From: Candidatus Eiseniibacteriota bacterium
GTDB lineage: Bacteria; Eisenbacteria; RBG-16-71-46
DNA length: 64,000 nucleotides
NCBI GenBank assembly: GCA_016223045.1
Contig: JACRPT010000004.1
Location: 2,899-66,898 of the forward strand
Direction of reading: 5' to 3'
In this document: piece by piece, positions 1 to 64,000 of the stretch
Layout: each line of letters opens with the position of its first letter
Numbering within the stretch: position 1 is the stretch's first letter
Made by a program: the position numbers and the translations under genes
The notes under the pieces: model-generated
What the model saw: the letters and a program-made list of their open reading frames with translations, nothing else
What the model was told of the DNA's origin: nothing
Databases searched by the model: none

Positions 1-37
1 CTGTGCCCGAAGCGCAGCGTGCGGCGCGGGGCGCCGC

Positions 38-1174
38 TCACGAGGCGCGGGCTCCCGTCGCGGCGATGGTGCGCTCGGCAGCCTGCTCCCAGACGAAGGC
101 GCGCAGCGCGGCGAGACCTTCGCCGGTGCGGGCCGAGACCAGGAACGCGCCGGGGAACTCGACCGCGAGCCCGGCGAGGGAGTCGCGGTCCGCGACCAGG
201 TCGGTCTTGTTGAACACAAGCACGGTGGGCCGCGGCGTCTCGAGCAGCTCCTCGAGCACGCCCTCGACGGCGCGCATCTGGCGGTGGAAGTCGGGATCCG
301 CCGCATCCACCACGTGGAGCAGCAGGTCGGCCTCGACCGCCTCGACCAGCGTGCTGTGGAACGAGGCGACCAGATGGTGCGGGAGCTTGCGGATGAAGCC
401 CACGGTGTCGGTGAGCAGCGCGCGCCGGCGCTCGGGGCTCACCATCTGGCGCGTGGTGGCGTCGAGCGTGGCGAACAGCCGGTCCTCGACGAACACCTGC
501 GCGCGCGTGAGCGCGTTGAACAGCGTGCTCTTGCCGGCGTTGGTGTAGCCCACCAGCGCGCCGCGGAACTCGCGGCGCCGCCGCCGGCGCTGGGTCTCGC
601 GCTCGCGCTCGACGCCCTGCAGCTCCTTCCTGAGCCGCGCGATGCGCTCGCGCACGATGCGGCGGTCGGTCTCGAGCTGGGTCTCGCCCGGGCCGCGCGT
701 GCCGATGCCGCCGGCCTGCCGCTCCAGGTGCCGCCACATGCCGGTGAGCCGCGGCAGCATGTACTGGAGCTGGGCCAGCTCGACCTGGAGCCGCGACTCG
801 CGGGTGCGCGCGCGGCGCGCGAAGATGTCGAGGATCAGCTCGGAGCGATCCACCACCTTGACGTCGAGCGCCTTCTCGAGGTTGCGCACCTGAGGCGGTG
901 AGAGGTCGTCGTTGAAAATCGCGAGGTCGGCCTCGAGCCCGCCCGCGAGCTCCTTGAGTTCCGTGAGCTTGCCCTTGCCGATGAAGTGCGGCGGGCTCAC
1001 CGCGCCGCGGCGCTGTACCAGGCTCCCCAGCACGCGCGCGCCCGCGGTGTCAGCGAGCCGTGCCAGCTCCTCGAGCGAGCGCGGCAGGTCCGCGCCGTCG
1101 CGTCCGGCGTGGCCGACCAGCACCGCGCGTTCGGCCCGCGGCGGGTTCGCGACCTCGTGGGTGGCGCCCTTCAT
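38..1174 (-). CDS. hflX: GTPase HflX
   Basis: 378-aa ORF with an ATG start. It has the HflX N-terminal domain and G-domain motifs (GYTNAGKST, DTVGF, NKTD). Coordinates taken from the ORF track. Confidence 0.85.
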   Translation of the reverse strand: MKGATHEVANPPRAERAVLVGHAGRDGADLPRSLEELARLADTAGARVLGSLVQRRGAVSPPHFIGKGKLTELKELAGGLEADLAIFNDDLSPPQVRNLEKALDVKVVDRSELILDIFARRARTRESRLQVELAQLQYMLPRLTGMWRHLERQAGGIGTRGPGETQLETDRRIVRERIARLRKELQGVERERETQRRRRRREFRGALVGYTNAGKSTLFNALTRAQVFVEDRLFATLDATTRQMVSPERRRALLTDTVGFIRKLPHHLVASFHSTLVEAVEADLLLHVVDAADPDFHRQMRAVEGVLEELLETPRPTVLVFNKTDLVADRDSLAGLAVEFPGAFLVSARTGEGLAALRAFVWEQAAERTIAATGARAS

Positions 1175-1260
1175 CCGCCGGGCTCGATCACGGCGCGTTC
1201 GGCCCGCGGCGGGTTCGCGACCTCGTAGGTGGCCTGGTTCATCCGCGTGGCTCGATCACC
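1125..1260. repeat. Tandem direct duplication, two units of about 68 bp at roughly 88% identity, covering the hflX start codon and its first 18 codons
   Basis: Unit A (1125-1192) and unit B (1193-1260) both read gcgcgttcggcccgcggcgggttcgcgacctcgt(g/a)ggtggc... Both encode M(K/N)(G/Q)AT(H/Y)EVANPPRAERAV. Unit B overlaps the 3' end of the upstream aminopeptidase gene. Confidence 0.7.
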
Positions 1261-2489
1261 AGCTCGTAGGGAGCGGGCGTGAGGTTCTCGACAGCGCCGT
1301 CGGCGCCCACCAGCACCAGGTCCTCGATGCGCACGCCCATCCCCTGCGACGGGTAGTAGAGACCGGGCTCCACGGTGATGACCATGCCGGGCGCGAGCGT
1401 CTGCTTGTTGGACGGCGGGCCGCCCAGGCGCGGCGCCTCGTGGACCGCGAGCCCCACGCCGTGGCCGAGCCCGTGCACGTAGCCGTCCTGCGTGGTCTCG
1501 CTGGTGCGCAGCGTGGCGTGGCCGCGCCGCTCGAACAGCTCCTGCACGCCTTCCTGGTACGCGCGGCACGGCCGGCCCACCGCGAGTGAGTCCAGCGCGC
1601 CGCGGAAGGCGTCGTGCACGTCATCGTAGAGGCGGCGCAGCGGGTCGGGGGCGCGGCCCATGCAGTAGGTGCGCGTCACGTCGGAGTGGTAGCCGCCGCC
1701 CGCCTCGCCGGGGAAGATGTCCACGATCACCGGCAGGCCGGCGGTGAGCGGCTCGGCGTCGTTGCCGCGGTTGTGCGGCACGCCGGCGTCGCGGCCCTGC
1801 GAGACGATGCTCTCGCCGTCCTCGGCCAGCCCGTGGGCGAGGAACTCGGTCTGGAGCAGCCGGCGCAGGTCGCCGAGCGTCGCGCGCGCCGCGCCGTCGG
1901 CGCGGAAGTGCTCGCCGTCGCGCCGGAGCCCGGCGAGGTACGTGCGCAGGCGCTCGAGCGCCGCGACCGTGCCGCGCGCCGCGCGGCGGATGGCAGCGAT
2001 CTCGGCCTCGTCCTTGGTGGTGCGCGCGACCGCGAGGATGTCCGGGCTGCCATCGTCCACCTTGAGCTCCGGGTCCAGCTCGAGCGCCCGGTTCAGCAGG
2101 GTGTGGGCGAAGCCCGCGGGGAGGTCGCCGAAGAACGCCACCGGGCCGCGGATGCCGAGCGTGGCGAGGGTCCCGGCCATCAGGCGGCCGAAGCCGCGCG
2201 CCGGATGGCCCTCCGCCTCGATGAGCTGGTTCACGCCGTGCTGCGCGAAGGAGGAGTGCTCGCAGCCGGCGAGCGCGGCCTGGTCGCGCTCCATCGGGTC
2301 GTGGATCAGGTGCGCGCGGCCGTCCGCGGCGCGGAAATACATCCCGTAGTGGAGCTTCTGCCCGGTGACGTAGTGCATCGCCAGGCTGTAGCGGTCGTGT
2401 GCGAACACCACCATGCCGGCGAGGCCGTGTTCCTGCATCAGGCGGTCGAGGTCGCTGCGCAATGTTCCTCCCTGAGAGATGGGCGCCAC
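1239..2489 (-). CDS. Xaa-Pro aminopeptidase / M24-family metallopeptidase
   Basis: 416 aa with the M24 'pita-bread' fold signatures: HGLGHGVGLAVHE, the metal-ligand pattern D...D...H...E...E, and VEPGLY. Confidence 0.8.
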   Translation of the reverse strand: MAPISQGGTLRSDLDRLMQEHGLAGMVVFAHDRYSLAMHYVTGQKLHYGMYFRAADGRAHLIHDPMERDQAALAGCEHSSFAQHGVNQLIEAEGHPARGFGRLMAGTLATLGIRGPVAFFGDLPAGFAHTLLNRALELDPELKVDDGSPDILAVARTTKDEAEIAAIRRAARGTVAALERLRTYLAGLRRDGEHFRADGAARATLGDLRRLLQTEFLAHGLAEDGESIVSQGRDAGVPHNRGNDAEPLTAGLPVIVDIFPGEAGGGYHSDVTRTYCMGRAPDPLRRLYDDVHDAFRGALDSLAVGRPCRAYQEGVQELFERRGHATLRTSETTQDGYVHGLGHGVGLAVHEAPRLGGPPSNKQTLAPGMVITVEPGLYYPSQGMGVRIEDLVLVGADGAVENLTPAPYELVIEPRG

Positions 2490-2771
2490 CCGGGCGCGGG
2501 CGACGATGCTAACGGTTCCGGTGGGATTGCGGAAGCAGGGGCGTCCTCCGGGCGCAATCGATGGGATGAAGCGGCCGGCCCGCGCGGGGTCGTGGATTCC
2601 CTATCGCGCGGAGCCTGCAGCACTGCGCGACCCGTCGGTCCGCCGTCGCGGCTGGGGACTTCCCGCGCGAGATGAGCGGAAGAACGCCGCGCCCCGCCCG
2701 CGCGCGGGAATGGCGAGGCCCGGAGCGTCGCCGCCCCGGGCCCGCCTGCGTGACCACTCGGGAGTGTCAGC

Positions 2772-5700
2772 TCAATGGAGCACGGTCACGCGCTTCGTGA
2801 ACACCCTCCCCGCGGCTTCGAGCCGCGCCCAGTAGAGGCCGGCGCCGAGCCGCGCGCCGTCCTCGCCCGTGCCGTCCCACGTCACCTCGTGACGTCCGGC
2901 GCCGTGGACGCCCTGCGCCAGCACGCGCACCCGCCGCCCGACCAGGTCGTAGAGCGCGAGCCGCGCCGCGCCGGCCTCAGCCAGCGTGAACGCGAGACGC
3001 GTGCGGTCCACCATCGGGTTGGGGGATGCGCCGGCGAAGTCGAGCGTGAAGCGCGTGTCACCGGCCGGGACGTCCACCGTGGAGACCGTGTTCCAGGCCA
3101 GGCTGTAGGTCAGCGCCAGCAGGTCGCTGCCCGAGTACCGGTAGACGACGATCGGGTGCCAGCCGGTCACGCTGGCCGCGAAGGCCAGCGTGTCGCGGGT
3201 GGACGAGATGGCGATCGAGCCCCCCGCGTACTCGCCGCGGTTGTAGATCCCGCCCCAGGCCCCGGAGAAGACCGCGAACGCCAGGTCGGCGCTCCCCGAG
3301 TTCCGCGTGAGCACGATGTGGTAGGTCGTGCCCGCGACGAAGTACCCCTCGTAGACATCGGTGATGCGGTTCACGCCGAGCGACTGGTTCGCGTAGACCA
3401 CCTCGCTCCCGGCTCCCGCGCGGCCGTAGGAGTCGCTCTGATCGGCGACCAGAGGCTGGCCGCCGCCGCCCGCCGAGTAGAGCACGGCCGCCGGGTACAC
3501 CGTGGTGGGTGTGCCCGAGTAGTGCCCGACCACGAAGTCCGTGAGGTTGCTGCCGTAGGCCGACGACTTGCGCAGGTTGCTGAATCCCGTCGTGCTGTTG
3601 GTGTAGTCGTCGTAGCAGTACATGTCGTAGTCGTCGCCCGACACGTTGCCCGCGCATCCCACCACCCAGGCATAGCCGGCGGTGCGGGTGAACTGCATGC
3701 CGTCGGCGTTGGGCTGGGCGTAGGGGCCGCGCGTGGGCGGCGCGCTGCGGATGATCGCGGTGTTCTTCGCGAGCACCAGCGGGCTCCACACCCACTGTCC
3801 GCTCCACAGGTTGTCGCTCTCGTTCGACTCGGCGAGCGCGGCATCGTAGTCGGCGTAGTCGGTGAGCTCGTGGCGCCCGCCGCGGACGGTGACGGGGCCG
3901 ATGTTGACGACCTGGCAGGTCGCCGGCCCGACTGCGCCCCAGACGCCCCAGGCCACGTACTCGTCCACGTCCAGGTAGATGCGGCTGCCGAACCCGGGGA
4001 CGGTGTTGGGCCCTTCCTGCTGGATCGCCCAGTTGAGCCAGGTGGAGTTGCTGTTCCCGTCCAGCGTGGACGTCAGCACCGCGTTCCCCAGCGCGGCGTC
4101 GCTCAGGTTCCGCGGCACCACCGGCGAGCTGAAGCCGCCCGGCGTCACCCCGGCGTTCAGGTTCGAGAGCGCCGGCCCCACGCTGATCGTGTAGTTGTTC
4201 GCCAGCGGCAGGTCGGTGGCGTTCCTCTTCCACACCACCAGCCCGTAGTAGCCGGTCGAGGGCGGCAGGTAATTGAAGCTCTCGTTGGTGCCGGCGCCGA
4301 TCACCTGGGACGTGCCCACATACTCACCCTTCGAGTAGTAGTCGCCGGTGGCGGCGTACAGGCTGATGTTGAGGTCCGCGGTGCCCGAGTCGTTGGTGAG
4401 CTTGAACGTGTACGTGATCGCCGTGCTGCCCAGGTACACCTCGTGCACCTTCACGATCTGGTTGGCGCTCATCGTGGCGCTGGTGGTGACGCTCGAGCCG
4501 TACGTGGTGGAGGGGAGGAGCGCCGAGCCGAGCCGTCCGCTGGCGGAGACGACGACGTTGGCTGCGCTGCCGGCCGAGTAGCGGTCCACGCCGATCCAGC
4601 GCGTGGCACCGTAGCCGACGCTCCCGTTGTTGCCGTTGAACAGCACGAAATCGGAATTCGTACTGCCGTAGGCGGATGTCTTGAGCGCCGTGGAGAAGCC
4701 GGCCGTGCTGCCGGTGTAGTCGTTGAAGAGCTGGACGTCGTAGTCGTCGCCGCTGGTCGTCGGGATGGTGGCGATGCAGCCCCACCAGTTGCCGGTGAAG
4801 GCGAACCCGTCGCAGTTCCTCGCGCCGAACGGACCCAGCACCGGCGGCGCGTTGCGCGTGACCGGCGTCTGGTCGGCGAGCGCGTACGGGCTCCATACGA
4901 ACTGCGTCTGGTAGGTGTTGTCCGACTCGTTGGACTCCACGATGTCGGAGTTGGTGTCCATCATGTTCTTGAGCGTGTGGCGCCCGCCGCGCACGTAGGT
5001 GCCGAGGTTGAGCCACAGCCCGAGCGTCGAGCCGGCGCCCCAGACGCCGCCCCAGTTCGTGTACCAGACCAGGTCGTCGTCCAGGTAGAGGCTGTTGTTG
5101 CCGTAGGGCGCCGCGCAGTCGCCGCCGGTGTTGGCCATCGCCTCGTTCAGGTAGACGGTGGCGTTGCCGTTGAGCGTGGCCGGCAGCGGCGCGTAGGCGC
5201 CGGTGGCGTCGTTGGTGTTGCGCGGCACCAGCGGCCCGTACCAGCCCCCCGGCGTGCCCGAAGTCAGGTTCGCGCGGCCGGTGTGGGAGTACAGGTACTC
5301 CGCGCCCTCGACGTCGTAGGGATCGAGCGTGCGCTTGGTGACGTCGCCGTTGGACGACCAGCCGTACATGGTCTTGTTCTGGTCGAACGTGCCGTAGAGG
5401 TCGAGGAACCCGATCGAGTGTCCCTCCTCGTGCGTCCCGATGTTCTGGACGTCCATCGAGCCGCCGGCGCCGGCGCAGCTCCAGGTGTAGTTCTGGGAGT
5501 TGAAGCTGATGTCGAACTCGATGTAGTCGCCCGAGACGATGTAGTAGCGCCAGTTGCACACGGCGATGGTGCCGGGGTCGCCCCACCCCGAGCTGACCCA
5601 GCCCAGCACGTTGATGCCGTCGGTGTGGTTCGAGGTGCCGGTCGCGGTGGTGCCCTGGTAGCTCGGGGCGATGCCCGAGGCGCAGGCCCACGTGTCGTAC

Positions 5701-6131
5701 CCGGCGCCCACGGCGCCGTAGGTCTCATTCACCGTGCAGCCCGGCGCGCCGTTCTGGTTGAGCCACCAGGTGAACGTGGCGCCCGACCACTGGCCGGCGC
5801 GCGAGAAGCTGATGTTGTGGTTGACGCCGTTGCTGAGGTTCCCGGCGCCGTGGCTCTGGACCTGGACGTTGCCGCTCCAGGTCCCGGGCACGCGGGCGAT
5901 GACCCAGCCGGCGCCGGCGGAATTCGGATTGACCCAGTTGCTGGTGCCGGGGAAGTACACCCGGTCATCCAGGGCGCCGAACCCGGTGCCGCTCACCGTC
6001 ACGGTGACGCCGGTGTTCGCCGCCGTGATGCTCGGCGCGACGGTGCTGATCACGGGGTCCGCGGACGCGGACACCGCGATCGAGACGAAGACCGCGGCCA
6101 TGGCCACGGCCCACGAGTTCAATCGCTTCAT
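2772..6131 (-). CDS. Secreted zinc metalloprotease (HEEGHSIGFLDLY; immune-inhibitor-A/M6-like) with two CARDB-like repeat modules of about 290 aa and a T9SS/Por-type C-terminal sorting domain
   Basis: N-terminal signal peptide, an HExxH zinc site, and two internally duplicated modules each containing ESNESDN (a CARDB-like motif). The C-terminal roughly 85 aa match the Por-secretion tail pattern (NP..., YDLVGRRV..L, GAGLYWARL, VTVL). Confidence 0.75.
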   Translation of the reverse strand: MKRLNSWAVAMAAVFVSIAVSASADPVISTVAPSITAANTGVTVTVSGTGFGALDDRVYFPGTSNWVNPNSAGAGWVIARVPGTWSGNVQVQSHGAGNLSNGVNHNISFSRAGQWSGATFTWWLNQNGAPGCTVNETYGAVGAGYDTWACASGIAPSYQGTTATGTSNHTDGINVLGWVSSGWGDPGTIAVCNWRYYIVSGDYIEFDISFNSQNYTWSCAGAGGSMDVQNIGTHEEGHSIGFLDLYGTFDQNKTMYGWSSNGDVTKRTLDPYDVEGAEYLYSHTGRANLTSGTPGGWYGPLVPRNTNDATGAYAPLPATLNGNATVYLNEAMANTGGDCAAPYGNNSLYLDDDLVWYTNWGGVWGAGSTLGLWLNLGTYVRGGRHTLKNMMDTNSDIVESNESDNTYQTQFVWSPYALADQTPVTRNAPPVLGPFGARNCDGFAFTGNWWGCIATIPTTSGDDYDVQLFNDYTGSTAGFSTALKTSAYGSTNSDFVLFNGNNGSVGYGATRWIGVDRYSAGSAANVVVSASGRLGSALLPSTTYGSSVTTSATMSANQIVKVHEVYLGSTAITYTFKLTNDSGTADLNISLYAATGDYYSKGEYVGTSQVIGAGTNESFNYLPPSTGYYGLVVWKRNATDLPLANNYTISVGPALSNLNAGVTPGGFSSPVVPRNLSDAALGNAVLTSTLDGNSNSTWLNWAIQQEGPNTVPGFGSRIYLDVDEYVAWGVWGAVGPATCQVVNIGPVTVRGGRHELTDYADYDAALAESNESDNLWSGQWVWSPLVLAKNTAIIRSAPPTRGPYAQPNADGMQFTRTAGYAWVVGCAGNVSGDDYDMYCYDDYTNSTTGFSNLRKSSAYGSNLTDFVVGHYSGTPTTVYPAAVLYSAGGGGQPLVADQSDSYGRAGAGSEVVYANQSLGVNRITDVYEGYFVAGTTYHIVLTRNSGSADLAFAVFSGAWGGIYNRGEYAGGSIAISSTRDTLAFAASVTGWHPIVVYRYSGSDLLALTYSLAWNTVSTVDVPAGDTRFTLDFAGASPNPMVDRTRLAFTLAEAGAARLALYDLVGRRVRVLAQGVHGAGRHEVTWDGTGEDGARLGAGLYWARLEAAGRVFTKRVTVLH

Positions 6132-6157
6132 GGCGGTCCTCCTCCTCGAGTGGGTGG

Positions 6158-6642
6158 TCAGTGGTCGCGGGACCTGGTCAGGCCGTTCACCGTCGCGCGC
6201 AGCGTGGCGAGCGGGAAGGCCTGCTGGCGGAAGCCCACGACGTGATCGCCGAGGACCGTGTACTTGCCCTGCTCGACCGCGTTGACGCGCAGCCGGGCGT
6301 TGGACGTCGCCTTCAGGAACAGCACGGTCTCCTCTCCGGGAGAGAAGACCGGCTGGTGCTCGGAGCGGATGCCGATGTCGCCGACCTCGCCACCCTCGAC
6401 CTGCAGCACGAGCGGGGCGCCGGCGGCGAGATCGCCCGCCCAGCTCTCCTCGATCGACAGGGTCACGTCGGTGACGATGGTGGAGTGGTCGGCGGTCCAG
6501 TGGCTCTCGAGGCCGGTCACCTTCGCGCGCACCACCGCGTCGGACGAGGTGATCAGCCGGTCGAGCGGGACCTCGACCATGAGGGCGAGCGCGGGCGACG
6601 CGACGGCGAGCATCGCCAGCGCGAGGATCGCGCGCTTCACGG
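6158..6642 (-). CDS. Small exported protein of unknown function (GTG start; signal peptide VKRAILALAMLAVASPALA)
   Basis: The C-terminal 161 codons of the 370-aa track ORF look protein-like. The upstream part of that ORF is low-complexity junk. A GGAAGGAAGGGGG ribosome-binding site lies upstream of the GTG. Confidence 0.5.
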
Positions 6643-7095
6643 CCGGCCCCCTTCCTTCCCCGGCTCGGGACGGGCGACGGTGCCGGGGGTCGCGGGCGGC
6701 GGGTTCAGGATGAGGTTGATCATGCGCTCGGCCTCGTGCGCCGCGGCGAGATCGCCGCGCTGGCGCGCGAACTGGACCTTGACGCGCAGGAACTGCAACT
6801 GGCCCTCGCGCTTGACCTGCTCGATCTTGCGCTCGAGCGCGCGCAGCGCGGGACCGTCGGGCAGGCCGGCCATGCTCTTCACGAGCGCTTCGACCTGGGC
6901 CTGGTTCTGCTCCTCGACTGCGAGCAGCGCCTTCTCCTCGGCGGTGAGCGGCGGGCGCGCGACGCGGGTCTCGCCACCTGCGGTCACGGCCTTGCCGGCC
7001 TCGGCCTTGACCTCGCCGTCGGCGCGCGCCGCGGCGGACAGCAGCAGGACCAGGGAGAGAGCGAGCAACGGAGCGAAAAAGGAGCGACGGGACAT
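6637..7095 (-). CDS. Small exported protein with coiled, charged repeats and a weak Spy/CpxP-like LTxxQ-type motif (LTAEEKAL)
   Basis: Internal ATG (MSRRSFFAPLLALSLVLLLSAAARA) with GGAGG 7 nt upstream. It overlaps the start of the downstream gene, suggesting a two-gene operon. Confidence 0.5.
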   Translation of the reverse strand: MSRRSFFAPLLALSLVLLLSAAARADGEVKAEAGKAVTAGGETRVARPPLTAEEKALLAVEEQNQAQVEALVKSMAGLPDGPALRALERKIEQVKREGQLQFLRVKVQFARQRGDLAAAHEAERMINLILNPPPATPGTVARPEPGKEGGRP

Positions 7096-7385
7096 GGGGA
7101 CCTCCGGGTCTGGAGAGGGGCGAACAGCCCTGGACGAGGGGACGGATGGATCGGGAGCGCCGGGCGGCGCGGGAGGCGGGCGTGCGGGCAAGCGGGCCAT
7201 CATGGCTGCTCCCGGGGAGCGGGTAAGAAAGCGGCACCGGCGCCCCGGCGTGCGCCGGGCCCCGGCGCACGGCTACCGGCGCGAGCGGCGCGCGCCGGGG
7301 TGACCGTCCTTGGTGACGGCAGGACGCTAGGCCCGACCGCTGCGGTGGTCAAGTGGAAGATGCGGCCGTGGAGAATGCCGCGGCC

Positions 7386-8114
7386 TCAGCGCACCCATGC
7401 CTGCGAGCGGCGAGAGCCGCCCAGCAGGCGCATCGCGAGCCAGCCGAAGGCGAAACCGCCGATGTGGGCCCACCAGGCGATGCCGCCGCCGGTCGAGCCC
7501 CCCAGCGCGCCCAGGCCGAGCACGAACTGGAGCACGAACCACAGGCCCAGCACCAGGAACGCCGGCAGTGCCACGATCTGGAAGAACGGGAAGAGCGGGA
7601 TCAGCGTGACGACGCGCGCGCGCGGGAACGCCACGGTGTACGCGCCGAGGACGCCCGCGATGGCGCCGCTCGCGCCCACGGTCGGCAGCTCCGAGGCGGA
7701 GTGGGTGAGGAAGTGCAGCAGCCCGGCTACCACGCCGCTCGCCAGGTAGAAGAGCAGGAAGCGCACGTGTCCGAGGCGGTCCTCGACGTTGTCGCCGAAG
7801 ATCCACAGGTACCACATGTTCCCGATCAGGTGGGACCAGCCGCCGTGCAGGAACATCGAGGTGAGCAGCGTGAGCCCTGCGGCCGCCACCGGCTCCTCGT
7901 GGAACCGCAGCGCGAGCGTGAGCCGCACCGGCACGAGACCCCAGCCGTAGACGAACGCGCGCAGGTCGGGTCCAAGCAGCGCCTGATAGAGGAACACGGC
8001 CGCGCTGAGCGCGATCAGCGCGCGCGAGACGAACGGCACGGTGGCGGACGGGTTGTCGCGGCGCGCGCGCCGGAGCGGGACGGCGGGCGGGTCGTGGTCG
8101 CGCAGCGGGATCAT
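7386..8114 (-). CDS. Rhomboid-family intramembrane serine protease
   Basis: HLIGNMWYLWIFG, the GASGAIAGVLGAY motif containing the catalytic Ser, and the AHIGGFAFG motif containing the catalytic His. Multiple predicted transmembrane segments. Confidence 0.8.
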   Translation of the reverse strand: MIPLRDHDPPAVPLRRARRDNPSATVPFVSRALIALSAAVFLYQALLGPDLRAFVYGWGLVPVRLTLALRFHEEPVAAAGLTLLTSMFLHGGWSHLIGNMWYLWIFGDNVEDRLGHVRFLLFYLASGVVAGLLHFLTHSASELPTVGASGAIAGVLGAYTVAFPRARVVTLIPLFPFFQIVALPAFLVLGLWFVLQFVLGLGALGGSTGGGIAWWAHIGGFAFGWLAMRLLGGSRRSQAWVR

Positions 8115-8291
8115 GACGGTGTCATGCGCCGTCGTGGCGCGCGCGCCGGAGCGGGACGGCGGACGAGTTGACGCTCGGCCGGGGGCTTCCTATCCTGCCG
8201 CAGACGATTCACGGGCCCCGCATCCTTTCCGCCCCGCCGGCATCCCAAGGGGCGGTCGTTCGGATACCGGAGTGTTGAAGGGGGTGTTGCG

Positions 8292-8615
8292 ATGGGAAAC
8301 GCGGTCGCCGTCACCGGCGAGAGCTTCGAGACCGAGGTGATCCAGTCCACGATACCGGTGCTGGTGGATTTCTGGGCTGCCTGGTGCGGACCGTGCCGCG
8401 CGGTCGCGCCCGCCATCGAGGAGATCGCGACCGAGTACCGGGGCAGGCTCAAGGTCGTCAAGCTGGACGTGGACGAGGACCAGGAAATCTCGATCCGCTA
8501 CGGGGTGCAGAGCATCCCCACGCTGCTGCTGTTCAAGGGCGGCCAGCCGGTCGAGCGGCTCGTCGGCAACTACCCGAAGCCGGCGATCCTGTCGAAGATC
8601 CAGGCGCACCTGTAG
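8292..8615 (+). CDS. trxA: Thioredoxin
   Basis: 107 aa with the WCGPC active site and typical TrxA length and sequence. Confidence 0.9.
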   Translation: MGNAVAVTGESFETEVIQSTIPVLVDFWAAWCGPCRAVAPAIEEIATEYRGRLKVVKLDVDEDQEISIRYGVQSIPTLLLFKGGQPVERLVGNYPKPAILSKIQAHL

Positions 8616-8643
8616 GACTCCCGCCTCCCGTCCGGCCCCGGCG

Positions 8644-8674
8644 CCGCTTCCGACGGCCCGCGCGTTCACCGCGC
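8644..8674. terminator. Candidate bidirectional GC-rich hairpin between the convergent trxA and nnr genes
   Basis: Perfect 13-bp inverted repeat gacggcccgcgcg / cgcgcgggccgtc around a 5-nt loop. There is no U-tract, which is usual in high-GC genomes. Confidence 0.4.
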
Positions 8675-10276
8675 GGGCCGTCGCTCCGTCCGCGGGACGC
8701 CGCGGCTCGCATCGCCGGCGCGCCCCAGCTCACGCAGCGCGGCGGGCAGCATCCCGGCCGCGTCGCCGGCGGTGAAGCCCACCGCGCCGCGGTCGCGCGC
8801 GCACAGGTCGCCCGCCAGCCCGTGCACGAACACGCCCGCGCGCGCGGCGTCGTAGGGCGCCAGCCCCTGCGCGAGCAGCGCCGCGATCACGCCCGCGAGC
8901 ACGTCGCCCATCCCCGCGGTCGCCATGCCGGGATTGCCGGTGGGATTCACGGTGGCGCGGCCGTCGGCTGACGCCGTCACGGTCGGTGCGCCCTTCAGCA
9001 CCACCACGCAGCCCCAGCGCACCGCCCACTCGCGGCACGCGTCGAGCCGGCCCGCCTCGAGCGCGGCGACGCTCTCGCCGGTGAGGCGCGCCATCTCGCC
9101 GAGGTGCGGCGTGAGCACGCGCGGCGCCGCGCCGGCGCCGGGCGATCCGGCCGCTCCGGCGAACGCGTTGAGCCCGTCCGCGTCGAGCACGAACGGCGCG
9201 GGAGCCTGCGCCGCGAGCCGGCGCACCAGCTCCGCGCACTCGCGCCCGAGCGAGAGGCCCGAGCCCAGCACCAGCGCGTCCACCTCCGCGGCGCGCGCCA
9301 GCACCGGCGTGAGCGCGGCGAGCGCCAGCGTGCGCTGTGGCGCCTCCGGCACCGGGATGGTCATCTCCTCGGTGAGCTTCACCTCGAGGATGTCGTTGAG
9401 GCTCGCCGGCACCGCGGCCTGCACGTAGCCGGCGCCCGCGCGCGAGGCGGCGCGCGCCGCGAGCGCCACCGCGCCGGTCAGCCCGGGCGAGCCTCCCACC
9501 ACGAGCACGCGGCCCACCGAGCCCTTGTGGGCGCGCGGGTCGCGTTGCGGGATGAGCGCCTCCATCTCCGCGGACGTCGCGAGCGAGAAGTGGAAGCCGC
9601 GCGGGTCGCCATCGTCGTCCACCAGCCCGATGTCCACCACCTCGAGGTCCCCGGCGAACGCGCGTCCGGGGTAGAGGACGTGCCCGCGCTTGGGGTGGCC
9701 GAAGGTTACCGTGAGGTCCGCGCGCACGGCGCGGCGCGCGATCTCGCCGGTGTCGGCGCCGACGCCGGTCGGGAGGTCCACCGCCACCACGCGGGTGCCG
9801 GCCTCGTCCAGCTCGCGCAGCGCCTGCACCGCGGTCGCGGCCAGCGCTTCGGGCTCGCCCCGCGCGCCGGTGCCGAGCACCGCGTCGAGCGCGAAGTCCC
9901 AGGGCTCGCGCGACGCCACCAGCAGCGCCAGGTCCTCTTCGGACAGGAGCGGTTGCGCCGCGAGACCCGCCGTGCGCATCCGCTCGAGGTGGACGAGCGC
10001 GTCGTCCTGGACGCGGTCGGGTAAGCCGAGCAGCCCGACCGTGACGTCGGCGCCGCGCGCGCGCAGGTGGCGCGCCGCGACGAAGCCGTCGCCGCCGTTG
10101 TTGCCGGTGCCGCACAGCACCAGCACGCGCAGCGCCAGCGGCGAGCCGTAGCGCCGCTCCATCGCCGCGGCCACGCCGGCCCCCGCGCGCTCCATCAGGT
10201 CGGGGCCCGCGCAGTGCCCGCCCGCGATGGTGGCGCGGTCGAGGCGGCGCATCTCTTCGGCCGTGAGCAGGAGCAT
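8666..10276 (-). CDS. nnr: Bifunctional NAD(P)H-hydrate epimerase / ADP-dependent dehydratase (YjeF N-terminal and C-terminal domains)
   Basis: 536 aa. The N-terminal part carries the GTGNNGGDG epimerase motif. The C-terminal part is a carbohydrate-kinase-like dehydratase domain. Confidence 0.8.
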   Translation of the reverse strand: MLLLTAEEMRRLDRATIAGGHCAGPDLMERAGAGVAAAMERRYGSPLALRVLVLCGTGNNGGDGFVAARHLRARGADVTVGLLGLPDRVQDDALVHLERMRTAGLAAQPLLSEEDLALLVASREPWDFALDAVLGTGARGEPEALAATAVQALRELDEAGTRVVAVDLPTGVGADTGEIARRAVRADLTVTFGHPKRGHVLYPGRAFAGDLEVVDIGLVDDDGDPRGFHFSLATSAEMEALIPQRDPRAHKGSVGRVLVVGGSPGLTGAVALAARAASRAGAGYVQAAVPASLNDILEVKLTEEMTIPVPEAPQRTLALAALTPVLARAAEVDALVLGSGLSLGRECAELVRRLAAQAPAPFVLDADGLNAFAGAAGSPGAGAAPRVLTPHLGEMARLTGESVAALEAGRLDACREWAVRWGCVVVLKGAPTVTASADGRATVNPTGNPGMATAGMGDVLAGVIAALLAQGLAPYDAARAGVFVHGLAGDLCARDRGAVGFTAGDAAGMLPAALRELGRAGDASRGVPRTERRPAR

Positions 10277-10277
10277 G

Positions 10278-11087
10278 TCAGTAGAGCCGGAAGGTGACGG
10301 GGATGACCACCCGGTAGCGGCACGGCCGGCCCTGCCAGGTCCGGGGCTCGAACCGCCAGCGCCGCACGGCGTCGAGCGCGGCCGCGTCCAGCTCGGGGAT
10401 GCCGCGCAGCACGTGCGCCTCCAGCACGTCGCCCGCGGGCCCGACCAGGGCGAGCAGCCGGACCCGGCCCTGCACGCCCGCCTTGCGCGCGGCCTCCGGG
10501 TAATCGACGGGCGCGCGCTCCAGCACTCGGGCGTTCGCGTAGCGCATCTGCAGCGGGCCCTCGGCGACGGCGAGTGTCTCGGGCGAGACCGGCACGGGAT
10601 CGGCGACCACCATGCCCGCCGCGGAATCGCGCACCGCAGGCGGAACGACCGCTGCGCGCACGGACGGCGGCAGCGGCTCGACGGTCGCCTTGAGCTGCCC
10701 GCCGGCCACCTCGAGATGGACCCTCGCTTTCCCCAGCCAGTCGCACACGCTCTGCCGGGGCCTGCGCTCGGTGCAGCGGCGGCGGTAGCCGAGGCGCGCG
10801 AGCTGGTCCTCGACGTAGCTCACCTGGTGGCCGGCGGCGTCCTTCACCTCGACGCGCGCGCGTGCGAGGCGGTCGTCCTCGAAGGTGAGCACGGCCTCGG
10901 CGTCGAGCCCGAAGAAGCGGCAGGAGCCGGCGCGCTCGGCCGGGTCGCCGGCCGCGGGCGCGTGGAAACCGCGCGCCTCGACCGCCGCGCGCGGCAGCCC
11001 GAAGCGCAGCGGCATGCCGGGCACGCGCACGGCGGTGTCCGCGGGCGCCTGCGTGGCGAGCGCCCCGGCGAGCAGCACGGCTAGCAT
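10278..11087 (-). CDS. TonB C-terminal-domain protein (energy-transducer-like)
   Basis: Signal/anchor MLAVLLAGALA. The C-terminus YPEAARKAGVQGRVRLLALVGPAGDVLEAHVLRGIPELDAAALDAVRRWRFEP matches the TonB_C fold pattern. Confidence 0.6.
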   Translation of the reverse strand: MLAVLLAGALATQAPADTAVRVPGMPLRFGLPRAAVEARGFHAPAAGDPAERAGSCRFFGLDAEAVLTFEDDRLARARVEVKDAAGHQVSYVEDQLARLGYRRRCTERRPRQSVCDWLGKARVHLEVAGGQLKATVEPLPPSVRAAVVPPAVRDSAAGMVVADPVPVSPETLAVAEGPLQMRYANARVLERAPVDYPEAARKAGVQGRVRLLALVGPAGDVLEAHVLRGIPELDAAALDAVRRWRFEPRTWQGRPCRYRVVIPVTFRLY

Positions 11088-11100
11088 CCCGCGTCCCGCG

Positions 11101-11442
11101 TCAGCGCTTGCGGGCGCGCGCGCGGGCTTCGAAGGTCAGCTCGCGGATCAGACGCTGCCTGTACTCGGCGTCGCGCTCCACACGGCCCGGCAGATCGGGG
11201 TCGGAGGAGATGAACGGCAGGTCGAAGAACTCGAGATCCGCTTCCTGCTCGGCGTAGATGCGCTCCTGCTCGTGGCGCTGGAAGGACACGGCGCGCTCCA
11301 CCGTCTCCCACGTCCTGCCGGGCAGGAAGGCCTTGTTGTAGACGTCGAAGACGTACACGTGGAAGTGGCCGTCGAGGCCGGCAGTGCCCTCGGGCGGCTG
11401 GTGGACCTTCGCCTTCGAAGCCTTGACCTTGCCCTCACCCAT
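11101..11442 (-). CDS. Hypothetical protein (114 aa; MGEGKVK...)
   Basis: Protein-like composition, GGAGGA upstream of the ATG, and an 8-nt overlap with the upstream HAD hydrolase gene. No motif recognised. Confidence 0.4.
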   Translation of the reverse strand: MGEGKVKASKAKVHQPPEGTAGLDGHFHVYVFDVYNKAFLPGRTWETVERAVSFQRHEQERIYAEQEADLEFFDLPFISSDPDLPGRVERDAEYRQRLIRELTFEARARARKR

Positions 11443-12166
11443 GCGTCCTCCCCGTGCGGGTCCGGGCGTCCTCGCCGTGCGGGGCGGGAACACCATTCAG
11501 CTGGTCCACGATGCGCACCAGCTCGTACACGTCGTCAACGTCGTAGTCCGCGCCCGACTCCTGCGTGCCGAAGGTGTCGCCGTAGCGCGCGAAGACCGTC
11601 TTCATGCCGAGGCTCCGGCCGCCCACCACGTCGCGCTCGGCCCAGTCGCCGACCATGAGCGACTCGCGCGGCTCGACCGCGAGCCGGCGCAGCACCTCGC
11701 GGAACGGCGCGGCATCGGGCTTGCGCGCCTGCGTGTCGTCGAAGGTCACGACCGCGTCGAACACGTGCTGGAGCGAGAGCGAGCACAGGCGCTGCCACAC
11801 CTGGGCGCGCGGCGCGTCGGAGACCACGCCCAGCCGGGTGCCGCGCTTGGCCAGCTCGAGCAGCGCGAGCTGCACGTGCGGGTAGAGCTTCATGGATGCG
11901 CGTACCTGGCGATAGGCGACGATGCCCGAGGCGTGGATCTTGGGGTCGATGACGCCGAACTCGCGCTCGAGCAGCTCGTCGAACACGCGCTGGTACTCGA
12001 GCCCCTTCTCCTGGTAGATGGCGTCGATGCGCGCGCGCAGCACTTCGCGCGGCAGGTTGAGGCCGGCGTCGATCATCCCGTCGATCGCGGCCTCCACGGC
12101 GTCCGCCTTCATCTTCATGAAGTCGGTCAGCGTGTTGTCGAGGTCGAAGACGATGGCGCGGATCAA
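11435..12166 (-). CDS. HAD-superfamily hydrolase
   Basis: Motif I FDLDNTL at the N-terminus and the downstream HAD motifs (VVSDAP, K...GDW..D). Confidence 0.75.
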   Translation of the reverse strand: MIRAIVFDLDNTLTDFMKMKADAVEAAIDGMIDAGLNLPREVLRARIDAIYQEKGLEYQRVFDELLEREFGVIDPKIHASGIVAYRQVRASMKLYPHVQLALLELAKRGTRLGVVSDAPRAQVWQRLCSLSLQHVFDAVVTFDDTQARKPDAAPFREVLRRLAVEPRESLMVGDWAERDVVGGRSLGMKTVFARYGDTFGTQESGADYDVDDVYELVRIVDQLNGVPAPHGEDARTRTGRTHG

Positions 12167-12179
12167 GACGGTTCGGACC

Positions 12180-12374
12180 TCATTTCGTGGAAGGTCCGAT
12201 GGTGCGGCCCAGGCTGATCTCGCCGTTGTCGATGCGGACGTTGAACCCGCAGGCGGGATTGCTGCACACCCAGGCCTTGTAGGTGATCGGCGCCCCGTCC
12301 CGCCCGTAGTCGGACAGCGGCAGCAGCACCCCGTCGTTGCACTTGCGGCACTCGGGAAAGCTCATCGTCTCCAT
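12180..12374 (-). CDS. Small zinc-ribbon protein (CxxC...CxxxxC)
   Basis: METMSFPECRKCNDG....CSNPACGF. A strong ribosome-binding site, GGGAGGGGG, sits directly upstream of the internal ATG. Confidence 0.5.
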   Translation of the reverse strand: METMSFPECRKCNDGVLLPLSDYGRDGAPITYKAWVCSNPACGFNVRIDNGEISLGRTIGPSTK

Positions 12375-12530
12375 CCCAGGCCCCCTCCCTCTCGATGACC
12401 AGCCGGCGAAGCGCACGCCGGGCCCATTCTAGGCGCGCTTCGGGCGGCGGTGTCAACGGGAATGCCCGGCGGCCGCGGCGGATCGCCCGCCCGCGCCCGG
12501 GGCGGCCCCGAATGCCGCCCGGCGCGCCCC

Positions 12531-13259
12531 TCACCCCCGCGACACGATGCCCGCGGAAACCGGCCAGATCGTGACGTCGCCCAGCGCGACGTGCTCCGGG
12601 GCGGCACAGATGAAGGCCACCAGGGAAGCCACCTCGGCGGGCTCCAGGACGCGGTCGCGCTCCGGCGAGCCCGGCTCGATCCGGCGCCCCGCCGAGTTCA
12701 CGCTGTGCGGCGAGACGATGCTCACCCGGATGCGGTGCGGTTTCACCTCCAGCGCCACCGACTCGAGCAGTCCGCGCAGCCCCCACTTGCTCGCGGCGTA
12801 GGCCGCGGCGCCGGGCTGGCCGACCCGGCCCCCCAGCGAGCCCACGCCCACGATGGTGCCGCGCTTCTGCTCGATCAGCCACGGCAGGGTGGCCTTCAGC
12901 GTCAGGAACGCGCCCTTGAGGTTCAGGTCGAGCAGGGTGTCCCACAGCTCCTCGCTGGTCTCGTGGACCGGCGCTCCCTGCCAGGTGCCGGCGTTCAGCA
13001 CCACGATGTCGAGGCGGCCCCAGCGCTCGAGCGTGGCGCGCGCCGCGCCCTCGATCTCGGCCGCGACCGTCACGTCGGCGGGGGCGGCGAGGGCGTCCGT
13101 GCCCGCCGCGCGCAGTCCCTCCACCGCCTGCTCCAGCGCGTCCCCGGCGCGCGCCACGCAGGAGATCGAGGCGCCTTCGGCCGCGAGCGCGCGCGCGATG
13201 GCGAGCCCGAGCCCGCGGCTCGCCCCGCTGATGAGCGCCACCTGGCCGTCGAGTCTCAT
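12531..13259 (-). CDS. SDR-family short-chain dehydrogenase/reductase
   Basis: Start at the internal ATG (MRLDGQVALISGASRGLGL, a TGxxxGxG Rossmann motif). Catalytic YAASK motif present. The 64 residues upstream in the track ORF are junk. Confidence 0.8.
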   Translation of the reverse strand: MRLDGQVALISGASRGLGLAIARALAAEGASISCVARAGDALEQAVEGLRAAGTDALAAPADVTVAAEIEGAARATLERWGRLDIVVLNAGTWQGAPVHETSEELWDTLLDLNLKGAFLTLKATLPWLIEQKRGTIVGVGSLGGRVGQPGAAAYAASKWGLRGLLESVALEVKPHRIRVSIVSPHSVNSAGRRIEPGSPERDRVLEPAEVASLVAFICAAPEHVALGDVTIWPVSAGIVSRG

Positions 13260-14137
13260 GGATCCTCCCCGGCGGCGGGTCGAAGATGCTCCGGCCCGAC
13301 CGCCTGCCCGGCCCCTGCCGGGAGCAGGTGCGAGTAGTCGTCGAAGGGCGCGGCGCACGGCCGGCCTTCGGCGTGAACGTAGCGGAAGCCGCCGGCGCCG
13401 AGCCACACGCGCGCCGAGGAGACCGTGACGATGCCGCCCGCGTGGATGCACACCGCGGGCGCGCCGCCGCCCGCGTGCCGGCTCATCAGCTCCGCCACGC
13501 GCGCCTCGGCCTCGGCGCGCGAGCGCGGCGCGAACCCGGCGAGCCGGCCGACCAGCCAGGCGGCGCGCGGCTCGTCCGGGTCGTCGAGCCGGGTGTGGGT
13601 GAGCACGTGCCAGCCCGGCCCGATCTCCTCGACCGTGGCCTCGGTCCGGCCGTCATGCCCCAGCACCCAGCAGGCCGCGGGCGAGGCGAACACCAGCGAG
13701 AACGGGGCGACGCGCGCCTCCGCGAGCGCCGCGCGCGCCCGCGCGAGCGCCCGCGCGGCCAGCGGCTCGCGACCCGCGTCCCATGCCCGGGGCGACGCGA
13801 CCGGCTCGCGGAGCCGGTGACCGGGCAGCGGGTCGGCGGGCCGCGGCGTCTCCCCGACCGCGGCCACGTCGAGCGCGAGCAGCCCGCGCGAGCGGCGCGC
13901 GTGGTCGGGCGGCTCGAGCGCGGCCGGACGCCGGTTCAGCATCGCGACCGCGGCCTCGCGCCCGCGCAGCGCGAGCCAGGTCCCGCCCGCGAGACGATCC
14001 CGCCCGCCGGCGATGGGCGGCGAGCGCCGCAGCAGCAGCGGCGGGTCGGAGGGGCGCGCCGGATCCTCGTCGCGGTTCGCGGCGAGCAGCACCGAGCCGC
14101 GTTCCGCGACCCCGACACCGAGGATGAGCGTGCACAC
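13256..14137 (-). CDS. NRDE-family protein
   Basis: N-terminus MCTLILGV....AANRDE, the characteristic NRDE motif. Its stop overlaps the SDR start by 4 nt. Confidence 0.7.
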   Translation of the reverse strand: MCTLILGVGVAERGSVLLAANRDEDPARPSDPPLLLRRSPPIAGGRDRLAGGTWLALRGREAAVAMLNRRPAALEPPDHARRSRGLLALDVAAVGETPRPADPLPGHRLREPVASPRAWDAGREPLAARALARARAALAEARVAPFSLVFASPAACWVLGHDGRTEATVEEIGPGWHVLTHTRLDDPDEPRAAWLVGRLAGFAPRSRAEAEARVAELMSRHAGGGAPAVCIHAGGIVTVSSARVWLGAGGFRYVHAEGRPCAAPFDDYSHLLPAGAGQAVGPEHLRPAAGEDP

Positions 14138-14309
14138 CCGGCCAATCTAGGCACCCGCCCGCCCCGCGGTCAACGCACGCTTCCTGCCGGACGCGGCTCC
14201 CGCCACTCCGGATGCGGCCGCCCCGCCACATCGAGCGTTGTCACGGTAGCGCACCGGGCGATAGACTCGCGCCTCGCTCACGTGCCGCGCCGGCCCCGCG
14301 GGCCGGGGC

Positions 14310-16832
14310 GTGGCCATCCTGCCGGGTCATCCCCAGGAGGAGATCCCGCTGAAGCTCCGCTTCGCCGCGCCCGCGCCGGCCGCGCTCATCGCGGGCACTG
14401 CGGCCGCCGTCCGCGCGCTGGCCGCGCTCATCGCGGGCGCGCTGCCCGCCGCGCGCTGGCGCGCCCTGCCGTCCGTCCGGCTGGCGGGAACGCTGGCCGC
14501 GCTTGCCCTCCTCCTGCTCGGCCCCGGGCGCGCCGCGGCGGTCCTCGACATCGCTGACCGCGGCCCGGTCCTGAATGCCGGCAATTTCGCCATGCGCGTC
14601 ACCAACACCGGCATCCTCGGCAACGCCTTCTTCGACCGCGGCCTCTCCTTCGACCCCTCCTTCGAATTCCCCAGGGGCTCGGGCCACGAGGCCCTGAGCC
14701 GCGCCGAGCTGTGGGTGGGGGCGCGCAACGCCCGGGGCCAGCTGCGGGTCTCGGGCGGGCCGATGCTGGAGTGGCGGCCCACGCTCGACCCGGAGGACCG
14801 CGTGCTCACCGGCTGGGCCGGTCGTCCGGGCTCGAAGCGGGGCGTGGACGACGACGGCGACGGCACGGTGGACGAGGAGATCTTCAACGGCAAGGACGAC
14901 GACGGCGACGGCGAGGTGGACGAGGATCTGGGGTTCGCGTCGCAGCAGGTGCTGGCGGCGGAGTACGTGGACGACCGCCCGGAGGCGGTGAACTACGGCT
15001 ATCCGAACGGGGAGCATCACGAGCCGCTGGGGCTGTCGGTGCACCAGGAGTGCTACGCCTGGTCGGTGCCGGGCTACGACGGGATCGCGGGGGTGCAGTT
15101 CACCATCACCAACCACGGGACGGAGACGCTGCAGCAGCTCTACCTGGGGCTCTACTGCGACCTCGACTCGCGCGGCCGGCAGGAGCCCGGCGGGCACCTC
15201 GACGACCGGCTGGCGTGGCGCACCAGCTCGGTCGTGATCCACGAAGGGACCTCGGTCTTCGGGGCCTTCATCAAGGACTGCTTCACGCGTCTCGGCGGCA
15301 CCGTGCCGGTGGTGATGGACGGAGTGCCGGGCTCGGGGCTGCCGTGCGTCGCCGTGGTGCCGTTCACCCACAGCACCGACCCGCTCGCACTGCTCGACAA
15401 CGATGCGTTCGGCCCCGCGGTGGCGCAGGCGCGCGCCCAGGCGCACGCGCCGGGGCGGGACACGACCTTCCACTTCACCGTGTTCGCGCAGGACCTGCCG
15501 CCCGGGCAGGGCGGACCGCCGGTGGTGGACGGCGACCGCTACGACGCGCTGGCCGGGCGCTACCCCGGCGCGACGACCGCGGCCGCGCGCGACTACGCAG
15601 TGCTGGTGCGCGCGGGCCCGTTCCCCATGCTGCCGCCCGGGTCCTCGCTCCAGTTCGCGGTCGGCTTCGTGGCGACCGCGGAGCTGGACAGCATGCCGGC
15701 CGCGATCGGCAACGCCGCGTTCCTCCACAACGGGACGCGCCTCAACCTGCTGCCGGACTCGAACGTGGTCTCGACCGTGGTGGGCCGTTCCGGCATCAAC
15801 GGGCACGAGGTCTGCCTCGCCGCTCCGCCCGGCATCACCTTCAACTACGACCCGCACTGCCCGCAGAAGTTCGTCAACGACCCGGCCTACTGGCCGCTGC
15901 CGGGATTCCCGCCGGGCGTGTCGAGCGAGGAGACCTACACCGCCGGCCGCTGCATCTGGACCGACGCCGACTGCGACGCCTGCACCGGGCTCGACGGGCG
16001 CGAGACCGTCCTGCGCTGGCTCGACCCGGGCACCGTGCCGCCGGCGCCCGCATATCGCACGGTGCGCGGCGACCACCAGGTGCACGTCGAGTGGGACAAC
16101 ACCCCCGAGATCCTGCTCGGCGCCGGCATGACCGGCGCGACCGGCTTCTCCTTCGCCGGCTACCGGCTCTACCGGCTCTCCGACTGGTCGCGCGAGTCCG
16201 AGCTGCCGCCCGCACGCCAGTGGCAGCTCATCGGCGCGTTCGGCACCGACACGCTCAACCGCGAGACGCCGCTCGCGTCGATCACGGACAGCACGCTCGG
16301 CTACGACGTCATCCAGTACGGCAGGAAGCACTACCCGATCGGGCGCTACCGCGTGGCCGACCGCGAGGTGTTGAACGGCTTCGACTACCTCTACGTGGTG
16401 ACCACGGTCTCGGAGAAGCGCACGGTGAGCGGGGGCGCGACCAGCTTCCAGCGCCTCGAGAGCCCGCTGGTGGCCGCGCTCGACTCGATCGTGGTGCCGC
16501 ACCTGACCGCGCGCAGCGACGTCTCGCAGGTCTGGGTGGTGCCGAATCCCTACCGCGCTCACGCGCCCTGGGACCGCCCGCCGGTGCCGGGCGACCCGTT
16601 CGGCCGGCACGTGGACTTCTTCGGCCTGCCGCGCACGAAGAGCACGATCCGCATCTACACGGTGGCCGGGGACTTCGTGGCGCAGGTGGACCACGATGGC
16701 ACGGGCGGCGACGGGCAGGCCGCGTGGAACCTGATCTCCAGGAACGGGCAGGACGTGGAGAGCGGGCTCTACCTGTTCACCGTGGACTCGACCGCCGGGC
16801 ACGTCGTCGGGAGATTCGTGCTCATCCGATAG
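14310..16832 (+). CDS. Large exported protein with acidic Ca-binding repeats (DDDGDGTVDEE..DDDGDGEVDED) and a T9SS/Por-type C-terminal domain
   Basis: 840 aa. Hydrophobic N-terminal region. The C-terminal roughly 80 aa show the Por-tail pattern (VVPNPY, IRIYTVAGDFV, SGLYLFTV, GRFVLIR). The start codon is uncertain. The 853-aa ORF on the opposite strand is judged spurious. Confidence 0.6.
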   Translation: MAILPGHPQEEIPLKLRFAAPAPAALIAGTAAAVRALAALIAGALPAARWRALPSVRLAGTLAALALLLLGPGRAAAVLDIADRGPVLNAGNFAMRVTNTGILGNAFFDRGLSFDPSFEFPRGSGHEALSRAELWVGARNARGQLRVSGGPMLEWRPTLDPEDRVLTGWAGRPGSKRGVDDDGDGTVDEEIFNGKDDDGDGEVDEDLGFASQQVLAAEYVDDRPEAVNYGYPNGEHHEPLGLSVHQECYAWSVPGYDGIAGVQFTITNHGTETLQQLYLGLYCDLDSRGRQEPGGHLDDRLAWRTSSVVIHEGTSVFGAFIKDCFTRLGGTVPVVMDGVPGSGLPCVAVVPFTHSTDPLALLDNDAFGPAVAQARAQAHAPGRDTTFHFTVFAQDLPPGQGGPPVVDGDRYDALAGRYPGATTAAARDYAVLVRAGPFPMLPPGSSLQFAVGFVATAELDSMPAAIGNAAFLHNGTRLNLLPDSNVVSTVVGRSGINGHEVCLAAPPGITFNYDPHCPQKFVNDPAYWPLPGFPPGVSSEETYTAGRCIWTDADCDACTGLDGRETVLRWLDPGTVPPAPAYRTVRGDHQVHVEWDNTPEILLGAGMTGATGFSFAGYRLYRLSDWSRESELPPARQWQLIGAFGTDTLNRETPLASITDSTLGYDVIQYGRKHYPIGRYRVADREVLNGFDYLYVVTTVSEKRTVSGGATSFQRLESPLVAALDSIVVPHLTARSDVSQVWVVPNPYRAHAPWDRPPVPGDPFGRHVDFFGLPRTKSTIRIYTVAGDFVAQVDHDGTGGDGQAAWNLISRNGQDVESGLYLFTVDSTAGHVVGRFVLIR

Positions 16833-16877
16833 AGCCGGCGCGGGCCGGACCGGCCCAGCGGCCCCGCCGTCGGCGCG

Positions 16878-19129
16878 CTACCTCGTCACCGGCGCTCTCG
16901 GCAGCCCCCAGATCCCCTGCAGCACGAAGTCCGCGACCTGGATGGCCTGCGCGCGCTGGAAGTACCAGAGCGGGAACCCCGAGAACACCACCGGTCCGAC
17001 CTCACTGCCGTGGTAGTAGGTCATGATCGGCTCGCCCTCCGGCACGCTGCCCCCCAGGGCGTAGTAGATCGTGTCGAGCGCCGCGCCCTCCTGGTAGATG
17101 TCCGGATCCGGGTCCACGTCCTCCACCACCTGGTTGGCCTTGCTGAGGAACTCGCCCCGGTACGACGTCTGGTAGAACGTGCCGGCTCCGCGCTCGGGCG
17201 GCACCGGGTCGGTCCCCGTCGTGCGCTCCAGGAGCAGCGCGGGCAGCACCGAGTAGTCGGGCGCGCCCGGCCACGGCCGGAAGACCGTGTTGCGTTCCGC
17301 CTGCCGCGGCTGGCCCAGCGTGATCTCGGACTCCCAGTGCGGGCCGCTGTACATCATGCGCCCGGGCGCCAGCTCGCCGGCGCTGCTCGAGAACACCGTG
17401 CCGCCGACGTCGTTCGAGGTCACGTTGAAGGGGAGCAGGCTGTTGTAGGCGATGCCGCCGCCCATGAGCCAGGTCTTGCCGCCCAGCTTCATGTAGATGG
17501 CGAGCGTGTTGGCCTGGCCTGGCTGGCTGATCCAGCGCAGCGTCGGCATCGGGTAGCGGTTGTAGGTCGGCGCTTCGGTGAAGGTCTGCGCCGGGTCGCA
17601 GTACCACACTACGTGCCGGTAGCCCGCGAGCTTCGCCAGCGGCACCAGCCCCCCGGGCAGCCCGCGCGTGCCGAGCGTGTCGAAGGAGTAGCCGTTGAAG
17701 ATCCCGGGCGGACTGAGCTGCGTGACCGGCAGGTAGTAGCGCCAGCGCACGCCGCCGCGCGCGAACAGGAACGTGTCGAGCTCGGCCGCGCTCGGCCAGA
17801 GGCCCCCGGGCGCCAGCACGCTGTCGGGGCGCGAGCGGATGGACTGGTCGGGCGCGAAGCGCGTGTCGTCCACGAACAGCAGCTCCCTGGCGAACGACGG
17901 CCGGATCACCTTCATCTGGATCACCGCCAGACTCTTCAGCCCGTTGTCGTCCTCGGCCTCGATGTAGAAGAAGTGCTGCTCGAGCGACTCGGGGGACGCG
18001 CCCGCGAACGGGCCGACCGTGCCCGAACGGGTGCTCGCGCTCGCCAGGCTCCAGTGCGTGACGTCGGTGGCCTCGTTGGTGCGCCGCGTCTCGTCGTCCA
18101 GCCGCTCGATGTCCATCGCCCAGCGGAACGACTTGAGGTTGGCGCCCGACTGGGCGGTCGCGGTCCACCAGAACGGGATGCGCTGGCCGAACGGCACCTC
18201 GACGCGCACCCAGGTCGTGGGGTCGGGGTTGTAGCCGCCGGTCGCGTAGGTGTAGCTGAAGTATTCGTTCCACACCGTCATCTGCGGGCCCTGGCGCCCG
18301 GTGTACTGGCACAGGAAGTAGAGCAGGTTGCCGTCGTAGTTGAAGACCGGCGAGTAGGCGCCCGCCTCGTCGAACGACACCACCGCCATCACGTACTTCT
18401 TGTAGGGGATCATGTTCGACACCCGCACCGTGACGGTGTCGCCGCTCACCGAGTCCCAGCCCGCGAAGCCGGGTGCGTAGTAGCGGCGCAGGGAGTCGGG
18501 CCGCAGCAGCATCACGAGGAAGGTGAAGTCCTGGTTGTCCTCGGAGAACAGCCGGTACTTGTACTTCACCGGCCTCTTCGTGCTCTGCCCGTCGGGATCC
18601 GTCCCGGTCCAGGTGAAGCTCGTCGAGGGCGGGACCATCGGCTGGAGCAGGTGGTTGGCCTTCGGCTGGATGAACTCCACGGTGGGCGCCACGGTGTAGG
18701 AGAAGAACGCCTGCGCGACCGGCGCCGAGGCCAGCCCGCGGTCGTCCATCGCCTTGAGGACGAACACGTGGAAGCCGCCGGGGTTCGACTTCGTGCCCAG
18801 CGTGTCCGGGTCGCCGGAGCGCAGCAGCAGGGTCTTGCGGTTCTCGCTGGTGGAAACCCAGGCGGTCTCGGCGTTCGCCCCGGTGGGCGGGTCCAGCGCG
18901 TAGAGGTAGCGGTCCACGTGCCCGTCCGGGTCGAACGCGGTCCAGAACACCTCGTAGGCGTAGAAATAGGGCAGGCTCGTGCTGGCGGGCGCCTGGGTCA
19001 GGCGCACCACCGGCCGCTGGTTCTCGACCACCGGCAGCACGATCTTCCGGTTGCGGCTGCACGCGGGTACGATCAGCGCGAGCGCCGCCAGCGCGGCGGT
19101 GAGCGCCGCGCGCGTTCCACGGACCGTCA
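16878..19129 (-). CDS. Large hypothetical lipoprotein (750 aa)
   Basis: Internal ATG giving MTVRGTRAALTAALAALALIVPACS, a signal peptide followed by Cys. GGGAGAGGG ribosome-binding site upstream. Protein-like composition throughout. Confidence 0.55.
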
Positions 19130-19423
19130 TCTGGACGCCCTCTCCCGGCGCGGCTTCGCCGGTCGCCGTGTCCGGGCACCTGTCTCGCCGCGCGGGGAAG
19201 GGGGACGCGCGGGTCGCTGCCTCCGGGCGGGCCGACCGGTCACGGCCCGGACCGGGCGGCAAGCATAGTCCCCGGCCGTGACGAACCGCAACGCGCGCCC
19301 CTCCGTGCTCGCGACGACTCGTGCGGGTCCGGCCTGGACCGCCCGCGCCCGGGTGTGCGTCACCTGCCCGGCGCGCCCGCGCCGGACGCCCGGCCTGCGA
19401 TTGGATTGGCCGCGCCCGCGGCC

Positions 19424-19627
19424 CTAGCCCGGTCTATTCATGAGCCCGCCGCCTGCGAGCGCGATCTGCACGCCATCCGCAGCGTCGTTCGACCGGCCGC
19501 GACCCACGCTTCGCGTGGGTGCCCCGCGACGTGTCACCGACACGACTCCGTCGCGGCCGGTCGAACTCCTTGCGGCTGCCGCGCATCTCGCACTCTCGGC
19601 TGGCGGTTCATGAATAGGCCGGGCTAG
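19424..19627. mobile_element. Correia-like MITE / palindromic repeat, copy 1 (204 bp)
   Basis: Terminal inverted repeats CTAGCCCGGTCTATTCATGA...TCATGAATAGGCCGGGCTAG. Nested internal inverted repeat GTTCGACCGGCCGC...GCGGCCGGTCGAAC. Roughly 90% identical to copy 2 at 30075-30257, apart from a central indel. Confidence 0.6.
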
Positions 19628-19677
19628 AATCGCCGGGCTCGCAATCGCAGGCGACCCCGTCCCCGAGGAGCCCGACC

Positions 19678-21105
19678 ATCCGACTTCGCTCCCGTCTGCT
19701 TCGCGCCGTCCGGCTGGGCCTGGCCCTCGCCGCGGTCCTCGCGCCCGCGGGCTGCTCGAAGAAGGTGCGGCCGGTGACCGCGCCGCTCGCAGCCGGCCCG
19801 CCGCCGCAGGTGGCCGCGGTCTCGCCGGCTCCACGCGCCACCTTCGTGCTCTATGACTCGACCGCGATCTGGGCCGAGTTCGCGGCCCCGCTCGACTCCA
19901 CCTCGGTCAGCACGCTCAACGTCTATCTCAAGGTGGACACGCGCCGGCTGCCGGTGGCGGTGAGCTGGGAGGCGGCGCGGCGGCGGGTCCACGTCGCGCC
20001 GCTCGTGGTGCTCGACCTCAACCAGACCTACACGGTCGAGCTTTCGCCGAACCTCAGCACCGCTGGCGGCACGCCGCTCGGGCAGAAGTACTCCTGGCAG
20101 TTCACCACGAACAGCCTGCGCCGGCCGACCTCGCCCGCCCCGGCGTCCGGGGCGTCGGGGGAGTCGCCGTTCGCGCCGCTCAAGTGGGGGGGCAACGAGG
20201 CCATCGCTGGATCGGTGAGCTACGAGGTCTTCGCCGGCGACGACTCGGCTGCGGTGGCCGAGCGCCGCGTCCCGCTGCTCACCTCGGGAGCGGCCGCCAT
20301 CTTCGTGCCGCGGACCCGCTGGACGCAGGACGCCACGACCTGGTGGGCGGTGACGGTGGTCAACCTGGCCACGCACGAGCAGCTGCGGGGTCCGGCCTGG
20401 CGCTTCAGCGTGCTCGCCGCGTCCACGCCCGTGGACTCCGTGGCCGCGGTGAGCCTGTTCGCCGGGTACGCGTACCTCGACAACGGGCGCAGCCGTGCCT
20501 CCTGCGGCGCCGACCAGTTCTCCTGCGGCCCCGCCATGAACACCGGCGCGCGCTGGGACTTCGGCGCGTTCCCGCCCACGGCGAAGCTCGCGGGGGCGCG
20601 ACTGGAGCTGCGGGCCTATCCCGGATACGAGGACACGCTGGCGCAGGCCACCGTGACCGCGTGGGTCGCGCTCGCGAGCTGGCTGTGCACCCAGACGGCC
20701 GTCGGCGGGGTTCCGCTTACCGACGAGCGGAACGGCCGGCTGGCGACCGGCACGCTGGTCGAGCCGGGGCACCTGCGCCTGGAGTCGGATGAGCTCGCCG
20801 CGCACCTGCAGGCCACCATCCGCTACGCGACGTTCTACGGCTACGTGCTGCGCGCGAGCCGCGCGGTCCGCTTCGCCTCGCCGATCTACCCGGACGTGGG
20901 CCTGCGCCCGCTGCTCAGGCTCTACTTCTATCGGAGCGGCGGGCCGGCGCCCGTTGCCGCCGCGGCGGGCAGCCGGGCCGGCGCGGCGGCGCGGGTCCGG
21001 ATGTCCCCGCGTGTGCCGAACGGCGCACCCGCGGCGCCATCAAGCCGCGGACAAATCTCCGGCGGCGGACGATTGCGGCTTGACGCCGCGGCGCCGAGCC
21101 GCTGA
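19678..21105 (+). CDS. Hypothetical lipoprotein. The proposed 5' end uses a non-canonical ATC start; the track ORF starts at GTG 19765
   Basis: The in-frame extension upstream of GTG 19765 encodes a textbook lipoprotein signal peptide (RLRSRLLRAVRLGLALAAVLAPAGC). It has no ATG, GTG or TTG. GAGGAG lies 7 nt upstream of ATC 19678. Confidence 0.45.
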   Translation: MRLRSRLLRAVRLGLALAAVLAPAGCSKKVRPVTAPLAAGPPPQVAAVSPAPRATFVLYDSTAIWAEFAAPLDSTSVSTLNVYLKVDTRRLPVAVSWEAARRRVHVAPLVVLDLNQTYTVELSPNLSTAGGTPLGQKYSWQFTTNSLRRPTSPAPASGASGESPFAPLKWGGNEAIAGSVSYEVFAGDDSAAVAERRVPLLTSGAAAIFVPRTRWTQDATTWWAVTVVNLATHEQLRGPAWRFSVLAASTPVDSVAAVSLFAGYAYLDNGRSRASCGADQFSCGPAMNTGARWDFGAFPPTAKLAGARLELRAYPGYEDTLAQATVTAWVALASWLCTQTAVGGVPLTDERNGRLATGTLVEPGHLRLESDELAAHLQATIRYATFYGYVLRASRAVRFASPIYPDVGLRPLLRLYFYRSGGPAPVAAAAGSRAGAAARVRMSPRVPNGAPAAPSSRGQISGGGRLRLDAAAPSR

Positions 21106-21115
21106 ACTCCGCCCG

Positions 21116-22348
21116 ATGCGCCCACGCCCGCACGACCGCGCCATCCCGACCCGCCTGGTCCCGCTCCTGATCGGTCTCCTGGCCGCGGCGCTGGCGTCCG
21201 CGCCGGCGCGCGCGCAGGGCGTGCGCCCGTGGACGCCGCCCTCGGCCGACTCGCTCATCGCCTGGGCCGCCGAGGCGAAGGCGCGCTTCCACCAGAACGC
21301 GGGCGACAGCGCGGGCGGCTCCAACTACCGCGCCTACGAGCTGGTCGGGTTGATGGGTCGCCGCGTGCTGCGCTCGCTCGGGCGCGGGAACCTGGTCCAG
21401 GCGCCGGCGATCAAGCCGGTGCTCGATTCGCTCGGCGTCCAGACCGAGGTGGCGGTGGATCCCGCCGCGCCCTCGTTCGTGCTGCTCATGGTGCGCAACC
21501 CGTTCCAGTACATCGCCGACGCCGTGGGCTTCCTCTACTGGTACCGGGGCGACGACTTCCGCATCCAGGGCGCGGTCTTCCGGGGCGGGCATCACCCGAA
21601 GATCCGCGTGTGGTGGAGCGGCAACCCGCAGTACCCCTACGAGTGGGGCGTGGTGGACGAGACCCGCGGGGGTGCGCTGCGCTTCACGCTGTTCCGGCTG
21701 AGCCCGAGCGGCGGCTGGTGGGACCTGGCGCAGGACGAGGACCGCTTCCCGGTGCTGAGCGAGCCGGGCGAGGCGGTGTGGGCCGACCTCAACAACGACG
21801 GCCGGCCGGAGCTGGTGAGCTGGACGCGCGGGCGCACCGACTCGCTCTTCATCGAATGCTCGGACTGCCCGCGGCTCCTGACCGAGCGCGTGTTCACCGA
21901 GGGCCGCGCCGGCTTCGAACTGCATGACCAGCGCCTGCTGCCCTCGCCCTACGCCACGCTGGTCTACTTCGTGCGGCTGCTGGCCGACCGGAACCTCACC
22001 GCCGCCGGCAGGCTGCTGCGCGACCCGGCGAAGGTGCAGGACGCGCTGGCCCTCGGCTGGGGCGCGAAGCAGGGCAAGGGCGCCTGGACCGTGGAGTACG
22101 GCGAGAGCGGCCAGCCCTGGCCGCGCTGGCTCGAGGTGCGCTTCGACGGCCCGCAGGGCGTCAAGCGCTACGTCATCCACTTCGGCGTGCGCGACGGGCA
22201 CTGGATCATCGAGGACTGGATCGAGCCGCGGCGCCCGAGCACTCCCGGCGGCGTCCCCGGGCCGCCGGCGCCCGCGAAGGCGACGCCCGCGCGGAAGGCG
22301 CCGGCGAAGCCGGGGTCGGCGCCGCAGGCCCCGACGAGGACGAGGTGA
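21116..22348 (+). CDS. Exported hypothetical protein, paralog A (signal peptide; ECSDCP motif)
   Basis: ATG at 21116 followed by MRPRPHDRAIPTRLVPLLIGLLAAALASAPARA. Full-length similarity to the downstream gene. Confidence 0.55.
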   Translation: MRPRPHDRAIPTRLVPLLIGLLAAALASAPARAQGVRPWTPPSADSLIAWAAEAKARFHQNAGDSAGGSNYRAYELVGLMGRRVLRSLGRGNLVQAPAIKPVLDSLGVQTEVAVDPAAPSFVLLMVRNPFQYIADAVGFLYWYRGDDFRIQGAVFRGGHHPKIRVWWSGNPQYPYEWGVVDETRGGALRFTLFRLSPSGGWWDLAQDEDRFPVLSEPGEAVWADLNNDGRPELVSWTRGRTDSLFIECSDCPRLLTERVFTEGRAGFELHDQRLLPSPYATLVYFVRLLADRNLTAAGRLLRDPAKVQDALALGWGAKQGKGAWTVEYGESGQPWPRWLEVRFDGPQGVKRYVIHFGVRDGHWIIEDWIEPRRPSTPGGVPGPPAPAKATPARKAPAKPGSAPQAPTRTR

Positions 22349-22414
22349 CCTCGTGAGGCGGCCGCGCGAAGCAGGTCTCGATGGAGCAGGCGCCGGGGAA
22401 GACGAGGTGAGCGC

Positions 22415-23494
22415 ATGAAACGGCCGCGCCCTCTCGCCATCCTGCTCGCGCTGGCGCTGCTCGCCGGCTGCCAGCGGCAACCGCGCTTCGTCCCGGCCGC
22501 GGCCGACTCGAGCGCCGTACCGGTGGACTCCCTCGCCATCGCGGTGCGGACGATCGCGCAGCGCTGGGACGCCGGCGAGGGGGAGGAGGCCGCGCGCCTC
22601 ACCGCGCGGCTGGTGCTCTCCGACCTGCGCATGCGCCTCAAGGACGAGCCGCGCGCCTCGTGGGAGGAGCGCGCCCGCGCGCTGCTCGACTCGCTCGACG
22701 CGGGCGTCGAGGTGGCGAGCGCGCCGTGCGCCATGGTGGTGGACCTGTTCGCGCGCTCGAACCCCGAGGCCGGCTCGTGGCCGTGGCTCTACTGGTGCAG
22801 CGGGAGCGAGATCCTGGCCCAGCCCATCGAGGGGAACGGCATGAACGTGCTCGGGATGGCATCGCGCGGCCTGTTCGGCGCGTCCTCGACCGCACCGCCG
22901 CAGGTCCCCGAGGGGATCGCGGTGCTCTACGGGCGGCGCGCCGCCGGCGGCCAGCAGCCGGTGCTCATGGCGTGGCGCGCCGCGCGCGGCGACCGCTGGG
23001 AGCTGGCGCAGACGCTCGGCCCTGATTCGCTGGGCGGCGTCGGCGCGGGCGAATTCCGCGCCGTGGACGACACCACGGTCGAGCTCGCGACGCGCACCTG
23101 GAAGGCCGCTCGCGGCTTCGACGAGTGCGCCACCTGCCCGCACGTGTTCGCCTCGCACCGGTTCCGCTGGGGACTCGCCGGCTTCGAGCGCGTCGAGGAC
23201 CGCGTGAGGCCCGCGCCCTACGCGACGTTCGTCCAGCTCATCCAGGCCATGACCGCGGGCGACCGCGAGAGCGCGCTGCGGCTCGTCAGCGATGGCGCGG
23301 TGCTCGAGCAGGCGCGCCGCGCCGAGTGGAACCTGGTCCGGGGCCCGTGGCGCGCCGCGCCCGCGGCCGATGAGACCCCGCACGAGATGGTGTTCTTCCG
23401 CGGCACCACCGAAGCCTGGAAGGTGCGCTTCGACCGGCGCGGCGAGGAGTGGATGGTGGCCGGGCTCTCGCCCACCACACGGGCGATCGAGTAG
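22415..23494 (+). CDS. Hypothetical lipoprotein, paralog B (LLAGC lipobox; ECATCP motif)
   Basis: MKRPRPLAILLALALLAGC. Blocks shared with paralog A: (V/L)LDSL..VEVA, TR.....F.EC..CP, PYAT(L/F)V. Confidence 0.6.
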   Translation: MKRPRPLAILLALALLAGCQRQPRFVPAAADSSAVPVDSLAIAVRTIAQRWDAGEGEEAARLTARLVLSDLRMRLKDEPRASWEERARALLDSLDAGVEVASAPCAMVVDLFARSNPEAGSWPWLYWCSGSEILAQPIEGNGMNVLGMASRGLFGASSTAPPQVPEGIAVLYGRRAAGGQQPVLMAWRAARGDRWELAQTLGPDSLGGVGAGEFRAVDDTTVELATRTWKAARGFDECATCPHVFASHRFRWGLAGFERVEDRVRPAPYATFVQLIQAMTAGDRESALRLVSDGAVLEQARRAEWNLVRGPWRAAPAADETPHEMVFFRGTTEAWKVRFDRRGEEWMVAGLSPTTRAIE

Positions 23495-23550
23495 CGGGGG
23501 CGCCCGCACCCCGTCGTCCACCTCGCGGCGCGCCTGCGCCGATGCCCCGG

Positions 23551-24048
23551 TCAGTTCCTCGCCCTGGCCACCCAGCGGGGGGCCGAATCGGTGGCCTGCC
23601 GGAGGATCAGGTTGAGCTGTGCGGCGTGGTGCTGCACGTGGCGCATGTTGTAGAGCAGCAGCTCGGCGACGCTGCCCTCGATTGATCCGAACCTGCGGCG
23701 TTCACCGGCTTTCCCTCCCGTCAAAGCCTCGATCGTCGCCCTGCACTTCCCGCGGCCGTGCTTGAGATAGGTGCAGAGCTCCTCCTTCGTGTATGGCCGT
23801 TCGGGCAGCAGCCCCGCCGGATCCAGCTCGTCGAGCGTGAAGGGTGGCGGTGGCGCGAATCCCTCGGCCGAGTCCGACAGGTAGAGGTCGAGGAAGAAGA
23901 GCGTGTGGAAGACCAGGTGCCAGAACTCCGGTCGCCGCGAGCGATCGCTCCACAGCCCGTCGGGACAGGCGAGTATGGCGCTCTCGAGCATGTCGATGGC
24001 GGCCCCGAACTGCCGCCAGAGGGCTGCCTGCCAGGTGGTGGTCATCTC
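23551..24048 (-). CDS. DinB/YfiT-like (DinB_2) family protein
   Basis: Start at the internal ATG (MTTTWQAALW...). Has the His-rich four-helix-bundle pattern of DinB-like proteins (H..F..L, HVQHHAAQL). Confidence 0.6.
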   Translation of the reverse strand, partial: EMTTTWQAALWRQFGAAIDMLESAILACPDGLWSDRSRRPEFWHLVFHTLFFLDLYLSDSAEGFAPPPPFTLDELDPAGLLPERPYTKEELCTYLKHGRGKCRATIEALTGGKAGERRRFGSIEGSVAELLLYNMRHVQHHAAQLNLILRQATDSAPRWVARARN

Positions 24049-24094
24049 GGGACTCCGGACTTGGGTGGATTCCTCATTCCGCACGTCTGGCAGA

Positions 24095-25342
24095 TCACGC
24101 CGACTCCCATAGGGCACGCACCGGCACGGCGTGCAGCCCATCGCCGAAGCTCGCGCTGGTCTCCCCGTCATAGAGCACCACGCCTCCGGCAAAGCGCCTG
24201 CCCGCCGCATCCTTGAGCTTGCGCAATCCCCGGAAGTCCGCCGCGGTCACGGTGGCCGCAGCCTTGACCTCCACGCCTGCCAGCGCGCGCGGGCCGCGTT
24301 CGATGACGATGTCAACCTCCGCGCCGTCCTTGTCGCGGTAGTGATAGAACGAGAAGGGCTCGTCATGCCAGCTCGCCTGTCGGCGCAGCTCCTGGAACAC
24401 GAAGGTCTCGAGAAGCTGACCCAGCAGGGGCCGATCCCCCGCGAGCGCGGCGGCATCCACCCCGAGCAGCGCACAGGCGAGTCCGGCGTCACCGAGGTGC
24501 AGCTTCGGCGTCTTGACGAGCCGGCTCAGGCGGTTGCTGTGCCAGGGTGCCAGCCTCTCCAACAGGAACACGCGCTCGAGAAGCGTGACGTAGTCGCGGA
24601 TCGTCGGCCGGCTGAGCTGGAAGGGCGCGGCCAGATCGGTCACGTTGAGCAGCCGCGCCGTGTGCGCCGCGGCGAGCCCGAGCAGCCGCGGAAGTGCGTC
24701 GAGCGAGCCGATGCGGGCCAGATCGCGGACATCGCGCTGGACCAGCGCGTCGAGGTAGTCGCGGTACCACGCAGTGCGCCGTCGTCCGGCCGGCCGCGCC
24801 AGCGCTGCCGGATACCCACCCGCGGCGATCCGTTCGGCGAGCTGGCCGGACAGCCGCTCGGTCCGCCGGGTCTTGAAGCCGCCCTCGAACAGGGCGTCCA
24901 GGAAGCGCGGCGGGCGCCTCACCAGCTCGCACTGTGCCAGCGGGTGCAACCGCAGGATCTCCATGCGACCCGCCAGCGAGTCCGCGAGCTTCGGCACCAG
25001 CAGCACGTTGGACGAGCCGGTCAGCATGAAGCGACCCGCCGCGCGCTTGCGGTCCACCGCAGTCTTCAACGCGGTGAAGAGCGCCGGCACGCGCTGCACT
25101 TCGTCCAGGATCGCCCGCTCCGGCAGATCGGCGACGAAGCCCATGGAATCCGCCTCGGCTGCGCCTCGCGCGACGTCGTCGTCGAAACTCACGTAGGTGT
25201 AGCCCCTGGGATCGCCCACCATGCGGGCGAGCGTGGTCTTGCCGCATTGGCGCGGGCCGTGGATCAGCACGACCGGCGAATCGGCCAGCGCCTCGGTCAG
25301 GCGCGGCCCGGCGTAGCGCGGGTAGAAGGGGGTCTCAGGCAC
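24095..25342 (-). CDS. AAA-family ATPase with DUF4143 (COG1373-like)
   Basis: Walker A GPRQCGKTT, Walker B-like ILDEVQ, and a C-terminal DUF4143-like region. The 5' end is uncertain. A GTG near 25342 is proposed because no ATG is available. Confidence 0.65.
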   Translation of the reverse strand: MPETPFYPRYAGPRLTEALADSPVVLIHGPRQCGKTTLARMVGDPRGYTYVSFDDDVARGAAEADSMGFVADLPERAILDEVQRVPALFTALKTAVDRKRAAGRFMLTGSSNVLLVPKLADSLAGRMEILRLHPLAQCELVRRPPRFLDALFEGGFKTRRTERLSGQLAERIAAGGYPAALARPAGRRRTAWYRDYLDALVQRDVRDLARIGSLDALPRLLGLAAAHTARLLNVTDLAAPFQLSRPTIRDYVTLLERVFLLERLAPWHSNRLSRLVKTPKLHLGDAGLACALLGVDAAALAGDRPLLGQLLETFVFQELRRQASWHDEPFSFYHYRDKDGAEVDIVIERGPRALAGVEVKAAATVTAADFRGLRKLKDAAGRRFAGGVVLYDGETSASFGDGLHAVPVRALWESA

Positions 25343-25434
25343 CGGCCGATCGTAATCCCTGCGTCCGGCCAATCGCAAGGTTGAGGTTCGGCCAATCGAA
25401 AGGATCGTGGTCGGCCGATCGCAAGGCGAGGTTC
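25341..25434. repeat. Four tandem direct repeats of about 23.5 bp with the core CGGCC(A/G)ATCG(Y/A)AAGG
   Basis: ccggccgatcgtaatcc / ccggccaatcgcaagg / cggccaatcgaaagg / cggccgatcgcaagg, at a regular spacing of about 23-24 bp. They sit at or overlap the 5' end of the ATPase gene. Confidence 0.55.
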
Positions 25435-25862
25435 CCGGCGACTTGCAGCCGCGCGGGCGGTGAAGGCCGTCGCGGGCGCCCCGCGAGGCGGCGGCGCGAC
25501 GAGGGGGTCGGTCGTCAGATGACCTCCCAAGAACCGCTCGGCCCCCTTCACCAGCAGCTCTCAGGAGATGAGCCTGGCAGCAGCGCGTCGCGCGGGATGG
25601 CGCGGGCAGGGGATCCATGGATGTTCGCGAGGCCACGCTGGATCAGCGGGCGGGATGCACCCATCCCAGAGTGATCCACACAAGCCAAACTGCGCCACGT
25701 CTCGCGGAGCTCCGAGCATCCACGCACCCGCGGTATCCCACTCCGCCGCTTTTCGCTTCGGCGCCGCCCGCGCCGCGCGCTATACTGCGGCCCTCCCGGC
25801 GACCCGAGCACCCCCGCATCCCTCTTCGCGGGCCGCACAGCGCGGCCCGACAGGTCCCACGC

Positions 25863-28334
25863 ATGCACTCGCGACCCACCCGCTTCCTCGAGGGGCCGCC
25901 CGGCCCTGCCGACGCCGGCTCGCTCGCCGCCTGGATCGCCGACCTCGCGCATCGTCCCGAGAACCGCGGCGCGCTCGCGCACTGGGAGACGCTGCCTGCG
26001 CGTCCCGCGCGCTGCGGCGAGCTGTCGTTCCCGCTGCCCTCGGCGCTCGCCGAGGCGCTGGCCGCGCGCGGCATCGAGCGGCTCTACACGCACCAGGTGC
26101 AGGCCATCGAGGCGCTGCGCGGCGGGCTCGACACGGTGGTGGTGACCGGCACGGCGAGCGGCAAGAGCCTGTGCTACCACGTGCCGGTGCTGGAGACGCT
26201 GCTGGTCGAGCCGGGCGCGACCGCGCTCTACCTGTTCCCGACCAAGGCGCTGGCGCAGGACCAGCTCAAAGGTCTGGTGCGGCTCGCCTCCGGGCATCCC
26301 GATGTGCTGAAGCGCCTGGTTGCGGGCGTCTACGACGGCGACACGCAGCCGGCGACGCGCCGCAAGCTCAGAGACGGCGCGAACCTCATCCTCTCCAACC
26401 CCGACATGCTGCACCAGGGCATCCTGCCCTACCACCCCAAGTGGGCGCGCTTCCTGCGCGCGCTGCGCTACGTGGTGGTGGACGAGATCCACGCCTACCG
26501 CGGCATCTTCGGCTCGCACGTGGCGAACGTGCTGCGCCGGCTCGAGCGCGTGGTGCGCCACCTGGGCGGTGACGCCCGCTTCGTGATGTGCAGCGCCACC
26601 ATCCGCAACCCGCAGGAGCTGGCCGAGCGGCTGACCGGCCGCGCGGTGACGGTGGTGGACGACGACGGCTCGCCGCGCGGCGAGAAGCACTTCGTGTTCT
26701 GGAACCCGCCGCACACCGACGGCGCGCGCGTGGAGCGCCGCTCCTCGAACGTCGAGGGCTGCGACCTGCTGACCGGTCTGATCGAGCGCGGCGCGCAGGC
26801 GCTGGTGTTCACCAAGTCGCGCGTCGCGGCCGAGCTGGTCTACCGCTACGCGCGCGAGCGGCTGGAGCGCGTGCGGCCGGGGCTCGGGGAGGCGATCCGC
26901 CCGTACCGCGGCGGCTACCTGCCGGAGGAGCGCAGGAAGATCGAGCAGGCGCTGTTCTCGGGCGAGCTGCGCGGCGTGGTGAGCACCAACGCGCTCGAGC
27001 TGGGCGTGGACATCGGCGGGCTCGACGCGGTGGTGATGATCGGCGCGCCGCCGACGCTCGCCAGCCTGTGGCAGCAGGCCGGGCGCGCCGGGCGCGGGCC
27101 CCGCCGGGCGCCCGGCGGCGCGGAGGCCGGGGCGGGTCCCCGCTCCGCGCCCGGTGACGCGGCCGCCGAAGCGGGTTCCCGCCCCGGGGAGGTCGCGCCC
27201 GCGCTGGCGGTGCTGGTGGCCTACAACGAGACGGTGGACCAGTACCTGATGCGCCACCCCGGCTACTTCTTCGGGCGCTCGCCCGAAGCGGCGGTGATCG
27301 ATCCGCACAACCCCTACATCCTGGCGCAGCAGCTGGCGTGCGCGGCCTACGAGCTGCCGCTCGAGGTGGACGACGCGGTGACCTTCGGTCCGCAGGCCGC
27401 CGCGATCCTCGCCGCGCTCGAGCAGGCAGGGGAGATGCGCGCGATCGATGGGCGCGCCTACTGGGCGCAGACCGAGTTCCCGGCCGCGCGCGTCAACCTG
27501 CGCACCATCTCGGACAACACCTACACCATCATGAACGCCGCCGCCGACAACGCGGTGATCGGCACGGTGGACGCGATCAGCGCGCTCGAGCTGGTCTATC
27601 CCGAGGCGATCTACCTGCACGAGGGCGAGACCTGGTTCGTGAAGAGCCTGGACCTGGAGCAGAAGACGGCCTGCGTCGAACCGCGCCGGGTGGACTACTA
27701 CACGTCACCCGTGCTCGACACTTCGATCCGGGTGCGCGGCACGCTGGAGAGCCGCGCCTGGCGCGGCGAGCAGGTGACGCTCGGCGAGCTGACCTACTCG
27801 TGGCAGACCGTGGCGATGAAGAAGGTGAGGTTCCACTCCTTGGACGCCATCGGCTACCACCCGCTCGATCTGCCGCGGCTCACCCTCGACACCGCCGGCT
27901 TCTGGCTCGCGCCCGGCGAAGCGGCGTGGAGCGCGGTGGCGCGCCGCGGCCTCAACCCGGTCGAAGGCCTGATGGGCGTGCGCAACCTGTTCATGACCCT
28001 GCTCGCCATGCTCAGCATGTGCGACCCGGCGGACCTGGGCGGCAAGCTCGACTCGTCGAACCTGGGCCGCCCGGCGCTGTTCATGTTCGACCGCTATCCC
28101 GGCGGGCTCGGCTTCTGCGAGCAGGGCTACGCCCGCCTCGACGAGCTGGCCACCGCGGCGCTCGAACACCTCGAAGCCTGCGACTGCGAGTCCGGCTGCC
28201 CGGCCTGCGTCGGGCTGCCGACGCTATGGCCCGCCCAGCAGCAGGACCCCGACCTGATGCACGGACGCGAGATCCCGGGCAAGGAAGCGGCGCGCGTGCT
28301 GCTCCGCCACTGGCTCGCGAGCGAGGACCGATGA
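25863..28334 (+). CDS. DEAD/DEAH-box (DExH) helicase with a C-terminal DUF1998 Cys4 domain (MrfA/YprA-like)
   Basis: Walker A GTASGKS, a DExH box (VVVDEIHAY), helicase C-terminal motifs, and the C-terminal CDCESGCPACV cluster. Start at the internal ATG 25863. The upstream part of the track ORF is junk. Confidence 0.8.
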   Translation: MHSRPTRFLEGPPGPADAGSLAAWIADLAHRPENRGALAHWETLPARPARCGELSFPLPSALAEALAARGIERLYTHQVQAIEALRGGLDTVVVTGTASGKSLCYHVPVLETLLVEPGATALYLFPTKALAQDQLKGLVRLASGHPDVLKRLVAGVYDGDTQPATRRKLRDGANLILSNPDMLHQGILPYHPKWARFLRALRYVVVDEIHAYRGIFGSHVANVLRRLERVVRHLGGDARFVMCSATIRNPQELAERLTGRAVTVVDDDGSPRGEKHFVFWNPPHTDGARVERRSSNVEGCDLLTGLIERGAQALVFTKSRVAAELVYRYARERLERVRPGLGEAIRPYRGGYLPEERRKIEQALFSGELRGVVSTNALELGVDIGGLDAVVMIGAPPTLASLWQQAGRAGRGPRRAPGGAEAGAGPRSAPGDAAAEAGSRPGEVAPALAVLVAYNETVDQYLMRHPGYFFGRSPEAAVIDPHNPYILAQQLACAAYELPLEVDDAVTFGPQAAAILAALEQAGEMRAIDGRAYWAQTEFPAARVNLRTISDNTYTIMNAAADNAVIGTVDAISALELVYPEAIYLHEGETWFVKSLDLEQKTACVEPRRVDYYTSPVLDTSIRVRGTLESRAWRGEQVTLGELTYSWQTVAMKKVRFHSLDAIGYHPLDLPRLTLDTAGFWLAPGEAAWSAVARRGLNPVEGLMGVRNLFMTLLAMLSMCDPADLGGKLDSSNLGRPALFMFDRYPGGLGFCEQGYARLDELATAALEHLEACDCESGCPACVGLPTLWPAQQQDPDLMHGREIPGKEAARVLLRHWLASEDR

Positions 28335-29094
28335 CCACATCCGAATGGCCCGTCGCCTTCTTCGACGACGACTACCTGAAGATCTACCGCCCGATGTTCT
28401 CGCCCGAGGTCACCGGGCGCGAGGTCGCCTTCATCGAGTCGGCGCTGGCGCCGCCCGCGGGCGGCGCGCTGCTCGACCTGGCCTGCGGCTACGGCCGCCA
28501 CGCCATCGGTCTCGCCGGGCGCGGCTACCGCGTGACCGGCGTGGACTTCAACCCGCGCTACCTGGCGGTCGCCGGGCAGGACGCGGCCGCGGCCGGCGCC
28601 GCCGTCACCTGGACGCAGGGCGACATGCGCGAGCTGGCCTTCGACCGGGCGTTCGACGGCGTGTACTCCTACTTCACCTCGTTCGGGTACTTCTCGGACG
28701 CCGAGAACGAGCGCGTCATCGCCGGCGTGGCGCGCGCGCTCAAGAGCGGCGGGCGCTTCCTCCTGGACATGACGAACCGCGACTGGATCCTCACCCACCC
28801 GCAGCAGCGCATCTGGAACCAGCTCGCGGACGGCTCGCTGCTCATGGAGGAGGTCTCGCTCGACCTGGTCCGCTCGCTGGTGATCACGCGCCAGATCCAC
28901 ATCGCCCCGGCGGGCGGCACGCGGCTGACCAAGGAGTACCAGTTGCGCGCCTACACCTGCGCCGAGCTGACCGCGCTGTTCGCGCGCCACGGGCTCGCGG
29001 TGCGCGAGGCGTGGGGCGGCGCCGACCGCAGCGCGTACTCCACCGAGAGCCGCCGCCTGGTGCTGCTCGCGGTGCGCGAGGGCGGCGATGGCTG
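28331..29094 (+). CDS. Class I SAM-dependent methyltransferase (type 11/12-like)
   Basis: Motif I LDLACGYGRH and the post-I acidic residue (VDF). There is no DPPY or PC motif, so it is probably not a DNA methyltransferase. Its ATG overlaps the helicase stop (ATGA). Confidence 0.75.
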
Positions 29095-29942
29095 AGCCGG
29101 ACGCGCTGCGCGCGCGGCTGGGCGAGCTGGCGCGCGGGCGGCGCGCGCGCATGGGGCCGGCGGCCGATTCGAGTGCCGCGCCGGTGCACCGCGGTGGCGC
29201 GGACCACGCCGCGCCCGCGGTGGGCGTCGAGGAGTTCCTGCCGGGTGGCGAGTGGAGCGACGGGCGCGGCGCGGTCTACGTGCACGAGCGCCTCCGCTCG
29301 GAGATCGAGCAGCCGCGCCCGTACTGGGGGTGGCTCGAGCGGCCGCCCGCGCACGAGCCCGAGCTGGGAGCGCTGGCGGAGGCGGGGCTCTCACGCGCGC
29401 TCTTCCTCGACCTCGAGACCTGCGGGCTCGCCTCGAGCCCGGTGTTCCTGGCCGGCACCATGCACTGGAACGGCGCGGACTTCGTGCTGCGCCAGTACTT
29501 CGCACGGCACTACGGCGAGGAGGGGACGCTGCTGCGCGCGCTCGACCAGGCGGTGCGCGGCTTCGAGTTCCTGGTCACGTTCAACGGCAAGTCCTACGAC
29601 GCACCGTTCCTCGCCGGCCGCTCGGTGGTGCACGGCGTGCCGCTGGCGCTGCCGCCGCGCCACGTGGACCTGCTGCATGCCGCGCGCCGCCGCTGGAAGA
29701 TCGAGCTGCCCGACTGCCGGCTCACCACGCTCGAGCTGCACGTGTGCCGCCGCCGCCGCGTCGGCGACGTGCCCGGCGAGGAGGTGCCCGGGCTCTACCA
29801 CGACTACGTGAAGCGCGGCGATCCCTACCGGCTCATCCCGGTCTTCCACCACAACCTGCTCGACGTCGTCACCATGGCCGAGGTGCTGCGCGCGTTGTGC
29901 GCGGCCGTGCGCCCGCGGCGGAGCGCGCGCGCCGGGACCTGA
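29088..29942 (+). CDS. DEDD-type 3'-5' exonuclease, RNase-H-like (YprB/MrfB-like)
   Basis: Exo I LFLDLETCGL, Exo II TFNGKSYDAPFL, and Exo III YHDYV...HHNLLDVVTMAEV. Its ATG overlaps the methyltransferase stop (ATGGCTGA). Confidence 0.7.
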   Translation: MAEPDALRARLGELARGRRARMGPAADSSAAPVHRGGADHAAPAVGVEEFLPGGEWSDGRGAVYVHERLRSEIEQPRPYWGWLERPPAHEPELGALAEAGLSRALFLDLETCGLASSPVFLAGTMHWNGADFVLRQYFARHYGEEGTLLRALDQAVRGFEFLVTFNGKSYDAPFLAGRSVVHGVPLALPPRHVDLLHAARRRWKIELPDCRLTTLELHVCRRRRVGDVPGEEVPGLYHDYVKRGDPYRLIPVFHHNLLDVVTMAEVLRALCAAVRPRRSARAGT

Positions 29943-30074
29943 GGCGCGCTGCGGGATGCGGCGCGGGGGATTGCGGGCTGCACGGCCGCGGGTCGCGCGC
30001 CCGACGGGCGCACCGCAACCGCCGCACGTTGCGCAGGCGCGGCGCGCGTGGCTCGCGGGTTGCAAGGTCCGGCG

Positions 30075-30257
30075 CTAGCCCGGTCTATTCATGAGCCCGC
30101 CGCCTGCGAGCGCGATCTGCACGCCATCCGCGGCGTCGTTCGACCGGCCGCTTCCTCGACGTGTTGACAACACGACTCCGTCGCGGCCGGTCGAACTCCT
30201 TGCGGCTGCCGCGCATCTCGCACTCTCGGCTGGCGGTTCATGAATAGACCGGGCTAG
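30075..30257. mobile_element. Correia-like MITE / palindromic repeat, copy 2 (183 bp)
   Basis: Same terminal inverted repeats as copy 1, with a perfect right end. The centre contains the palindrome CGTGTTGACAACACG, which carries a TTGACA hexamer. It lies 44 bp upstream of the pilin-like gene. Confidence 0.6.
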
Positions 30258-30301
30258 GAACCCCTCGGCTTCATCTCCCTCGGAAGGAGTGGAGCCAGTC
30301 C

Positions 30302-30784
30302 ATGGACCTGGAACGCGGGTTCACGCTGCTTGAGCTGCTCATCGCCGTGGTGATCGCCGGCGTGCTCGCCGCGGTCGCGGTGCCCCGGTATCACGCCATG
30401 ACCGAGCGCGCGCGCGAGGCCGCGACGCTCGAGAACATGCACGCCTTCCGGCTCGCGGTCGAGGGCTGCGCGGTCGCCAGCGACAGCGGGTCCTACCCGG
30501 CATCGGCGGCGGAGGTCGCTGCGCAGCTCGCGCCCGGGTTCGCCAATCCCTTCGACGGCGGGCAGGGCGAGCACCGGGCCTGGGAGAATCTCCAGGCGCC
30601 TCCGGCCACGAACGCGCCCTATCCCGGCATCATCCGCTACGCCAGCTCGGACGGTGGCGCGGGCTACGAGATCGCGGCATGGGGCGCGCACGCCCCGGTC
30701 GGCGGCGCGCTCGACGCAGCGGCGGCGTCCGCGGCGAAGTCGGGGCCCGGCAGCGGCCGGCGCCGTCCCGCGTACACGCGATGA
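30302..30784 (+). CDS. Prepilin-type N-terminal cleavage/methylation-domain protein (type IV pilin / pseudopilin-like)
   Basis: GFTLLELLIAVVIAGVLAAVAVP, the class III signal and hydrophobic helix. GGAAGGAG ribosome-binding site upstream. Confidence 0.75.
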   Translation: MDLERGFTLLELLIAVVIAGVLAAVAVPRYHAMTERAREAATLENMHAFRLAVEGCAVASDSGSYPASAAEVAAQLAPGFANPFDGGQGEHRAWENLQAPPATNAPYPGIIRYASSDGGAGYEIAAWGAHAPVGGALDAAAASAAKSGPGSGRRRPAYTR

Positions 30785-30859
30785 GGCGGCACCGCCCGGC
30801 CTGCCGGGATCGCCCGCCGCCCCGGGCGGCCGCGAGGGCCCGGGAAGCCCGCCCGTCCG

Positions 30860-30889
30860 TTGACACCCCTCTCCGGGCGAACCTATACT
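30860..30889 (+). promoter_or_regulatory. Sigma70-like promoter for the cold-shock gene, followed by a 5'UTR of about 190 nt
   Basis: TTGACA (30860-30865), an 18-bp spacer, then TATACT (30884-30889). The ATG is at 31084. Confidence 0.5.
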
Positions 30890-31083
30890 TTCCGCGCAGT
30901 TCAACGGTGACCCGGTCCAGTCCGCGTGGTACGTCCGTGAGCCTCGCTTCCCGTCAGTCCGTCATCCGAGTCGTTCCCCGGGTCGTCCGTCTCATCGTGT
31001 GAGCCGCCCTGGCAGCCCTCCGCTGCCGGGGCATCTGTGTTTTCGGGCAATGCGTCCAACCTTTCTCGGAGGCTCGGGGCGAC

Positions 31084-31683
31084 ATGGCTACCGGCGAGGA
31101 TCGGCACATCAAGTGCGTGGATTGCGGTGAGGAGTTCCTGTTCACCGCGGGGGAGCAGGCGTTCTACGCCTCGAAGGGTCTGACCAACGCGCCCACCCGG
31201 TGCAAGCGCTGCCGCGAGCAGCGCAAGAACCAGCGCCCGGGCGGTGGCGCTCGCGCAACCGAGTCGGCGGGTCGGCACGGCGGTTCCGAGCGCCCCATGC
31301 ACGACGCCGTGTGCTCCGAGTGCGGAGCCCCCACGCAGGTGCCGTTCGTGCCGGTCGGTGACCGGCCGATCTACTGCAAGACCTGCTACCAGTCGAAGCG
31401 CAGCCCGAAGGGCGGGCGCCGCGAGCGCGCGGCGCCGGCGCCGGCGGCCGCGACCACGAGCGCGGGCGGCTCCTCCGGCCGCAGCCAGGGCGCGGTCAAG
31501 TGGTTCAACGAGTCGAAGGGGTTCGGCTTCATCCAGGATGACTCGGGCGAGGACATCTTCGTCCACTTCTCGGCCATCCAGTCGGACGGGCTCCGCACGC
31601 TCGCCGAGGGCGACCGCGTGGAGTACGACGTCGTTCCGGGAGACAAGGGCAAGCAGGCGGCCAACGTCGTCCACGTCCAGTGA
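31084..31683 (+). CDS. Cold-shock-domain protein with two N-terminal CxxC-x17-CxxC zinc ribbons (zf-trcl-like)
   Basis: The C-terminal CSD has the RNP1 and RNP2 motifs ([17 protein letters not shown]). The N-terminus carries two repeats of C..CG..F.F...EQ.FY..KGL...P.RCK.CR. GGAGG ribosome-binding site. Confidence 0.8.
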
Positions 31684-31765
31684 CGCGCGCCTGGCCCGCG
31701 CCGTCCGTGCCGGGGCCCCTGCGCAGGACGCGCGGGGGCCTTTTCCAGCCACCCACCGGAGACCC

Positions 31766-33412
31766 ATGCTCGAGACCGTCAAGGCCTTCAGCGCGCTGAG
31801 CGAGGAGTTCGTGGAGTGCTCGATGCGGCACGACCCGGTGGCCGCCACCGCGGCCGGCATCCACGACTACGACCACCTCTACCCGGACGACACGCCGGAG
31901 GGCTTCGGCGAGCGCGCCGCGTGGCTGCGTGACCTGGAGCAGCGCCTGGTCGCCTCGGTGCCGTGGGAGGAGCTACCGCCCGAGCACCGCGTGGACTACG
32001 CGCTGCTGCGCTCGCGTGTCGCCTCGCAGCGGGCCGATCTCGAGGAGATCCGCACCGCGGCGCGCGACCCGGTCAGGTACCCGCAGGCCGCGCTGCTGGG
32101 CGTGTTCCTGCTGATGGCGCGGCCGTTCGCGCCGCTCGAGGAGCGCAAGGAGGCGGCGCTCGCGCGCCTGATGGCGGTGCCCGACTACCTGAAGGCCGCG
32201 CGCGCGAACCTGGGGACGGTGCCGCCGCTGTTCGTCGAGATCGCCTCCGAGGTGAACGCGACCGGCCCGGGCTTCGTCGAGGACGTGACACGCACGCTCA
32301 TCCGCAGCTTCCCCGGCGAGGCCGAGCGCATCGAGCACGCCGGGGGACGGGCGCGCATGGGCTTCCTCCAGTACCAGGAGTTCCTCGACCGGGACCTCCG
32401 CCCGCGCGCCGGGGGCGGCATCGCCATCGGCGAGCGCTGGATGAACTTCAAGCTGGAACGCGAGCACCTGCTGGGCCTGGACTGCGCGACGCTCGAGGCG
32501 TTCGGCCGCGAGCACCTCGAGCGCACGCGGGCGCTGCTCGAGCAGGAGGCCCGGCGCCTCGACCCGCAGCGTTCGTGGCAGGAACAGATCGCCGAGGCCC
32601 GGCAGCGCCATCCCGAGGCACTGCGGGTGCGCGACGCCTACGTGGCCGAGGTCGAGCGCGCGCGCCGCTTCGTCGAGGAGCAGCACCTGGCGCCGCTTCC
32701 CGACGCACGGCTCGAGATCCTCGACACGCCGGTCTTCGAGCGGGCCACCACGCCGCACGCGACCTACCTGCGGCCCGCGCCGTTCGACGTGGACCAGACC
32801 GGCTACCTCTTCGTGACCCCCGTGGACCTGTCGCGCCGGCGCGACGAGCACGCACAGCAGCTCCAGGGGCATGCCTATCCGGCGCTGCCGCTGATCGCGC
32901 TCCACGAGACCTGGCCCGGGCACCACCTGCAGCTCGGCCACGCGGTGCGCGCGGGCTCGCGGCTGCGCCGGCTCGCCGACAGCCCGCTGTTCGCGGAGGG
33001 CTGGGCGCTCTACTGCGCGGAGCTGATGTACGAGCAGGGCTACTTCCTCGATCCGCTCACCCGGCTCTGGCAGCTGCGGGACCAGCTGTGGCGGGCCTGC
33101 CGCGTGGTGATCGACGTCGGACTTCACACCGGGCGCATGAGCTTCGAGCAGGCGGTGGACTTCCTGGTCGGGGAGGCGATGATCGAGCGCGTGAACGCCG
33201 ATGCAGAGGTCAGGCGCTACGCCCTCACGCCCACCGAACCCATGAGCTACCTGGTGGGCAAGACCCTGCTGCTCGAGCAGCGGGTGGACGCGAGGCGCCG
33301 GCTCGGCGAGCGCTTCGACCTCTACGAGTTCCATGCCGCGCTGCTCGCGAGCGGCACGGTGCCGCCCGCGCTGCTGGCCGAGGAGCTGTGGACCCGCCTG
33401 GGGGTCGCGTGA
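31766..33412 (+). CDS. DUF885-family protein (putative metallopeptidase-like)
   Basis: HETWPGHHLQ signature and the overall DUF885 architecture. Start at the internal ATG 31766. Confidence 0.7.
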   Translation: MLETVKAFSALSEEFVECSMRHDPVAATAAGIHDYDHLYPDDTPEGFGERAAWLRDLEQRLVASVPWEELPPEHRVDYALLRSRVASQRADLEEIRTAARDPVRYPQAALLGVFLLMARPFAPLEERKEAALARLMAVPDYLKAARANLGTVPPLFVEIASEVNATGPGFVEDVTRTLIRSFPGEAERIEHAGGRARMGFLQYQEFLDRDLRPRAGGGIAIGERWMNFKLEREHLLGLDCATLEAFGREHLERTRALLEQEARRLDPQRSWQEQIAEARQRHPEALRVRDAYVAEVERARRFVEEQHLAPLPDARLEILDTPVFERATTPHATYLRPAPFDVDQTGYLFVTPVDLSRRRDEHAQQLQGHAYPALPLIALHETWPGHHLQLGHAVRAGSRLRRLADSPLFAEGWALYCAELMYEQGYFLDPLTRLWQLRDQLWRACRVVIDVGLHTGRMSFEQAVDFLVGEAMIERVNADAEVRRYALTPTEPMSYLVGKTLLLEQRVDARRRLGERFDLYEFHAALLASGTVPPALLAEELWTRLGVA

Positions 33413-34362
33413 CGCGCGCCGCGCTGCTCGTGGCGGCGGCGCTCCCGCCCGGGGCCGGCGGCGCGCTCTCGCCCGGGGCCGGCGGTCGGCGCACGCGCCC
33501 GGCGGTCCGCGCGGTGCGAACGGCGCTGCTGGCGATGCTGCCGCTCCTCGGAGCGGCTGGCGACGCGCCCGCGGCACGTCCCGCGCCCGAGCACGCGCAG
33601 AACCCCGGCGCGCCCGCTGTCGCCGCCGAAGCGGTGACGTTCCCCGCCGCCGACAGCCTGCCGGTCTCCGGCTGGTGGCTCGCCGGGCCCGCGGGGGCGC
33701 CGGCCGTGGTGATCGGCGGGCGCGGCGCCGGCAGCACGGCCGACCGGCTCCCCGCGGCGCGGGCGTTCCTGGAGCGCGGCTTCGCGGTGCTCACCTTCGA
33801 CTACCGCGGCTGCGGCCCCGGGCACGACCCGGCCACCGACGATTCGCTGCGCACCATCGTGTTCGCCTCGGCCTGGGTGGACGACATGCTGGGCGCGCTG
33901 CGCTACGCGCGGAGCCGCGCCGGGAGCGGCCGTCACGTGTTCGCATGGGGCCAGGACCCGGGCGGCGCGGTGGCGGTGGCCGCCGCCGCGCGCGAGCGGA
34001 GGAGCTGCGACGCGGTCGCCACCGAGGGCCTGTTCCGCACCGCGCAGGACCACCTGCGGATGCTCGGCACCTCGACCATCCCGCACGTGGCGGAGCGCCA
34101 CGGCGTGCTGGTGCGGGGCGGTGACGATCCGATCTCGGCCTGCGCGCGGCTCATGGTGCCGCTCCTCACCGTGCTCGCCGGCAGGGACGACGTCACGCCG
34201 CCCACGGTGACCAGGCAGGTGGCCGCGCGATGCCTCGTCCGCTGGGAATCGTGGGCCATCCCCGAGGCGAAGCACGAGGGCGCCGAGCAGACGCCGGGCT
34301 ACTTCGACCGGATCGCGGCGTGGTTCAAGCGGTGGACCGCCTTCCCGGCCGGCGGAAGCTGA
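33409..34362 (+). CDS. Alpha/beta-hydrolase-fold protein (dienelactone-hydrolase-like)
   Basis: GRGAGSTAD...FDYRGCG...FAWGQDPGG...D..H pattern. A GTG start overlaps the upstream stop (GTGA). The start is uncertain. Confidence 0.55.
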   Translation: MTRAALLVAAALPPGAGGALSPGAGGRRTRPAVRAVRTALLAMLPLLGAAGDAPAARPAPEHAQNPGAPAVAAEAVTFPAADSLPVSGWWLAGPAGAPAVVIGGRGAGSTADRLPAARAFLERGFAVLTFDYRGCGPGHDPATDDSLRTIVFASAWVDDMLGALRYARSRAGSGRHVFAWGQDPGGAVAVAAAARERRSCDAVATEGLFRTAQDHLRMLGTSTIPHVAERHGVLVRGGDDPISACARLMVPLLTVLAGRDDVTPPTVTRQVAARCLVRWESWAIPEAKHEGAEQTPGYFDRIAAWFKRWTAFPAGGS

Positions 34363-34482
34363 GGGGCTGGCCGCTCCTCTCTGCCGGCGGCTGGTGAGGC
34401 GCGCCGCCCCGGCCCGCGTCGTCGTCGTTGTGGACGCCTCCCGGGTTGCGCCTCCTCGCGCGCCTCCCCATACTGCCGCCCC

Positions 34483-35748
34483 ATGCGCAACGGGCTCTCG
34501 CTGCGGATGCTGATCGGCCTCCTCGCCGGGCTCGTGCTCGGCGTGGGCGCGCATCTCGCCTTCGGCGCCGCACCGCCGCTCGAGAGCTTCGTCAGGAACG
34601 TCACCGAGCCGGCGGGCCGCATCTTCCTCAGGCTGCTCTTCGTGCTGGTGATCCCGCTCATCCTCTCGGCGCTCGCGCTCGGCGTGGCCGGGCTCGGCGA
34701 CCTGCGGCGCCTCGGCAGGATCGGGCTCAAGACGCTCGCCTACACCGTGGTGGTCTCGACCATCGCGGTGCTGATCGGCGTCGGGATGGTGGACCTGTTC
34801 AAGCCCGGCGCGGGACTCTCGCCCGACCTCAAGGCGCGCCTCACCGCGCGCGCGGTGGCCCCGGCCGCGGCGCCGGCGGCGGGGACCACCGGCGTGGACT
34901 TCCTGGTCAACCTGGTGCCCAACAACATCGTCCGGGCGATGGGCGAGGGCGACATGCTGGCCGTGATGGTGTTCGCCCTGATGCTCGGCATCGGCCTCGC
35001 CATCACCAGGAGCGACGCGGCGCGGCGGCTCGAGGAGGCGCTCCAGGGGCTCTACGACGTGGTGATGCGCCTGCTCGGGCTGGTCATCCAGGTCGCGCCC
35101 GTGGGCGTGGCGTGCCTGATGTTCACGCTCACCGCGCGGCTCGGCTACGACGTGCTGCGCCAGCTCGGCGCCTACGTGCTGGTGGTGGTGGTCGGGCTGG
35201 CCATCCAGCAGTTCGTGGTCTACTCGATGTCGGTGGCGTGGCTGGGCGGCATGAGCCCGCTGCGGTTCTTCCGCGGCATCCGCGCGGCGATGCTCACCGC
35301 GTTCTCCACCGCCTCGAGCAACGCCACGCTGCCCACCTCGCTGCTGGTGGCGGAGCAGGAGCTGAAGCTCCCGTCGCACGTGAGCCGGTTCGTCCTGACC
35401 GTCGGCTCGACCGCGAACCAGAACGGCACGGCGCTGTTCGAGGGAGTGACCGTGCTGTTCCTCGCCCAGTTCTACGGCATCCACCTCGCGTTCACCCAGC
35501 AGCTCACGGTGGTGTTCATCTGCATCCTGGGCGGCATCGGCACCGCCGGCGTGCCGGCCGGCTCGATCCCGGTGGTGGTGATGATCCTGGGGCTGGTGGG
35601 AGTGCCCGCCGAGGGGATCGGCATGATCCTCGGCGTGGACCGCTTCCTCGACATGTGCCGCACCACGCTCAACGTGACCGGTGACCTCGCGGCCGCGGTC
35701 GTGGTGTCGCGCGGCGAGCCCGAGACGGTGGTGGCGGAAACGCCGTAG
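34483..35748 (+). CDS. Dicarboxylate/amino-acid:cation symporter (DAACS; GltP/DctA-like)
   Basis: 421 aa and polytopic. Conserved AFSTASSNATLP and GIGTAGVPAGS hairpin motifs. Confidence 0.85.
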   Translation: MRNGLSLRMLIGLLAGLVLGVGAHLAFGAAPPLESFVRNVTEPAGRIFLRLLFVLVIPLILSALALGVAGLGDLRRLGRIGLKTLAYTVVVSTIAVLIGVGMVDLFKPGAGLSPDLKARLTARAVAPAAAPAAGTTGVDFLVNLVPNNIVRAMGEGDMLAVMVFALMLGIGLAITRSDAARRLEEALQGLYDVVMRLLGLVIQVAPVGVACLMFTLTARLGYDVLRQLGAYVLVVVVGLAIQQFVVYSMSVAWLGGMSPLRFFRGIRAAMLTAFSTASSNATLPTSLLVAEQELKLPSHVSRFVLTVGSTANQNGTALFEGVTVLFLAQFYGIHLAFTQQLTVVFICILGGIGTAGVPAGSIPVVVMILGLVGVPAEGIGMILGVDRFLDMCRTTLNVTGDLAAAVVVSRGEPETVVAETP

Positions 35749-35817
35749 GATCCCTGTCGAGGAGCGGCCGGACGCGGCCCGACTTCTTCAGCGGGCCCTG
35801 AGCAGGCCCGGTCTGGC

Positions 35818-37410
35818 TCAGCGTCGCCGGTAGACCTCCGCATCGCCCGCGGCGAACGCGCGCTCGAACCCGGCCGGGATGACGGGGCCGGGCGCTCCCG
35901 CCACGATCCAGTCCACGCGCGCGAGCAGCGTGTCGGGGAGCGGCGCGCCGCGGTAGAACCCTGCGACCGCCGCGCGCGTTTCCGCCGCGCGCGGGGTCTC
36001 GGCGGGGTGGCCGTGCACCACGCGCAGCGGCGTCGAGGCCATCACGAACAGGCTGGCGGCCGGCGGCGCCAGCACCACCTCGCGCTCGCGCGCGTGCGCG
36101 CGCAGGAAGCGGATCGCGTCCCACTCGCCCCGGCTCATGAACACCGTGCGGTCGTGGCGCACCATGAGCATCAGGCTCGCGCCCAGCACCAGCACGCTCC
36201 CCAGCGCGTTGAAGGTCACGAACAGGCCGCGCTCCAGCCCGGTGTCCGGCCCGCGCGCGCGCTCCAGCGCGATCGCGGCGAGCAGGGCGACCGGGACGTA
36301 GGCCGCGAAGTCGAAACGCCGGCCCTGGTACCAGGGCAGCGCGACCAGCACCGCGGTCGCCGCGAGCCACGCCAGCAGGAGCAGGTCGTTCGCGCTGCGG
36401 CGCCGCGCGGCCCGCACGGCGCCCGCCAGCGCGAAGGGCAGGAGCAGGCCGGCCGCGAGCACCAACTGCCACGCGGGCGGCGCGGGCGTGCGCACCTGCT
36501 CACGCCAGCCGGCGTAGGCCGGGTTCAGCGCGATGGTCGCGATCTCGTGGAGGACGAACGGGAGCGAGGCCGCTGCGAGCACCAGCAGCCGCAGGAGAGA
36601 GTCGCGCGGCGGGCGGCGCTCGCGGGCCCAGCGCACGGCCACCCACGCGCCGCCGACGGCCCCCGCGATCGCGGTGCCGAATGGCTGGACGATGGCGAGC
36701 ACGAGCGCGCCCGCGACCAGGCGACCCCAGCTGCCGCGCGGCGGGGCGCCGTCTTCCGGCACGAGCGCGTCGAGCACCCAGAGCTGGGCCGCCAGCGCGA
36801 GCGTCAGGTGCAGGCTCACCAGCATGGCGAAGCAGGGGAAGGTCTCGGGCATGCTCAGCTCGGTGGAGCGCACTCCGGTGGCGAGCAGTACGACCCAGCC
36901 GAGCCCGGCGCCGGTGGCGCACAGCAGGAACGCGAAGCGGCGCTGCCGCGGCTTCGCGTGGAAGCGCGCGACGAAGGCGTAGAGCGTAGCCAGCAGCAGC
37001 GCGCCGCACGCGAGCCGCGTCAGGTGGAGCACCGTCACCGGGTCGAGGCGGGTCCCGGCGCTGACGTGGCCGAGCAGCAGGTACTCGGGATAGAAGAACG
37101 CGCCCGGTCCGTCCGCGAGCGCGTAGGGCGGGCGGTGGAGCCAGTGGCCCCGCACGCCCTCCCACAGCGTGGAGAGCAGCAGGCTGTCGTCGGGCGGATA
37201 CCAGATGAAGCCGCCCCAGTGAAGCGAGGCCGGGGTGCGCAGCACGGCCCACAACCAGGGGAGCGCGGCCGCCGCGAGGATGAGCGCGGACGCGGCGGCG
37301 AGCCACGCCCACTCGCGGCGCTCCACCCGGCGCGGCGACGGGGCCGCCGGCTCGGCCGGCAGCCCCGTCCCGGGTCTCGCGGTCACCTCAGGAGATGGCG
37401 TGTGTCGCAC
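35818..37410 (-). CDS. Polytopic integral membrane protein of unknown function (possibly glycosyltransferase-like)
   Basis: 530 aa with many hydrophobic segments and protein-like composition. The start is uncertain. Confidence 0.45.
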   Translation of the reverse strand: MRHTPSPEVTARPGTGLPAEPAAPSPRRVERREWAWLAAASALILAAAALPWLWAVLRTPASLHWGGFIWYPPDDSLLLSTLWEGVRGHWLHRPPYALADGPGAFFYPEYLLLGHVSAGTRLDPVTVLHLTRLACGALLLATLYAFVARFHAKPRQRRFAFLLCATGAGLGWVVLLATGVRSTELSMPETFPCFAMLVSLHLTLALAAQLWVLDALVPEDGAPPRGSWGRLVAGALVLAIVQPFGTAIAGAVGGAWVAVRWARERRPPRDSLLRLLVLAAASLPFVLHEIATIALNPAYAGWREQVRTPAPPAWQLVLAAGLLLPFALAGAVRAARRRSANDLLLLAWLAATAVLVALPWYQGRRFDFAAYVPVALLAAIALERARGPDTGLERGLFVTFNALGSVLVLGASLMLMVRHDRTVFMSRGEWDAIRFLRAHAREREVVLAPPAASLFVMASTPLRVVHGHPAETPRAAETRAAVAGFYRGAPLPDTLLARVDWIVAGAPGPVIPAGFERAFAAGDAEVYRRR

Positions 37411-37441
37411 GCGGATCCCTGCGGCTTCGCATCTCGTACCG

Positions 37442-38761
37442 CTACCGCCTCCACGGGAAGAGCGCGAGGAACTCCGACTGGAAGCCGCGGAGGTTCGACG
37501 GATCCAGCCCCTCCTCGCGCGCCCGCCGGATCTCGGACGAGCTCAGCGTCGCCGCCTCGCTCAGGTCCACGCGCGGCACCCCGGCGCCGTACGTGGCGTT
37601 CACCGCGTCGATGAGCGCGTTGGCGAGGATGCCGTGCGCGAGGTCGTTCGGGTGCACGCCGTCCAGGCTGAACAGCCCGCCCGAGATGAACGCGCTGGTG
37701 TAGGTCACGCCGCCGATCTCGAAGCCGGTGCTCGCGGCCTGGCGCAGCAGCCCGTTCAGGTCCACCAGCGCCACGCCCCTCGCGGCCGCGGCGCCCGCGA
37801 TCGCGGAGTTGTAGCCGTTGATCACGTTCTGGAGGCTGGTGGCCTCGGCGGCGGTGAGCACCTGCCAGTCCGCCAGCGGCCGGCCGTTGCCGCCCGCGGG
37901 CACGGGGACGCCGGTGCCGACGGCGAGCGAGTCCGCGGCGGTCAGCAGCACATGGTCGCTCTCGGAGAGCGGCCCGCTGCTGCCGAGGAACGGGATGTGG
38001 ACGCCGCCGGGGCCGACGGCGTACGGCAGGATCGTGGTCACGAACGGGATCGAGGTCACGTCCGGCACGTTGAAGAGCGCGAGCTTCACGTTCGGCAGCG
38101 CCGTGGTGAGCCCGGTCAGCGTGCCGGTGAGCAGCGCCGCGAAGGTCGGCACGTCGAAGCTGACCGTGCCCGAGCCGCTGGTCGCCGGGCCCAGCACCTC
38201 GTTCGCGCCCAGCTCGAACGTGACGAAGGTCGGGTTCAGGCTCACCGCCTGCGCCAGGATGGTGCCGCGGTGCCGCACGATGATGTCGAACATCGTGCTC
38301 GGGCGAGCGAACGGGTTCGAGTAGTAGAAGGAGCTGTCGGCCACGTCGAAGAGCAGCGCGCCCGGCACGCCCATGTCGTGGTAGGCGGTGGCCTGCCCGA
38401 TGTTGACCGGCGAGCCAGTGACGCGGCCGAGACTGTCGATCACGAGTGGACTCAGCGACTTGAGCGCGAGCAGCGGCGGGATGCCGTCCCCGTTGATGCT
38501 CGGGTAGGTGTAGGCCGCCGAGCCGGCCGCGCTCGCGAACAGCTTTGGGAAGCCGTGGATCTGGTGGCGATCCACCAGGCCGCCCGATTCGAAGCCGGCG
38601 CTGATGCTGGTGCCGATGGCGACGTAGCGGGTGAAGTCGGCGCTGCCGCTGCGCAGCGCGGGGGCGTTGATGGCGGTGATCTTCGAGCACGGGCCGGTGC
38701 AGCCGGCCAGCGACAGCGCGGCCACCGCGACGCTCGCATAGAGAAGGACTTTCCGATTCAT
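37442..38761 (-). CDS. SGNH/GDSL-family hydrolase lipoprotein
   Basis: Internal ATG followed by MNRKVLLYASVAVAALSLAGC (lipobox). Block I GTSISAGF and block V DGVHPND. Confidence 0.65.
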   Translation of the reverse strand: MNRKVLLYASVAVAALSLAGCTGPCSKITAINAPALRSGSADFTRYVAIGTSISAGFESGGLVDRHQIHGFPKLFASAAGSAAYTYPSINGDGIPPLLALKSLSPLVIDSLGRVTGSPVNIGQATAYHDMGVPGALLFDVADSSFYYSNPFARPSTMFDIIVRHRGTILAQAVSLNPTFVTFELGANEVLGPATSGSGTVSFDVPTFAALLTGTLTGLTTALPNVKLALFNVPDVTSIPFVTTILPYAVGPGGVHIPFLGSSGPLSESDHVLLTAADSLAVGTGVPVPAGGNGRPLADWQVLTAAEATSLQNVINGYNSAIAGAAAARGVALVDLNGLLRQAASTGFEIGGVTYTSAFISGGLFSLDGVHPNDLAHGILANALIDAVNATYGAGVPRVDLSEAATLSSSEIRRAREEGLDPSNLRGFQSEFLALFPWRR

Positions 38762-38783
38762 CGTTCTCGCTCTCCTCGAGCCG

Positions 38784-40076
38784 CTACCAGCGGTAGGCCA
38801 CGCTGAAGCCGGCGATGTTGACGAAGGACTTGTAGGTGCCGTTGTAGTTGTCGCGCTCCACGCCGTCGGTGCTGCGGTCCTGGACGAACAGCCCGAGCTC
38901 GTAGGCGTCCACGGTCCAGCGGTTGTCCGTGCCGAAGCTCCTGCCGAAGCCGAGCGAGACGCCGTGGCGGCCGGCATCCGGCAGCAGCGGCGTCACCGAC
39001 TCGGTCGGCGCCGCGGCCTTGTCGTAGTAGTAGCCGAACCGGTAGGTGAAGTTCGGCAGCCGGTGCTCGGCGCCGAAGCGCGCCTGCCAGCTGTCGTCGT
39101 AGTCCTCGAGCACGGTCGTGCTCTGGCTGGTGGTGGTGTGGAAGCGGATGGGGAGGTCCCTGAACAGCGACCACTCGAAGAAGTTGAAGTCGCCCTCGAG
39201 CGTCCACGCCGGGGTGGGGTGATAGGCGATGCCGGCCGACCAGATGGCCGGGAAGCGCAGCACCGTGCTCACACCCTGGTTGGGCGGCAGGTTCGCGGTC
39301 ACGACCGAATCGATGATGGTGTCGCCGGTGAAGCGCTGCGTGAAGGTCGCGGTACCGTCGTCCACCTTCACCACCACCTTGCTGCGGTAGAAGGCGCCGA
39401 GCTTCCACTTCTCGTTCGGCGCGAACGACACTGCCGCGTTCCAGCCGGCGCCGGGCGTGAAGCCCGACTTGAGATCGGTCTCGGCGACGTCCCGCGGATC
39501 GCCGCCGCCCCAGGGGAACGGGTTGTGCTTGTGGAGCTTCACCTTCGCCATCATCAGGTCGGCGCCCGCGGCCACGCTCCACCGCGGGTTGACCGCGTAC
39601 GCGGCGGACAGGTTGCCGTTCAGCGCCTGCAGCTCGCCCTTGGTGACGATGTAGCGGCCGCTGAAGGCGTCCGGGTCCTTCCACTCGATGCCGAGCCCGT
39701 AGGGCGAGTTGATGCCGGCCCCCACCGCCCACCGCTCCTTGCAGCGATGGGTCAGGTAGAGCGTGGGCGGGAAGAAGTACTGGCGCTTCATCTCCTCGGT
39801 GGTGCCGTAGCCCGAATAGGGCGACACGCCCGCGAAGCTCGTGGAGGGCGCCAGCAGGCTGCCGCCGACGTAGAGCCGGGTGCCCTCGAGGCGGGTCATC
39901 GCCGCGGGGTTGAAGAACAGGGCCGACGCGTCGTGGACCGCGGCGGTCCCGGTCCCGCCCATGCCGAGGGCGGCGGCGCCCTGCTCGTAGATGCTGTAGC
40001 CGGCCGGGTGGGCGGGAGTGGGGGAAAGCGCCGCGCAAACCACGGCGGCGGTCAGCAGGGTGCGGAATCGTCTCAT
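38784..40076 (-). CDS. fadL: Outer-membrane long-chain fatty-acid / hydrophobic-compound transporter (FadL/OmpP1/TodX family)
   Basis: Signal peptide, a FadL-like N-terminal hatch region, beta-barrel composition, and a C-terminal aromatic residue (..AYRW). Confidence 0.7.
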   Translation of the reverse strand: MRRFRTLLTAAVVCAALSPTPAHPAGYSIYEQGAAALGMGGTGTAAVHDASALFFNPAAMTRLEGTRLYVGGSLLAPSTSFAGVSPYSGYGTTEEMKRQYFFPPTLYLTHRCKERWAVGAGINSPYGLGIEWKDPDAFSGRYIVTKGELQALNGNLSAAYAVNPRWSVAAGADLMMAKVKLHKHNPFPWGGGDPRDVAETDLKSGFTPGAGWNAAVSFAPNEKWKLGAFYRSKVVVKVDDGTATFTQRFTGDTIIDSVVTANLPPNQGVSTVLRFPAIWSAGIAYHPTPAWTLEGDFNFFEWSLFRDLPIRFHTTTSQSTTVLEDYDDSWQARFGAEHRLPNFTYRFGYYYDKAAAPTESVTPLLPDAGRHGVSLGFGRSFGTDNRWTVDAYELGLFVQDRSTDGVERDNYNGTYKSFVNIAGFSVAYRW

Positions 40077-40116
40077 CGCGTGCGGACTCCTGGGGCTGCG
40101 GTGGGAGTGAAGCCCC

Positions 40117-41912
<1,796 letters not shown>

Positions 41913-42155
41913 CTCCGTCGTCCTCCCGTGCGCGGGTCTCCGCCCGGTGGGGGTCCACAGACTGGCCGCAATGCTTAGCACCCGGTCCCTTCCCCCTCAA
42001 GCGAAAACGCCCGGGCCCCGGCCGGGGCGAGCGGGCCGGTGGCCCGGACCCAGTGGCCCGTTGACAGGTGCGGGGTTGCGGGGGGAGAGTGCCGCGCGAG
42101 CCCGGCGATCGTGCCGGCTCGCGCGGCGCTCTCCGCCGCCGAGGAGGTCTCGAGC

Positions 42156-42954
42156 CATGACCATCCGACGTTTCCTGACCGCGGCCGGAGCCGCCGCGCT
42201 GGCCGCCGCCCTGCTGAGCTTCGCGACGCCGATCCCGGCGGTCGCCGCGAACGGCGCGGCCGAGCACCTCGCGGCCGGAGCGGAGAAGTACGCGCATGGC
42301 GACCTGAAGGGCGCCTACGAGGAATACTTCGAGGCCCTGAAGGCCGAGCCCGGCGACTTCACCGTGCTCCACCGGCTCTCGCGGGCCGAGTCGGAGCTGG
42401 GAGAGGATGCGAAGGGTGAGGAGCAGCGCCGGCTGGTGGGCGCCGCGGTGCAGCACGCGCGCGACGCGGTGAAGGCGGCGCCCGACAGCGCGCAGGGACA
42501 CCTGGCGCTGGCGGTGGCGCTCGGCAGGCAGGCGCTCAAGGAGGGCCCGAAGACCCGACTCTCGCTCTCGCGCGAGATCAAGTCCGAGGTGGACCGCGCG
42601 CTCGCCATCGACCCGTCGCTCGGCCGGGCCTGGCACGTGCGGGCGATCTGGAACCGCAAGCTGGCGAGCCTCAACTTCATCGAGCGTGCGGCCGCGAACA
42701 CGGTGCTGGGGGGCGTGCCGAAGGGCGCCTCGATGGACAACGCGGTGGCCGATCTCAAGAAGGCGATCGCCCTCGAGCCCGACTACGTGAACCACCACCT
42801 CGAGCTGGGCCGCACGCTCCAGATGCTCAAGCGCAAGGCCGAGGCGCGCCGCGAGCTGGAGCACGCGGTCGCGCTGCCGCCCACCAGCAGCCCGCGTGAC
42901 CCGCGCTACCAGGCCGAGGCCCGCGAGCTGCTGGCGAAGCTCGGCAAGGACTGA
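42156..42954 (+). CDS. Exported TPR-like repeat protein
   Basis: ATG followed by MTIRRFLTAAGAAALAAALLSF. Helical repeats of TPR type. Confidence 0.5.
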
Positions 42955-42964
42955 TCCGGTCGCG

Positions 42965-44248
42965 ATGGCTGCTCCGGCGGTGTGGCTGGTGGGCGGCGTG
43001 CGCACCCCGTTCGCGAAGTCGGGGACGGTGTTCCGCCGCACCCCGGTCTACGAGTTGGGGCGCGTCGCGATCGGCGAGCTGCTGGCCCGGCACGAGCTGG
43101 ACCCGGGGCGCGTGGACGAGGTCATCCTCGGCAACTGCGCGCAGCCCGCCGAAGCCGCGAACGTGGCGCGCGTCACCGCGCTGCGCGCCGGCATCCCCGA
43201 GCGCGTGCCCGGCTTCACCGTGCACCGCAACTGCGCCTCGGGGATGGAGTCGGTGGCCGATGCCGCGGACCGCGTCCAGCTCGGGCGCGCGAAGCTGGTG
43301 CTGGCGGGCGGCATGGAATCCATGAGCCAGATCCCGCTCATGTACACCTTCGAGTACGGCGAGTGGCTCGAGGGCCTGATGCGCGCGAAGACGCCGCTCG
43401 CCCGGCTCGGCGCGTTCGGGCGCTTCCGCCCGAAGCTGCTGGTGCCGCGCATCTCGCTCATGGAGGGGCTCACCGACCCGGTGGGCGGGCTCAACATGGG
43501 CGAGACCGCCGAGGTGCTGGCGCGCGAGTTCCGCATCACGCGCGAGCAGCAGGACCGGTTCGCGCTGGCGAGCCACCAGCGCACCGTCGCGGCGCGCGAG
43601 CGGCTGCGCGAGGAGATCGTGCCGCTGTTCCCGGCCCCCGGCTTCGAGATGGTGCGCGACGACGTGGGTCCGCGCGACGGGCAGACGCTGGAGGCGCTGG
43701 CCAGGCTCCGGCCCTTCTTCGACCGCCGCAACGGCACGGTCACGGTGGGCAACGCCTGCCCGGTCACGGACGGCGCGGTGGCCCTGCTGGTGGCCGACGA
43801 GGAGACCGCGCAGAGCTGGCCGGCGCCGCCGCTCGCCCGCATCCGCGCGTTCGCGTTCGCCGGACTCTCGCCGCGCCGCATGGGGCTGGGGCCGGTGTTC
43901 GGCATGGCGAAGGTGCTGGCGGGCGCAGGGCTGGCGCTCGAGGACATCGAGCTGTTCGAGATCAACGAGGCGTTCGCGGCCCAGGTGCTGGGCTGCCTGG
44001 AGGCCGCGAAGTCGGAGCCCTTCGCGCGCGCCGAGCTGGGGCGCGACCGGGCGCTCGGCGAGATCCCGCTCGAGCGGCTCAACGTGAACGGCGGTGCCAT
44101 CGCGCTCGGGCATCCGGTGGGCGCGAGCGGCGCGCGACTGCTGCTCACGCTGTCACTCGAGATGCGGCGCCGCAACGCGAAGCTCGGGCTCGCCTCGCTG
44201 TGCGTGGGCGGCGGGCAGGGCGCGGCGTTCGTGCTGGAGCGTGACTGA
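42965..44248 (+). CDS. fadA: Acetyl-CoA C-acyltransferase (thiolase)
   Basis: Active-site Cys region (VHRNCASGME) and the C-terminal NVNGGAIALGHPVGASGARL thiolase signature. Confidence 0.85.
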   Translation: MAAPAVWLVGGVRTPFAKSGTVFRRTPVYELGRVAIGELLARHELDPGRVDEVILGNCAQPAEAANVARVTALRAGIPERVPGFTVHRNCASGMESVADAADRVQLGRAKLVLAGGMESMSQIPLMYTFEYGEWLEGLMRAKTPLARLGAFGRFRPKLLVPRISLMEGLTDPVGGLNMGETAEVLAREFRITREQQDRFALASHQRTVAARERLREEIVPLFPAPGFEMVRDDVGPRDGQTLEALARLRPFFDRRNGTVTVGNACPVTDGAVALLVADEETAQSWPAPPLARIRAFAFAGLSPRRMGLGPVFGMAKVLAGAGLALEDIELFEINEAFAAQVLGCLEAAKSEPFARAELGRDRALGEIPLERLNVNGGAIALGHPVGASGARLLLTLSLEMRRRNAKLGLASLCVGGGQGAAFVLERD

Positions 44249-46443
44249 TGTCGGCGTTCTTCGTGGACGTGAAGCCGGCGGTGGACCTGGGCGCGGGCGC
44301 CCCGGTCCCGGTCGCGCACCTGGTGTTCGACGACCCCGGGCGCAAGGTCAACGTGCTGGACGAGGGCGCCATCGGCGACCTGGAGAACGCGCTCTCCGAG
44401 ATCGAGCGGCGCACCGACCTGGGCGGCGTGGTGCTGCGCAGCGGCAAGAGCGGCTCGTTCATCGCCGGCGCCGACGTCGAGGCGATCGGCGCGCTCACCG
44501 ACCGCGCCGCGGTGCATGCGCTGGTGAAGCGCGCGCACGCCGCGTTCGGCCGGCTGGCGGCGCTCCCCTGCCCGACGGTGGCCGCGATCGACGGAGTGTG
44601 CCTGGGCGGCGGCACCGAGCTGGCGCTGGCGTGCGACTCGCGCGTCGCCGCCGACGAGCCGCGCACCCAGATCGGGCTGCCCGAGGTGCTGCTGGGCATC
44701 CTCCCCGGCTTCGGCGGCACCACGCGGCTGCCGCGCCTGCTCGGCGTCTCGACCGCGCTCGACCTGGTGCTCACCGGGCGCACGCTCGACGCGCGCCGCG
44801 CCGAGAAGGCCGGCCTGGTGGCGCGCGCGGTGCCCGCCGTGTGGCTGCTGGAGCACGCCCACCGCCGGCTCGGCGAGCTGGCGCAGCGCGCAGCGGACCC
44901 GCGCGCCGCGCGGGCGCCCCGCCGGCGCGACGTGTGGCGGCCGAAGGCGCTCGCGGGCCGCGTCCTGGACGGCACGCCGTTCGGCCGCGCGCTGGTCTTC
45001 TCGCGCGCGCGCGCCATGACCAGGGCGCGCACCGGCGGCCACTACCCGGCGCCGCTCGCCGCCATCAGCGTGATGGAGCACGGCTTCGGCCAGCCGGTCG
45101 AGGCCGGGCTCAGGATGGAAGCCGAGTGGGTGAGCGATCTGGTGGTGGGCCCGGTGTGCAAGAACCTGGTGCGCATCTTCCTTCTCTCCGAGCGCGCCAA
45201 GAAGGAGCCGGTCGCCGACGCCGCGATCAAGCCGCAGCCGGTCGAGCGGCTGGCGCTGGCGGGCGCGGGCGTGATGGGCGGCGGTATCGCCGAGCTGGCG
45301 AGCCGCAGCGGCATCGAAGTGCGCATGCGGGACATCAGCGCCGAGTCGCTGTCGCGCGCGCTCCAGACCGTGCGCTCGCTGGTGGCGGAGCGCGGGAAGA
45401 AGCGCCGCGCGAAGAAGAGCGAGGCCGACAACCAGCTCGCGCGCGTCTACCCCACGCTCGACCTCGCCGGGCTCAAGCGCGCCGACTTCGCCATGGAGGC
45501 GGTGGTCGAGGACCTCGACGTGAAGCGCAAGGTGTTCGCCGAGCTCGAAGTGAGGATGCGGCCCGGCGCCGTGCTCGCCACCAACACCTCGTCGCTCTCG
45601 GTGGACACGCTGGCCGACGGGCTCGAGCGGCCCGACCGTTTCTGCGGCTTCCACTTCTTCAACCCGGTCCACCGCATGCCGCTGGTCGAGGTGGTGCGCG
45701 GCGCCAGGACCTCGGACCAGACGCTGGTGACGGCGGTCGCGCTGGCGCGGCGGCTCGGGAAGACCCCGGTGGTGGTGAAGGACGCTCCCGGGTTCGTGGT
45801 GAACCGCATCCTGATGCCCTACCTGCGGGAGGCCATGCACCTGCTCGAGGAGGGCTACCCGGTCGCCGGGGTGGACGCCTCGATGCGGCGCTTCGGCATG
45901 CCGATGGGCCCGTTCGAGGTGGTGGACGAGGTGGGGATCGACGTGGCCCACAAGGTCGCCGGGATCCTGAGCCGGGCATTCCCCGAGCGCATGAGCGAGG
46001 CGCCCGCGCTCGAGAAGCTGCTCGCCGCGGGCAGGATGGGGAAGAAGAGCGGACTCGGGTTCTACCGCCACCGCGGCGGCAAGCGCACGCCAGACCCGGC
46101 GGTCGCGGGACTGCTCGGCCAGGCGCGCTCGCGCAAGGCGCAGAGCCTCGAGGTCCTCTCCGAGCGCATGGTGCTCGCGATGATCAACGAGGCCGCGCAC
46201 TGCCTGGCCGACGGCATCGTCGCCGACGCCGGGATGCTCGATGTGGCGATGATCTTCGGCACCGGCTTCCCGCCCTTCCGCGGCGGGCTGCTGCGCTACG
46301 CCGACACGCTCGGCCTGGCGAAGGTCGAGGGCCGCCTCGCCGCGCTGCGCGCCGAGAAGGGCGAGCGCTTCAGGCCCGCCCCGCTCATCGCGAAGCTCGC
46401 CGCCGAGGGCGGCACGTTCACGCGGCCGATCGTCGCGGGCTGA
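44248..46443 (+). CDS. fadB: Fatty-acid oxidation complex alpha subunit (enoyl-CoA hydratase / 3-hydroxyacyl-CoA dehydrogenase)
   Basis: 731 aa. The N-terminal part is a crotonase domain. The NAD-binding GAGVMGGGIA motif is present. Its ATG overlaps the thiolase stop (TGATG). Confidence 0.85.
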   Translation: MSAFFVDVKPAVDLGAGAPVPVAHLVFDDPGRKVNVLDEGAIGDLENALSEIERRTDLGGVVLRSGKSGSFIAGADVEAIGALTDRAAVHALVKRAHAAFGRLAALPCPTVAAIDGVCLGGGTELALACDSRVAADEPRTQIGLPEVLLGILPGFGGTTRLPRLLGVSTALDLVLTGRTLDARRAEKAGLVARAVPAVWLLEHAHRRLGELAQRAADPRAARAPRRRDVWRPKALAGRVLDGTPFGRALVFSRARAMTRARTGGHYPAPLAAISVMEHGFGQPVEAGLRMEAEWVSDLVVGPVCKNLVRIFLLSERAKKEPVADAAIKPQPVERLALAGAGVMGGGIAELASRSGIEVRMRDISAESLSRALQTVRSLVAERGKKRRAKKSEADNQLARVYPTLDLAGLKRADFAMEAVVEDLDVKRKVFAELEVRMRPGAVLATNTSSLSVDTLADGLERPDRFCGFHFFNPVHRMPLVEVVRGARTSDQTLVTAVALARRLGKTPVVVKDAPGFVVNRILMPYLREAMHLLEEGYPVAGVDASMRRFGMPMGPFEVVDEVGIDVAHKVAGILSRAFPERMSEAPALEKLLAAGRMGKKSGLGFYRHRGGKRTPDPAVAGLLGQARSRKAQSLEVLSERMVLAMINEAAHCLADGIVADAGMLDVAMIFGTGFPPFRGGLLRYADTLGLAKVEGRLAALRAEKGERFRPAPLIAKLAAEGGTFTRPIVAG

Positions 46444-46487
46444 GGCGCGCGCGGGGCTCGACTCCGCGGTCCCGCCCGAAACAGCAA

Positions 46488-46519
46488 CGCCCGGCTCTCG
46501 GGCCGGGCGTTCTGCAGGC
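46488..46519 (+). terminator. Candidate intrinsic terminator hairpin downstream of fadB
   Basis: aacgcccggc-tctcgg-gccgggcgtt: a 10-bp stem with a 6-nt loop, about 45 nt after the stop. No U-tract. Confidence 0.4.
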
Positions 46520-46832
46520 TCTGAGCTTGCCCTCTCGGAGCCTGTTCCCCCTGTCTTGGAAGACTCGCGCGACTGGTTTGGAGAGTCGCTCGCCACGCGT
46601 TCGCATCACGTGACACTCCATTAGACGGACGAGGACCCCCGGAAGTTGCAAGGGGTCCGCAAAAGCGCTCCCCGGCGCCCGGGCGGGCGGGCGAGCGCGG
46701 CCTTCGCGGCGACCAGCGCGGCTTCCGGGCGCGGCCGCCGTCGCGGTCGTGCGGCGCTCCGCCCGGAAAGACGTGAGGCGCCCGGCGGAACCGGGCGCCT
46801 CGAGGTCTGGTGGAGGCGGTGCGTCCCGGGCG

Positions 46833-49800
46833 CTACGCCCCCGCGGGCCGCGGCGCGGGCGGGCCGAACGGCTCGATCTGCGGACCGGCGGGCTCCTTCG
46901 CCGCCGGCGCTTCGCCGGACGGCGGCTCGGGCTCGGCCGGCTTCATCGGCTCGAGCTTCTCGCCGCGCAGCACGCGGTTCATCTGGTCCCCGTCCAGCAC
47001 CTCGCGCTCGAGCAGCGTGCCCGCGAGCAGGTGCAGCTTCTCGAGGTTCTCCTTGAGCACCTTGAGCGCGTGGTTGTAGGCGCCCTCGACCAGCGAGCGG
47101 ACCTCGGAGTCGATCTTCTCGGCGGTGAGCTCGGAGTAGTCCTTGTGGGTCGCGATCTCCTTGCCGAGGAAGACCATCTCCTCCTTCTTGCCGAAGGTGA
47201 GCGGGCCGAGGTTCTCGCTCATGCCCAGCTCGCAGACCATCTTGCGCGCCAGCGCTGTGGCGCGCTCGATGTCGTTCGCCGCGCCGGTGGTGAAGTGGTT
47301 GAAGATCAGGAACTCCGCAGCGCGACCGCCCATCATCATCGCCAGCGTGCGCAGCAGGTCCTCGCGCGAGCGCGAGTAGCGCTCTTCCTGCGGCACGTAG
47401 CTGGTGATGCCGAGCGCGCGCCCGCGCGGGATGATGCTGATCTTGTCCACCGGGTCCGCGCCCGGCAGCAGCCAGGCGATGAGCGCGTGCCCCGACTCGT
47501 GGTACGCGGTCGAGCGGCGCTCGTCCTCGGACATCACCAGGCTCTTGCGCTCCATGCCCAGCATCACCTTGTCCTTGGCGTCGGCGAAGTCGACCGCGGT
47601 GACCTTCTTGCGGTTGCGCCGCGCCGCCAGCAGCGCCGCCTCGTTCACCAGGTTCGCGATGTCGGCGCCCGCCAGCCCCGGCGTCGAGCGCGCGATCTGC
47701 TTCAGGTCCACGTCCTCGGCGAGCGGGATCTTGCGGGTGTGCACCTTGAGGATGCCCTCGCGCCCGCGCACGTCGGGCCAGTCCACCACGATCTGCCGGT
47801 CGAACCGCCCGGGCCGGAGCAGCGCGGGGTCGAGCACGTCCGGCCGGTTGGTGGCCGCGATCATGATGACGCCCTCGTTCGAATCGAAGCCGTCCATCTC
47901 GACCAGCAGCTGGTTCAACGTCTGCTCGCGCTCGTCATGCCCGCCCCCGAGCCCCGCGCCGCGGTGCCGGCCGACAGCGTCGATCTCGTCCACAAAAACA
48001 ATGCAATTATGTACGATCAAGTTGTTGGCAATGAAGCAGTTATGTCTATCGAGACACAGATCGTATACGGGCTCAGACGACGGCGTGCGATTGATACTCT
48101 GGATCCTCGACCACAGGATGGCGGAGTCCGCGAGATCTCTGAGTCGCTGGAACTCCGGAGTGACGTCAATCTCCCGACTCTGGCGCCAGGATTCCATCTC
48201 TTCTACGACAGTCTGCAGGCTGCCTCGGGACGGCGAAACGAGACCTCGTTCATATGCACTCACGACGTGGCCGCGGGAGAACGCACGCTGGCCCATGCGC
48301 ATGGACTGCCTCGCGCTCCGGATGAGGCCAGCTGCCGGAACCGAGTCCAATCGCGACGATGATGTCTCGCGCTGCATGAGGAGGCATACGAGGTCATGGA
48401 GCTTCGAGAGCTTCTCGGGATGTTCGCTTCCGACCCGGCTCGAGAACCTCAGGAGCATATCCCGACCGGTTACGACGATGTTCCCCTCGCGTCCTTCGCC
48501 TACGGAGCGGGGCCGGCTGGTGACGATGCCCGCGCGGAGCAGGGCGTCGCGGATCAACTGGTTGGCCTCCTGTTTCCAGGCCGAGATGATTACCTGCGGC
48601 GCTCGCTCGCTGAATCGGACGCATCCGTCACCGTCAAAGACTCCGCGCAGCCAGGAACCGATGATAGGGGCTGGCATCTCGAGTATCCGCGACTGCAGGG
48701 TCCGGAGCGCGTCGCAGAGGAGCCGGTTGTTGATGTAGGTCGTGTAGCAGTCCTGCAGCGTCACCGGATGAGTACCCTGTGGCAGGACGATCTCGTAATG
48801 CTTCTTGTTCAGGTGCCGCTTGGGCTCGTAGTCGAACTCCGCCATGCAGATCTCGCGAACGCGCTCATGCAGGGCGAGCTGGGTATTGACGAACTGGATG
48901 GCGCGCTCTCCCATCTGTCCGAAGTACCCATCGGACGCGATCAGCCCACACAGGTACGCAAGCTCGTCATCGATCTCGAATGGGATATGGTCCAGGTAGG
49001 ACGAACCGAAACCGCCGACTCCGATGGACAGCCGCTCGATGTCACGGTGGTACTGCCCGATGTCCTGCCGGATCTCGAACAGCTTCGGCCGCCGCGTGCC
49101 GGGCCTGTGCCCCCTCAGATGAACGACCACGTCCTCGGCCGGCAACAGGTCGTAGAACAGCGGCAGTGGCGACGGCGTCGTCGGGATCACCCGCGGCACC
49201 GCCACGTATTCGCCTTCCTTCAGCTCGTCCGCCCGCACCCACTCCATGCCGTCGCCGCGCAGCACCGGGAAGAGGTGGTTCCCCGTCGCCTTGATGGCGC
49301 TCGTGGACGTCGTGACCTCGAACAGCTCGGTGGACGGCTTGCACGTGATGCCGATCACGGTCGCGTCGTCGAGACGGTAGTCCTCGGCCATGGCCGGCAC
49401 GCGCACGCCGACCATCTGGTTCTCGAACATGTCGCGGATCGCCACCTGCCGCCCGCCGCTCAGCGTGACCATCGTGTCGCCGGTCAGGCACGGCGCGTTC
49501 CGCTTCGCCTGCTCGAAGAGATCACGGACCCTGCTGTTGTGGAGGAGCACCGGCCTTTCACCGCCGAAGAACGCCTCGTTCTCGCAGCCGCACAGGTCGT
49601 ACACGAAACCGTCGAAACGCCGAACTGTGACGGACTCGATGAGGGGGTTCTCGGGCGCCGCCGACCACCCGAGCCGGACGATCTGCGTGGCATCGGCCCC
49701 GCCCGGCGGCATGCCGACGAGTCTGTCACCCTCCCTGAGCTCACGAGCGGCGACTGCCTGCATCTCGCAACCGCGGGACGTGAAGACACTGTGGTCCGGA

Positions 49801-50939
49801 GTCGTCCGGAGGACGGAACCCGCACAGCGGATCTCCACGATCTCGGTCGCGCGATGGCGGAACACTCCGCGGACAGCGCTCCACTTCCGCACACGCATGC
49901 GCGTGGCGACAGCACCTCCCTCATCAGCAGGCTCCGCCTCCTCGAACCCCAGCGTTTCCACTCCGCGCACCGGGATGACGAACCCCTCCGTATCGCCCTC
50001 GTAGTAGCGGTCCACGAACGCGCCGATCTCCACCAGCTCGGTGCGGCCGTCGTGGCGCACGAGCACGGGCGTGTCACCGGTGACGGACGCCCCCACCCCC
50101 ACGAACATCTCCACGAAGTCCGACCCGCTCATCGAGAAGAAGGGCACGGCGGCCTCGCCGGCGACGGCCTTCGCGAGCAGGGTCTTGCCCGAGCCCGGGG
50201 GCCCGAGCAGCAGCGCGCCCTTCGGGATCCGGCCGCCCAGGCGCTGGAACTTCTGCGGCTCCTTCAGGAACTCGATGATCTCCTGCAGCTCCTGCTTGGC
50301 CTCCTCGCAGCCCGCCACGTCCTTGAACGTGACCTTGGGCTGGCTCTCGAGCAGCACGCGCGCCTTGGTCTTGCCGAACTTGAGCGCCGCGCTCCCGCCC
50401 GACTGCATCTGGCGGATGAGGAACAGCCACGCGCCGAAGATGATCACGAGCGGCAGCCAGGAGAGCAGCACCGAGACCCAGTTGAAGCCCGCCGGGCGGA
50501 CGTCGATCTCGGCGTCCTTGTTCTTCTCCCAGACCTTGTCCGGCAGGTTCGCTCCGTCGCCGACGATGTTCGTCTTGAACGCCTTGAACGACACGTCCTG
50601 CCCGTTGACCCGCAGCGCCGAGGGGCCGTTCAGCTCGCCGGTGACGCCGTTCTCCATGATCTGGAGGCTCTTGATGTTCCCGTCGCGCACCTCCTTCATG
50701 AACCGCGTGTAGGAGATCTCCGCGCGCTGGGGCGCCATGATGTTCCCCTGGTACATGCGGTAGGCCACGAGCGAGAGCAGCACGATGAGCGCCCAGAACG
50801 CCAGCGTGCGGAACGGCCGGCCCGCGGGCATGGGCACCTGCGGGCGGCGCGACGGACCGCCGCGCGGCGCGCCGCGCCGGCTGTCGCGATTGCGGCTGTC
50901 GTCAGAGCCGGGCCGCGGGTCCCGACGGAACGAGCTCAC
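46833..50939 (-). CDS. ftsH: ATP-dependent zinc metalloprotease FtsH interrupted by two in-frame inteins (1,368-aa precursor)
   Basis: The ORF reads through both inteins without a stop. With the two insertions removed, the N-terminal transmembrane region, Walker A GPPGSGKT, pore loop MFVGVGA, Walker B, second region of homology, the HESGH zinc site and the C-terminal helical domain align with canonical FtsH. Confidence 0.85.
48006..49490 (-). mobile_element. Intein 2 in ftsH (495 aa; Cys1...HN, +1 Cys) with a LAGLIDADG homing-endonuclease domain, inserted between ...KRNAP and the Walker B motif (C)IVFVDEID
   Basis: Block [11 protein letters not shown], block B ATGNHLF, LAGLIDADG motif 1 [14 protein letters not shown], motif 2 [14 protein letters not shown], and block G LIVHN|C. 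Its GC content and codon usage are clearly lower than the host's. Confidence 0.75.
49536..50087 (-). other. Mini-intein 1 in ftsH (184 aa; Ser1...HN, +1 Ser), inserted immediately after the pore-1 loop FVGVGA
   Basis: Block [11 protein letters not shown], block B TPDHSVFT, and blocks F/G VYDLCG...VLLHN|S. No endonuclease domain. Its GC content is host-like. Confidence 0.7.
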
Positions 50940-50942
50940 GGA

Positions 50943-51521
50943 TCAGGCCTCCTCGAGTACGCCCACGTAGGGCAGATTGCGATAACGCTCGGCGTCGTCC
51001 ATCCCGTAGCCGATCACGAACTCGCTGCCGATCCTCCAGCCGGCGTAGTCCACCGGCACCTGGATCTTCCGGCACGGCACCTTGTCGAGCAGGGTCGCGA
51101 CTCGGAGGCTCGCGGGGCGGCGCTTGAGCATGACGTCCAGGATGAACGAGATGCTGAGCCCCGAGTCCACCACGCCCTCGCACAGCACGACGTGGCGGTT
51201 CGCGATGTCCTCGCGCAGGTCCATCAGCAGGCGCACGTTCCCGCTCGACTCCTTGCCGGCGCCGTACGACGAAACCGAGATGAAGTCCAGGTCCAGGTCG
51301 AGGGGCGTGGCGCGCGCCAGGTCGCACTGGAACATGCACGCGCCCTTGAGCACCCCGACGAACAGCGGCCGCTTGCCGTCGTAGTCGCGCGCCAGCTCGA
51401 GCCCCAGCTCGCGCACGCGCGCGGCGACCTGCTCGGCGCTGAACATCACGCGGATGGGCGGGTCTCCGTTCCGGTTCGCTTCGACGGACGCGGCGGGGGC
51501 GGCGGGATGGCTCTCAGTCAT
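50943..51521 (-). CDS. hpt: Hypoxanthine phosphoribosyltransferase
   Basis: PRTase motif (VVLCEGVVDSGLS). Sits in the conserved tilS-hpt-ftsH arrangement. Confidence 0.85.
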   Translation of the reverse strand: MTESHPAAPAASVEANRNGDPPIRVMFSAEQVAARVRELGLELARDYDGKRPLFVGVLKGACMFQCDLARATPLDLDLDFISVSSYGAGKESSGNVRLLMDLREDIANRHVVLCEGVVDSGLSISFILDVMLKRRPASLRVATLLDKVPCRKIQVPVDYAGWRIGSEFVIGYGMDDAERYRNLPYVGVLEEA

Positions 51522-52926
51522 GGCGCTCCGCGTGGACCCAGAGGACTCTCCGCGTGCGGGTGGTCACCGGGGCGCGCGCCGCGCGGCGCACGCCGACCAC
51601 CCAGAGGATGCCCCTGGCGTCGGCTAGGACCGTGGGTCTTCTCCTGAACTCCCTCGAAACTCCCTGTTTGCCAAGGAACTGGCACACTCGCGCGGGACGC
51701 CGCCGCCCGAACGGGACGAACCTCTCATCGGCCCCCGCCGTGCGCAGCTCCAGCGCGCCCTTCAGCTCCCGGGCCGCGAAGTACTCCTCGTCGGCGGTCT
51801 TGGCGGCCAGCCGGCGCCGCGCCGCCGCCCCCGTCGTCCACTTCCCGCGCACCTCGCCCGCACCCCAGCGCAGCCGTCCCGGCACGGGCAGCAGCCCGCC
51901 CGCGGGCGCCGGCGCGCCGCCCGGGCGGCGGAAGCGGATCCAGCCGCGGTCGCGCTCGGCCCGCCACCCGCCCGGAAACTCGACCCGGGCCCCGCCGCGA
52001 CCGCCGGCGAGAAGCCGGGAAAGGGCCTCGAGGTGCGCGTGGGTGAGTCCCTCCGCAGCCTGTGTCACGCGCTGCCAGAGCCGCCGCAGGACCGTGCGTC
52101 GGGCCGCCGAAGGGTAGGTTGCCACCCCGCGCGAATCAAGCGCGTATTCCCCCCGTCGGATGCGGCAGAGAGCGGAAAGGGCGTGATCGGCCAGTGCCTC
52201 CACTGCCGCGGCCGCGCCGCCCGCCTCGGCCGCCGCGCGCGCCACCCGGCGGGCCAGCGCCGCCCGGGCGCGCGCCGGATCGGCGCCGGGAGCGAGCGCG
52301 GCGACCAGCGCGGGGATGGCGCCGTGGCGGACGCGGTTGCGGGTGAAGGCGGGATCCAGGTTCGAGCGGTCCTCGCGCCACGAGACGCCGGCCGCGGCGA
52401 GGTCGCGCTCGATCTCGGCGCGGGTCACCTCGAGCAGTGGCTTGATCCAGGTGAGGGCCGGACGAGAGCCGGCGCGCTCCCGTCCACCGTCGCGCCCGCC
52501 GCGGAGTACGAGTGATCGCGACGTGGTCCGCGGCCGCATGCCGCCGAGACCGGCGAGCCCGGTGCCGCGTCCGAGCCGCATCAGCACGGTCTCGAGCTGG
52601 TCGTCGGCGGTGTGCGCGGTGGCGATCGCGGTGCAGCCCGCGCGCCGCGCGGCCGCGGCGAGGAACTCGCGCCGCAGCGTCCTCAGCCCGGCCTCGCCCG
52701 CGAGCCCGCGCGCGCGCATGCGGCGGCGCGCGTCCCAGGTCGCGCTGGTGAGCGGGACGCCCAGTCGGTCGCACAGCGCGCGCACGAACGCGAGGTCCTG
52801 GTCGGCTTCCGCACCGCGCAGGCCGTGGTGGAGATGGGCGGCGCGCAGTTCCAGCCCCGGCTCGCGCGCGAGGGCATGCAGGCCGAGGAGCAGCGCGGTC
52901 GAATCGGCGCCGCCGCTCACCGCCAC
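51514..52926 (-). CDS. tilS: tRNA(Ile)-lysidine synthetase
   Basis: PP-loop SGGADS. Its 3' end overlaps the hpt start. The true start must lie downstream of the tRNA at 53146-53221. A GTG near 52926 is proposed because the region contains no ATG. The 5' end is uncertain. Confidence 0.7.
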   Translation of the reverse strand: MAVSGGADSTALLLGLHALAREPGLELRAAHLHHGLRGAEADQDLAFVRALCDRLGVPLTSATWDARRRMRARGLAGEAGLRTLRREFLAAAARRAGCTAIATAHTADDQLETVLMRLGRGTGLAGLGGMRPRTTSRSLVLRGGRDGGRERAGSRPALTWIKPLLEVTRAEIERDLAAAGVSWREDRSNLDPAFTRNRVRHGAIPALVAALAPGADPARARAALARRVARAAAEAGGAAAAVEALADHALSALCRIRRGEYALDSRGVATYPSAARRTVLRRLWQRVTQAAEGLTHAHLEALSRLLAGGRGGARVEFPGGWRAERDRGWIRFRRPGGAPAPAGGLLPVPGRLRWGAGEVRGKWTTGAAARRRLAAKTADEEYFAARELKGALELRTAGADERFVPFGRRRPARVCQFLGKQGVSREFRRRPTVLADARGILWVVGVRRAARAPVTTRTRRVLWVHAERHD

Positions 52927-53145
52927 CAGCAGGCGGTGCGCCGTCCGGGACCGGCCGGCCGGGCGCGGTGGCGGCAGGCCCGGCGCGCCGTGCGGGCGCC
53001 GGAGCGTCTTCCCCGGCCCGCCGGAGGGTTCCCCGGGCGGCCGGCCCGAGGCATCGCCGGGGCCCGGGAGGGCGCAGGGGCCGCCGAGGGCGCGGCGGAG
53101 CGCGGGCTCGACCGCGCGGAGACGCCGGCGCGGCCGGAGGGCGAA

Positions 53146-53221
53146 TGGTGGCGGCGCAGGGACTCGAACCCCGGACACAGAGATTATGATTCTCCTGCTC
53201 TACCAGCTGAGCTACGCCGCC
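53146..53221 (-). tRNA. tRNA with a CAU anticodon (elongator tRNA-Met, or tRNA-Ile2 that becomes LAU after TilS modification); CCA is encoded
   Basis: A manual cloverleaf fold works: GGCGGCG-TA-GCTCAGCTGGTAGAGC-A-GGAGA-AUCAUAA-TCTCT-GTGTC-CGGGGTTCGAGTCCCTG-CGCCGCC-A-CCA. It has a G1-C72 pair, so it is not an initiator tRNA. Confidence 0.8.
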
Positions 53222-53262
53222 CAGAGACGGGGCCTCCCGGAGCGGGAGGCGAGCGAGGGAAG

Positions 53263-54783
53263 TTACGGTCGGGGGCGCGCGGAGTCAAGGCGGGCGGCCG
53301 GCAGCCCGCGTCGCCTCAGGGCGCCGCGCGGCCGTTCTTCGCGAACCACTTCCACACCCGGCGCATCGCCTCGAGGTCGTCCTGGTTGTAGCTCACGATC
53401 TCCGCGATCAACCGCTCGCGCTCGACCCGGTCCTCGCACGCCCGCGCCTTCTGGTACTGGACGATGGACCACGCCGAGCCCGACTCCGGGTTGCGCCAGC
53501 GGAACCCCGTCCAGTGCGCCACCTTCTTGATGGAGTAGGAGTGGAGCGGCAGCCGCACCGCCTTCCTCACCACCCTCTAGTCCCTGAGGCGCGCCGTAGA
53601 GCTCCAGGTACTTCCGCACCCAGACCTTCTCGTAGTTGTGGTAGTGCACCCAGCGCGCCTGCGGGTGCGCGGCGAGGATCTCCTGCGCGCGCTGGACGAA
53701 GCGCTCCCACGCGCGCCGGCCGCCCAGGTCATCGCCGTCGGCCACGATCGCCTCGGGCTTCGGGGCGTGGACGCCGTCGTCCACCGCCAGGCCCCACAGG
53801 TAGATGGCCTTGTCCACCTCCTCGCCCTCGGGGTCGCCTTCGAGATCGAACCACACCAGCGGGAAGCCTGGCAGCTCGGGCGGCGCGAGCCACACCGCGC
53901 GGTCCCCGTGGTGCGCGCGTGCCTCGGCGACGATCGCCTCGGCCATGCCGGCGATGCCCTTCACGCGGATCTCGTGCGGCTCGCGTGCCGCCAGCTCCTC
54001 GATGGTGCGGATGCCGAGGTCGTGGAGCAGCGGCGCCACCTTGGAGGTCACGTCCGCCAGCACCTCGATGCGCCGCTCGGCCACCGCCCGGGGCCAGCAG
54101 TGGTCGTAGAAGGGGCACTCCGCGCAGGTCGAGTGCGACTTGATCAGCGTGGGCTCGGCGCGGCCCGAGATGAGCTCCGCCGCGCGCGCCACCGCGCGCT
54201 CGTAGCCATCGCCGTCGAGCGCGGGGACCGCGACCACCTCGAGCCTGCCGTTCGTGATCTCGAGCCGTGCCGGCGGCGTCCCGAGCGCGTCCTCGACGAG
54301 GTGCGCGTAGTGCGCCATCTGGAGGGCGATCTCCCGGTGCTCGTCCAGATTCACCGCCAGCTTGGCGTCGTGGACCACCAGGCCGTCGCCTTCCCGGTAG
54401 ATGAAGTCCGGCACGCCCACGCGCGCCCCGTCGCGCGCGAGGAAGAGCGGCTGGTAGAGCGTGACCCGCGTCTCACGCAGGAGCCGCGCGGTCTCGGCGG
54501 CCGCCTGCTCCAGGCGCTGGCCGTGGAAGATCGGCCCTGCGGTCTCGCCGAAGCCGTCGCGCACCGCCTGCTCGTGCTGGCGGCCCTTCTCCCAGATCAG
54601 CCTGTCGAAGTCGGAGGGCGGCGCGGCGAGCCCGGGCGCGTGGGTGCGCAGCCAGAGCCTGCGCTCACACCGGTGGAGCAGGTAGAGCGCGTTCGCGGAG
54701 ACGCGCCCGTCGAGCTCCGGCTCGGGCGCGCGGCGGAGCGAGAGGGAGGGCGCGGCGGGCGGGAGGTTCATGTCGGCGGGCAT
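53263..54783 (-). pseudogene. TM0106-family RecB-like nuclease (TIGR03491-like), apparently disrupted by a frameshift near 53575-53600
   Basis: In one frame the N-terminus carries CERRLWL, the Cys cluster STCAECPFYDHC and WVHYHNYEKV. After YGAPQG this frame turns into Gly/Ala/Arg junk. A different frame (track ORF 53316-53573) encodes the expected family C-terminus VRKAVRLPLHSYSIKKVAHW...IVSYNQDDLEAMRRVW. Confidence 0.5.
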
Positions 54784-54814
54784 CGGCGGCTGCTCCCGGC
54801 CCCGCCCCCCCCCG

Positions 54815-55636
54815 CTACCCCGCGGCCTTCTCGCTCGCGGCGCCCGCGGACTCGCTCTCGGTCGGAGCGGGCGGCTCGTCCGCGGGGCGGACGCGGAAGA
54901 TGCGCGAGAGCTCGCTGCGCAGCTCGCCCTCGTCCAGGCGCTGCTTGAGCTGGCCGCGGTAGGCCACCGAGATCCCGCCGGTCTGCTCGCTCACCACGAT
55001 CACCGCGGCGTCCGACTCCTCGGAGAGCCCGAGCGCGGCGCGGTGGCGCGTGCCGATGGCGGTGGCGAAGAGCGGGTTGGAAGACAGCGGCAGGATGCAC
55101 GAGGCCGCCACCGCCTGCTCCTCGCGCAGGATCACCGCGCCGTCGTGGAGCGGCGAGCCGGGACTGAAGAGCGTGACCAGCAGCTCGGCGGAGACCCTGG
55201 CGTCGAGGCGCCGGCCGGTCTCGACGAAGTTCCGCAGGCCCACGTTGCGCTCGAGGACGATGAGCGCGCCGTGCCGGTGCTGGGCCAGCGTCTCCACCGC
55301 GCGCACCACCTCGCCGAGCACGCCGTAGCTGTCGCCGCGCAGGAACGAGCGGAAGTAACGGGTGCGGCCGAACTGGGCGAGGGCGTGGCGCAGCTCGGGC
55401 TGGAACAGGATCACGAACGCGATCAGCCAGACCGTCTTGAGGCTCTCGACGATCCACTTGACCGCGATCAGGTCGAACTCGCGCGCGACCAGGCCGACCA
55501 GCACGATGACCAGCAGCCCGACGTACATCTGCGCCGAGCGCGTGCCCTTCACCAGGATCAAGAGCCGGTAGAAGAGCAGCGCGACCAGGAAGATGTCGAG
55601 GAGGTCGAGGAACCAGATCTGGTGGACTGGGGTCAT
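54815..55636 (-). CDS. cdaA: Diadenylate cyclase (c-di-AMP synthase), membrane-anchored
   Basis: Three N-terminal transmembrane segments. DAC domain with HDGAVIL, GTRHRAALGLSE and TGGISVAY. Confidence 0.8.
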   Translation of the reverse strand: MTPVHQIWFLDLLDIFLVALLFYRLLILVKGTRSAQMYVGLLVIVLVGLVAREFDLIAVKWIVESLKTVWLIAFVILFQPELRHALAQFGRTRYFRSFLRGDSYGVLGEVVRAVETLAQHRHGALIVLERNVGLRNFVETGRRLDARVSAELLVTLFSPGSPLHDGAVILREEQAVAASCILPLSSNPLFATAIGTRHRAALGLSEESDAAVIVVSEQTGGISVAYRGQLKQRLDEGELRSELSRIFRVRPADEPPAPTESESAGAASEKAAG

Positions 55637-55684
55637 GGGGCGCGCGTGCCTCGGCGCAAGGTTAGCAGAACAGGGAGGGTCCGC

Positions 55685-56524
55685 CTACGGCCGTCGCGCT
55701 TCGCGCATCGCCTCCGCGATGCGGACGGCCTTGACGGTGGCGGCCACGTCGTGCGTGCGCACGATGCGGGCGCCGAGGAAGACGGCGACCGCCGTCGCGG
55801 CGAGCCCGCCCTCGAGGCGCTGGTCCACCGGCAGGTCGAGGGTCTTCCCGATGAAGCTCTTCCTCGACACGCCCACCAGCAGCGGGCGCCCGAGCGCGGC
55901 CAGCTCGTCGAGCCGGGCGAGCAGCTCGAAGCTGTGGGCCACGCTCTTGCCGAAGCCGATGCCGGGATCGAGCGCCACGCACTCGGCGCCGATCCCGGCC
56001 GCCTCGGCCAGGGCCAGACGCCCGGCCAGGAACTCGCGCACCTCGCGGGCGGCGTCCTGGTAGCGCGGCGCCTGCTGCATGGTGGCGGGCCTGCCCTGCA
56101 TGTGCATGAGCACCAGGCCGGCTCCCGTGCGGCGCACTACCTCCGCCATGGCGGGGTCGCCCAGCGCGGTGACGTCGTTCACCAGGTGCGCGCCGAGCGC
56201 GAGCGCGCGCTCGGCCACCGCGGCGCTCGCGGTGTCCACCGAGAGGCAGGCGCGCCCATCGCCCGCGAGCGCCTCCAGCACCGGGGCGAGCCGCCGGATC
56301 TGCTCCCCGGCCGGCACCGGCTCCGAGCCGGGCCGGGTGCTCTCGGCCCCGAGATCCACCAGGTCGGCGCCCTCGGCCATCAGCCTGCGCGCCTGCGCCA
56401 CCGCCGCGGCGGGCTCGTAGAAGCGCCCGCCGTCCGAGAACGAGTCGGGCGTGACGTTCACCACGCCCATCACCAGCGTGCGCCGGGCGAGGTCGAAGTC
56501 GCGGCCGCGGCAGCGCCAGATCAT
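55685..56524 (-). CDS. folP: Dihydropteroate synthase
   Basis: VMGVVNVTPDSFSDGG N-terminal signature of the pterin-binding domain. Start at the internal ATG (MIWRCRG...). Confidence 0.8.
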   Translation of the reverse strand: MIWRCRGRDFDLARRTLVMGVVNVTPDSFSDGGRFYEPAAAVAQARRLMAEGADLVDLGAESTRPGSEPVPAGEQIRRLAPVLEALAGDGRACLSVDTASAAVAERALALGAHLVNDVTALGDPAMAEVVRRTGAGLVLMHMQGRPATMQQAPRYQDAAREVREFLAGRLALAEAAGIGAECVALDPGIGFGKSVAHSFELLARLDELAALGRPLLVGVSRKSFIGKTLDLPVDQRLEGGLAATAVAVFLGARIVRTHDVAATVKAVRIAEAMREARRP

Positions 56525-56660
56525 GAGACCGGCCGCCGCCAGCGGTACGCCCCGCCGCACCGGGCGATCGCGTCGCGCCCGGCGGTCGGACCGCGCCGGG
56601 CGATCGCGCCGCCTCCGAGGTTCGGCCGGGCGCCGCGCCCGATACCCGCCGCTGCCCTCA

Positions 56661-57137
56661 TCACTTCTTCAGCGCCTCACGCAGCCGACGGATCTGCCCG
56701 GCGTGATCGTGGGCGTGCCCGGCGTAGAGTTCGAGCCAGCGCTCGGCGCCGTAGCGGCCCGACTCGGTGTGCCAGCCCTCGCGCGCCCAGTCGGCGTCGC
56801 TCATGCCGCGCAGCAGCTGGACCGTGGTCGCCCGGGCGGCGCGGAAGGCCTCGAGCGCCGGCGCGATGTCGCGCTCGTTGTAGCGGAGCCGGACCGCGTA
56901 GACCTCCTGGTCGTAGGCGTGGATGACAGGATGCTGCTGGACCAGCAGGGCGCGCAGGCGCTGGGCTGAGATGGACTCGCTGTCGGCCAGGTGGTGGACG
57001 ATCTCGGCCGCGCTCCACTTGCCCGGGACCGGGTGGGCCGTCAGGTCCTCCCGGCGGAAGCCCTCCAGGCTCGCCGCCACCTCGTCGCAGCCGGCCTCAT
57101 AGCGCGCGATCAGCGCCTGCCGCCCGTCCTTCGTCAT
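56661..57137 (-). CDS. DinB-family (DinB_2/DUF664-like) protein
   Basis: His triad pattern (EIVHHLADSE ... HAHDHAGQI). Confidence 0.6.
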   Translation of the reverse strand: MTKDGRQALIARYEAGCDEVAASLEGFRREDLTAHPVPGKWSAAEIVHHLADSESISAQRLRALLVQQHPVIHAYDQEVYAVRLRYNERDIAPALEAFRAARATTVQLLRGMSDADWAREGWHTESGRYGAERWLELYAGHAHDHAGQIRRLREALKK

Positions 57138-57361
57138 GCCTCGCTCCTCGTGTCGGCCCGGGTGCGGTCACCGTTGACCTTCGGGGGGCCGGATGGTAGC
57201 ACTTACCGGTCTTTGCCCGGGGTCAGAACCCTCTCGCGGGCCCGGAACCGGGACCGGCCCTCGACCCGCAGGTCGCCCGTCATCGTCGTCGGGTGCGGGT
57301 GCTCCGGTCGCAACCGGTTCCATCGTCTCGCCGTCGCCATCGTTCGAGGAGGTCGTCCCTC

Positions 57362-58870
57362 ATGAGCTGGACCAAACGCGCGCTCCTGTCCCTGGCCCTC
57401 GCCGTGCTGTCCGCCGCGCCGGCGGGCGCCCAGATCGCCGGGCGGCCGTTCGAGATCTCGGGCACCGCCGGGTACTTCCACTACGACGCGCGCGCCCGGA
57501 TGAAGGACGGCCCGGCGTGGAACGGGGCGCTGGGCTGGCGGCTGATGCCCGCGCTCACCCTCGAGGGCAACGCGACCTTCGGACCCTCGAACGCCGACTC
57601 GGTCGCCTACGACCTCGCCCACAACTTCACCTACGCGGGGCTCGACCTGCGCTGGAACCTGCGCCCGGCCGACAGCCGCGTGGTGCCGTTCGTGCTGACC
57701 GGCGCGGGCTACGGCCGGAGCCACACCACCGGCACGCCGCCCGACAAGCTCGAGCGCGGCGCCGGCGACCTCGGCCTCGGCGTGCTCTTCAACGTGGTCA
57801 ACCAGCGTACCTACGTGCGACTCCAGGCGCGCGACCAGTTCTTCCGCGGGCGCAACGCGCTCGAGTTCGGGAACCACTTCGCGGTGACCGCGGGGCTTCA
57901 CCTGCTGTGGGGCGGCAAGCCGCGCGACCAGGACCTGGACGGCGTGCGCGACTGGCTCGACAAGTGCCCGAACACCCCGATCGGCGCGACGGTGGACCAG
58001 GGCGGCTGCCCGCTGGAATCGGACGGCGACGGCGTCTTCGATGGGCTCGACAAGTGCCCGGACACGCCGAAGGGCTGCAAGGTGGACAAGAGCGGTTGTC
58101 CGCTGGACGCGGACGGCGACGGCGTGTGCGACGGCCTCGACCAGTGCGAGGGCACCCCGAAGGGCGCGAAGGCGGACGCGAAGGGCTGCCCGACGGACGC
58201 GGACGGCGACGGCGTCTTCGACGGCCTCGACCAGTGCGAGGGCACGCTCCAGGGCTGCAGCGTGGATGGGACGGGATGCGTCGTGGACTCGGACCGTGAC
58301 GGCGTGTGCGACGGGCTCGACCAGTGCCCGAACACGCCCGACAGCATCAAGGTGGACGTGAACGGCTGCCCGATCGAGGTGAGCGAGAAGGAGACCGAGC
58401 TGCTCGACACCGGCGTGATCCGGCTCCGCAACGTCAACTTCGACACCGGCAAGGCCGTCATCAAGGAGGAGTCGTTCGCCGTGCTCGACGAGATCGGGGC
58501 GATCCTCCAGCAGTACCCGGCGCTCCGGATCGAGATCGGCGGACACACCGACAACGTCGGCGGCAAGGAGATGAACCAGACGCTCTCGGAGGCGCGCGCG
58601 AACGCGGTGCTCGACTACCTCAAGCAGAAGTCCCCGCTGCTGGACTTCGGCCAGTTCACGGCGGTCGGGTACGGGCTCTCGCAGCCGCTGGCCTCGAACG
58701 CGCGCGAGGTTGGCCGGGCCCTGAACCGCCGCGTCGAGTTCAAGGTGCTGAACCCCGAGGCGCTCAAGATCGAGCGCGAGAAGCGGCGCTTCCTCAGGAA
58801 GGACGAGCCGCTGCCGCCGGGCTACCCGCCGGCGGCAGTGCCCGACACCTCGGGCACCAGGAAGCCGTAG
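57362..58870 (+). CDS. OmpA-family outer-membrane protein with thrombospondin type-3 Ca-binding repeats and a C-terminal OmpA peptidoglycan-binding domain
   Basis: Signal peptide and an N-terminal beta-barrel-like region. About six DxDxDGV(F/C)DGLD(K/Q)CP repeats. The C-terminus has NVNFDTGKA....RIEIGGHTDN..G....N..LS..RA OmpA_C. Confidence 0.75.
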   Translation: MSWTKRALLSLALAVLSAAPAGAQIAGRPFEISGTAGYFHYDARARMKDGPAWNGALGWRLMPALTLEGNATFGPSNADSVAYDLAHNFTYAGLDLRWNLRPADSRVVPFVLTGAGYGRSHTTGTPPDKLERGAGDLGLGVLFNVVNQRTYVRLQARDQFFRGRNALEFGNHFAVTAGLHLLWGGKPRDQDLDGVRDWLDKCPNTPIGATVDQGGCPLESDGDGVFDGLDKCPDTPKGCKVDKSGCPLDADGDGVCDGLDQCEGTPKGAKADAKGCPTDADGDGVFDGLDQCEGTLQGCSVDGTGCVVDSDRDGVCDGLDQCPNTPDSIKVDVNGCPIEVSEKETELLDTGVIRLRNVNFDTGKAVIKEESFAVLDEIGAILQQYPALRIEIGGHTDNVGGKEMNQTLSEARANAVLDYLKQKSPLLDFGQFTAVGYGLSQPLASNAREVGRALNRRVEFKVLNPEALKIEREKRRFLRKDEPLPPGYPPAAVPDTSGTRKP

Positions 58871-58896
58871 CGCCTCCTCGCCCGGAGGTCTTCATC

Positions 58897-58924
58897 GCGG
58901 GGCGCCCGTTCGCGGGCGCCCCGC
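58897..58924. terminator. Strong GC hairpin between the convergent ompA-like and SGNH genes
   Basis: gcggggcgcccg-ttcg-cgggcgccccgc: a 12-bp perfect stem, 27 nt after the ompA stop. Confidence 0.45.
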
Positions 58925-59018
58925 TCGCGTGCGGAGGCTCGTGGGCCGGCGCGCCGGCCGACTCCACCCCCCGCGGGCCGGGGCCGCCATCCGTATCGGG
59001 CCGTCCCGCGCCCCCGCC

Positions 59019-60221
59019 TCAGCGGGCGCCGCCCGGGCCCAGGCCGCGCGCCTCGATGACGTCGCGGATCGCCGCGGCGGCCCGCCGCTGCGCGCCCGGG
59101 TTGGGATGCGGGTCCCAGTCGGAGAGCGCGAAGTCCGTGTAGCGGCCGTGCGCGAAGAGCGGCAGCAGGTCCACGACCAGCGCCCCGGACGCCTCCACCG
59201 CCCGGACCGCCTGCTCGTGCTCGCGCGCGAACTCGTAGGGTGAGAACCCGTGCGCGTGATCGGGCAGCGGCCACACCGCCACGACCACCGGCGCGCCCGC
59301 CGCCCGGGCGTCGGCGACAATGCCGCGCAACGCCTGGACGTGACGCCGCCACTCGGGCGTGCCGGTGTCGTAGAGCGAGTGGATGTAGTCGGTGTAGCCG
59401 GGGCGGAGCTTCAGCGCGACCATCACGTGATAGGCCAGTGCGCGCACCGAGTGGTAGGCCACGGACCACCCGAGACGGAGGGCGATGGGCTCGGGAACGA
59501 CGAGCGGGAACGTCGTGTTGCGCCGCTCCGGGTCGTTCAGGCAGTAGCCGAGCAGCACCAGGTCGGGCTGGAAGCGCAGGCCCAGAGTGTCGAGCACGGC
59601 CCGCTCCTCGACGGTGTTGTATCCCGTCCAGCCCGTGTTGATGACCTCGACGCGCGGTCCGCCCGGCCGCGCCAGGTCGCGCTCCAGGTGGCGTACGCAG
59701 GTGGACTCCTGCGGAACGCCCAGCCCGAAGGTGAAGGAGTCGCCGAGCGCGAGCAGGCGCCAGGTCCCCGGCGGCCTGGCCAGCGACCATTCGGGGCCGC
59801 GCATCCTCCGTGAGTTCAGGTGCACCATGTCCTGGTACCGGCGCGCCAGCGCGGGGCCGCCGATGTAGCGCGAGAGCGGGCGCTCGACCAGGCGGCACGC
59901 GCCCTCGATCAGGGCGAAGGTGAAGAGCGCGAGGCCCGCCGCCTCGACGGCGACGCGCAGGCTCCGACCCGCCGCGCGCGCCCACGCGGATCCGCGCCGC
60001 AGGCCGCCCGCCCACCACGCGCCGGACGCCACAAGGAAGGCGACCAGCCCGAAGTAGTCCACGGAGTAGCGCCCCAGCACCTGCCGCCGGTCCGCGCGGC
60101 TGGTGTGCGCGAGCAGCGCCAGCCCGATGAGCAGGAACGCCGCGCCGATGCAGCCGGCGATCCTGGCCCAGCGGTCCGACGGCGCGGCGGGTGGGGGATC
60201 GGTGGAGGCGACGCGCTGCAT
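59019..60221 (-). CDS. Membrane-anchored SGNH/GDSL-family hydrolase
   Basis: N-terminal transmembrane segments, block I LALGDSFTFG, and the C-terminal DWDPHPN (DxxH). Confidence 0.6.
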   Translation of the reverse strand: MQRVASTDPPPAAPSDRWARIAGCIGAAFLLIGLALLAHTSRADRRQVLGRYSVDYFGLVAFLVASGAWWAGGLRRGSAWARAAGRSLRVAVEAAGLALFTFALIEGACRLVERPLSRYIGGPALARRYQDMVHLNSRRMRGPEWSLARPPGTWRLLALGDSFTFGLGVPQESTCVRHLERDLARPGGPRVEVINTGWTGYNTVEERAVLDTLGLRFQPDLVLLGYCLNDPERRNTTFPLVVPEPIALRLGWSVAYHSVRALAYHVMVALKLRPGYTDYIHSLYDTGTPEWRRHVQALRGIVADARAAGAPVVVAVWPLPDHAHGFSPYEFAREHEQAVRAVEASGALVVDLLPLFAHGRYTDFALSDWDPHPNPGAQRRAAAAIRDVIEARGLGPGGAR

Positions 60222-60234
60222 CGGAGCGCCTGGC

Positions 60235-62013
60235 TCAGCGCTTGCGCACCAGCGTGTTGCCGAGCACCAGCAGGTCCATGTCGGACTTGCTGAACGTGTT
60301 GAAGGCGTTCGCCGGCGTGTTCACGATGGGCTCGCCCTTGAGGTTGAACGAGGTGTTGAGCACGACCGGCACGCCGGTGGCCTGCCCGAACCGTTCGATG
60401 AGGGAGTAGTAGAGCGGGCTCGCGTCGCGGAACACGGTCTGCAGGCGCCCCGAGCCGTCCACGTGCGTGATGGCGGGGAGCGTGTCGTGGTGTTCGGGCC
60501 GGACCGGCACCACCAGCAGCATGAAGCGCGCCGGGAAATGCCGCGCGGCGCCGGGAAGCTCGAAGTAGCGCTCCGCGGCATCGGCCAGGACCGAGGGCGC
60601 GAAGGGGCGGTAGGGCTCGCGGAACTTGATCTTGGTGTTGACGATGTCCTTCATGTCGGCGCGGCGCGCGTCGGCCAGGATGCTGCGGCTGCCGAGCGCG
60701 CGCGGGCCCCACTCGAAGCGGCCCTGGTGCCAGCCCACGACCTCGCCACGGACGAGGGACTCCACCACGCGGTCGAGCAGCGCGTCCTCGCTCCCGATCA
60801 CCTCGTGGGCGATGCCCTCGGCACGCAGCCAGTCCATGGTCTCGCCGGGTCCGTACGCCTTGCCCCAGTACGCGTGCTCCATCACGAATCGGCGCGGCTG
60901 GCCGAGCAGCTCGTGGCAGGCGTAGAGGGCGGCGCCCACCGCGCCGCCGCCGTCGCCGGCCGCCGGCTGGACGTAGAGCTCTTCGAACGGGGTCTCCCTC
61001 AGGATGCGGCCGTTCGCCACCGAGTTCAGCGCCACGCCGCCCGCCATGCACAGGCGCTTCCTGCCGGTCTTCCGGTGAAGCGCGCGGGCCATGTGCAGCA
61101 GCACCTCCTCGGTGACGCGCTGGATCGAGGCGGCGACGTCGGCGTAGTGCTGGTTGCGGCGGGCCAGCTCCTCGTAGTCCGGCGGCTTCGCGCCGAAGTA
61201 GGAGGGGTAGCCCGAGGCGGCGGTGAAGAAGTGCATGCCCGGCGGCCGCGGTGGGCCGAACAGCTCGACGAACCGGCGGTTGTAGGTGTGGCGGGCGGAG
61301 TGGTGGAAGCTGAAGTACTCCATGTTGAGCCGGAACGAGCCGTCCTCGCCCAGCCGGACGAGCTTCCACACCTCGTCCACGTAGCGCGGCTGCCCGTAGG
61401 GCGCCATGCCCATCACCTTGTACTCGCCCTCGTTCACCTCGAAGCCGAGGTAGGCGGTGAACGCGCTGTAGAGCAGGCCCAGGGAGTGCGGGAACCGGAT
61501 TTCCCCGCTCAGCGAGATGCGGTTGCCGATCCCCTCCCCGAAGGTGGCCGTGGCCCATTCGCCCACGCCGTCCACGGTGAGGATGGCCGCGTCCTCGAAC
61601 GGCGAGGGGTAGAAGGCGCTCGCCGCGTGCGAGGCGTGGTGGTCCACGGCGATCACGCGGTCCGCCGGCACCTCGACCCGGTCGGCGATGATGTTGCGCA
61701 CCCACAGCTTCTCGCCGAGCCAGGTGATCATGCTCTCGCGGAACACCTCGTAGCTGCGCGGGAAGGTCTGCAGGCAGGTGGTCAGGATGCGCTCGAACTT
61801 CAGGAACGGCTTCTCGTAGTAGACGACGTAGTCGAGGTCGCCGGCCTGCAGCCCGGCCTGCGCGAGGCAGAAGGCGATGGCCTGGTCCGGGAAGCCGTAG
61901 TCGTGCTTGATGCGGGTGAAGCGCTCCTCCTCCGCGGCCGCCACCAGCATGCCGTCGCGGACCAGCGCCGCGGCCGAGTCGTGGTAGAAACAGGAGATGC
62001 CGAGGATGTTCAC
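60235..62013 (-). CDS. Carbamoyltransferase (NodU/CmcH family)
   Basis: N-terminal MNILGISCFYHDSAAALVRDG (Kae1/YgjD-like ASKHA fold). C-terminal carbamoyltransferase domain. 592 aa. Confidence 0.8.
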   Translation of the reverse strand: MNILGISCFYHDSAAALVRDGMLVAAAEEERFTRIKHDYGFPDQAIAFCLAQAGLQAGDLDYVVYYEKPFLKFERILTTCLQTFPRSYEVFRESMITWLGEKLWVRNIIADRVEVPADRVIAVDHHASHAASAFYPSPFEDAAILTVDGVGEWATATFGEGIGNRISLSGEIRFPHSLGLLYSAFTAYLGFEVNEGEYKVMGMAPYGQPRYVDEVWKLVRLGEDGSFRLNMEYFSFHHSARHTYNRRFVELFGPPRPPGMHFFTAASGYPSYFGAKPPDYEELARRNQHYADVAASIQRVTEEVLLHMARALHRKTGRKRLCMAGGVALNSVANGRILRETPFEELYVQPAAGDGGGAVGAALYACHELLGQPRRFVMEHAYWGKAYGPGETMDWLRAEGIAHEVIGSEDALLDRVVESLVRGEVVGWHQGRFEWGPRALGSRSILADARRADMKDIVNTKIKFREPYRPFAPSVLADAAERYFELPGAARHFPARFMLLVVPVRPEHHDTLPAITHVDGSGRLQTVFRDASPLYYSLIERFGQATGVPVVLNTSFNLKGEPIVNTPANAFNTFSKSDMDLLVLGNTLVRKR

Positions 62014-62037
62014 GGGGCGGGGGAGGAGGGCGCCGGG

Positions 62038-62331
62038 CTAGAACCCGCGCCGCGCCTCATCGAGGCCAGGCGGCACGGGCGGCAGCGGCGACCAGCATGG
62101 CGGGTGGGGCCTGAGCGCCAGGGGATCGGAGGCACCCTTCGCTCCCAGGGAGAAGAGCGGGACCACCACGACGTACACGAAGCTCGTCACGATCCGGGAG
62201 AGCAGGTTGCCGAACGCGCGGGCGATGCGCTGCCAGCCGCGCCACAGGTGCTTGTAGAACGGCGCACCCGGAGGGAGCGGGGCCTCGCGCCGCGTGGAGC
62301 CCAGCTGGACGGCCGGCGAAGAGGTGGGCAT
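62038..62331 (-). CDS. Small protein with SxtJ-like similarity (weak)
   Basis: LWRGWQRIARAFGNLLSRIVTSFVYVVVVPLFSL resembles the conserved core of SxtJ-family small proteins that accompany carbamoyltransferases. The start codon abuts the upstream stop. Confidence 0.35.
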   Translation of the reverse strand: MPTSSPAVQLGSTRREAPLPPGAPFYKHLWRGWQRIARAFGNLLSRIVTSFVYVVVVPLFSLGAKGASDPLALRPHPPCWSPLPPVPPGLDEARRGF

Positions 62332-62334
62332 GGG

Positions 62335-62526
62335 CTAGAACAGGGTGTAGATGAAGCTGCTGACCGCCGAGGACTGCCCGAAGATCACGATCACGCCCAG
62401 CACCAGGATCACCAGCACCAGCGGCACCATCCACCAGATCTTGCGGCGCCAGAAGTACCCCAGCAGCCCGCTGGCGATGCCCAGGCGGGCGAACAGGTTG
62501 CGGAAGAATCGGCGGATCACCTTCAT
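62335..62526 (-). CDS. DUF5989-family small membrane protein
   Basis: 63 aa. RRKIWWMVPLVLVILVLGVIVIF.....SSFIYTLF matches the family consensus, including the C-terminal FIYTLF. Confidence 0.6.
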   Translation of the reverse strand: MKVIRRFFRNLFARLGIASGLLGYFWRRKIWWMVPLVLVILVLGVIVIFGQSSAVSSFIYTLF

Positions 62527-62574
62527 GGGACTCTCGGTGGGTCGGGGGTGCGGTGGGATTCAGACCCGGACATT

Positions 62575-63915
62575 CTAGAGGCCGCGGTCGGGCTTCGTCA
62601 AACCCGGGGCCGGCGCAGGCGTGCGGGAACGGGCCGCGTGGGCGCGCCGCGAAACGCCGTGACGGTGACGATCGCGGCGAGCCCGTCCGCGACGTCGCTC
62701 CCGGGATCCGCCTGCGGAGCGCCCGCCCGCGGGGAGCGTGCCGCCGGCGGGGGCGGCCAGCGCGCGCCGCACGTCTCGCGAGATCGCGCCGGCGATCCGC
62801 GCGTTGGCCTCCCGGGTCACGTGGCACCAGTCGAAGAACACCTCCGCCTCGTCATCGTCGAATTCCCCCTCGAGATCGCGGAAGTCGCCGCAGGCGCGCA
62901 GGGCGGCGGACTCCGCCACGGCGCGCCGGACCTGGCGGGCGAAGCGCACCATCAGCGGGTTCTCGGCGAGCGACCCGCGCTCGGTGGCCGACAGGGTCTG
63001 CTTCCCCACGACGTCGGGCTGCCAGTAGAAGAGCGGGTGGAATCCGCAGGTCCGGGCGAGCAGTTCCACGATCCCGACGTTCCACTCGTAGACCCGCACG
63101 ACCTCGCGAGCCACGCTGTCGAGCCTGGCCTCGGAGGTATCGGCGCCGAAGACCTGGCGCCAGCCGTCGGGGATGACATCCGGAGCGCTCGCCGGCCGGA
63201 CCCTGTGGCGGATCGCCCTGGCGAGGCGTCCCAGCGCCGAGTGCGTCGGATGGCCGAGCGCGGCCAGTCGCAGCCGGCCGGGATGGGTGAGCAGGTTGAA
63301 TTCGGCCGCGCGCGCGGCCTCGTTGAGCGGGATGCCGGGCGACCCTTCCGCAAGACCGGCCACGATGTCGTTCCAGCCGTCGTAGAAGATCACCACCCGC
63401 GGCACGCGGGCGGATCGCAGATCGAGCATCAGGTCCATCAGCGACTGCGTGCTGACCCAGCCGATCTGCGCGTGATTCTCGACGCGGGCCGTGGTCCTCC
63501 CGGCGGCAAGCTCGCGCGCCAGCCACGAGGGGATGGTCTCGTCGTCGCGCACGCACATGCCCCATACCGCCGAGCCGCCGGTCATCACTACGAGCGGCGC
63601 CCGGGGATCGAGGTCCGGCGGCCGCCACGTGCGGCGCCGTCCGTCCGCCTCGACCGTCACGAGCGCGCCGCGCGCGGGAGCGCCGCGCCAGTAGGTGTAG
63701 GGTTGCCAGCTCAGCCGGAGCGCGGCCATCACCCGGTTGCACGGCGTGGGCCCGGGCGGCTTGCGGTGGTGGATGGCCAGGGACGCCGCGTCGAGCGCCC
63801 CGTACCCGATCCGGCCGGCCGCCTCGACGAGGACCACCGCGAGCAGGCACGCCCCGACCAGCAGCCAGACGGCGCCGATCGCCTTCGCGATCCAGGTGAC
63901 GATCGAAGCGGGCAT
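62575..63915 (-). CDS. Membrane-anchored hypothetical protein, possibly an SGNH-like periplasmic domain (AlgJ/DltD-like?). The 3' portion is low-complexity and may be over-extended
   Basis: N-terminal transmembrane segment, the TGGSAVWG block, and 'wndi' spacing reminiscent of DltD/AlgX-type SGNH folds. The assignment is weak. Confidence 0.4.
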   Translation of the reverse strand: MPASIVTWIAKAIGAVWLLVGACLLAVVLVEAAGRIGYGALDAASLAIHHRKPPGPTPCNRVMAALRLSWQPYTYWRGAPARGALVTVEADGRRRTWRPPDLDPRAPLVVMTGGSAVWGMCVRDDETIPSWLARELAAGRTTARVENHAQIGWVSTQSLMDLMLDLRSARVPRVVIFYDGWNDIVAGLAEGSPGIPLNEAARAAEFNLLTHPGRLRLAALGHPTHSALGRLARAIRHRVRPASAPDVIPDGWRQVFGADTSEARLDSVAREVVRVYEWNVGIVELLARTCGFHPLFYWQPDVVGKQTLSATERGSLAENPLMVRFARQVRRAVAESAALRACGDFRDLEGEFDDDEAEVFFDWCHVTREANARIAGAISRDVRRALAAPAGGTLPAGGRSAGGSRERRRGRARRDRHRHGVSRRAHAARSRTPAPAPGLTKPDRGL

Positions 63916-63934
63916 CGCGGACCTCGGTCGCTCC

Positions 63935-64000
63935 CGCTCCCCTACGTCCGCTGCGTCTTCTTCGCGGCGGCGGGGGACAGCACGTTGTTGAGGATGAGCC
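63935..64000 (-). CDS. 3' end of a gene that runs off the window (…LILNNVLSPAAAKKTQRT*)
   Basis: An in-frame open reading to the window edge on the minus strand. Identity unknown. Confidence 0.25.

Follow-up and report, generated by a model that had tools for sequence, protein, structure and literature searches.

Paired palindromic repeats in an Eisenbacteria contig are MITEs, probably mobilised by an IS1380-family transposase

Introduction

Two similar palindromic repeats bracket a 10.6-kb block of genes in the window, the 64-kb stretch of DNA analysed here, which raises the question of what kind of element they are, what moved them, and whether they have any bearing on the genes between and beside them. 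A preliminary description took them for Correia-like elements inserted at a TA target site, which might act as a mobile promoter or regulatory cassette and might have mobilised the bracketed block as a unit. Our data show that both elements are MITEs by size, terminal inverted repeats, target-site duplication, copy number and possession of autonomous relatives. Comparison of their ends with those of full-length insertion sequences further suggests, with a probability that we put at roughly 85%, that they are non-autonomous copies whose mobilisation depends on an IS1380-family DDE transposase acting in trans, which would target CTAG and duplicate these 4 bp.

Results

The two elements lie in the same orientation at 19424-19627 and 30075-30257, CTAG flanks included, as originally reported. 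Copy 1 itself occupies 19428..19623 on the plus strand and, at 196 bp, corresponds to the canonical 175/176-bp element with a 21-nt insert; copy 2 spans 30079..30253, also on the plus strand, and is 175 bp long, the family mode being 176 bp. Both sides of both copies carry CTAG (19424..19427 and 19624..19627 for copy 1, 30075..30078 and 30254..30257 for copy 2), which we read as target-site duplications, their 4-bp length being deduced from the CTAA/CTAA flanks of a related IS (L121) and a related MITE (L145). The left terminal inverted repeat CCCGGTCTATTCATGA, an IS1380 IRR-like end, is found on the plus strand at 19428..19443 in copy 1 and at 30079..30094 in copy 2, and the right repeats are found on the minus strand at 19608..19623 (where it reads CCCGGCCTATTCATGA) and 30238..30253. 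These 16-nt ends show 0-1 mismatch to CCCGGTCTATTCATGA, which had no match in 100 shuffles. Each element contains the 20-mer CTAGCCCGGTCTATTCATGA twice, in inverted orientation, which makes four occurrences in the window, the one at the right end of copy 1 having a single mismatch; it likewise had 0 occurrences in 100 shuffles. Also present, at 19487/19553 in copy 1 and 30138/30183 in copy 2, is the nested inverted pair GTTCGACCGGCCGC / GCGGCCGGTCGAAC.

The copies had been said to differ only by a central indel; in fact they are separated by one 21-nt indel and 9 substitutions, which leaves an identity of 94.9% over aligned columns. The insert lies in a mini-hairpin of copy 1, GACCCACGC-TTCG-GCGTGGGT-GCC (19501..19523, plus strand), which neither copy 2 nor the canonical family form has. 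Mini-hairpins of about 21 nt with a UUCG loop are inserted at three different places among copies of this MITE subfamily, and could represent a still smaller mobile, or template-switch-generated, unit. The apex of copy 2 is a small hairpin, GACGTGT-TGACA-ACACGAC (30158..30176, plus strand), whose stem and flanks are near-invariant in the family while the loop that holds TTGACA is variable. The TTGACA noticed earlier in copy 2 is at 30164, and copy 1 is without it. Both copies were described as lying 45-50 bp upstream of a gene. Copy 2 ends 44 nt before the ATG of a pilin gene (30302). The position 50 nt beyond copy 1 is the start of a lipoprotein signal peptide, but the codon there is ATC, and the first canonical start codon of the lipoprotein frame is a GTG at 19765.

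Many copies exist beyond the two sites in the window, in genomes as well as in metagenomes. The exact 19-mer of the ends, TAGCCCGGYCTATTCATGA, occurs at at least 119 genome loci in about ten phyla, with hosts in the Planctomycetota, Armatimonadota, Nitrospira, Acidobacteriota, Verrucomicrobiota, Gamma-, Alpha- and Deltaproteobacteria and others. Among the matches listed for this 19-mer are 39 complete two-ended elements of 101-256 bp (41 with the window copies), nearly all of them flanked by CTAG. An internal 21-mer of the subfamily to which the window MITEs belong occurs at at least 120 loci in soil and sediment metagenomes; these yielded 66 complete copies, 40 of which are exactly 176 bp long, the most frequent length. 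Many contigs, two Logan contigs with sequence identical to the window among them, break inside the element or at its edge. Run with nhmmer against the MITEs of other phyla, a profile of the subfamily showed them to be only weakly similar over their full length (E = 1e-7 to 1e-4), so that the lineages share their ends and little else. A scan of viral contigs for the end sequence gave 0 matches. The closest relative of each window copy is the other one, and the next closest is 92% identical. The fact that the two are mutually closest suggests intragenomic transposition, probably recent; the copies would have reached their two intergenic regions in separate insertions, and copy 1 would have gained its 21-nt mini-hairpin later.

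Elements of 1.6 kb on plasmids of Sphingobium and Sphingomonas, and in one Armatimonadetes MAG, encode IS1380-family (PF13701) transposases, and their transposase-distal end is matched by the 16-nt ends of the MITE (CCCGGYCTATTCATGA). The Armatimonadetes element (L029) is at least 1.5 kb long and encodes a PF13701 DDE_Tnp_1_4 protein (E = 2.6e-111). The same end is found in plasmid elements of 1647 bp (L120, flanks CTAG/CTAG), 1646 bp (L121, flanks CTAA/CTAA), 1651 bp (L249, flanks CTAG/CTAG) and 1614 bp (L248), and in a fifth on L247. Beside it lies a gene annotated 'IS1380 family transposase' in L120, L121 and L247 and a short gene annotated 'transposase' in L249, and in 4 of 4 cases the matching end adjoins the transposase stop codon. 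The identity also reaches inward, as TTCATGAGCCCGC is common to the Sphingobium IS and the window MITE. The suggestion that the element is non-autonomous is therefore matched by candidate autonomous partners, its ends being shared with the transposase-encoding L029, L120, L121, L247 and L249. Searching the window and L001-L245 with two IS1380 transposases (tblastn) gave matches in L029, L120 and L121 only, and such a transposase was found neither in the 64-kb window nor among the 120 metagenome loci of the subfamily. The MITE copies have no conserved ORF, and short internal ORFs of one copy are broken in others. Six matches were all that the translated MITE frames returned from the protein database.

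Based on these comparisons, the element proper (175-196 bp) starts and ends with CCCGG(N)CTATTCATGA(G/A), which is the sequence of the IRR of the full-length IS1380-type IS, so that the MITE bears two IRR-like ends. An IS1380-family DDE transposase probably acts on these ends in trans, inserting the element into CTAG, occasionally into CTAA or TTAA, with duplication of those 4 bp.

Each copy was predicted to fold into a single long imperfect hairpin. The RNA MFE is -138 kcal/mol for copy 1 (z = -12.7) and -120 kcal/mol for copy 2 (z = -11.9), DNA parameters give -64.8 kcal/mol for copy 2 (z = -9.4), and folding is very stable on both strands. Compensatory Watson-Crick changes span the entire stem of the family hairpin, far inward of the 16-nt ends. 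In counts that are inflated by kinship among the copies, 95.7% of cells pair compared to 86.8% in shuffles (0/500) and 31-41% in slid controls, and double-change cells number 311 compared to 101 in shuffles. A single position shows up to four pair types, G-U pairs make up only about 5% of cells, and the apex TCCTCGACGTGT..ACACGACTGCGTCGCG is near-invariant in the family. In 59 of 60 copies the fold of the minus strand is the more stable one, by about 13 kcal/mol, which is not owing to G-U pairs; this asymmetry was considered as a sign of a strand-specific RNA and dropped, as the copies are related by descent.

Discussion

The TA target site of the preliminary description rests on a reading of the flanks that deserves consideration, because at a CTAG target a TA duplication and a 4-bp duplication give identical sequences. 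A Correia-like or IS630/Tc1-mariner-type MITE would duplicate TA within CTAG and would itself be one base longer at each end (G...C), and four copies of our first scan have flanks that differ only at the outermost base, as such a model would have it (GTAG/CTAG in L015; CTAG/CTAA in L061, L080 and L085). However, CTAA stands on both sides of the L121 IS and the L145 MITE as a perfect 4-bp repeat, for which the TA model needs non-complementary termini. The target-site duplications of the metagenome copies are CTAG/CTAG in 27 of 65 and CTAA/CTAA in 1, while 25 differ at one base, and in decayed duplications the inner T and A are affected too. Furthermore, every transposase gene found beside the end is of the IS1380 family and none of the IS630 family, and the ends begin with CC, as IS1380 ends do by the ISfinder criterion. 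The IS630 idea, which the CTAG flanks had prompted, was rejected in view of the IS1380 transposases at the same end together with the CTAA/CTAA duplications, and we consider any TA-duplicating origin highly improbable. The Correia-like label is not supported either, as the ends are those of the IS1380 family and the duplication is 4 bp.

A CTAG target would also account for where many of the copies are found. In these genomes of about 70% GC, CTAG is about 10x rarer than expected, and it often consists of C and a TAG stop codon, so that many copies land at gene ends and leave the stop intact; 23 of 50 sit exactly on the stop codon. The scarcity of CTAG in GC-rich genomes thus seems to direct the elements to stop codons, which would be a harmless landing site.

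A composite transposon made up of the two copies, with the entire 10.6-kb block as its cargo, is scarcely credible. The block is bracketed by two copies in the same orientation, and its Big_5 lipoprotein, DinB_2 and AAA_14/DUF4143 genes are missing at this locus in relatives. But three MITE-free Eisenbacteria relatives (L123, L124 and L125) keep homologues of the core genes, namely two exported-protein genes (window positions 21100-22348 and 22415-23494), the helicase, the methyltransferase and the exonuclease, in the same order and directly contiguous with homologues of the genes outside, which are TANGO2, HAD and TonB_C on one side and zf_Tbcl/CSD, DUF885, lipase and Toluene_X on the other. 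The extra genes, moreover, are scattered at three separate places and do not form one insert. Judged by this colinearity, the genes between the copies are ordinary chromosomal genes. As empty sites these relatives are imperfect: they are without both copies, but their neighbouring gene content differs too. A search of the collected DNA for joined flanks found one distant orthologue pair, in which L216 is filled at a TAG stop codon preceded by C and L196 ends in TGA without the element, and recovered no strict or same-species empty-site allele.

It is also improbable that the exported-protein genes downstream are controlled by the element, or by these two copies, in the manner of a mobile promoter or a cis-regulatory RNA cassette. 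Both window copies have the same orientation, 44-50 nt upstream of such genes, and with a gap of 44 nt between copy 2 and the pilin ATG, pilin transcripts should start in or cross the element. Outward promoters are known in the IS1380 family, being carried by ISEcp1 and ISPme1 (PMC9330008), and the covariation and conserved apex of the hairpin could be those of an RNA. Yet promoter and terminator scans in and around both copies found nothing, including any sigma-70-like site, although the phylum does use consensus promoters (TTGACA-N17-TATACT before the CSD gene). The TTGACA of copy 2 is absent from copy 1 and present in only 1 of 60 aligned family members. Across about 120 copies, neighbouring genes have their ends towards the element as frequently as their starts (84 vs 72 flanks) with no orientation bias, and the copies that sit exactly on a stop codon argue in the same direction. 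The covariation, for its part, is almost purely Watson-Crick with few G-U pairs, which is atypical for a selected RNA, and Rfam gave no match to the element: at gathering thresholds the whole window yielded tRNA only, and a permissive scan of copy 1 gave chance-level matches.

What the hairpin does beyond presenting the two ends is a separate question. Whole-length covariation and a near-invariant apex exceed what end recognition by a transposase needs, and we counted this against a simple MITE account. The entire hairpin with its apex might be functionally required, either as a single-stranded or cruciform substrate for transposition that joins ends too close for duplex looping, or as an orientation-independent RNA 3'-end structure, a stabiliser or terminator, that hosts tolerate or exploit. 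Compensatory changes well inside the 16-nt ends, the almost invariant apex, the fixed length, the stable folding of both strands and the enrichment of copies at gene 3' ends are in keeping with this. On the other side, related copies swell the covariation counts, and template-switch correction, an established mutational mechanism in quasi-palindromes, could yield Watson-Crick 'compensation' without selection. We therefore regard a functional requirement for the hairpin as unlikely, if worth bearing in mind: if true, a structure-dependent class of miniature substrates for IS1380/piggyBac-type transposases would be spread widely over the bacterial phyla. For the rest, the MITE is an ordinary selfish element.

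With an IS1380-type transposase, a CTAG target and a 4-bp duplication, a repeat that abounds in uncultured soil phyla, where it breaks up metagenome assemblies, can be named and assigned a likely mechanism, and the readings of the locus as a mobilised block and as a mobile promoter fall away. Our search of the literature for IS1380 with MITE or CTAG, and for the end sequence, found no IS1380-derived MITE family described, and recognition of this one may help annotation.

Comparison with known systems

The Correia elements of Neisseria (CREE/NEMIS) resemble the family in that they are 100-200 bp long, abundant and intergenic, with terminal inverted repeats and a hairpin. They have a TA duplication, 26-bp terminal inverted repeats that we take to be unrelated in sequence to the ends of the window MITEs, an IHF site and promoter elements in their ends, and they are not known to have a transposase; the elements described here, whose host is Candidatus Eisenbacteria, differ in their 4-bp CTAG duplication and IS1380-like ends, and they showed neither a promoter signal nor an orientation bias. 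REP/BIME, ERIC and similar repeats are likewise GC-rich hairpins with conserved secondary structure, often at gene 3' ends, but REPs are without terminal inverted repeats or target-site duplications and are moved by RAYT (HUH) proteins, whereas the elements here have DDE-type ends and target duplications.

The likeness to the IS1380 family (ISEcp1, IS1247, ISPme1; PF13701) lies in the ends, which start with CC and agree with the IRR of L029, L120, L121, L247, L248 and L249, and in the 4-bp duplication, which is within the 4-5 bp of the family, IS1247 having a 5-bp DR with 16/13 IRs (PMC3281130 Table 2). The window elements depart from the full-length relatives, for which we measured 1614-1651 bp, in being 175-196 bp, non-coding, folded into one long hairpin and provided with two IRR-like ends in place of IRL and IRR.

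The closest parallel in eukaryotes may be the MITEs derived from piggyBac, whose terminal inverted repeat also begins with CCC and for which precise excision and hairpin intermediates are known. There, too, a palindromic 4-bp target is duplicated, TTAA as opposed to CTAG, and a few of the copies studied here show TTAA-like flanks; the two differ in domain of life and in target tetranucleotide. IS1380 transposases serve as the prokaryotic outgroup of piggyBac (PMC10813416). The family described here offers a simple bacterial parallel to piggyBac MITEs.

RESULTS

The two elements lie at 19424-19627 (copy 1) and 30075-30257 (copy 2), as the preliminary description placed them, and measure 196 bp and 175 bp between their CTAG flanks. 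The window contains the 20-mer CTAGCCCGGTCTATTCATGA four times, as two inverted pairs with a single mismatch at the right end of copy 1, and this 20-mer is absent from all 100 dinucleotide-preserving shuffles; the nested repeat GTTCGACCGGCCGC / GCGGCCGGTCGAAC and the TTGACA within copy 2 were likewise confirmed. The copies had been said to differ only by an indel. The indel is indeed present (21 nt), yet nine substitutions separate the copies besides, leaving 94.9% identity over aligned columns. Each copy is predicted to form a single long imperfect hairpin (z of about -12 as RNA and -9.4 as DNA), and the window holds no third copy of the MITE.

Scanning 185,579 species-representative genomes for the exact 19-mer TAGCCCGGYCTATTCATGA placed this end in at least 119 genome loci, those listed coming from Planctomycetota (about 70 in one MAG), Armatimonadota, Nitrospira, Acidobacteriota, Verrucomicrobiota, Dokdonella, Sphingomonas, Pseudomonadales, Polyangiaceae and others, while the sequence inward of the shared end varies by lineage. 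Among the listed matches, 41 elements of 101-256 bp are complete with both ends, the two window copies included, and nearly all are flanked by CTAG. At an Armatimonadetes MAG locus (L029) ends of the MITE type bound an element of at least 1.5 kb, whose ORF is a PF13701 (DDE_Tnp_1_4) transposase of the IS1380 family (E = 2.6e-111). By plasmid BLAST, the end adjoins genes annotated 'IS1380 family transposase' in Sphingobium WTD-1 (WP_284110910), S. yanoikuyae and S. xenophagum and also terminates elements of 1614-1651 bp in Sphingomonas NBWT7 and Mesorhizobium. In each of the four elements whose transposase gene is readable, the matching end adjoins the stop codon and is by convention the IRR, the opposite end in the Sphingobium IS copies reading ...CGGTGAATAAGACGGG. 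The MITE therefore bears two IRR-like ends, and its identity with the Sphingobium IRR extends inward through TTCATGAGCCCGC, present in both. Neither the window nor any of the at least 120 metagenome loci of the subfamily yielded a transposase. The element is a MITE, of a known kind, derived from the IS1380 family. We found no description of an IS1380-derived MITE family in the full-text literature searched, though one may exist elsewhere.

IS1380-family ends start with CC, and the repeats that they make are of 4-5 bp. With a CTAG target, duplication of TA and of CTAG are indistinguishable in sequence. The S. yanoikuyae IS and a metagenome MITE (locus L145) both carry CTAA on both flanks, a perfect 4-bp repeat for which TA duplication would need non-complementary element termini. 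A 4-bp duplication means that the element proper begins CCCGG. An IS630-like, TA-target reading was rejected on the CTAA/CTAA repeats and the IS1380-type ends, and the Correia analogy and TA target proposed initially fall with it. For comparison, IS1247 is listed with a 5-bp direct repeat and 16/13 inverted repeats (PMC3281130). One further MITE locus (L204, L231, L252-L254), identical in three independent assemblies (NCBI, ENA and JGI), is flanked by TTAA/TTCA instead of CTAG, the former resembling the TTAA target of piggyBac.

The internal 21-mer TTCATGAGCCCGCCGCCTGCG, used to scan metagenomes, was found in at least 120 soil and sediment loci. The listed loci contain 66 complete copies, 40 of them exactly 176 bp long. 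Many metagenome contigs break off about 118 nt inside the element, the effect to be expected of a palindromic repeat on assembly. Copy 2 likewise ends two Logan contigs whose sequence is identical to the window, the first about 30 nt past its left end and the second at its right-hand CTAG. Of 65 copies, 27 have CTAG on both sides and 25 have flanks that differ by one base. These imperfect flanks, together with a mean pairwise identity of 79%, indicate an old family with many decayed copies. Among the listed copies the two in the window are each other's nearest relatives (94.9% compared to 92% for the next closest), which fits a recent event within their own genome.

When 60 distinct copies are aligned, hardly any variation is seen in the inner portion of the ends (TTCATGA), in the right arm TCTCGGCTGGCGGTTCATGAA or in the apex TCCTCGACGTGT..ACACGACTGCGTCGCG. 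Many stem positions are variable and change together. RNAalifold found double changes in 23 of 53 pairs. With the structure held fixed, 95.7% of cells pair compared to 86.8% in shuffles (0 of 500), double-change cells number 311 compared to 101, and sliding the structure brings pairing down to 31-41%. All four Watson-Crick pair types occur at some positions (columns 10/237: AU 21, CG 18, UA 4, GC 3). A fixed G-T at 21/226 and bulges are asymmetries common to the subfamilies, showing that these descend from one asymmetric ancestor and not from repeated fold-back. As G-U makes up only about 5% of cells, the complementarity that is kept is Watson-Crick and DNA-like. The minus strand folds better, G-U not being the cause, and this advantage was set aside as evidence.

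The 21-nt indel corresponds to a tiny stem-loop, GACCCACGC-TTCG-GCGTGGGT-GCC (19501-19523). Closely similar units, GACCC..TT(T)CG..GGGT[G/A]CCCC, stand at two other positions within other copies of the family, namely in the left arm (metagenome locus L126) and right of the apex (L164, L169, L208, L216 and L239), as well as outside the MITE at L200:4259 and on the minus strand of L226 at 5556; there are 8 matches in the 1.67 Mb of DNA examined. Such a unit may be a mini-repeat in its own right or may have arisen repeatedly by template switching.

DISCUSSION

The preliminary description suggested that the roughly 10.6-kb block between the copies was mobilized as a unit. The organism belongs to Candidatus Eisenbacteria, the name borne by helicase homologues of 75-78% identity (the best matches overall reach 84%). 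We compared three Eisenbacteria relatives, L123 (from a 3.6-Mb contig), L124 and L125, none of which has a copy of the MITE. All have homologues of the genes at 21100-22348 and 22415-23494 followed by the helicase, methyltransferase and exonuclease, in window order. These core genes directly adjoin homologues of genes that lie outside the block in the window: TANGO2, HAD and TonB_C upstream, and zf_Tbcl/CSD, DUF885, lipase and Toluene_X downstream. What is specific to the window sits in three places: 14.3-21.1 kb, including copy 1; 23.5-25.6 kb, with DinB_2 and AAA_14/DUF4143; and about 0.9 kb with copy 2 and the pilin gene. With the core colinear with both flanks in MITE-free relatives and the window-specific genes scattered, the block did not come in as one piece. 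It contains no transposase.

The operon at 25617-29942, conserved in the relatives, combines a helicase (DEAD, Helicase_C, WHD_HRQ1 and the MrfA Zn-binding domain), a SAM methyltransferase and an exonuclease of RNase_H_2 fold. It is similar to the MrfAB repair pair, the methyltransferase being an addition. Between it and the divergent AAA_14/DUF4143 gene lie three tandem 23-nt units CGGCCAATCGCAAGGTCGAGGTT (25366-25434), which may serve as repeated binding sites. Elsewhere, an OmpA-family outer-membrane protein gene (57200-58870) contains about five tandem 90-nt repeats (57931-58373) that code for thrombospondin type-3 (calcium-binding) repeats.

A role as a mobile promoter or regulatory cassette finds no support at the level of the family. 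The neighboring genes of about 120 copies have their ends toward the element on 84 flanks and their starts toward it on 72, and orientation shows no preference. Scans of copy 1, copy 2 and their surroundings revealed neither a sigma-70-like promoter nor an intrinsic terminator, a null result that is informative because a textbook promoter, TTGACA-N17-TATACT, stands before the nearby CSD gene both in the window and in relatives. Of 60 copies only copy 2 has the TTGACA, which it carries in the variable apical loop. Only 44 nt separate copy 2 from the pilin ATG at 30302, so pilin transcripts must begin in, or run through, the element, and a local effect may exist.

The promoter and a 5' leader of about 200 nt of the CSD (zf_Tbcl/CSD, cold-shock domain) gene are conserved (window 30860-31083, L123:14330-14570, L124:14100-14332); this may be a cold-shock-type regulatory leader, and it has no Rfam match at the gathering threshold. 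The Big_5 lipoprotein gene (19678-21105) encodes a textbook lipoprotein signal peptide, RLRSRLLRAVRLGLALAAVLAPAGC. From the in-frame TAG in the right end of copy 1 (19615-19617) there is no ATG, GTG or TTG up to GTG 19765, a start that would remove the signal peptide, and GAGGAG (19665-19670) lies 7 nt upstream of ATC 19678. This points to translation from a non-canonical ATC, or to an error in the sequence.

Among 50 copies with long flanks, 23 have a duplicated CTAG whose TAG serves as stop codon for a coding-like ORF, and 53 of 203 unoccupied CTAG sites coincide with such a C|TAG stop. In one orthologue pair, the gene ending GAC-TAG bears an element and the one ending TGA does not. CTAG density in the metagenome loci (L126-L245) is 0.24 per kb, about one tenth of the composition-based expectation; the 64-kb window has 13 sites, four of them MITE flanks and the others at 7327, 11081, 12429, 14147, 51624, 53577, 62038, 62335 and 62575. 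Target specificity and the scarcity of CTAG thus steer copies to gene ends.

The complementarity of the arms may have three, non-exclusive causes. A need for both ends to fit one transposase is one candidate, but it would account for the outer 16 nt only, and covariation spans the whole length. Another candidate is the correction of quasi-palindromes by template switching, which is an established source of mutation, and a third is a genuine need for the hairpin.

IS1380 transposases have been treated as the prokaryotic outgroup of piggyBac (PMC10813416). The covariation of the hairpin over its whole length and the conserved apex are the residual novelty of this IS1380-derived family. The family has a close parallel in the TTAA-targeting piggyBac MITEs, which share a 4-bp palindromic target and, as piggyBac ends do, CCC-initiated termini.

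Follow-up and report, generated by a model that had tools for sequence, protein, structure and literature searches.

What does a methyltransferase gene do between the genes for an MrfA-like helicase and an MrfB-like exonuclease? The question is raised by a trio of overlapping genes at positions 25863-29942 (+) of a 64,000-nucleotide stretch of DNA (the window) from a MAG of an uncultured Candidatus Eisenbacteria organism, which encode, in this order, a helicase, a methyltransferase and an exonuclease (Table 1). The NCBI gene calls for this MAG are the identical three proteins (MBI5708776.1 to MBI5708778.1), and the three overlapping reading frames, with their ATGA and ATGGCTGA junctions, have exactly the coordinates that a first-pass annotation of the window had given them. 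As read from the sequence, both SD-like sites are situated within the upstream gene. The locus is set among core chromosomal genes, its neighbors including those for HflX, FtsH, FolP, CdaA and β-oxidation.

Table 1. Features of the helicase-methyltransferase-exonuclease locus (window coordinates).
Feature	Position	Strand	Description
MrfA/YprA-type SF2 DExH helicase	25863..28334	+	823 aa; RecA1, RecA2, winged helix, OB-CON-MZB/DUF1998 with Zn-binding cysteines
Class I SAM-dependent methyltransferase, NmbA-like/natural-product amine N-methyltransferase type	28331..29095	+	254 aa; β-strand cap domain
MrfB/YprB-type DEDDh 3'-5' exonuclease core	29088..29942	+	284 aa; conserved N-terminal helix and basic linker; without C-terminal TPR domain
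Helicase/methyltransferase junction	28323..28334	+	SD-like GAGGA (28323-28327), then ATGA start/stop overlap (28331-28334)
Methyltransferase/exonuclease junction	29078..29095	+	SD-like GAGGG (29078-29082), then ATGGCTGA 8-nt overlap (29088-29095)

The helicase and the exonuclease

We compared the helicase with the features by which Burby & Simmons (bioRxiv 10.1101/426304) define MrfA/YprA. Walker A (GTASGKS) and DEIH are visible in its translation, and Pfam identified DEAD (2e-29), Helicase_C (2e-15), WHD_HRQ1 (3e-12) and MZB/DUF1998 (PF09369, 5.8e-20). The Walker A motif, DExH box and C-terminal Cys4 DUF1998 reported on first pass are thus all present, the last by Pfam HMM. The protein matched the solved structure of Bacillus subtilis YprA (PDB 6znp) with an E value of 7e-174 (583 bits), and scored 704 bits against TIGR03817, which is under the 874 cutoff of that model. 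Its MZB cysteines (MCD ... CDCESGCPAC) match those of YprA (MCD, CPCHDGCPSC) column for column in the alignment. The DExH SF2 core, the MZB/DUF1998 cysteines and the similarity to the solved protein, winged helix included, make the helicase MrfA-like by every testable sequence criterion, with 3'-5' DNA helicase activity and a role in the repair of mitomycin C adducts putative.

The exonuclease contains RNase_H_2 (PF13482, 5.5e-30), and its sole PDB match was B. subtilis MrfB (8un9, E 3.8e-18). The MrfAB (YprA/YprB) pairing proposed on first pass is therefore borne out on both sides, by the helicase-YprA match and by MrfB being the only solved homologue of the exonuclease. In an alignment of the Eisenbacteria proteins with B. 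subtilis MrfB, whose catalytic residues are D107, E109, D172, H258 and D262, the DEDDh residues D108, E110, D171, H255 and D259 were invariant, so that the complete Exo I, II and III motifs noted earlier hold with all five residues intact. Whereas B. subtilis MrfB is a 413 aa protein with a C-terminal TPR domain (PMC11194089), Pfam found no TPR domain in the Eisenbacteria exonuclease, whose chain of 284 aa ends ~20 residues past the last catalytic Asp; the TPR domain is not a homology criterion for Burby & Simmons (bioRxiv 10.1101/426304). As expected of mrfB, the gene lies downstream of the helicase gene in one operon, with the methyltransferase gene alone intervening. Judged by every testable sequence criterion, the exonuclease is MrfB-like.

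The Eisenbacteria locus shares with B. subtilis MrfAB the helicase domain set (DExH core, winged helix, MZB with conserved cysteines), the unusual DEDDh type of exonuclease with its five catalytic residues, and the placement of both genes in one operon, with a direct overlap in relatives that have no methyltransferase gene. It differs in the gene inserted between the pair, in the shorter exonuclease described above, and in a low-complexity insert after motif VI of the helicase. Species specificity has been reported for MrfAB function; cross-species complementation failed even with P. aeruginosa homologues (Burby & Simmons, bioRxiv 10.1101/426304), and the Eisenbacteria pair comes from an uncultured MAG. 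Taken together, the trio is a lineage-specific variant of the known MrfAB system and not a new kind of machine.

Relatives of the methyltransferase

The methyltransferase matched Methyltransf_25 (8e-21) and Methyltransf_11 (7e-16) in Pfam, and neither Pfam nor PADLOC detected a DNA-methylase Pfam domain or PglX-like features in it. Its best characterized relative is NmbA (Chlorobaculum tepidum CT1040, PDB 9RI2), an N-methyltransferase that acts on the cysteine amine of the antioxidant thiol bacillithiol. The family profile of the methyltransferase matched 9ri2 with an E value of 2e-41, and BLASTP aligned the two proteins over their full length, Rossmann core as well as cap region, at 33% identity (E 1e-34). 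The defining features of NmbA are a VLDIAxGxG motif and an aromatic SFGYF adenine-stacking loop (PMC12719100). In the alignment, LLDLACGYGRH and SFGYF of the methyltransferase fall on VLDIACGAGRH and SFGYF of NmbA, so that the class I SAM motif and the aromatic loop are both present, and the two proteins have in common VLDxACGxGRH, SFGYF and an N-terminal W..FD..YL. However, the 33% identity to CtNmbA is under the 35% threshold of the NmbA sequence-similarity network (PMC12719100), so the methyltransferase does not cluster with NmbA; many uncharacterized clusters are nearer to it, with at least 150 cluster representatives (50% identity) outscoring NmbA, and NmbA has no known linkage to repair genes.

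An AF2 model of the methyltransferase (pLDDT 86.8) gave 1wzn, CcbJ, NmbA, YunM and CypM as its top Foldseek matches. The 4-strand-cap enzymes that N-methylate amines of natural products and peptides (CcbJ, CypM, YunM, PH1305/1wzn and 3d2l) share its Rossmann-plus-β-cap architecture (Foldseek E about 1e-20 to 1e-21, TM 0.75-0.8), but are only 21-26% identical to it, and their substrates, antibiotic precursors and RiPP N-termini, have no counterpart at the locus. The best NCBIfam match was a daptide RiPP methyltransferase. Sequence and model indicate a small-molecule-type class I enzyme resembling amine N-methyltransferases, with a predicted methylation activity. We considered and rejected a DNA or RNA methyltransferase, as the protein belongs with NmbA and the natural-product amine N-methyltransferases; of the "small-molecule/RNA-type" label given on first pass, the former half is supported and the latter is not.

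Outside Eisenbacteria, homologues of the methyltransferase were never found linked to MrfAB, and are free-standing in unrelated contexts. The nearest of them, from Armatimonadota (48% identity), adjoins a BshA-like GT4 gene (187 bits, cutoff 274) and a BshB-like PIG-L gene (~60 bits, cutoff ~190), both under their NCBIfam cutoffs, and the other relatives have unrelated neighbors. A search of 1.18 Mb of sequence, which covers parts of Eisenbacteria genomes, turned up no bsh genes, whose products BshA, BshB and BshC would be expected alongside an NmbA, and we found nothing in the literature that connects bacillithiol with mitomycin repair. Our guess at the most likely substrate is a low-molecular-weight thiol of the bacillithiol type, not a nucleic acid.

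Conservation of the gene order

We next asked how constant the arrangement is, counting the loci whose contig permits a check. The exonuclease gene directly follows the methyltransferase gene in 108 of 108 such loci, mostly with a 4-nt overlap; these comprise 54 of 54 from a methyltransferase-seeded genome scan and three contig look-ups, plus all 54 metagenome loci with a methyltransferase gene. Among 54 loci in which the junction was measurable, 44 overlap by 4-14 nt (exactly 4 nt in 32) and 8 are spaced by +1 to +30 nt; the two exceptions are a start-codon miscall and a frameshifted assembly. Such strict adjacency could reflect the inertia of an overlapping gene pair instead of selection. 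The helicase/methyltransferase junction is less constant: its spacing runs from -4 nt up to 756 nt, with the identical 4-nt overlap in 15 of 59 related loci. Unrelated inserts of 3.6-5.4 kb separate these two genes in 5 loci; none separates the methyltransferase and exonuclease genes, and the flanking genes vary from locus to locus. The first-pass annotation had named, as grounds for abandoning its proposal, a helicase without DUF1998 or a trio syntenic in no other genome. Since DUF1998 is present and the trio recurs in many genomes (more than 100 independent loci, beyond chance), neither applies.

The methyltransferase gene was absent from 16 of 70 related loci collected with the exonuclease as seed. 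There the helicase and exonuclease genes are directly adjacent (overlapping by 4 nt in 10 of the 16), and the exonuclease architecture is unchanged, with the N-terminal helix retained and no TPR regained. On a neighbor-joining tree of the exonuclease (no bootstrap support), these loci are dispersed, most being equally near to methyltransferase-bearing loci and to one another. Because 16 of 70 loci lack it and are scattered on the tree, we regard the methyltransferase as an optional addition to an otherwise canonical MrfAB pair. Methyltransferase-bearing MrfAB is confined to one candidate phylum, Eisenbacteria, and the methyltransferase is dispensable there. The genome scan found no free-standing copy within the phylum. 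One apparent methyltransferase-exonuclease fusion was rejected as a frameshifted long-read assembly, and there was no fusion among the top 120 methyltransferase clusters or 150 representatives.

Possible roles of the methyltransferase and their implications

We think it rather probable that the locus is a vertically inherited, chromosomal excision-repair operon of the MrfAB type, with an NmbA-family methyltransferase co-expressed with adduct repair. The 3'-5' DExH helicase with its MZB zinc domain would unwind damaged DNA, and the translationally coupled DEDDh exonuclease, to judge by its homology, would digest the displaced strand that carries the lesion, a scheme already proposed for B. subtilis MrfAB. 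The NmbA-family, SAM-dependent N-methyltransferase, its gene presumably co-transcribed with mrfB and almost always coupled to it in translation, would most likely methylate the amine of a small molecule. About a quarter of the related loci appear to have dropped this gene cleanly, keeping a directly coupled helicase-exonuclease pair. The likeliest logic would be a joint response to electrophilic genotoxins, in which a small-molecule modification (thiol or detoxification) is expressed along with adduct repair.

Alternatively, a housekeeping small-molecule methyltransferase, such as an NmbA orthologue, may have landed between mrfA and mrfB in an ancestor of Eisenbacteria and been kept, with no function in repair, because overlapping genes separate poorly. 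The free-standing homologues outside the phylum, the dispensability of the gene for the operon and a helicase/methyltransferase junction loose enough to accept inserts are consistent with this account, and repeated loss would match the patchy distribution of NmbA, which is often absent from bacillithiol-producing phyla (PMC12719100). However, adjacency to the exonuclease gene was without exception despite free rearrangement of the flanks and of the helicase/methyltransferase spacer, no free-standing copy turned up in the genome scan, and the methyltransferase is no less strongly conserved than the helicase and the exonuclease (mean column identity 70%; 88 of its 254 residues invariant among 13 homologues). 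We regard a mere passenger as possible but unlikely. We give still less credence to a genuine three-component MrfAB pathway in Eisenbacteria, in which the methyltransferase would work in physical contact with MrfB, or on a lesion or repair intermediate that is linked to a thiol or bears an amine.

Its target might instead be a protein: MrfB or MrfA could be methylated (for example at the N-terminal α-amine, as CypM does on peptides), or the methyltransferase could be a structural stand-in for the missing TPR domain of MrfB. The tight translational coupling of the two genes, the TPR-less exonuclease, the fold neighbor CypM (a peptide N-terminal methyltransferase) and the daptide RiPP match would suit such a role, and the MrfB structure paper states outright that unknown partners are to be expected. 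Yet loci that lack the methyltransferase retain the exonuclease architecture, N-terminal helix included, the closest sequence is a thiol N-methyltransferase and not a protein methyltransferase, and no genuine fusion was seen among the clusters and representatives examined, which leaves this account improbable. Least credible is an anti-phage system akin to DISARM or ARMADA, in which a YprA-family helicase would be joined by a methyltransferase labeling the cell's own DNA or RNA and by a nuclease that attacks unlabeled nucleic acid: DISARM, ARMADA, Druantia and Dpd do have DUF1998 helicases of the same superfamily, some with a methyltransferase and a nuclease, and PADLOC gave domain-level matches (helicase to BrxHI, DruE and DrmA; methyltransferase to mad2), but the locus has none of their PglX/DrmM DNA methylases, extra helicases (BrxHII/SNF2), DrmB or PLD nucleases, nor their setting in mobile, patchy defense islands, being single-copy, vertically inherited and phylum-wide among housekeeping genes; its helicase falls in the MrfB-associated repair branch as defined by a 2025 survey of the YprA family, and loss of the methyltransferase while the nuclease stays would be lethal were the system restriction-like. 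The methylation step in repair or defense suggested on first pass thus found no support, given the amine N-methyltransferase affinity of the enzyme, the generic nature of the PADLOC helicase matches and the core chromosomal neighbors.

Returning to the reading that we favor, an MrfAB-type operon with a co-expressed NmbA-family enzyme, we found no description of a methyltransferase-bearing MrfAB variant in the literature, in agreement with the first-pass view that it is uncharacterized. The 2025 survey mentions none; its repair branch is either "YprA only" or MrfB-associated, and nothing else. Were the link purely historical, the trio would be an ordinary lineage-specific operon variant of an uncultured phylum. 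If the methyltransferase is a third component, there would be a direct coupling between low-molecular-weight-thiol chemistry and the excision repair of DNA adducts formed by natural products, in a three-enzyme route that has no described precedent and could point to the lesion specificity and partners of MrfAB. A third gene that is coupled to mrfB phylum-wide, yet repeatedly lost, is a natural experiment, and more than 100 paired sequences are available for complex modeling. For MrfAB, a recently recognized repair pathway independent of UvrABC, the trio suggests a testable chemical context, that of thiol or amine small-molecule chemistry.

Operon structure and identity of the flanking proteins

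Three consecutive ORFs of 823, 254 and 284 codons, encoding a helicase, a class I SAM-dependent methyltransferase (MT) and an exonuclease, lie at 25863-29942 on the forward strand of the window, whose G+C content is ~73%. Adjacent genes overlap, and at both junctions a purine-rich Shine-Dalgarno-like motif lies within the respective upstream gene. The trio matches MBI5708776.1 to MBI5708778.1, on a 74.8-kb contig of a Candidatus Eisenbacteria MAG, exactly in sequence and with identical gene boundaries. The coordinates, junctions and motifs reported in the first-pass annotation all proved correct. Promoter, terminator and Rfam scans of 25300-30400 returned nothing above chance, a result with no bearing either way on whether the trio forms a single transcript.

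Pfam searches identified DEAD, Helicase_C, WHD_HRQ1 and MZB (formerly DUF1998) domains in the helicase, thereby recovering by HMM the DUF1998 domain initially recognized from the sequence alone. Its top solved-structure match was B. subtilis YprA/MrfA (6znp, E 7e-174), followed by Lhr-type helicases (1e-31), and its C-terminal cysteines occupy the same alignment columns as the YprA cysteines. The exonuclease bears a PF13482 RNase_H_2 domain, and its sole solved homolog is B. subtilis MrfB (8un9, E 3.8e-18). The catalytic DEDDh residues demonstrated in MrfB, namely D107, E109, D172, H258 and D262 (PMC11194089), have as counterparts D108, E110, D171, H255 and D259, all of which are invariant in an alignment of ten Eisenbacteria sequences with MrfB. 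Every MrfA/MrfB homology criterion applied to the helicase and exonuclease gave a positive result. At the level of sequence, these findings demonstrate that the flanking proteins are homologous to MrfA and MrfB with their catalytic motifs intact, as the originally proposed MrfAB pairing held. In contrast to B. subtilis MrfB, which has a TPR domain, the Eisenbacteria exonuclease ends soon after its core and lacks the TPR; it also has a conserved N-terminal helix (ALRxRLGELxRxRRA) and a basic linker.

Coordinates of the operon, of other elements in the window, and of loci on contigs of relatives (L followed by a number)
Feature	Location	Strand	Detail
Helicase gene	25863-28334	+	MrfA/YprA-type
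MT gene	28331-29095	+	class I SAM methyltransferase
Exonuclease gene	29088-29942	+	MrfB-type
Helicase/MT overlap	28331-28334	+	ATGA
MT/exonuclease overlap	29088-29095	+	ATGGCTGA
DinB_2 protein and AAA_14/DUF4143 ATPase	23551-25636	-	directly 5' of operon
Treble-clef/cold-shock protein, then DUF885	31084-31683	+	3' of trio
Treble-clef/cold-shock protein and DUF885	L001:9898-10539		3' of trio; distant Eisenbacteria contig
Treble-clef/cold-shock protein and DUF885	L002:9904-10689		3' of trio; distant Eisenbacteria contig
MITE-like element	19424-19627
MITE-like element	30075-30257		just 3' of exonuclease stop codon
FtsH gene with intein	46833-50942	-	1,369-codon ORF
Second class I methyltransferase gene	L016:5005-5808		in insert, just 5' of conserved MT
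Second class I methyltransferase gene	L032:4413-5270		in insert, just 5' of conserved MT
MT-exonuclease fusion, rejected	L071:6001-7784		long-read MAG
Myxococcota-type MT protein	L063:4408-6753		MT domain C-terminal
MT homolog beside GT4 and PIG-L genes	L154:7001-9761		Armatimonadota GCA_054641855.1

Conservation, loss of the MT gene and genomic context

A scan of a genome collection seeded with the MT alignment returned 70 loci, nearly all from Candidatus Eisenbacteria MAGs, with MT identities of 58-93%. As judged by tblastn with the three window proteins, the exonuclease gene lies directly 3' of the MT gene wherever the contig reaches far enough, and the helicase gene lies directly 5' in most of these loci. 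Junctions were analyzed in the MT-seeded loci together with three long contigs. Among the 54 measurable MT/exonuclease junctions, 44 overlap by 4-14 nt (exactly 4 nt in 32) and 8 are spaced by +1 to +30 nt; of the last 2, one reflects a miscalled start codon and the other is the frameshifted locus L071. The latter resembled an MT-exonuclease fusion, but three changes of reading frame within the MT gene and the lack of a stop codon ahead of the exonuclease gene led us to discard it as a probable indel assembly error. At the helicase/MT junction, the spacing extends from a 4-nt overlap in 15 loci up to 756 nt, while in five loci the two genes are separated by inserts of 3.6-5.4 kb containing unrelated genes (peptidase, DUF1697, glyoxalase, extra methyltransferases, an opposite-strand 1,700-aa protein). 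In two of the loci with inserts, the methyltransferase just upstream of the conserved MT is a second, different class I enzyme. Taken together, these results demonstrate that the trio is an operon with conserved translational coupling and that it is conserved phylum-wide; the comparison of gene neighborhoods suggested in the first-pass annotation thus finds it syntenic across Eisenbacteria genomes.

For a second scan we searched metagenome contigs with an exonuclease alignment also containing B. subtilis MrfB, the aim being the MrfB loci of other phyla. All 80 loci recovered belong to the same lineage because the tool picked Eisenbacteria-specific peptide patterns; the scan is silent on other phyla, and since the seed was the exonuclease it is unbiased regarding the MT. 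The MT gene lies directly 5' of the exonuclease gene in 54 of the 70 loci with upstream room. In the other 16 the exonuclease gene directly follows the helicase gene, with a 4-nt overlap in 10, and the length and N-terminus of the exonuclease are unchanged. Most MT-less loci resemble MT-bearing loci as closely as they do one another, and the MT-less loci occupy several positions in a neighbor-joining tree of the exonuclease built without bootstrap support, so that several independent losses fit better than a single event. The core unit is therefore the canonical helicase-exonuclease pair, and the MT is an accessory that can be lost. That the MT is a mere passenger nonetheless seems unlikely to us; within Eisenbacteria it was never found apart from the exonuclease gene (adjacency in 108 of 108 loci). 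A protein-directed or structural role exercised together with MrfB would be another reading of the MT, and an improbable one.

The operon sits among housekeeping or envelope genes: HflX, M24 peptidase, rhomboid, TonB, Big_5 surface proteins, DinB_2, an AAA_14/DUF4143 ATPase, a pilin-like protein, a treble-clef/cold-shock protein, DUF885, beta-oxidation genes, FtsH, HPRT, CdaA and FolP. The flanking genes vary from locus to locus. The DinB_2 and AAA_14/DUF4143 genes, on the opposite strand, are missing at the three long-contig loci L001-L003; the DinB/YfiT-like superfamily includes thiol S-transferases. The treble-clef/cold-shock protein, which combines two treble-clef zinc fingers with a cold-shock domain, recurs 3' of the trio, with DUF885 behind it, on two of these contigs, which suggests a wider conserved neighborhood. 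Two ~185-205 bp copies of a MITE-like palindromic element, with 20-nt terminal inverted repeats (CTAGCCCGGTCTATTCATGA) and an inner hairpin, bracket a 10.4-kb segment holding the operon; they are ~97% identical save for a 21-nt indel, with none expected by chance. Elsewhere in the window, the FtsH gene (FtsH_ext, AAA, Peptidase_M41) carries an intein with a LAGLIDADG homing-endonuclease domain, and its ORF coincides with the sole marked GC dip (0.64 at 48-50 kb).

Affinities of the methyltransferase

The MT is well conserved (mean column identity 70%), with 88 residues invariant in 13 sequences, including an N-terminal WPVAFFD..Y..IY motif. Its Pfam matches were generic small-molecule methyltransferase domains only. 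When the family profile was compared with PDB sequences, 9ri2 stood out (E 2e-41, 145 bits), ahead of PH1305/1wzn (102 bits) and all others (≤62 bits). This entry is Chlorobaculum tepidum NmbA, which biochemically N-methylates the cysteine amine of bacillithiol (PMC12719100). The MT and NmbA share 33% pairwise identity over their full length, including the cap region, as well as VLDxACGxGRH and SFGYF motifs. An AlphaFold2 model (pLDDT 86.8) gave 1wzn, CcbJ, NmbA, YunM, CypM and 3d2l as best Foldseek matches, those characterized being natural-product or peptide amine N-methyltransferases with a beta-strand cap. These comparisons demonstrate an affinity to NmbA and amine N-methyltransferases, in keeping with the small-molecule class originally proposed, and the MT is probably an NmbA-family small-molecule N-methyltransferase directed at a thiol or amine. 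Strict NmbA orthology may not hold, as the identity falls below the 35% threshold of the NmbA authors (PMC12719100). A specific relationship to MitM, a mitomycin-pathway methyltransferase, was rejected, since its 54-bit match (vs 145 for NmbA) reflects generic class similarity only.

Searched exhaustively, a set of 1.84 billion cluster representatives revealed a large family (962 clusters with E <1e-30), in which the Eisenbacteria clade is essentially one cluster and the next relatives share 40-48% identity. Many of the latter are Myxococcota-type, with the MT domain C-terminal to a long disordered N-terminus; examples of 450-890 aa are P0127, P0129, P0134, P0152 and P0150, along with the L063 protein. 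Their N-terminal 250-640 residues, checked for an informative fused domain, are disordered and Pro/Ala/Glu-rich with no Pfam match. The closest phylum-assignable relative outside Eisenbacteria (48% identity) is from Armatimonadota, at locus L154. The best NCBIfam match of the neighboring GT4 glycosyltransferase is by far BshA, full length at 187 bits (cutoff 274), and those of the PIG-L deacetylase are BshB2 and BshB1, at ~60 bits and under cutoff. These neighbors suggest bacillithiol synthesis, and the locus may represent a divergent gene cluster for a bacillithiol-type thiol, with the N-methyltransferase among its members. Searching 1.18 Mb of partial-genome sequence by tblastn with the Armatimonadota BshA-like and BshB-like proteins gave no matches, which is uninformative for whole genomes. 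The neighbors of the remaining relatives are unrelated, and none of the relatives examined outside Eisenbacteria has a YprA helicase or MrfB-like gene nearby.

A proposed role in a shared genotoxin response

Our favored reading, which we hold with slightly better than even confidence, is that of a MrfAB-type repair operon whose MT acts on a small-molecule amine within a shared genotoxin response. By analogy with B. subtilis, the helicase would unwind 3'-5' at a bulky adduct, and the exonuclease would then take away the damaged strand independently of UvrABC. On the grounds of co-expression alone, the MT would modify an amine on a small molecule, with a bacillithiol-type thiol as the most plausible candidate, and both this modification and MrfAB repair would serve one response to electrophilic genotoxins. 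Our literature search on a bacillithiol-mitomycin connection and on bacillithiol in Eisenbacteria found no mechanistic link.

In a 2025 survey, the YprA family is divided into a repair branch (YprA only or MrfB-associated), for which a methyltransferase is not mentioned, and defense branches (DISARM, ARMADA, Druantia, Dpd) with PglX-like methylases. The Eisenbacteria locus belongs to the former. Nucleic-acid methylation or defense, the latter raised in the first-pass annotation, is thus very improbable: the MT has no DNA-methylase Pfam domain, PADLOC assigned no defense system and gave domain-level helicase matches only, and clean loss of the MT gene with retention of the nuclease is incompatible with restriction-modification-like logic.

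The helicase-exonuclease pair and the MT family are each known, whereas their three-gene arrangement appears to be undescribed, as was suspected at the outset, and appears confined to one uncultured phylum. The MT-bearing operon may offer a way into identifying the partners and the chemistry of MrfAB.

Follow-up and report, generated by a model that had tools for sequence, protein, structure and literature searches.

Two predicted, unrelated inteins interrupt the AAA+ module of FtsH in a Candidatus Eisenbacteria genome

In a Candidatus Eisenbacteria MAG, two unrelated class-1 inteins, for which we infer both splicing and homing, have very probably invaded the AAA+ module of the housekeeping ftsH gene, each at its own site. 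The gene lies in a 64-kb stretch of DNA, referred to here as the window, and comparable alleles occur in many uncultured bacteria, where the double-intein ftsH is a common, ordinary-looking selfish-element pattern and no one-off.

The ftsH gene and its genomic setting

The ORF listing of the window places a frame of 1368 aa plus stop, with a GTG start, at 46833..50939 on the minus strand, the strand of all features described below. An exact-sequence look-up found the product to be identical to NCBI MBI5708791.1, a protein of a Candidatus Eisenbacteria MAG that is labelled FtsH and whose annotation is silent on inteins. A GGAGG sequence is located 5' of the start, right behind the hpt stop codon, and the surrounding gene order is folP-cdaA-?-tilS-hpt-ftsH; the gene is the housekeeping, syntenic copy (tilS-hpt-ftsH) of this MAG. 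Neither a second ftsH nor any intein besides the ftsH pair was found across the 64 kb. Taken alone, the intactness of the 4.1-kb ORF carries little weight, as the DNA has 70% GC and opposite-strand ORFs also exceed 1000 aa.

With its inteins still in place, the precursor scores 812 bits with the NCBIfam equivalog TIGR01241, whose cut-off is 600. The Pfam matches comprise Peptidase_M41 (8e-71), AAA (6e-35, in two stretches), AAA_lid_3, and FtsH_ext, along with Intein_splicing (2e-28, in two stretches) and LAGLIDADG_3 (2e-9), while NCBIfam intein_Nterm is matched in two stretches, such that FtsH, Hint, and LAGLIDADG profiles are all represented. The two transmembrane (TM) helices, Walker A and B, SRH, and HEXXH of FtsH were all located. 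The initial annotation had described the ORF as a canonical FtsH of about 690 aa once two in-frame insertions are removed, and this description holds: without aa 285-468 and 484-978, the product is a spliced FtsH of 689 aa, which aligns with E. coli FtsH (7vhp_A; E 3e-208) without gaps through the AAA module. The anatomy and the profile matches are beyond chance.

The spliced protein is distributed over three segments. The N-extein (aa 1-284; 50088..50939; GC3 0.98) carries the two TM helices and the FtsH_ext domain, followed by Walker A GPPGSGKT (aa 246-253) and the pore-1 loop MFVGVGA (aa 278-284). The inter-intein extein (aa 469-483; 49491..49535) is composed of only 15 residues (45 bp), the last of which, Pro, is the -1 residue of intein 2; a spacer of equal length is present in other double-intein alleles (P0006, P0015). 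The C-extein (aa 979-1368; 46833..48005; GC3 0.97) contains Walker B IVFVDEID, sensor-1 AATNRPD, the SRH arginine fingers, the AAA lid, and the M41 protease with HESGH.

As the source of the sequence is a MAG, the insertions might be conceived as chimeric joins introduced during assembly or binning. However, they are exactly in frame, they are bounded by intein junction residues, their removal yields a gapless FtsH, and the same insertions recur at the same codons in dozens of assemblies made independently in various studies, which leaves such an artefact a negligible probability.

Anatomy of the two inteins

Intein 1 (aa 285-468, 184 aa; 49536..50087; GC3 0.83) occupies FtsH site b, directly after the pore-1 loop, with the junctions MFVGVGA|SVTGDTP...PVLLHN|SRVRD. 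Its first-residue nucleophile is Ser285 in block A (SVTGDTP), as in class-1 inteins; block B is TPDH (aa 380-383), block F is a 16-residue segment, and block G is PVLLHN, with the last 23 intein residues leading to the junction with the +1 Ser. The insertion had been proposed initially as a Ser1…HN|Ser intein of 184 aa located behind the pore-1 loop, and both its boundaries and its nature as a real intein were borne out. The intein_Nterm profile (TIGR01445) matches aa 286-387, within intein 1, whereas the intein taken alone scores 32.1 bits (E 1.2e-7) against Pfam Intein_splicing, slightly under the cut-off of 35.8. An AlphaFold model of intein 1 has moderate confidence (pLDDT 68.7, with the C-terminal 15 residues below 50), and its top 50 fold matches in the PDB are all inteins or HINT domains, headed by TFIIB mini-inteins (5o9j/5o9i; E 4e-10) along with the Pho RadA intein. 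No homing-endonuclease (HEN) profile matches this 184-aa intein, whereas LAGLIDADG_3 is present in the alleles of 383-448 aa; residues 1-127 and 146-184 of intein 1 align to both ends of these LAGLIDADG-bearing alleles. Thus, judging from the alignments, intein 1 is a secondary mini-intein, a deletion derivative of a LAGLIDADG-bearing ancestor of ~440 aa.

Intein 2 (aa 484-978, 495 aa; 48006..49490; GC3 0.82) is a full-length element at FtsH site c, directly before the Walker B strand, with the junctions KRNAP|CLTGDTM...NLIVHN|CIVFVDEID. The first-residue nucleophile, again as in class-1 inteins, is Cys484 in block A (CLTGDTM), block B is TGNH, block F likewise spans 16 residues, and block G is NLIVHN, the last 21 intein residues preceding the +1 Cys. 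It exceeds the Pfam Intein_splicing cut-off of 35.8 by a wide margin (77.9 bits, E 9.5e-22), and about 30 FtsH homologues match it, with E values down to 1e-157. The boundaries initially assigned to this second element, a 495-aa Cys1…HN|Cys intein in front of Walker B, proved correct, and it too is a real intein. Furthermore, both LAGLIDADG motifs claimed for it were located, motif 1 at 48921..48962 (14 residues) and motif 2 at 48618..48656 (13 residues), within a homing-endonuclease domain at approximately 48171..49160 (intein residues about 111-440); Pfam LAGLIDADG_3 matches intein 2 with E 1.6e-10 (41.6 bits against a cut-off of 22.5). Among the full-length alleles, D187/G188 and G283/D286/G289 of the endonuclease are invariant, D288 is retained in 19/20, and many further HEN residues of the family are likewise invariant. 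Intein 2 keeps a two-motif LAGLIDADG homing endonuclease, which has the conserved acidic residues and looks intact.

A GC3 mosaic within intein 2 was considered as a trace of recombination with a close relative; the per-segment identities carry no such signal.

Both inserts are best described, from their sequences, as canonical class-1 inteins that appear unrelated to each other, intein 1 being a Ser1-type intein of a family different from that of intein 2. Blocks A, B, F, and G, which had been reported for both, were all located, and their residues do not vary across alleles: S1, T96, H99, D164, H183, and N184 are invariant in 9/9 alleles at site b, as are C1, T69, H72, D477, H494, and N495 in 21/21 alleles at site c, so that both families retain the Thr and His of block B, the Asp of block F, and the HN terminus in each of these alleles. 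This invariance points to purifying selection on the splicing residues. The insertions also have the expected setting, since they are in frame at conserved host sites, the host sequence is gapless against E. coli FtsH, and relatives with an empty site b exist.

Two other identities of the inserts were considered. A bacterial intein-like (BIL) domain was rejected, as both elements reside in invariant motifs, are followed by a +1 Ser/Cys, and restore the host exactly; FtsH-internal insertion domains were also rejected.

Distribution and probable horizontal spread

At least 27 species-level MAGs, which belong to Eisenbacteria, Acidobacteriota, Methylomirabilota, Planctomycetota, Chloroflexota, and Patescibacteria, were found to carry the Walker-B intein in ftsH. 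In the scan of genome contigs, a single intein 2 query gave no matches, and an alignment of family members was needed. The pore-loop intein is also present in 7/27 of these MAGs, one of which has three inteins, and it is represented by 27 cluster representatives in a library of 1.84 billion proteins. Overall, FtsH has four or five intein sites; those found occupied lie at the pore loop and at Walker A, Walker B, and sensor 1, and a single allele can have as many as three of them filled. The FtsH intein alleles found so far all come from uncultured bacteria.

The state of each site varies among relatives. Within Eisenbacteria and relatives, site b is empty in L009, L014, L015, L017-L019, L020, and P0020; it holds a full-length intein of 383-448 aa in L003, L004, L012, L013, and L025, and a mini form of 184-223 aa in the window, L016, and L011. 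Site c has mini forms as well, in L014 (189 aa), L006, P0021, P0022, P0025, P0026, and P0030. In two foreign alleles, HN|C is replaced by EN|C and KN|C, respectively.

The identity of intein 2 is 54-62% in most hosts, while that of the C-extein ranges from 53% to 87%, and in the Planctomycetota alleles intein 2 is closer to the window copy than is the host protein. Moreover, the GC3 of the two inteins (0.83 and 0.82) is lower than that of the exteins (0.97-0.98; Fisher p 1e-10 and 8e-19). An intein identity that is decoupled from host identity, together with the lower intein GC3, fits horizontally spreading selfish elements, which the ftsH inteins would thus appear to be.

The distribution also bears on whether the window gene might be a pseudogene in the making, in which the inteins are unable to splice and a paralogue supplies FtsH. 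Only 64 kb of the MAG are in view, ftsH is present in several paralogous copies in many bacteria, two intein-bearing copies occur in one Gemmataceae MAG (L006, L010), high-GC DNA lets ORFs survive by chance, and the endonuclease of intein 1 is already gone. Against this stand the extein GC3 of 0.97-0.98, the 812-bit equivalog match with all catalytic motifs intact, the conservation of all splicing residues, the syntenic tilS-hpt-ftsH location with its RBS, and the retention of the same architecture in many independent lineages; we therefore consider a decaying copy to be very improbable.

Proposed splicing and homing mechanism

For a functional gene with two inteins, the class-1 chemistry suggests that the 1368-aa precursor would be translated and inserted into the membrane, whereupon each HINT domain would excise itself. 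An N-S/N-O acyl shift at Cys1/Ser1 would be followed by trans-esterification to the +1 Cys/Ser, and Asn cyclisation would then release the intein, with the exteins joined into the 689-aa FtsH. Function should require both splicing events, because in the unspliced protein the pore loop and the Walker B strand are parted by 184 and 495 foreign residues. Intein 2 may spread between ftsH alleles and lineages by cleaving ftsH copies whose site c is empty, the repair of which would then copy the intein in; the decoupled identities and the lower GC3 speak indirectly for such cleavage. Intein 1, in contrast, has lost its endonuclease in the window genome and is thus presumably fixed and no longer mobile, a state that would correspond to a late stage of the homing cycle.

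The position preceding intein 2 deserves attention, since a Pro at -1 is common to all site c alleles examined, and natural and engineered inteins tested earlier failed with a -1 proline, according to PMC6486613. Given this residue, splicing of intein 2 could be slow or dependent on special conditions; its universality in turn argues, at the level of sequence, that the Walker-B intein family may be adapted to it. It is conceivable, if rather doubtful, that the Walker-B family represents a natural lineage adapted to an obligatory -1 Pro, whose slow or condition-dependent splicing gates FtsH in double and triple precursors. If true, FtsH would be a new model host for the interplay of co-resident inteins, its single AAA+ module offering four or five sites and holding up to three inteins over ~100 residues.

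Conditional splicing has been proposed for mycobacterial DnaB and archaeal RadA inteins. By analogy, one or both inteins of the window might have been co-opted as post-translational switches that hold FtsH inactive, speculatively through redox at Cys1/Cys+1 of intein 2 or through temperature or stress. The inteins split motifs that are essential for ATP hydrolysis and substrate translocation, and the unspliced precursor must therefore be inactive; in addition, the Cys at positions 1 and +1 of intein 2 are suggestive features, and the unusual, fully conserved -1 Pro could make splicing rate-limiting. Precedents for stress-responsive inteins in two-intein proteins exist (PMC6195587, PMC4513877). 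However, the patchy presence, absence, and degeneration among close relatives, including the empty site b in P0020, L009, and L020, is an outcome expected of selfish elements and needs no host benefit, and selfishness likewise explains the horizontal-transfer signature and the conserved homing endonuclease. Such a switch is thus judged quite unlikely, and all evidence in hand fits selfish mobile elements, of which intein 1 is already degenerate.

Relation to known inteins

The nearest characterised sequence relatives of intein 2 are the DnaB inteins (Ssp/Npu DnaB; site DLRESG|C), which rank right behind FtsH in both large searches. Intein 2 matches the DnaB mini-inteins 1mi8, 6frg, and 4o1r in the PDB with E about 1e-9 and NCBIfam PRK07773 with 1e-30. 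They have in common class-1 chemistry, Cys1, the CLTGDT block A, and a LAGLIDADG endonuclease, and both interrupt conserved motifs of P-loop ATPases that form hexamers. However, the host FtsH is an AAA+ protease and not a RecA-type helicase, the site of intein 2 is immediately before the Walker B strand with -1 Pro and +1 Cys, and the N-terminal splicing regions are no more than about 35-40% identical.

Intein 1 instead has the block A and G signatures of archaeal RFC small-subunit, secretion-ATPase, and TFIIB inteins (Ser1 SVTGDTP...LLHN type). The all-protein search with intein 1 found 20 RFC-type hosts (LNA|S...HN|SDERG) and 33 secretion-type ATPase hosts (QAIA|S...HN|TGHGG), and in the PDB it comes closest to the TFIIB mini-inteins of Mja/Mvu and to the Pho RadA intein. 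Unlike these, it is a secondary mini-intein that follows the pore-1 loop of a bacterial FtsH.

For AAA+/P-loop ATPases, it is a textbook pattern that inteins occupy the P-loop, Walker B, and sensor motifs (PMC4760082), so the placement in FtsH is expected. Like haloarchaeal MCM (sites a-e) and archaeal LonB (PMC4760082), FtsH is a ring-shaped AAA+ protein with several intein sites gathered in its ATPase motifs. Neighbouring inteins in multi-intein hosts have their own endonuclease each and invaded independently (PMC10643990). Unlike the MCM/LonB hosts, FtsH is a bacterial membrane protease rather than a replication protein, its alleles come from uncultured bacteria, and its inteins here are merely 15 residues apart.

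FtsH as an intein host

The initial annotation had regarded FtsH as no established intein host, in agreement with the literature searched by full text, which does not describe it as one; the 2016 Novikova survey likewise does not list FtsH in its main text or top-15 table. Papers pairing FtsH with an intein (jumbo phage, prasinovirus, chloroplast genome) have the intein in another gene each time. The further claim of a new host and insertion-site pair stands insofar as it is undescribed in that literature, but the allele is not singular, as MBI5708791.1 is public and at least 27 MAGs carry the Walker-B intein, 7 of them with both. FtsH is thus apparently a new host with new sites for a well-known kind of element, and the understanding of inteins or of FtsH is unchanged by the double-intein finding.

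The list of intein hosts nevertheless gains FtsH, a universal membrane-anchored AAA+ quality-control protease, and therefore the invasion of ATPase motifs reaches beyond replication and repair proteins in bacteria. For annotation, pipelines assign plain or partial 'AAA family ATPase/FtsH' labels with the inteins unflagged, resulting in inflated lengths and split gene calls. With respect to protein engineering, these alleles offer natural inteins for which a -1 proline is apparently no obstacle, orthogonal intein pairs with a spacing of just 15 residues, and a related mini-intein whose Ser1 makes it cysteine-independent at its N-terminal junction.

Architecture of the ftsH precursor

The minus-strand ORF at 46833..50939 is given a GTG start in the ORF listing, with GGAGG a few bases upstream of it, directly past the stop codon of the preceding hpt gene, and encodes a 1368-aa FtsH precursor. 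The boundaries of two inteins were set by locating the junction strings in its translation (a slash marks each junction). Intein 1 comprises aa 285-468 (184 aa, 49536..50087, minus strand) and lies at the pore-1 loop as MFVGVGA/SVTGDTP...PVLLHN/SRVRD; after a minus-strand extein spacer of 15 residues (aa 469-483), intein 2 covers aa 484-978 (495 aa, 48006..49490, minus strand) and precedes the Walker B strand as KRNAP/CLTGDTM...NLIVHN/CIVFVDEID. FtsH minus both inteins is 689 aa long and matches E. coli FtsH (PDB 7vhp_A) at E = 3e-208, gap-free from Walker A to the SRH, with junction 1 after A230 and junction 2 between P245 and C246 in chain numbering. Classical numbering in the literature runs 3 higher than the chain, so that the pore Phe would be F228 and the Walker B Glu E255. 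On the intact precursor, TIGR01241 FtsH reaches 812 bits (cut-off 600), and the profile search recovers the host domains Peptidase_M41, AAA (two stretches), AAA_lid_3, and FtsH_ext, together with the intein domains Intein_splicing (two stretches), LAGLIDADG_3, and intein_Nterm (two stretches).

Intein 1 carries Ser1, block B TPDH, block F, the terminal HN, and a +1 Ser, and the TIGR01445 match lies within it (aa 286-387). Searched alone, it scores 32.1 bits for Intein_splicing (E 1.2e-7), slightly below the 35.8 cut-off, so its profile support is weaker than that of intein 2. Its AlphaFold2 model (pLDDT 68.7, pTM 0.65) has a poor C-terminal tail; the top 50 PDB matches of the model are inteins and HINT domains only, and the predicted fold most resembles the TFIIB mini-inteins 5o9j/5o9i (E about 4e-10) and the Pho RadA intein. 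Intein 2 alone matches Intein_splicing at 9.5e-22 and LAGLIDADG_3 at 1.6e-10 in Pfam, and contains Cys1, block B TGNH, two LAGLIDADG motifs, block F, the terminal HN, and a +1 Cys; among solved structures, the Ssp and Npu DnaB mini-inteins are closest to it in sequence. The initial annotation had described the ORF as a canonical FtsH of about 690 aa once two in-frame inserts are removed, the first a 184-aa intein running from Ser1 to HN/Ser after MFVGVGA, the second running from Cys1 to HN/Cys with intein blocks and both LAGLIDADG motifs. The 7vhp_A and TIGR01241 matches and the computed length bear out the host, the junctions, TIGR01445, and HINT-fold matches agree for intein 1, and profile and motif positions agree for intein 2; the Hint and LAGLIDADG profiles that it had suggested searching for (Intein_splicing, intein_Nterm, LAGLIDADG_3) all matched.

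Intein insertion sites in FtsH

A word-indexed protein search with intein 2 found about 30 FtsH with an insert at the identical codon, in full-length and mini versions, labeled Limnocylindria, Eisenbacteria, Gemmataceae, Chloroflexota, and Armatimonadota. With intein 1 as query, such a search recovered seven FtsH fragments from metagenomes that share the MFVGVGA/S junction; one of them, P0006, covers the C-terminus of intein 1, the 15-aa spacer, and the N-terminus of intein 2. A scan that took one genome for each GTDB species, queried with an alignment of the N-terminal region of intein 2, gave 133 relatives, of which 80 were retained; these include 27 ftsH loci with a Walker-B intein (L001-L027), the rest being mostly classical DnaB inteins. 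All 27 are from MAGs and comprise many Eisenbacteria, Acidobacteriota/Blastocatellia/Pyrinomonadaceae, Methylomirabilota, Gemmataceae/Planctomycetales, Chloroflexota/Anaerolineae, 'Bacterium HR35', Pacebacteria, and Saccharibacteria.

Parsing of the 27 loci distinguishes four FtsH intein sites: site a in Walker A (GPPGTGK/C...HN/TLLA; L001, L003, L007), site b in the pore-1 loop (the window, L003, L004, L011, L012, L013, L016, L025), site c at Walker B (27/27 loci, by construction of the query), and site d in sensor 1 (VMAA/S...HN/TNRPD; L024). L003 (Blastocatellia MAG JAKEHD010000528.1; 1-10333, match at 5001) holds a 2023-aa ftsH frame with three inteins, at Walker A (428 aa), the pore loop (448 aa), and Walker B (493 aa), all full length with LAGLIDADG. 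Further combinations occur, for example in the proteins P0049 (a+b) and P0044 (b+d). The divergent FtsH-like P0043 (1434 aa) has a second intein at the sensor-1 site and an intein of the intein 1 family slightly upstream of the pore loop (VPFAYA/S...HN/SAPSFQNMFFGV), which looks like a fifth FtsH site and corresponds to the RFC site LNA/SDERG.

An exhaustive HMMER search with intein 1 against 1.84 billion cluster representatives returned 151 matches at E <= 1e-3 (57 at E <= 1e-10). Sorted by their flanks, they include 27 at FtsH site b, 23 at FtsH or AAA site d, 33 in secretion-type ATPases (QAIA/S...HN/TGHGG), and 20 in RFC small subunits (LNA/S...HN/SDERG).

Two side observations concern site c. 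The Gemmataceae MAG SMAG_U11579 has two different ftsH paralogues (L006, L010), each with a Walker-B intein, a mini-intein (about 160 aa) in one and a full 492 aa in the other. The Armatimonadota protein P0028 (767 aa), an AAA family ATPase that is not FtsH and has no M41 protease domain, contains a related mini-intein in the corresponding place ahead of Walker B (GVAP/CLTGDT...HN/CVLWIDELE).

Conservation of splicing and endonuclease residues

At site b, the splicing residues S1, T96, H99, D164, H183, and N184 are invariant. The window allele is the shortest (184 aa), the others being 212, 223, 383, 397, 441, 445, and 448 aa. Residues 1-127 and 146-184 of intein 1 align to both ends of the long alleles, in which LAGLIDADG_3 is present; intein 1 is thus a secondary mini-intein that has lost its endonuclease by deletion.

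Intein 2 is full length, and the site-c splicing residues C1, T69, H72, D477, H494, and N495 are invariant. Across 20 full-length site-c alleles, D187/G188 of motif 1, G283/D286/G289 of motif 2, and some 30 more endonuclease residues are also invariant, and D288 is present in 19 of the 20, the window among them; this invariance points to selection acting on endonuclease activity in the intein 2 family. The Walker-B inteins of L004 and L012 have EN/C and KN/C C-terminal junctions without the penultimate His and otherwise look intact. GC3 is mosaic within intein 2, at 0.96 (host-like) in the first 110 codons, 0.80 in the endonuclease region, and 0.67 in the last 55 codons; a comparison with other alleles, segment by segment, showed no signal of recombination as its source.

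The residue at -1 of the Walker-B intein is Pro in all alleles seen, in the window (Pro483, 49491..49493) as in L001-L027 (NAP/C, KAP/C, HSP/C, NQP/C), and also in the non-FtsH ATPase P0028 (GVAP/C). According to one paper, natural and engineered inteins previously failed with a -1 proline (PMC6486613). The Walker-B family may be either adapted to -1 Pro, in which case it would be of practical interest, or slow-splicing, and this proline is the sole feature that might give the initial annotation's idea of conditional splicing any foothold.

Signs of mobility and site switching

Relative to the window, intein 2 identity is 54-62% in most hosts, while C-extein identity spans 53-87%. L020, the host nearest to the window (87% extein identity), is among those with less similar inteins (54%), and the Planctomycetota alleles combine 53% extein identity with 57-59% intein identity. 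The inteins have a GC3 of 0.83 and 0.82, compared with 0.98 and 0.97 for the exteins (Fisher p 1e-10 and 8e-19). Homing endonuclease genes cycle through invasion, fixation, endonuclease decay, and loss; among Eisenbacteria and neighbors, site b is empty or holds a full-length intein or a mini-intein, the states expected of this cycle.

The site-d intein of L024 (Anaerolineae MAG DAOUBA010000109.1, ORF residues 816-1260) shows 48% full-length identity to the site-b inteins of L003 and L013 and is as close to them as site-b inteins are to each other; this family has therefore switched between two positions of ftsH. Relatives in RFC small subunits and secretion-type ATPases likewise occupy structurally similar strand ends.

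Proposed splicing mechanism

Beside the observed anatomy, family membership, conserved catalytic residues, and comparative distribution, a class-1 chemistry is proposed, in which the precursor would be translated and each HINT domain would excise itself to leave the 689-aa FtsH. Both excisions would be required for function, because 184 and 495 foreign residues part the pore loop, the following alpha-helix, and the Walker B strand. Mis-pairing between halves of the two inteins would be unlikely, as their relationship is distant (about 30% identity over about 50 residues). Since sites b and c are 45 bp apart, the target of the intein 2 endonuclease probably survives when site b is occupied; in haloarchaeal MCM, neighboring inteins invade singly, one at a time (PMC10643990).

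FtsH as an intein host

Elements of this type are already well known, as are their chemistry and their preference for the ATPase motifs of essential ring ATPases. Searches of 7.7 million PMC papers and of bioRxiv for FtsH or HflB with intein, and related queries, yielded no report of an FtsH intein, and in the co-mentions checked the inteins belong to other genes. FtsH is likewise absent from the text and the top-15 table of the 2016 bacterial/archaeal intein survey, and no 'intein-containing FtsH' model surfaced in the NCBIfam search of the precursor. As far as checked, FtsH is thus an undescribed intein host, in line with the initial annotation, though many such sequences are already public. 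The double-intein ftsH is not a singular allele: NCBI lists the identical 1368-aa protein under MBI5708791.1 ('ATP-dependent metallopeptidase FtsH/Yme1/Tma family protein [Candidatus Eisenbacteria bacterium]'), on a 74.8-kb MAG contig with inteins absent from the annotation, and sites b and c are occupied together in other MAG loci.

Gene neighborhood

No second ftsH or further intein was found in the 64-kb window. The minus-strand order folP, cdaA, an ORF, tilS, hpt, ftsH is a conserved housekeeping neighborhood of ftsH. The ORF between cdaA and tilS (53266..54990, minus strand, about 575 aa) has no Pfam match at E <= 1e-5 and, by position, could be a CdaR/YbbR-like regulator. Downstream of ftsH lies a fatty-acid degradation cluster (38787..46443) with a FadL/TodX-type outer-membrane transporter, a long AMP-binding acyl-CoA synthetase (in a frame of 976 aa), a thiolase, and a multifunctional enzyme of FadB type.
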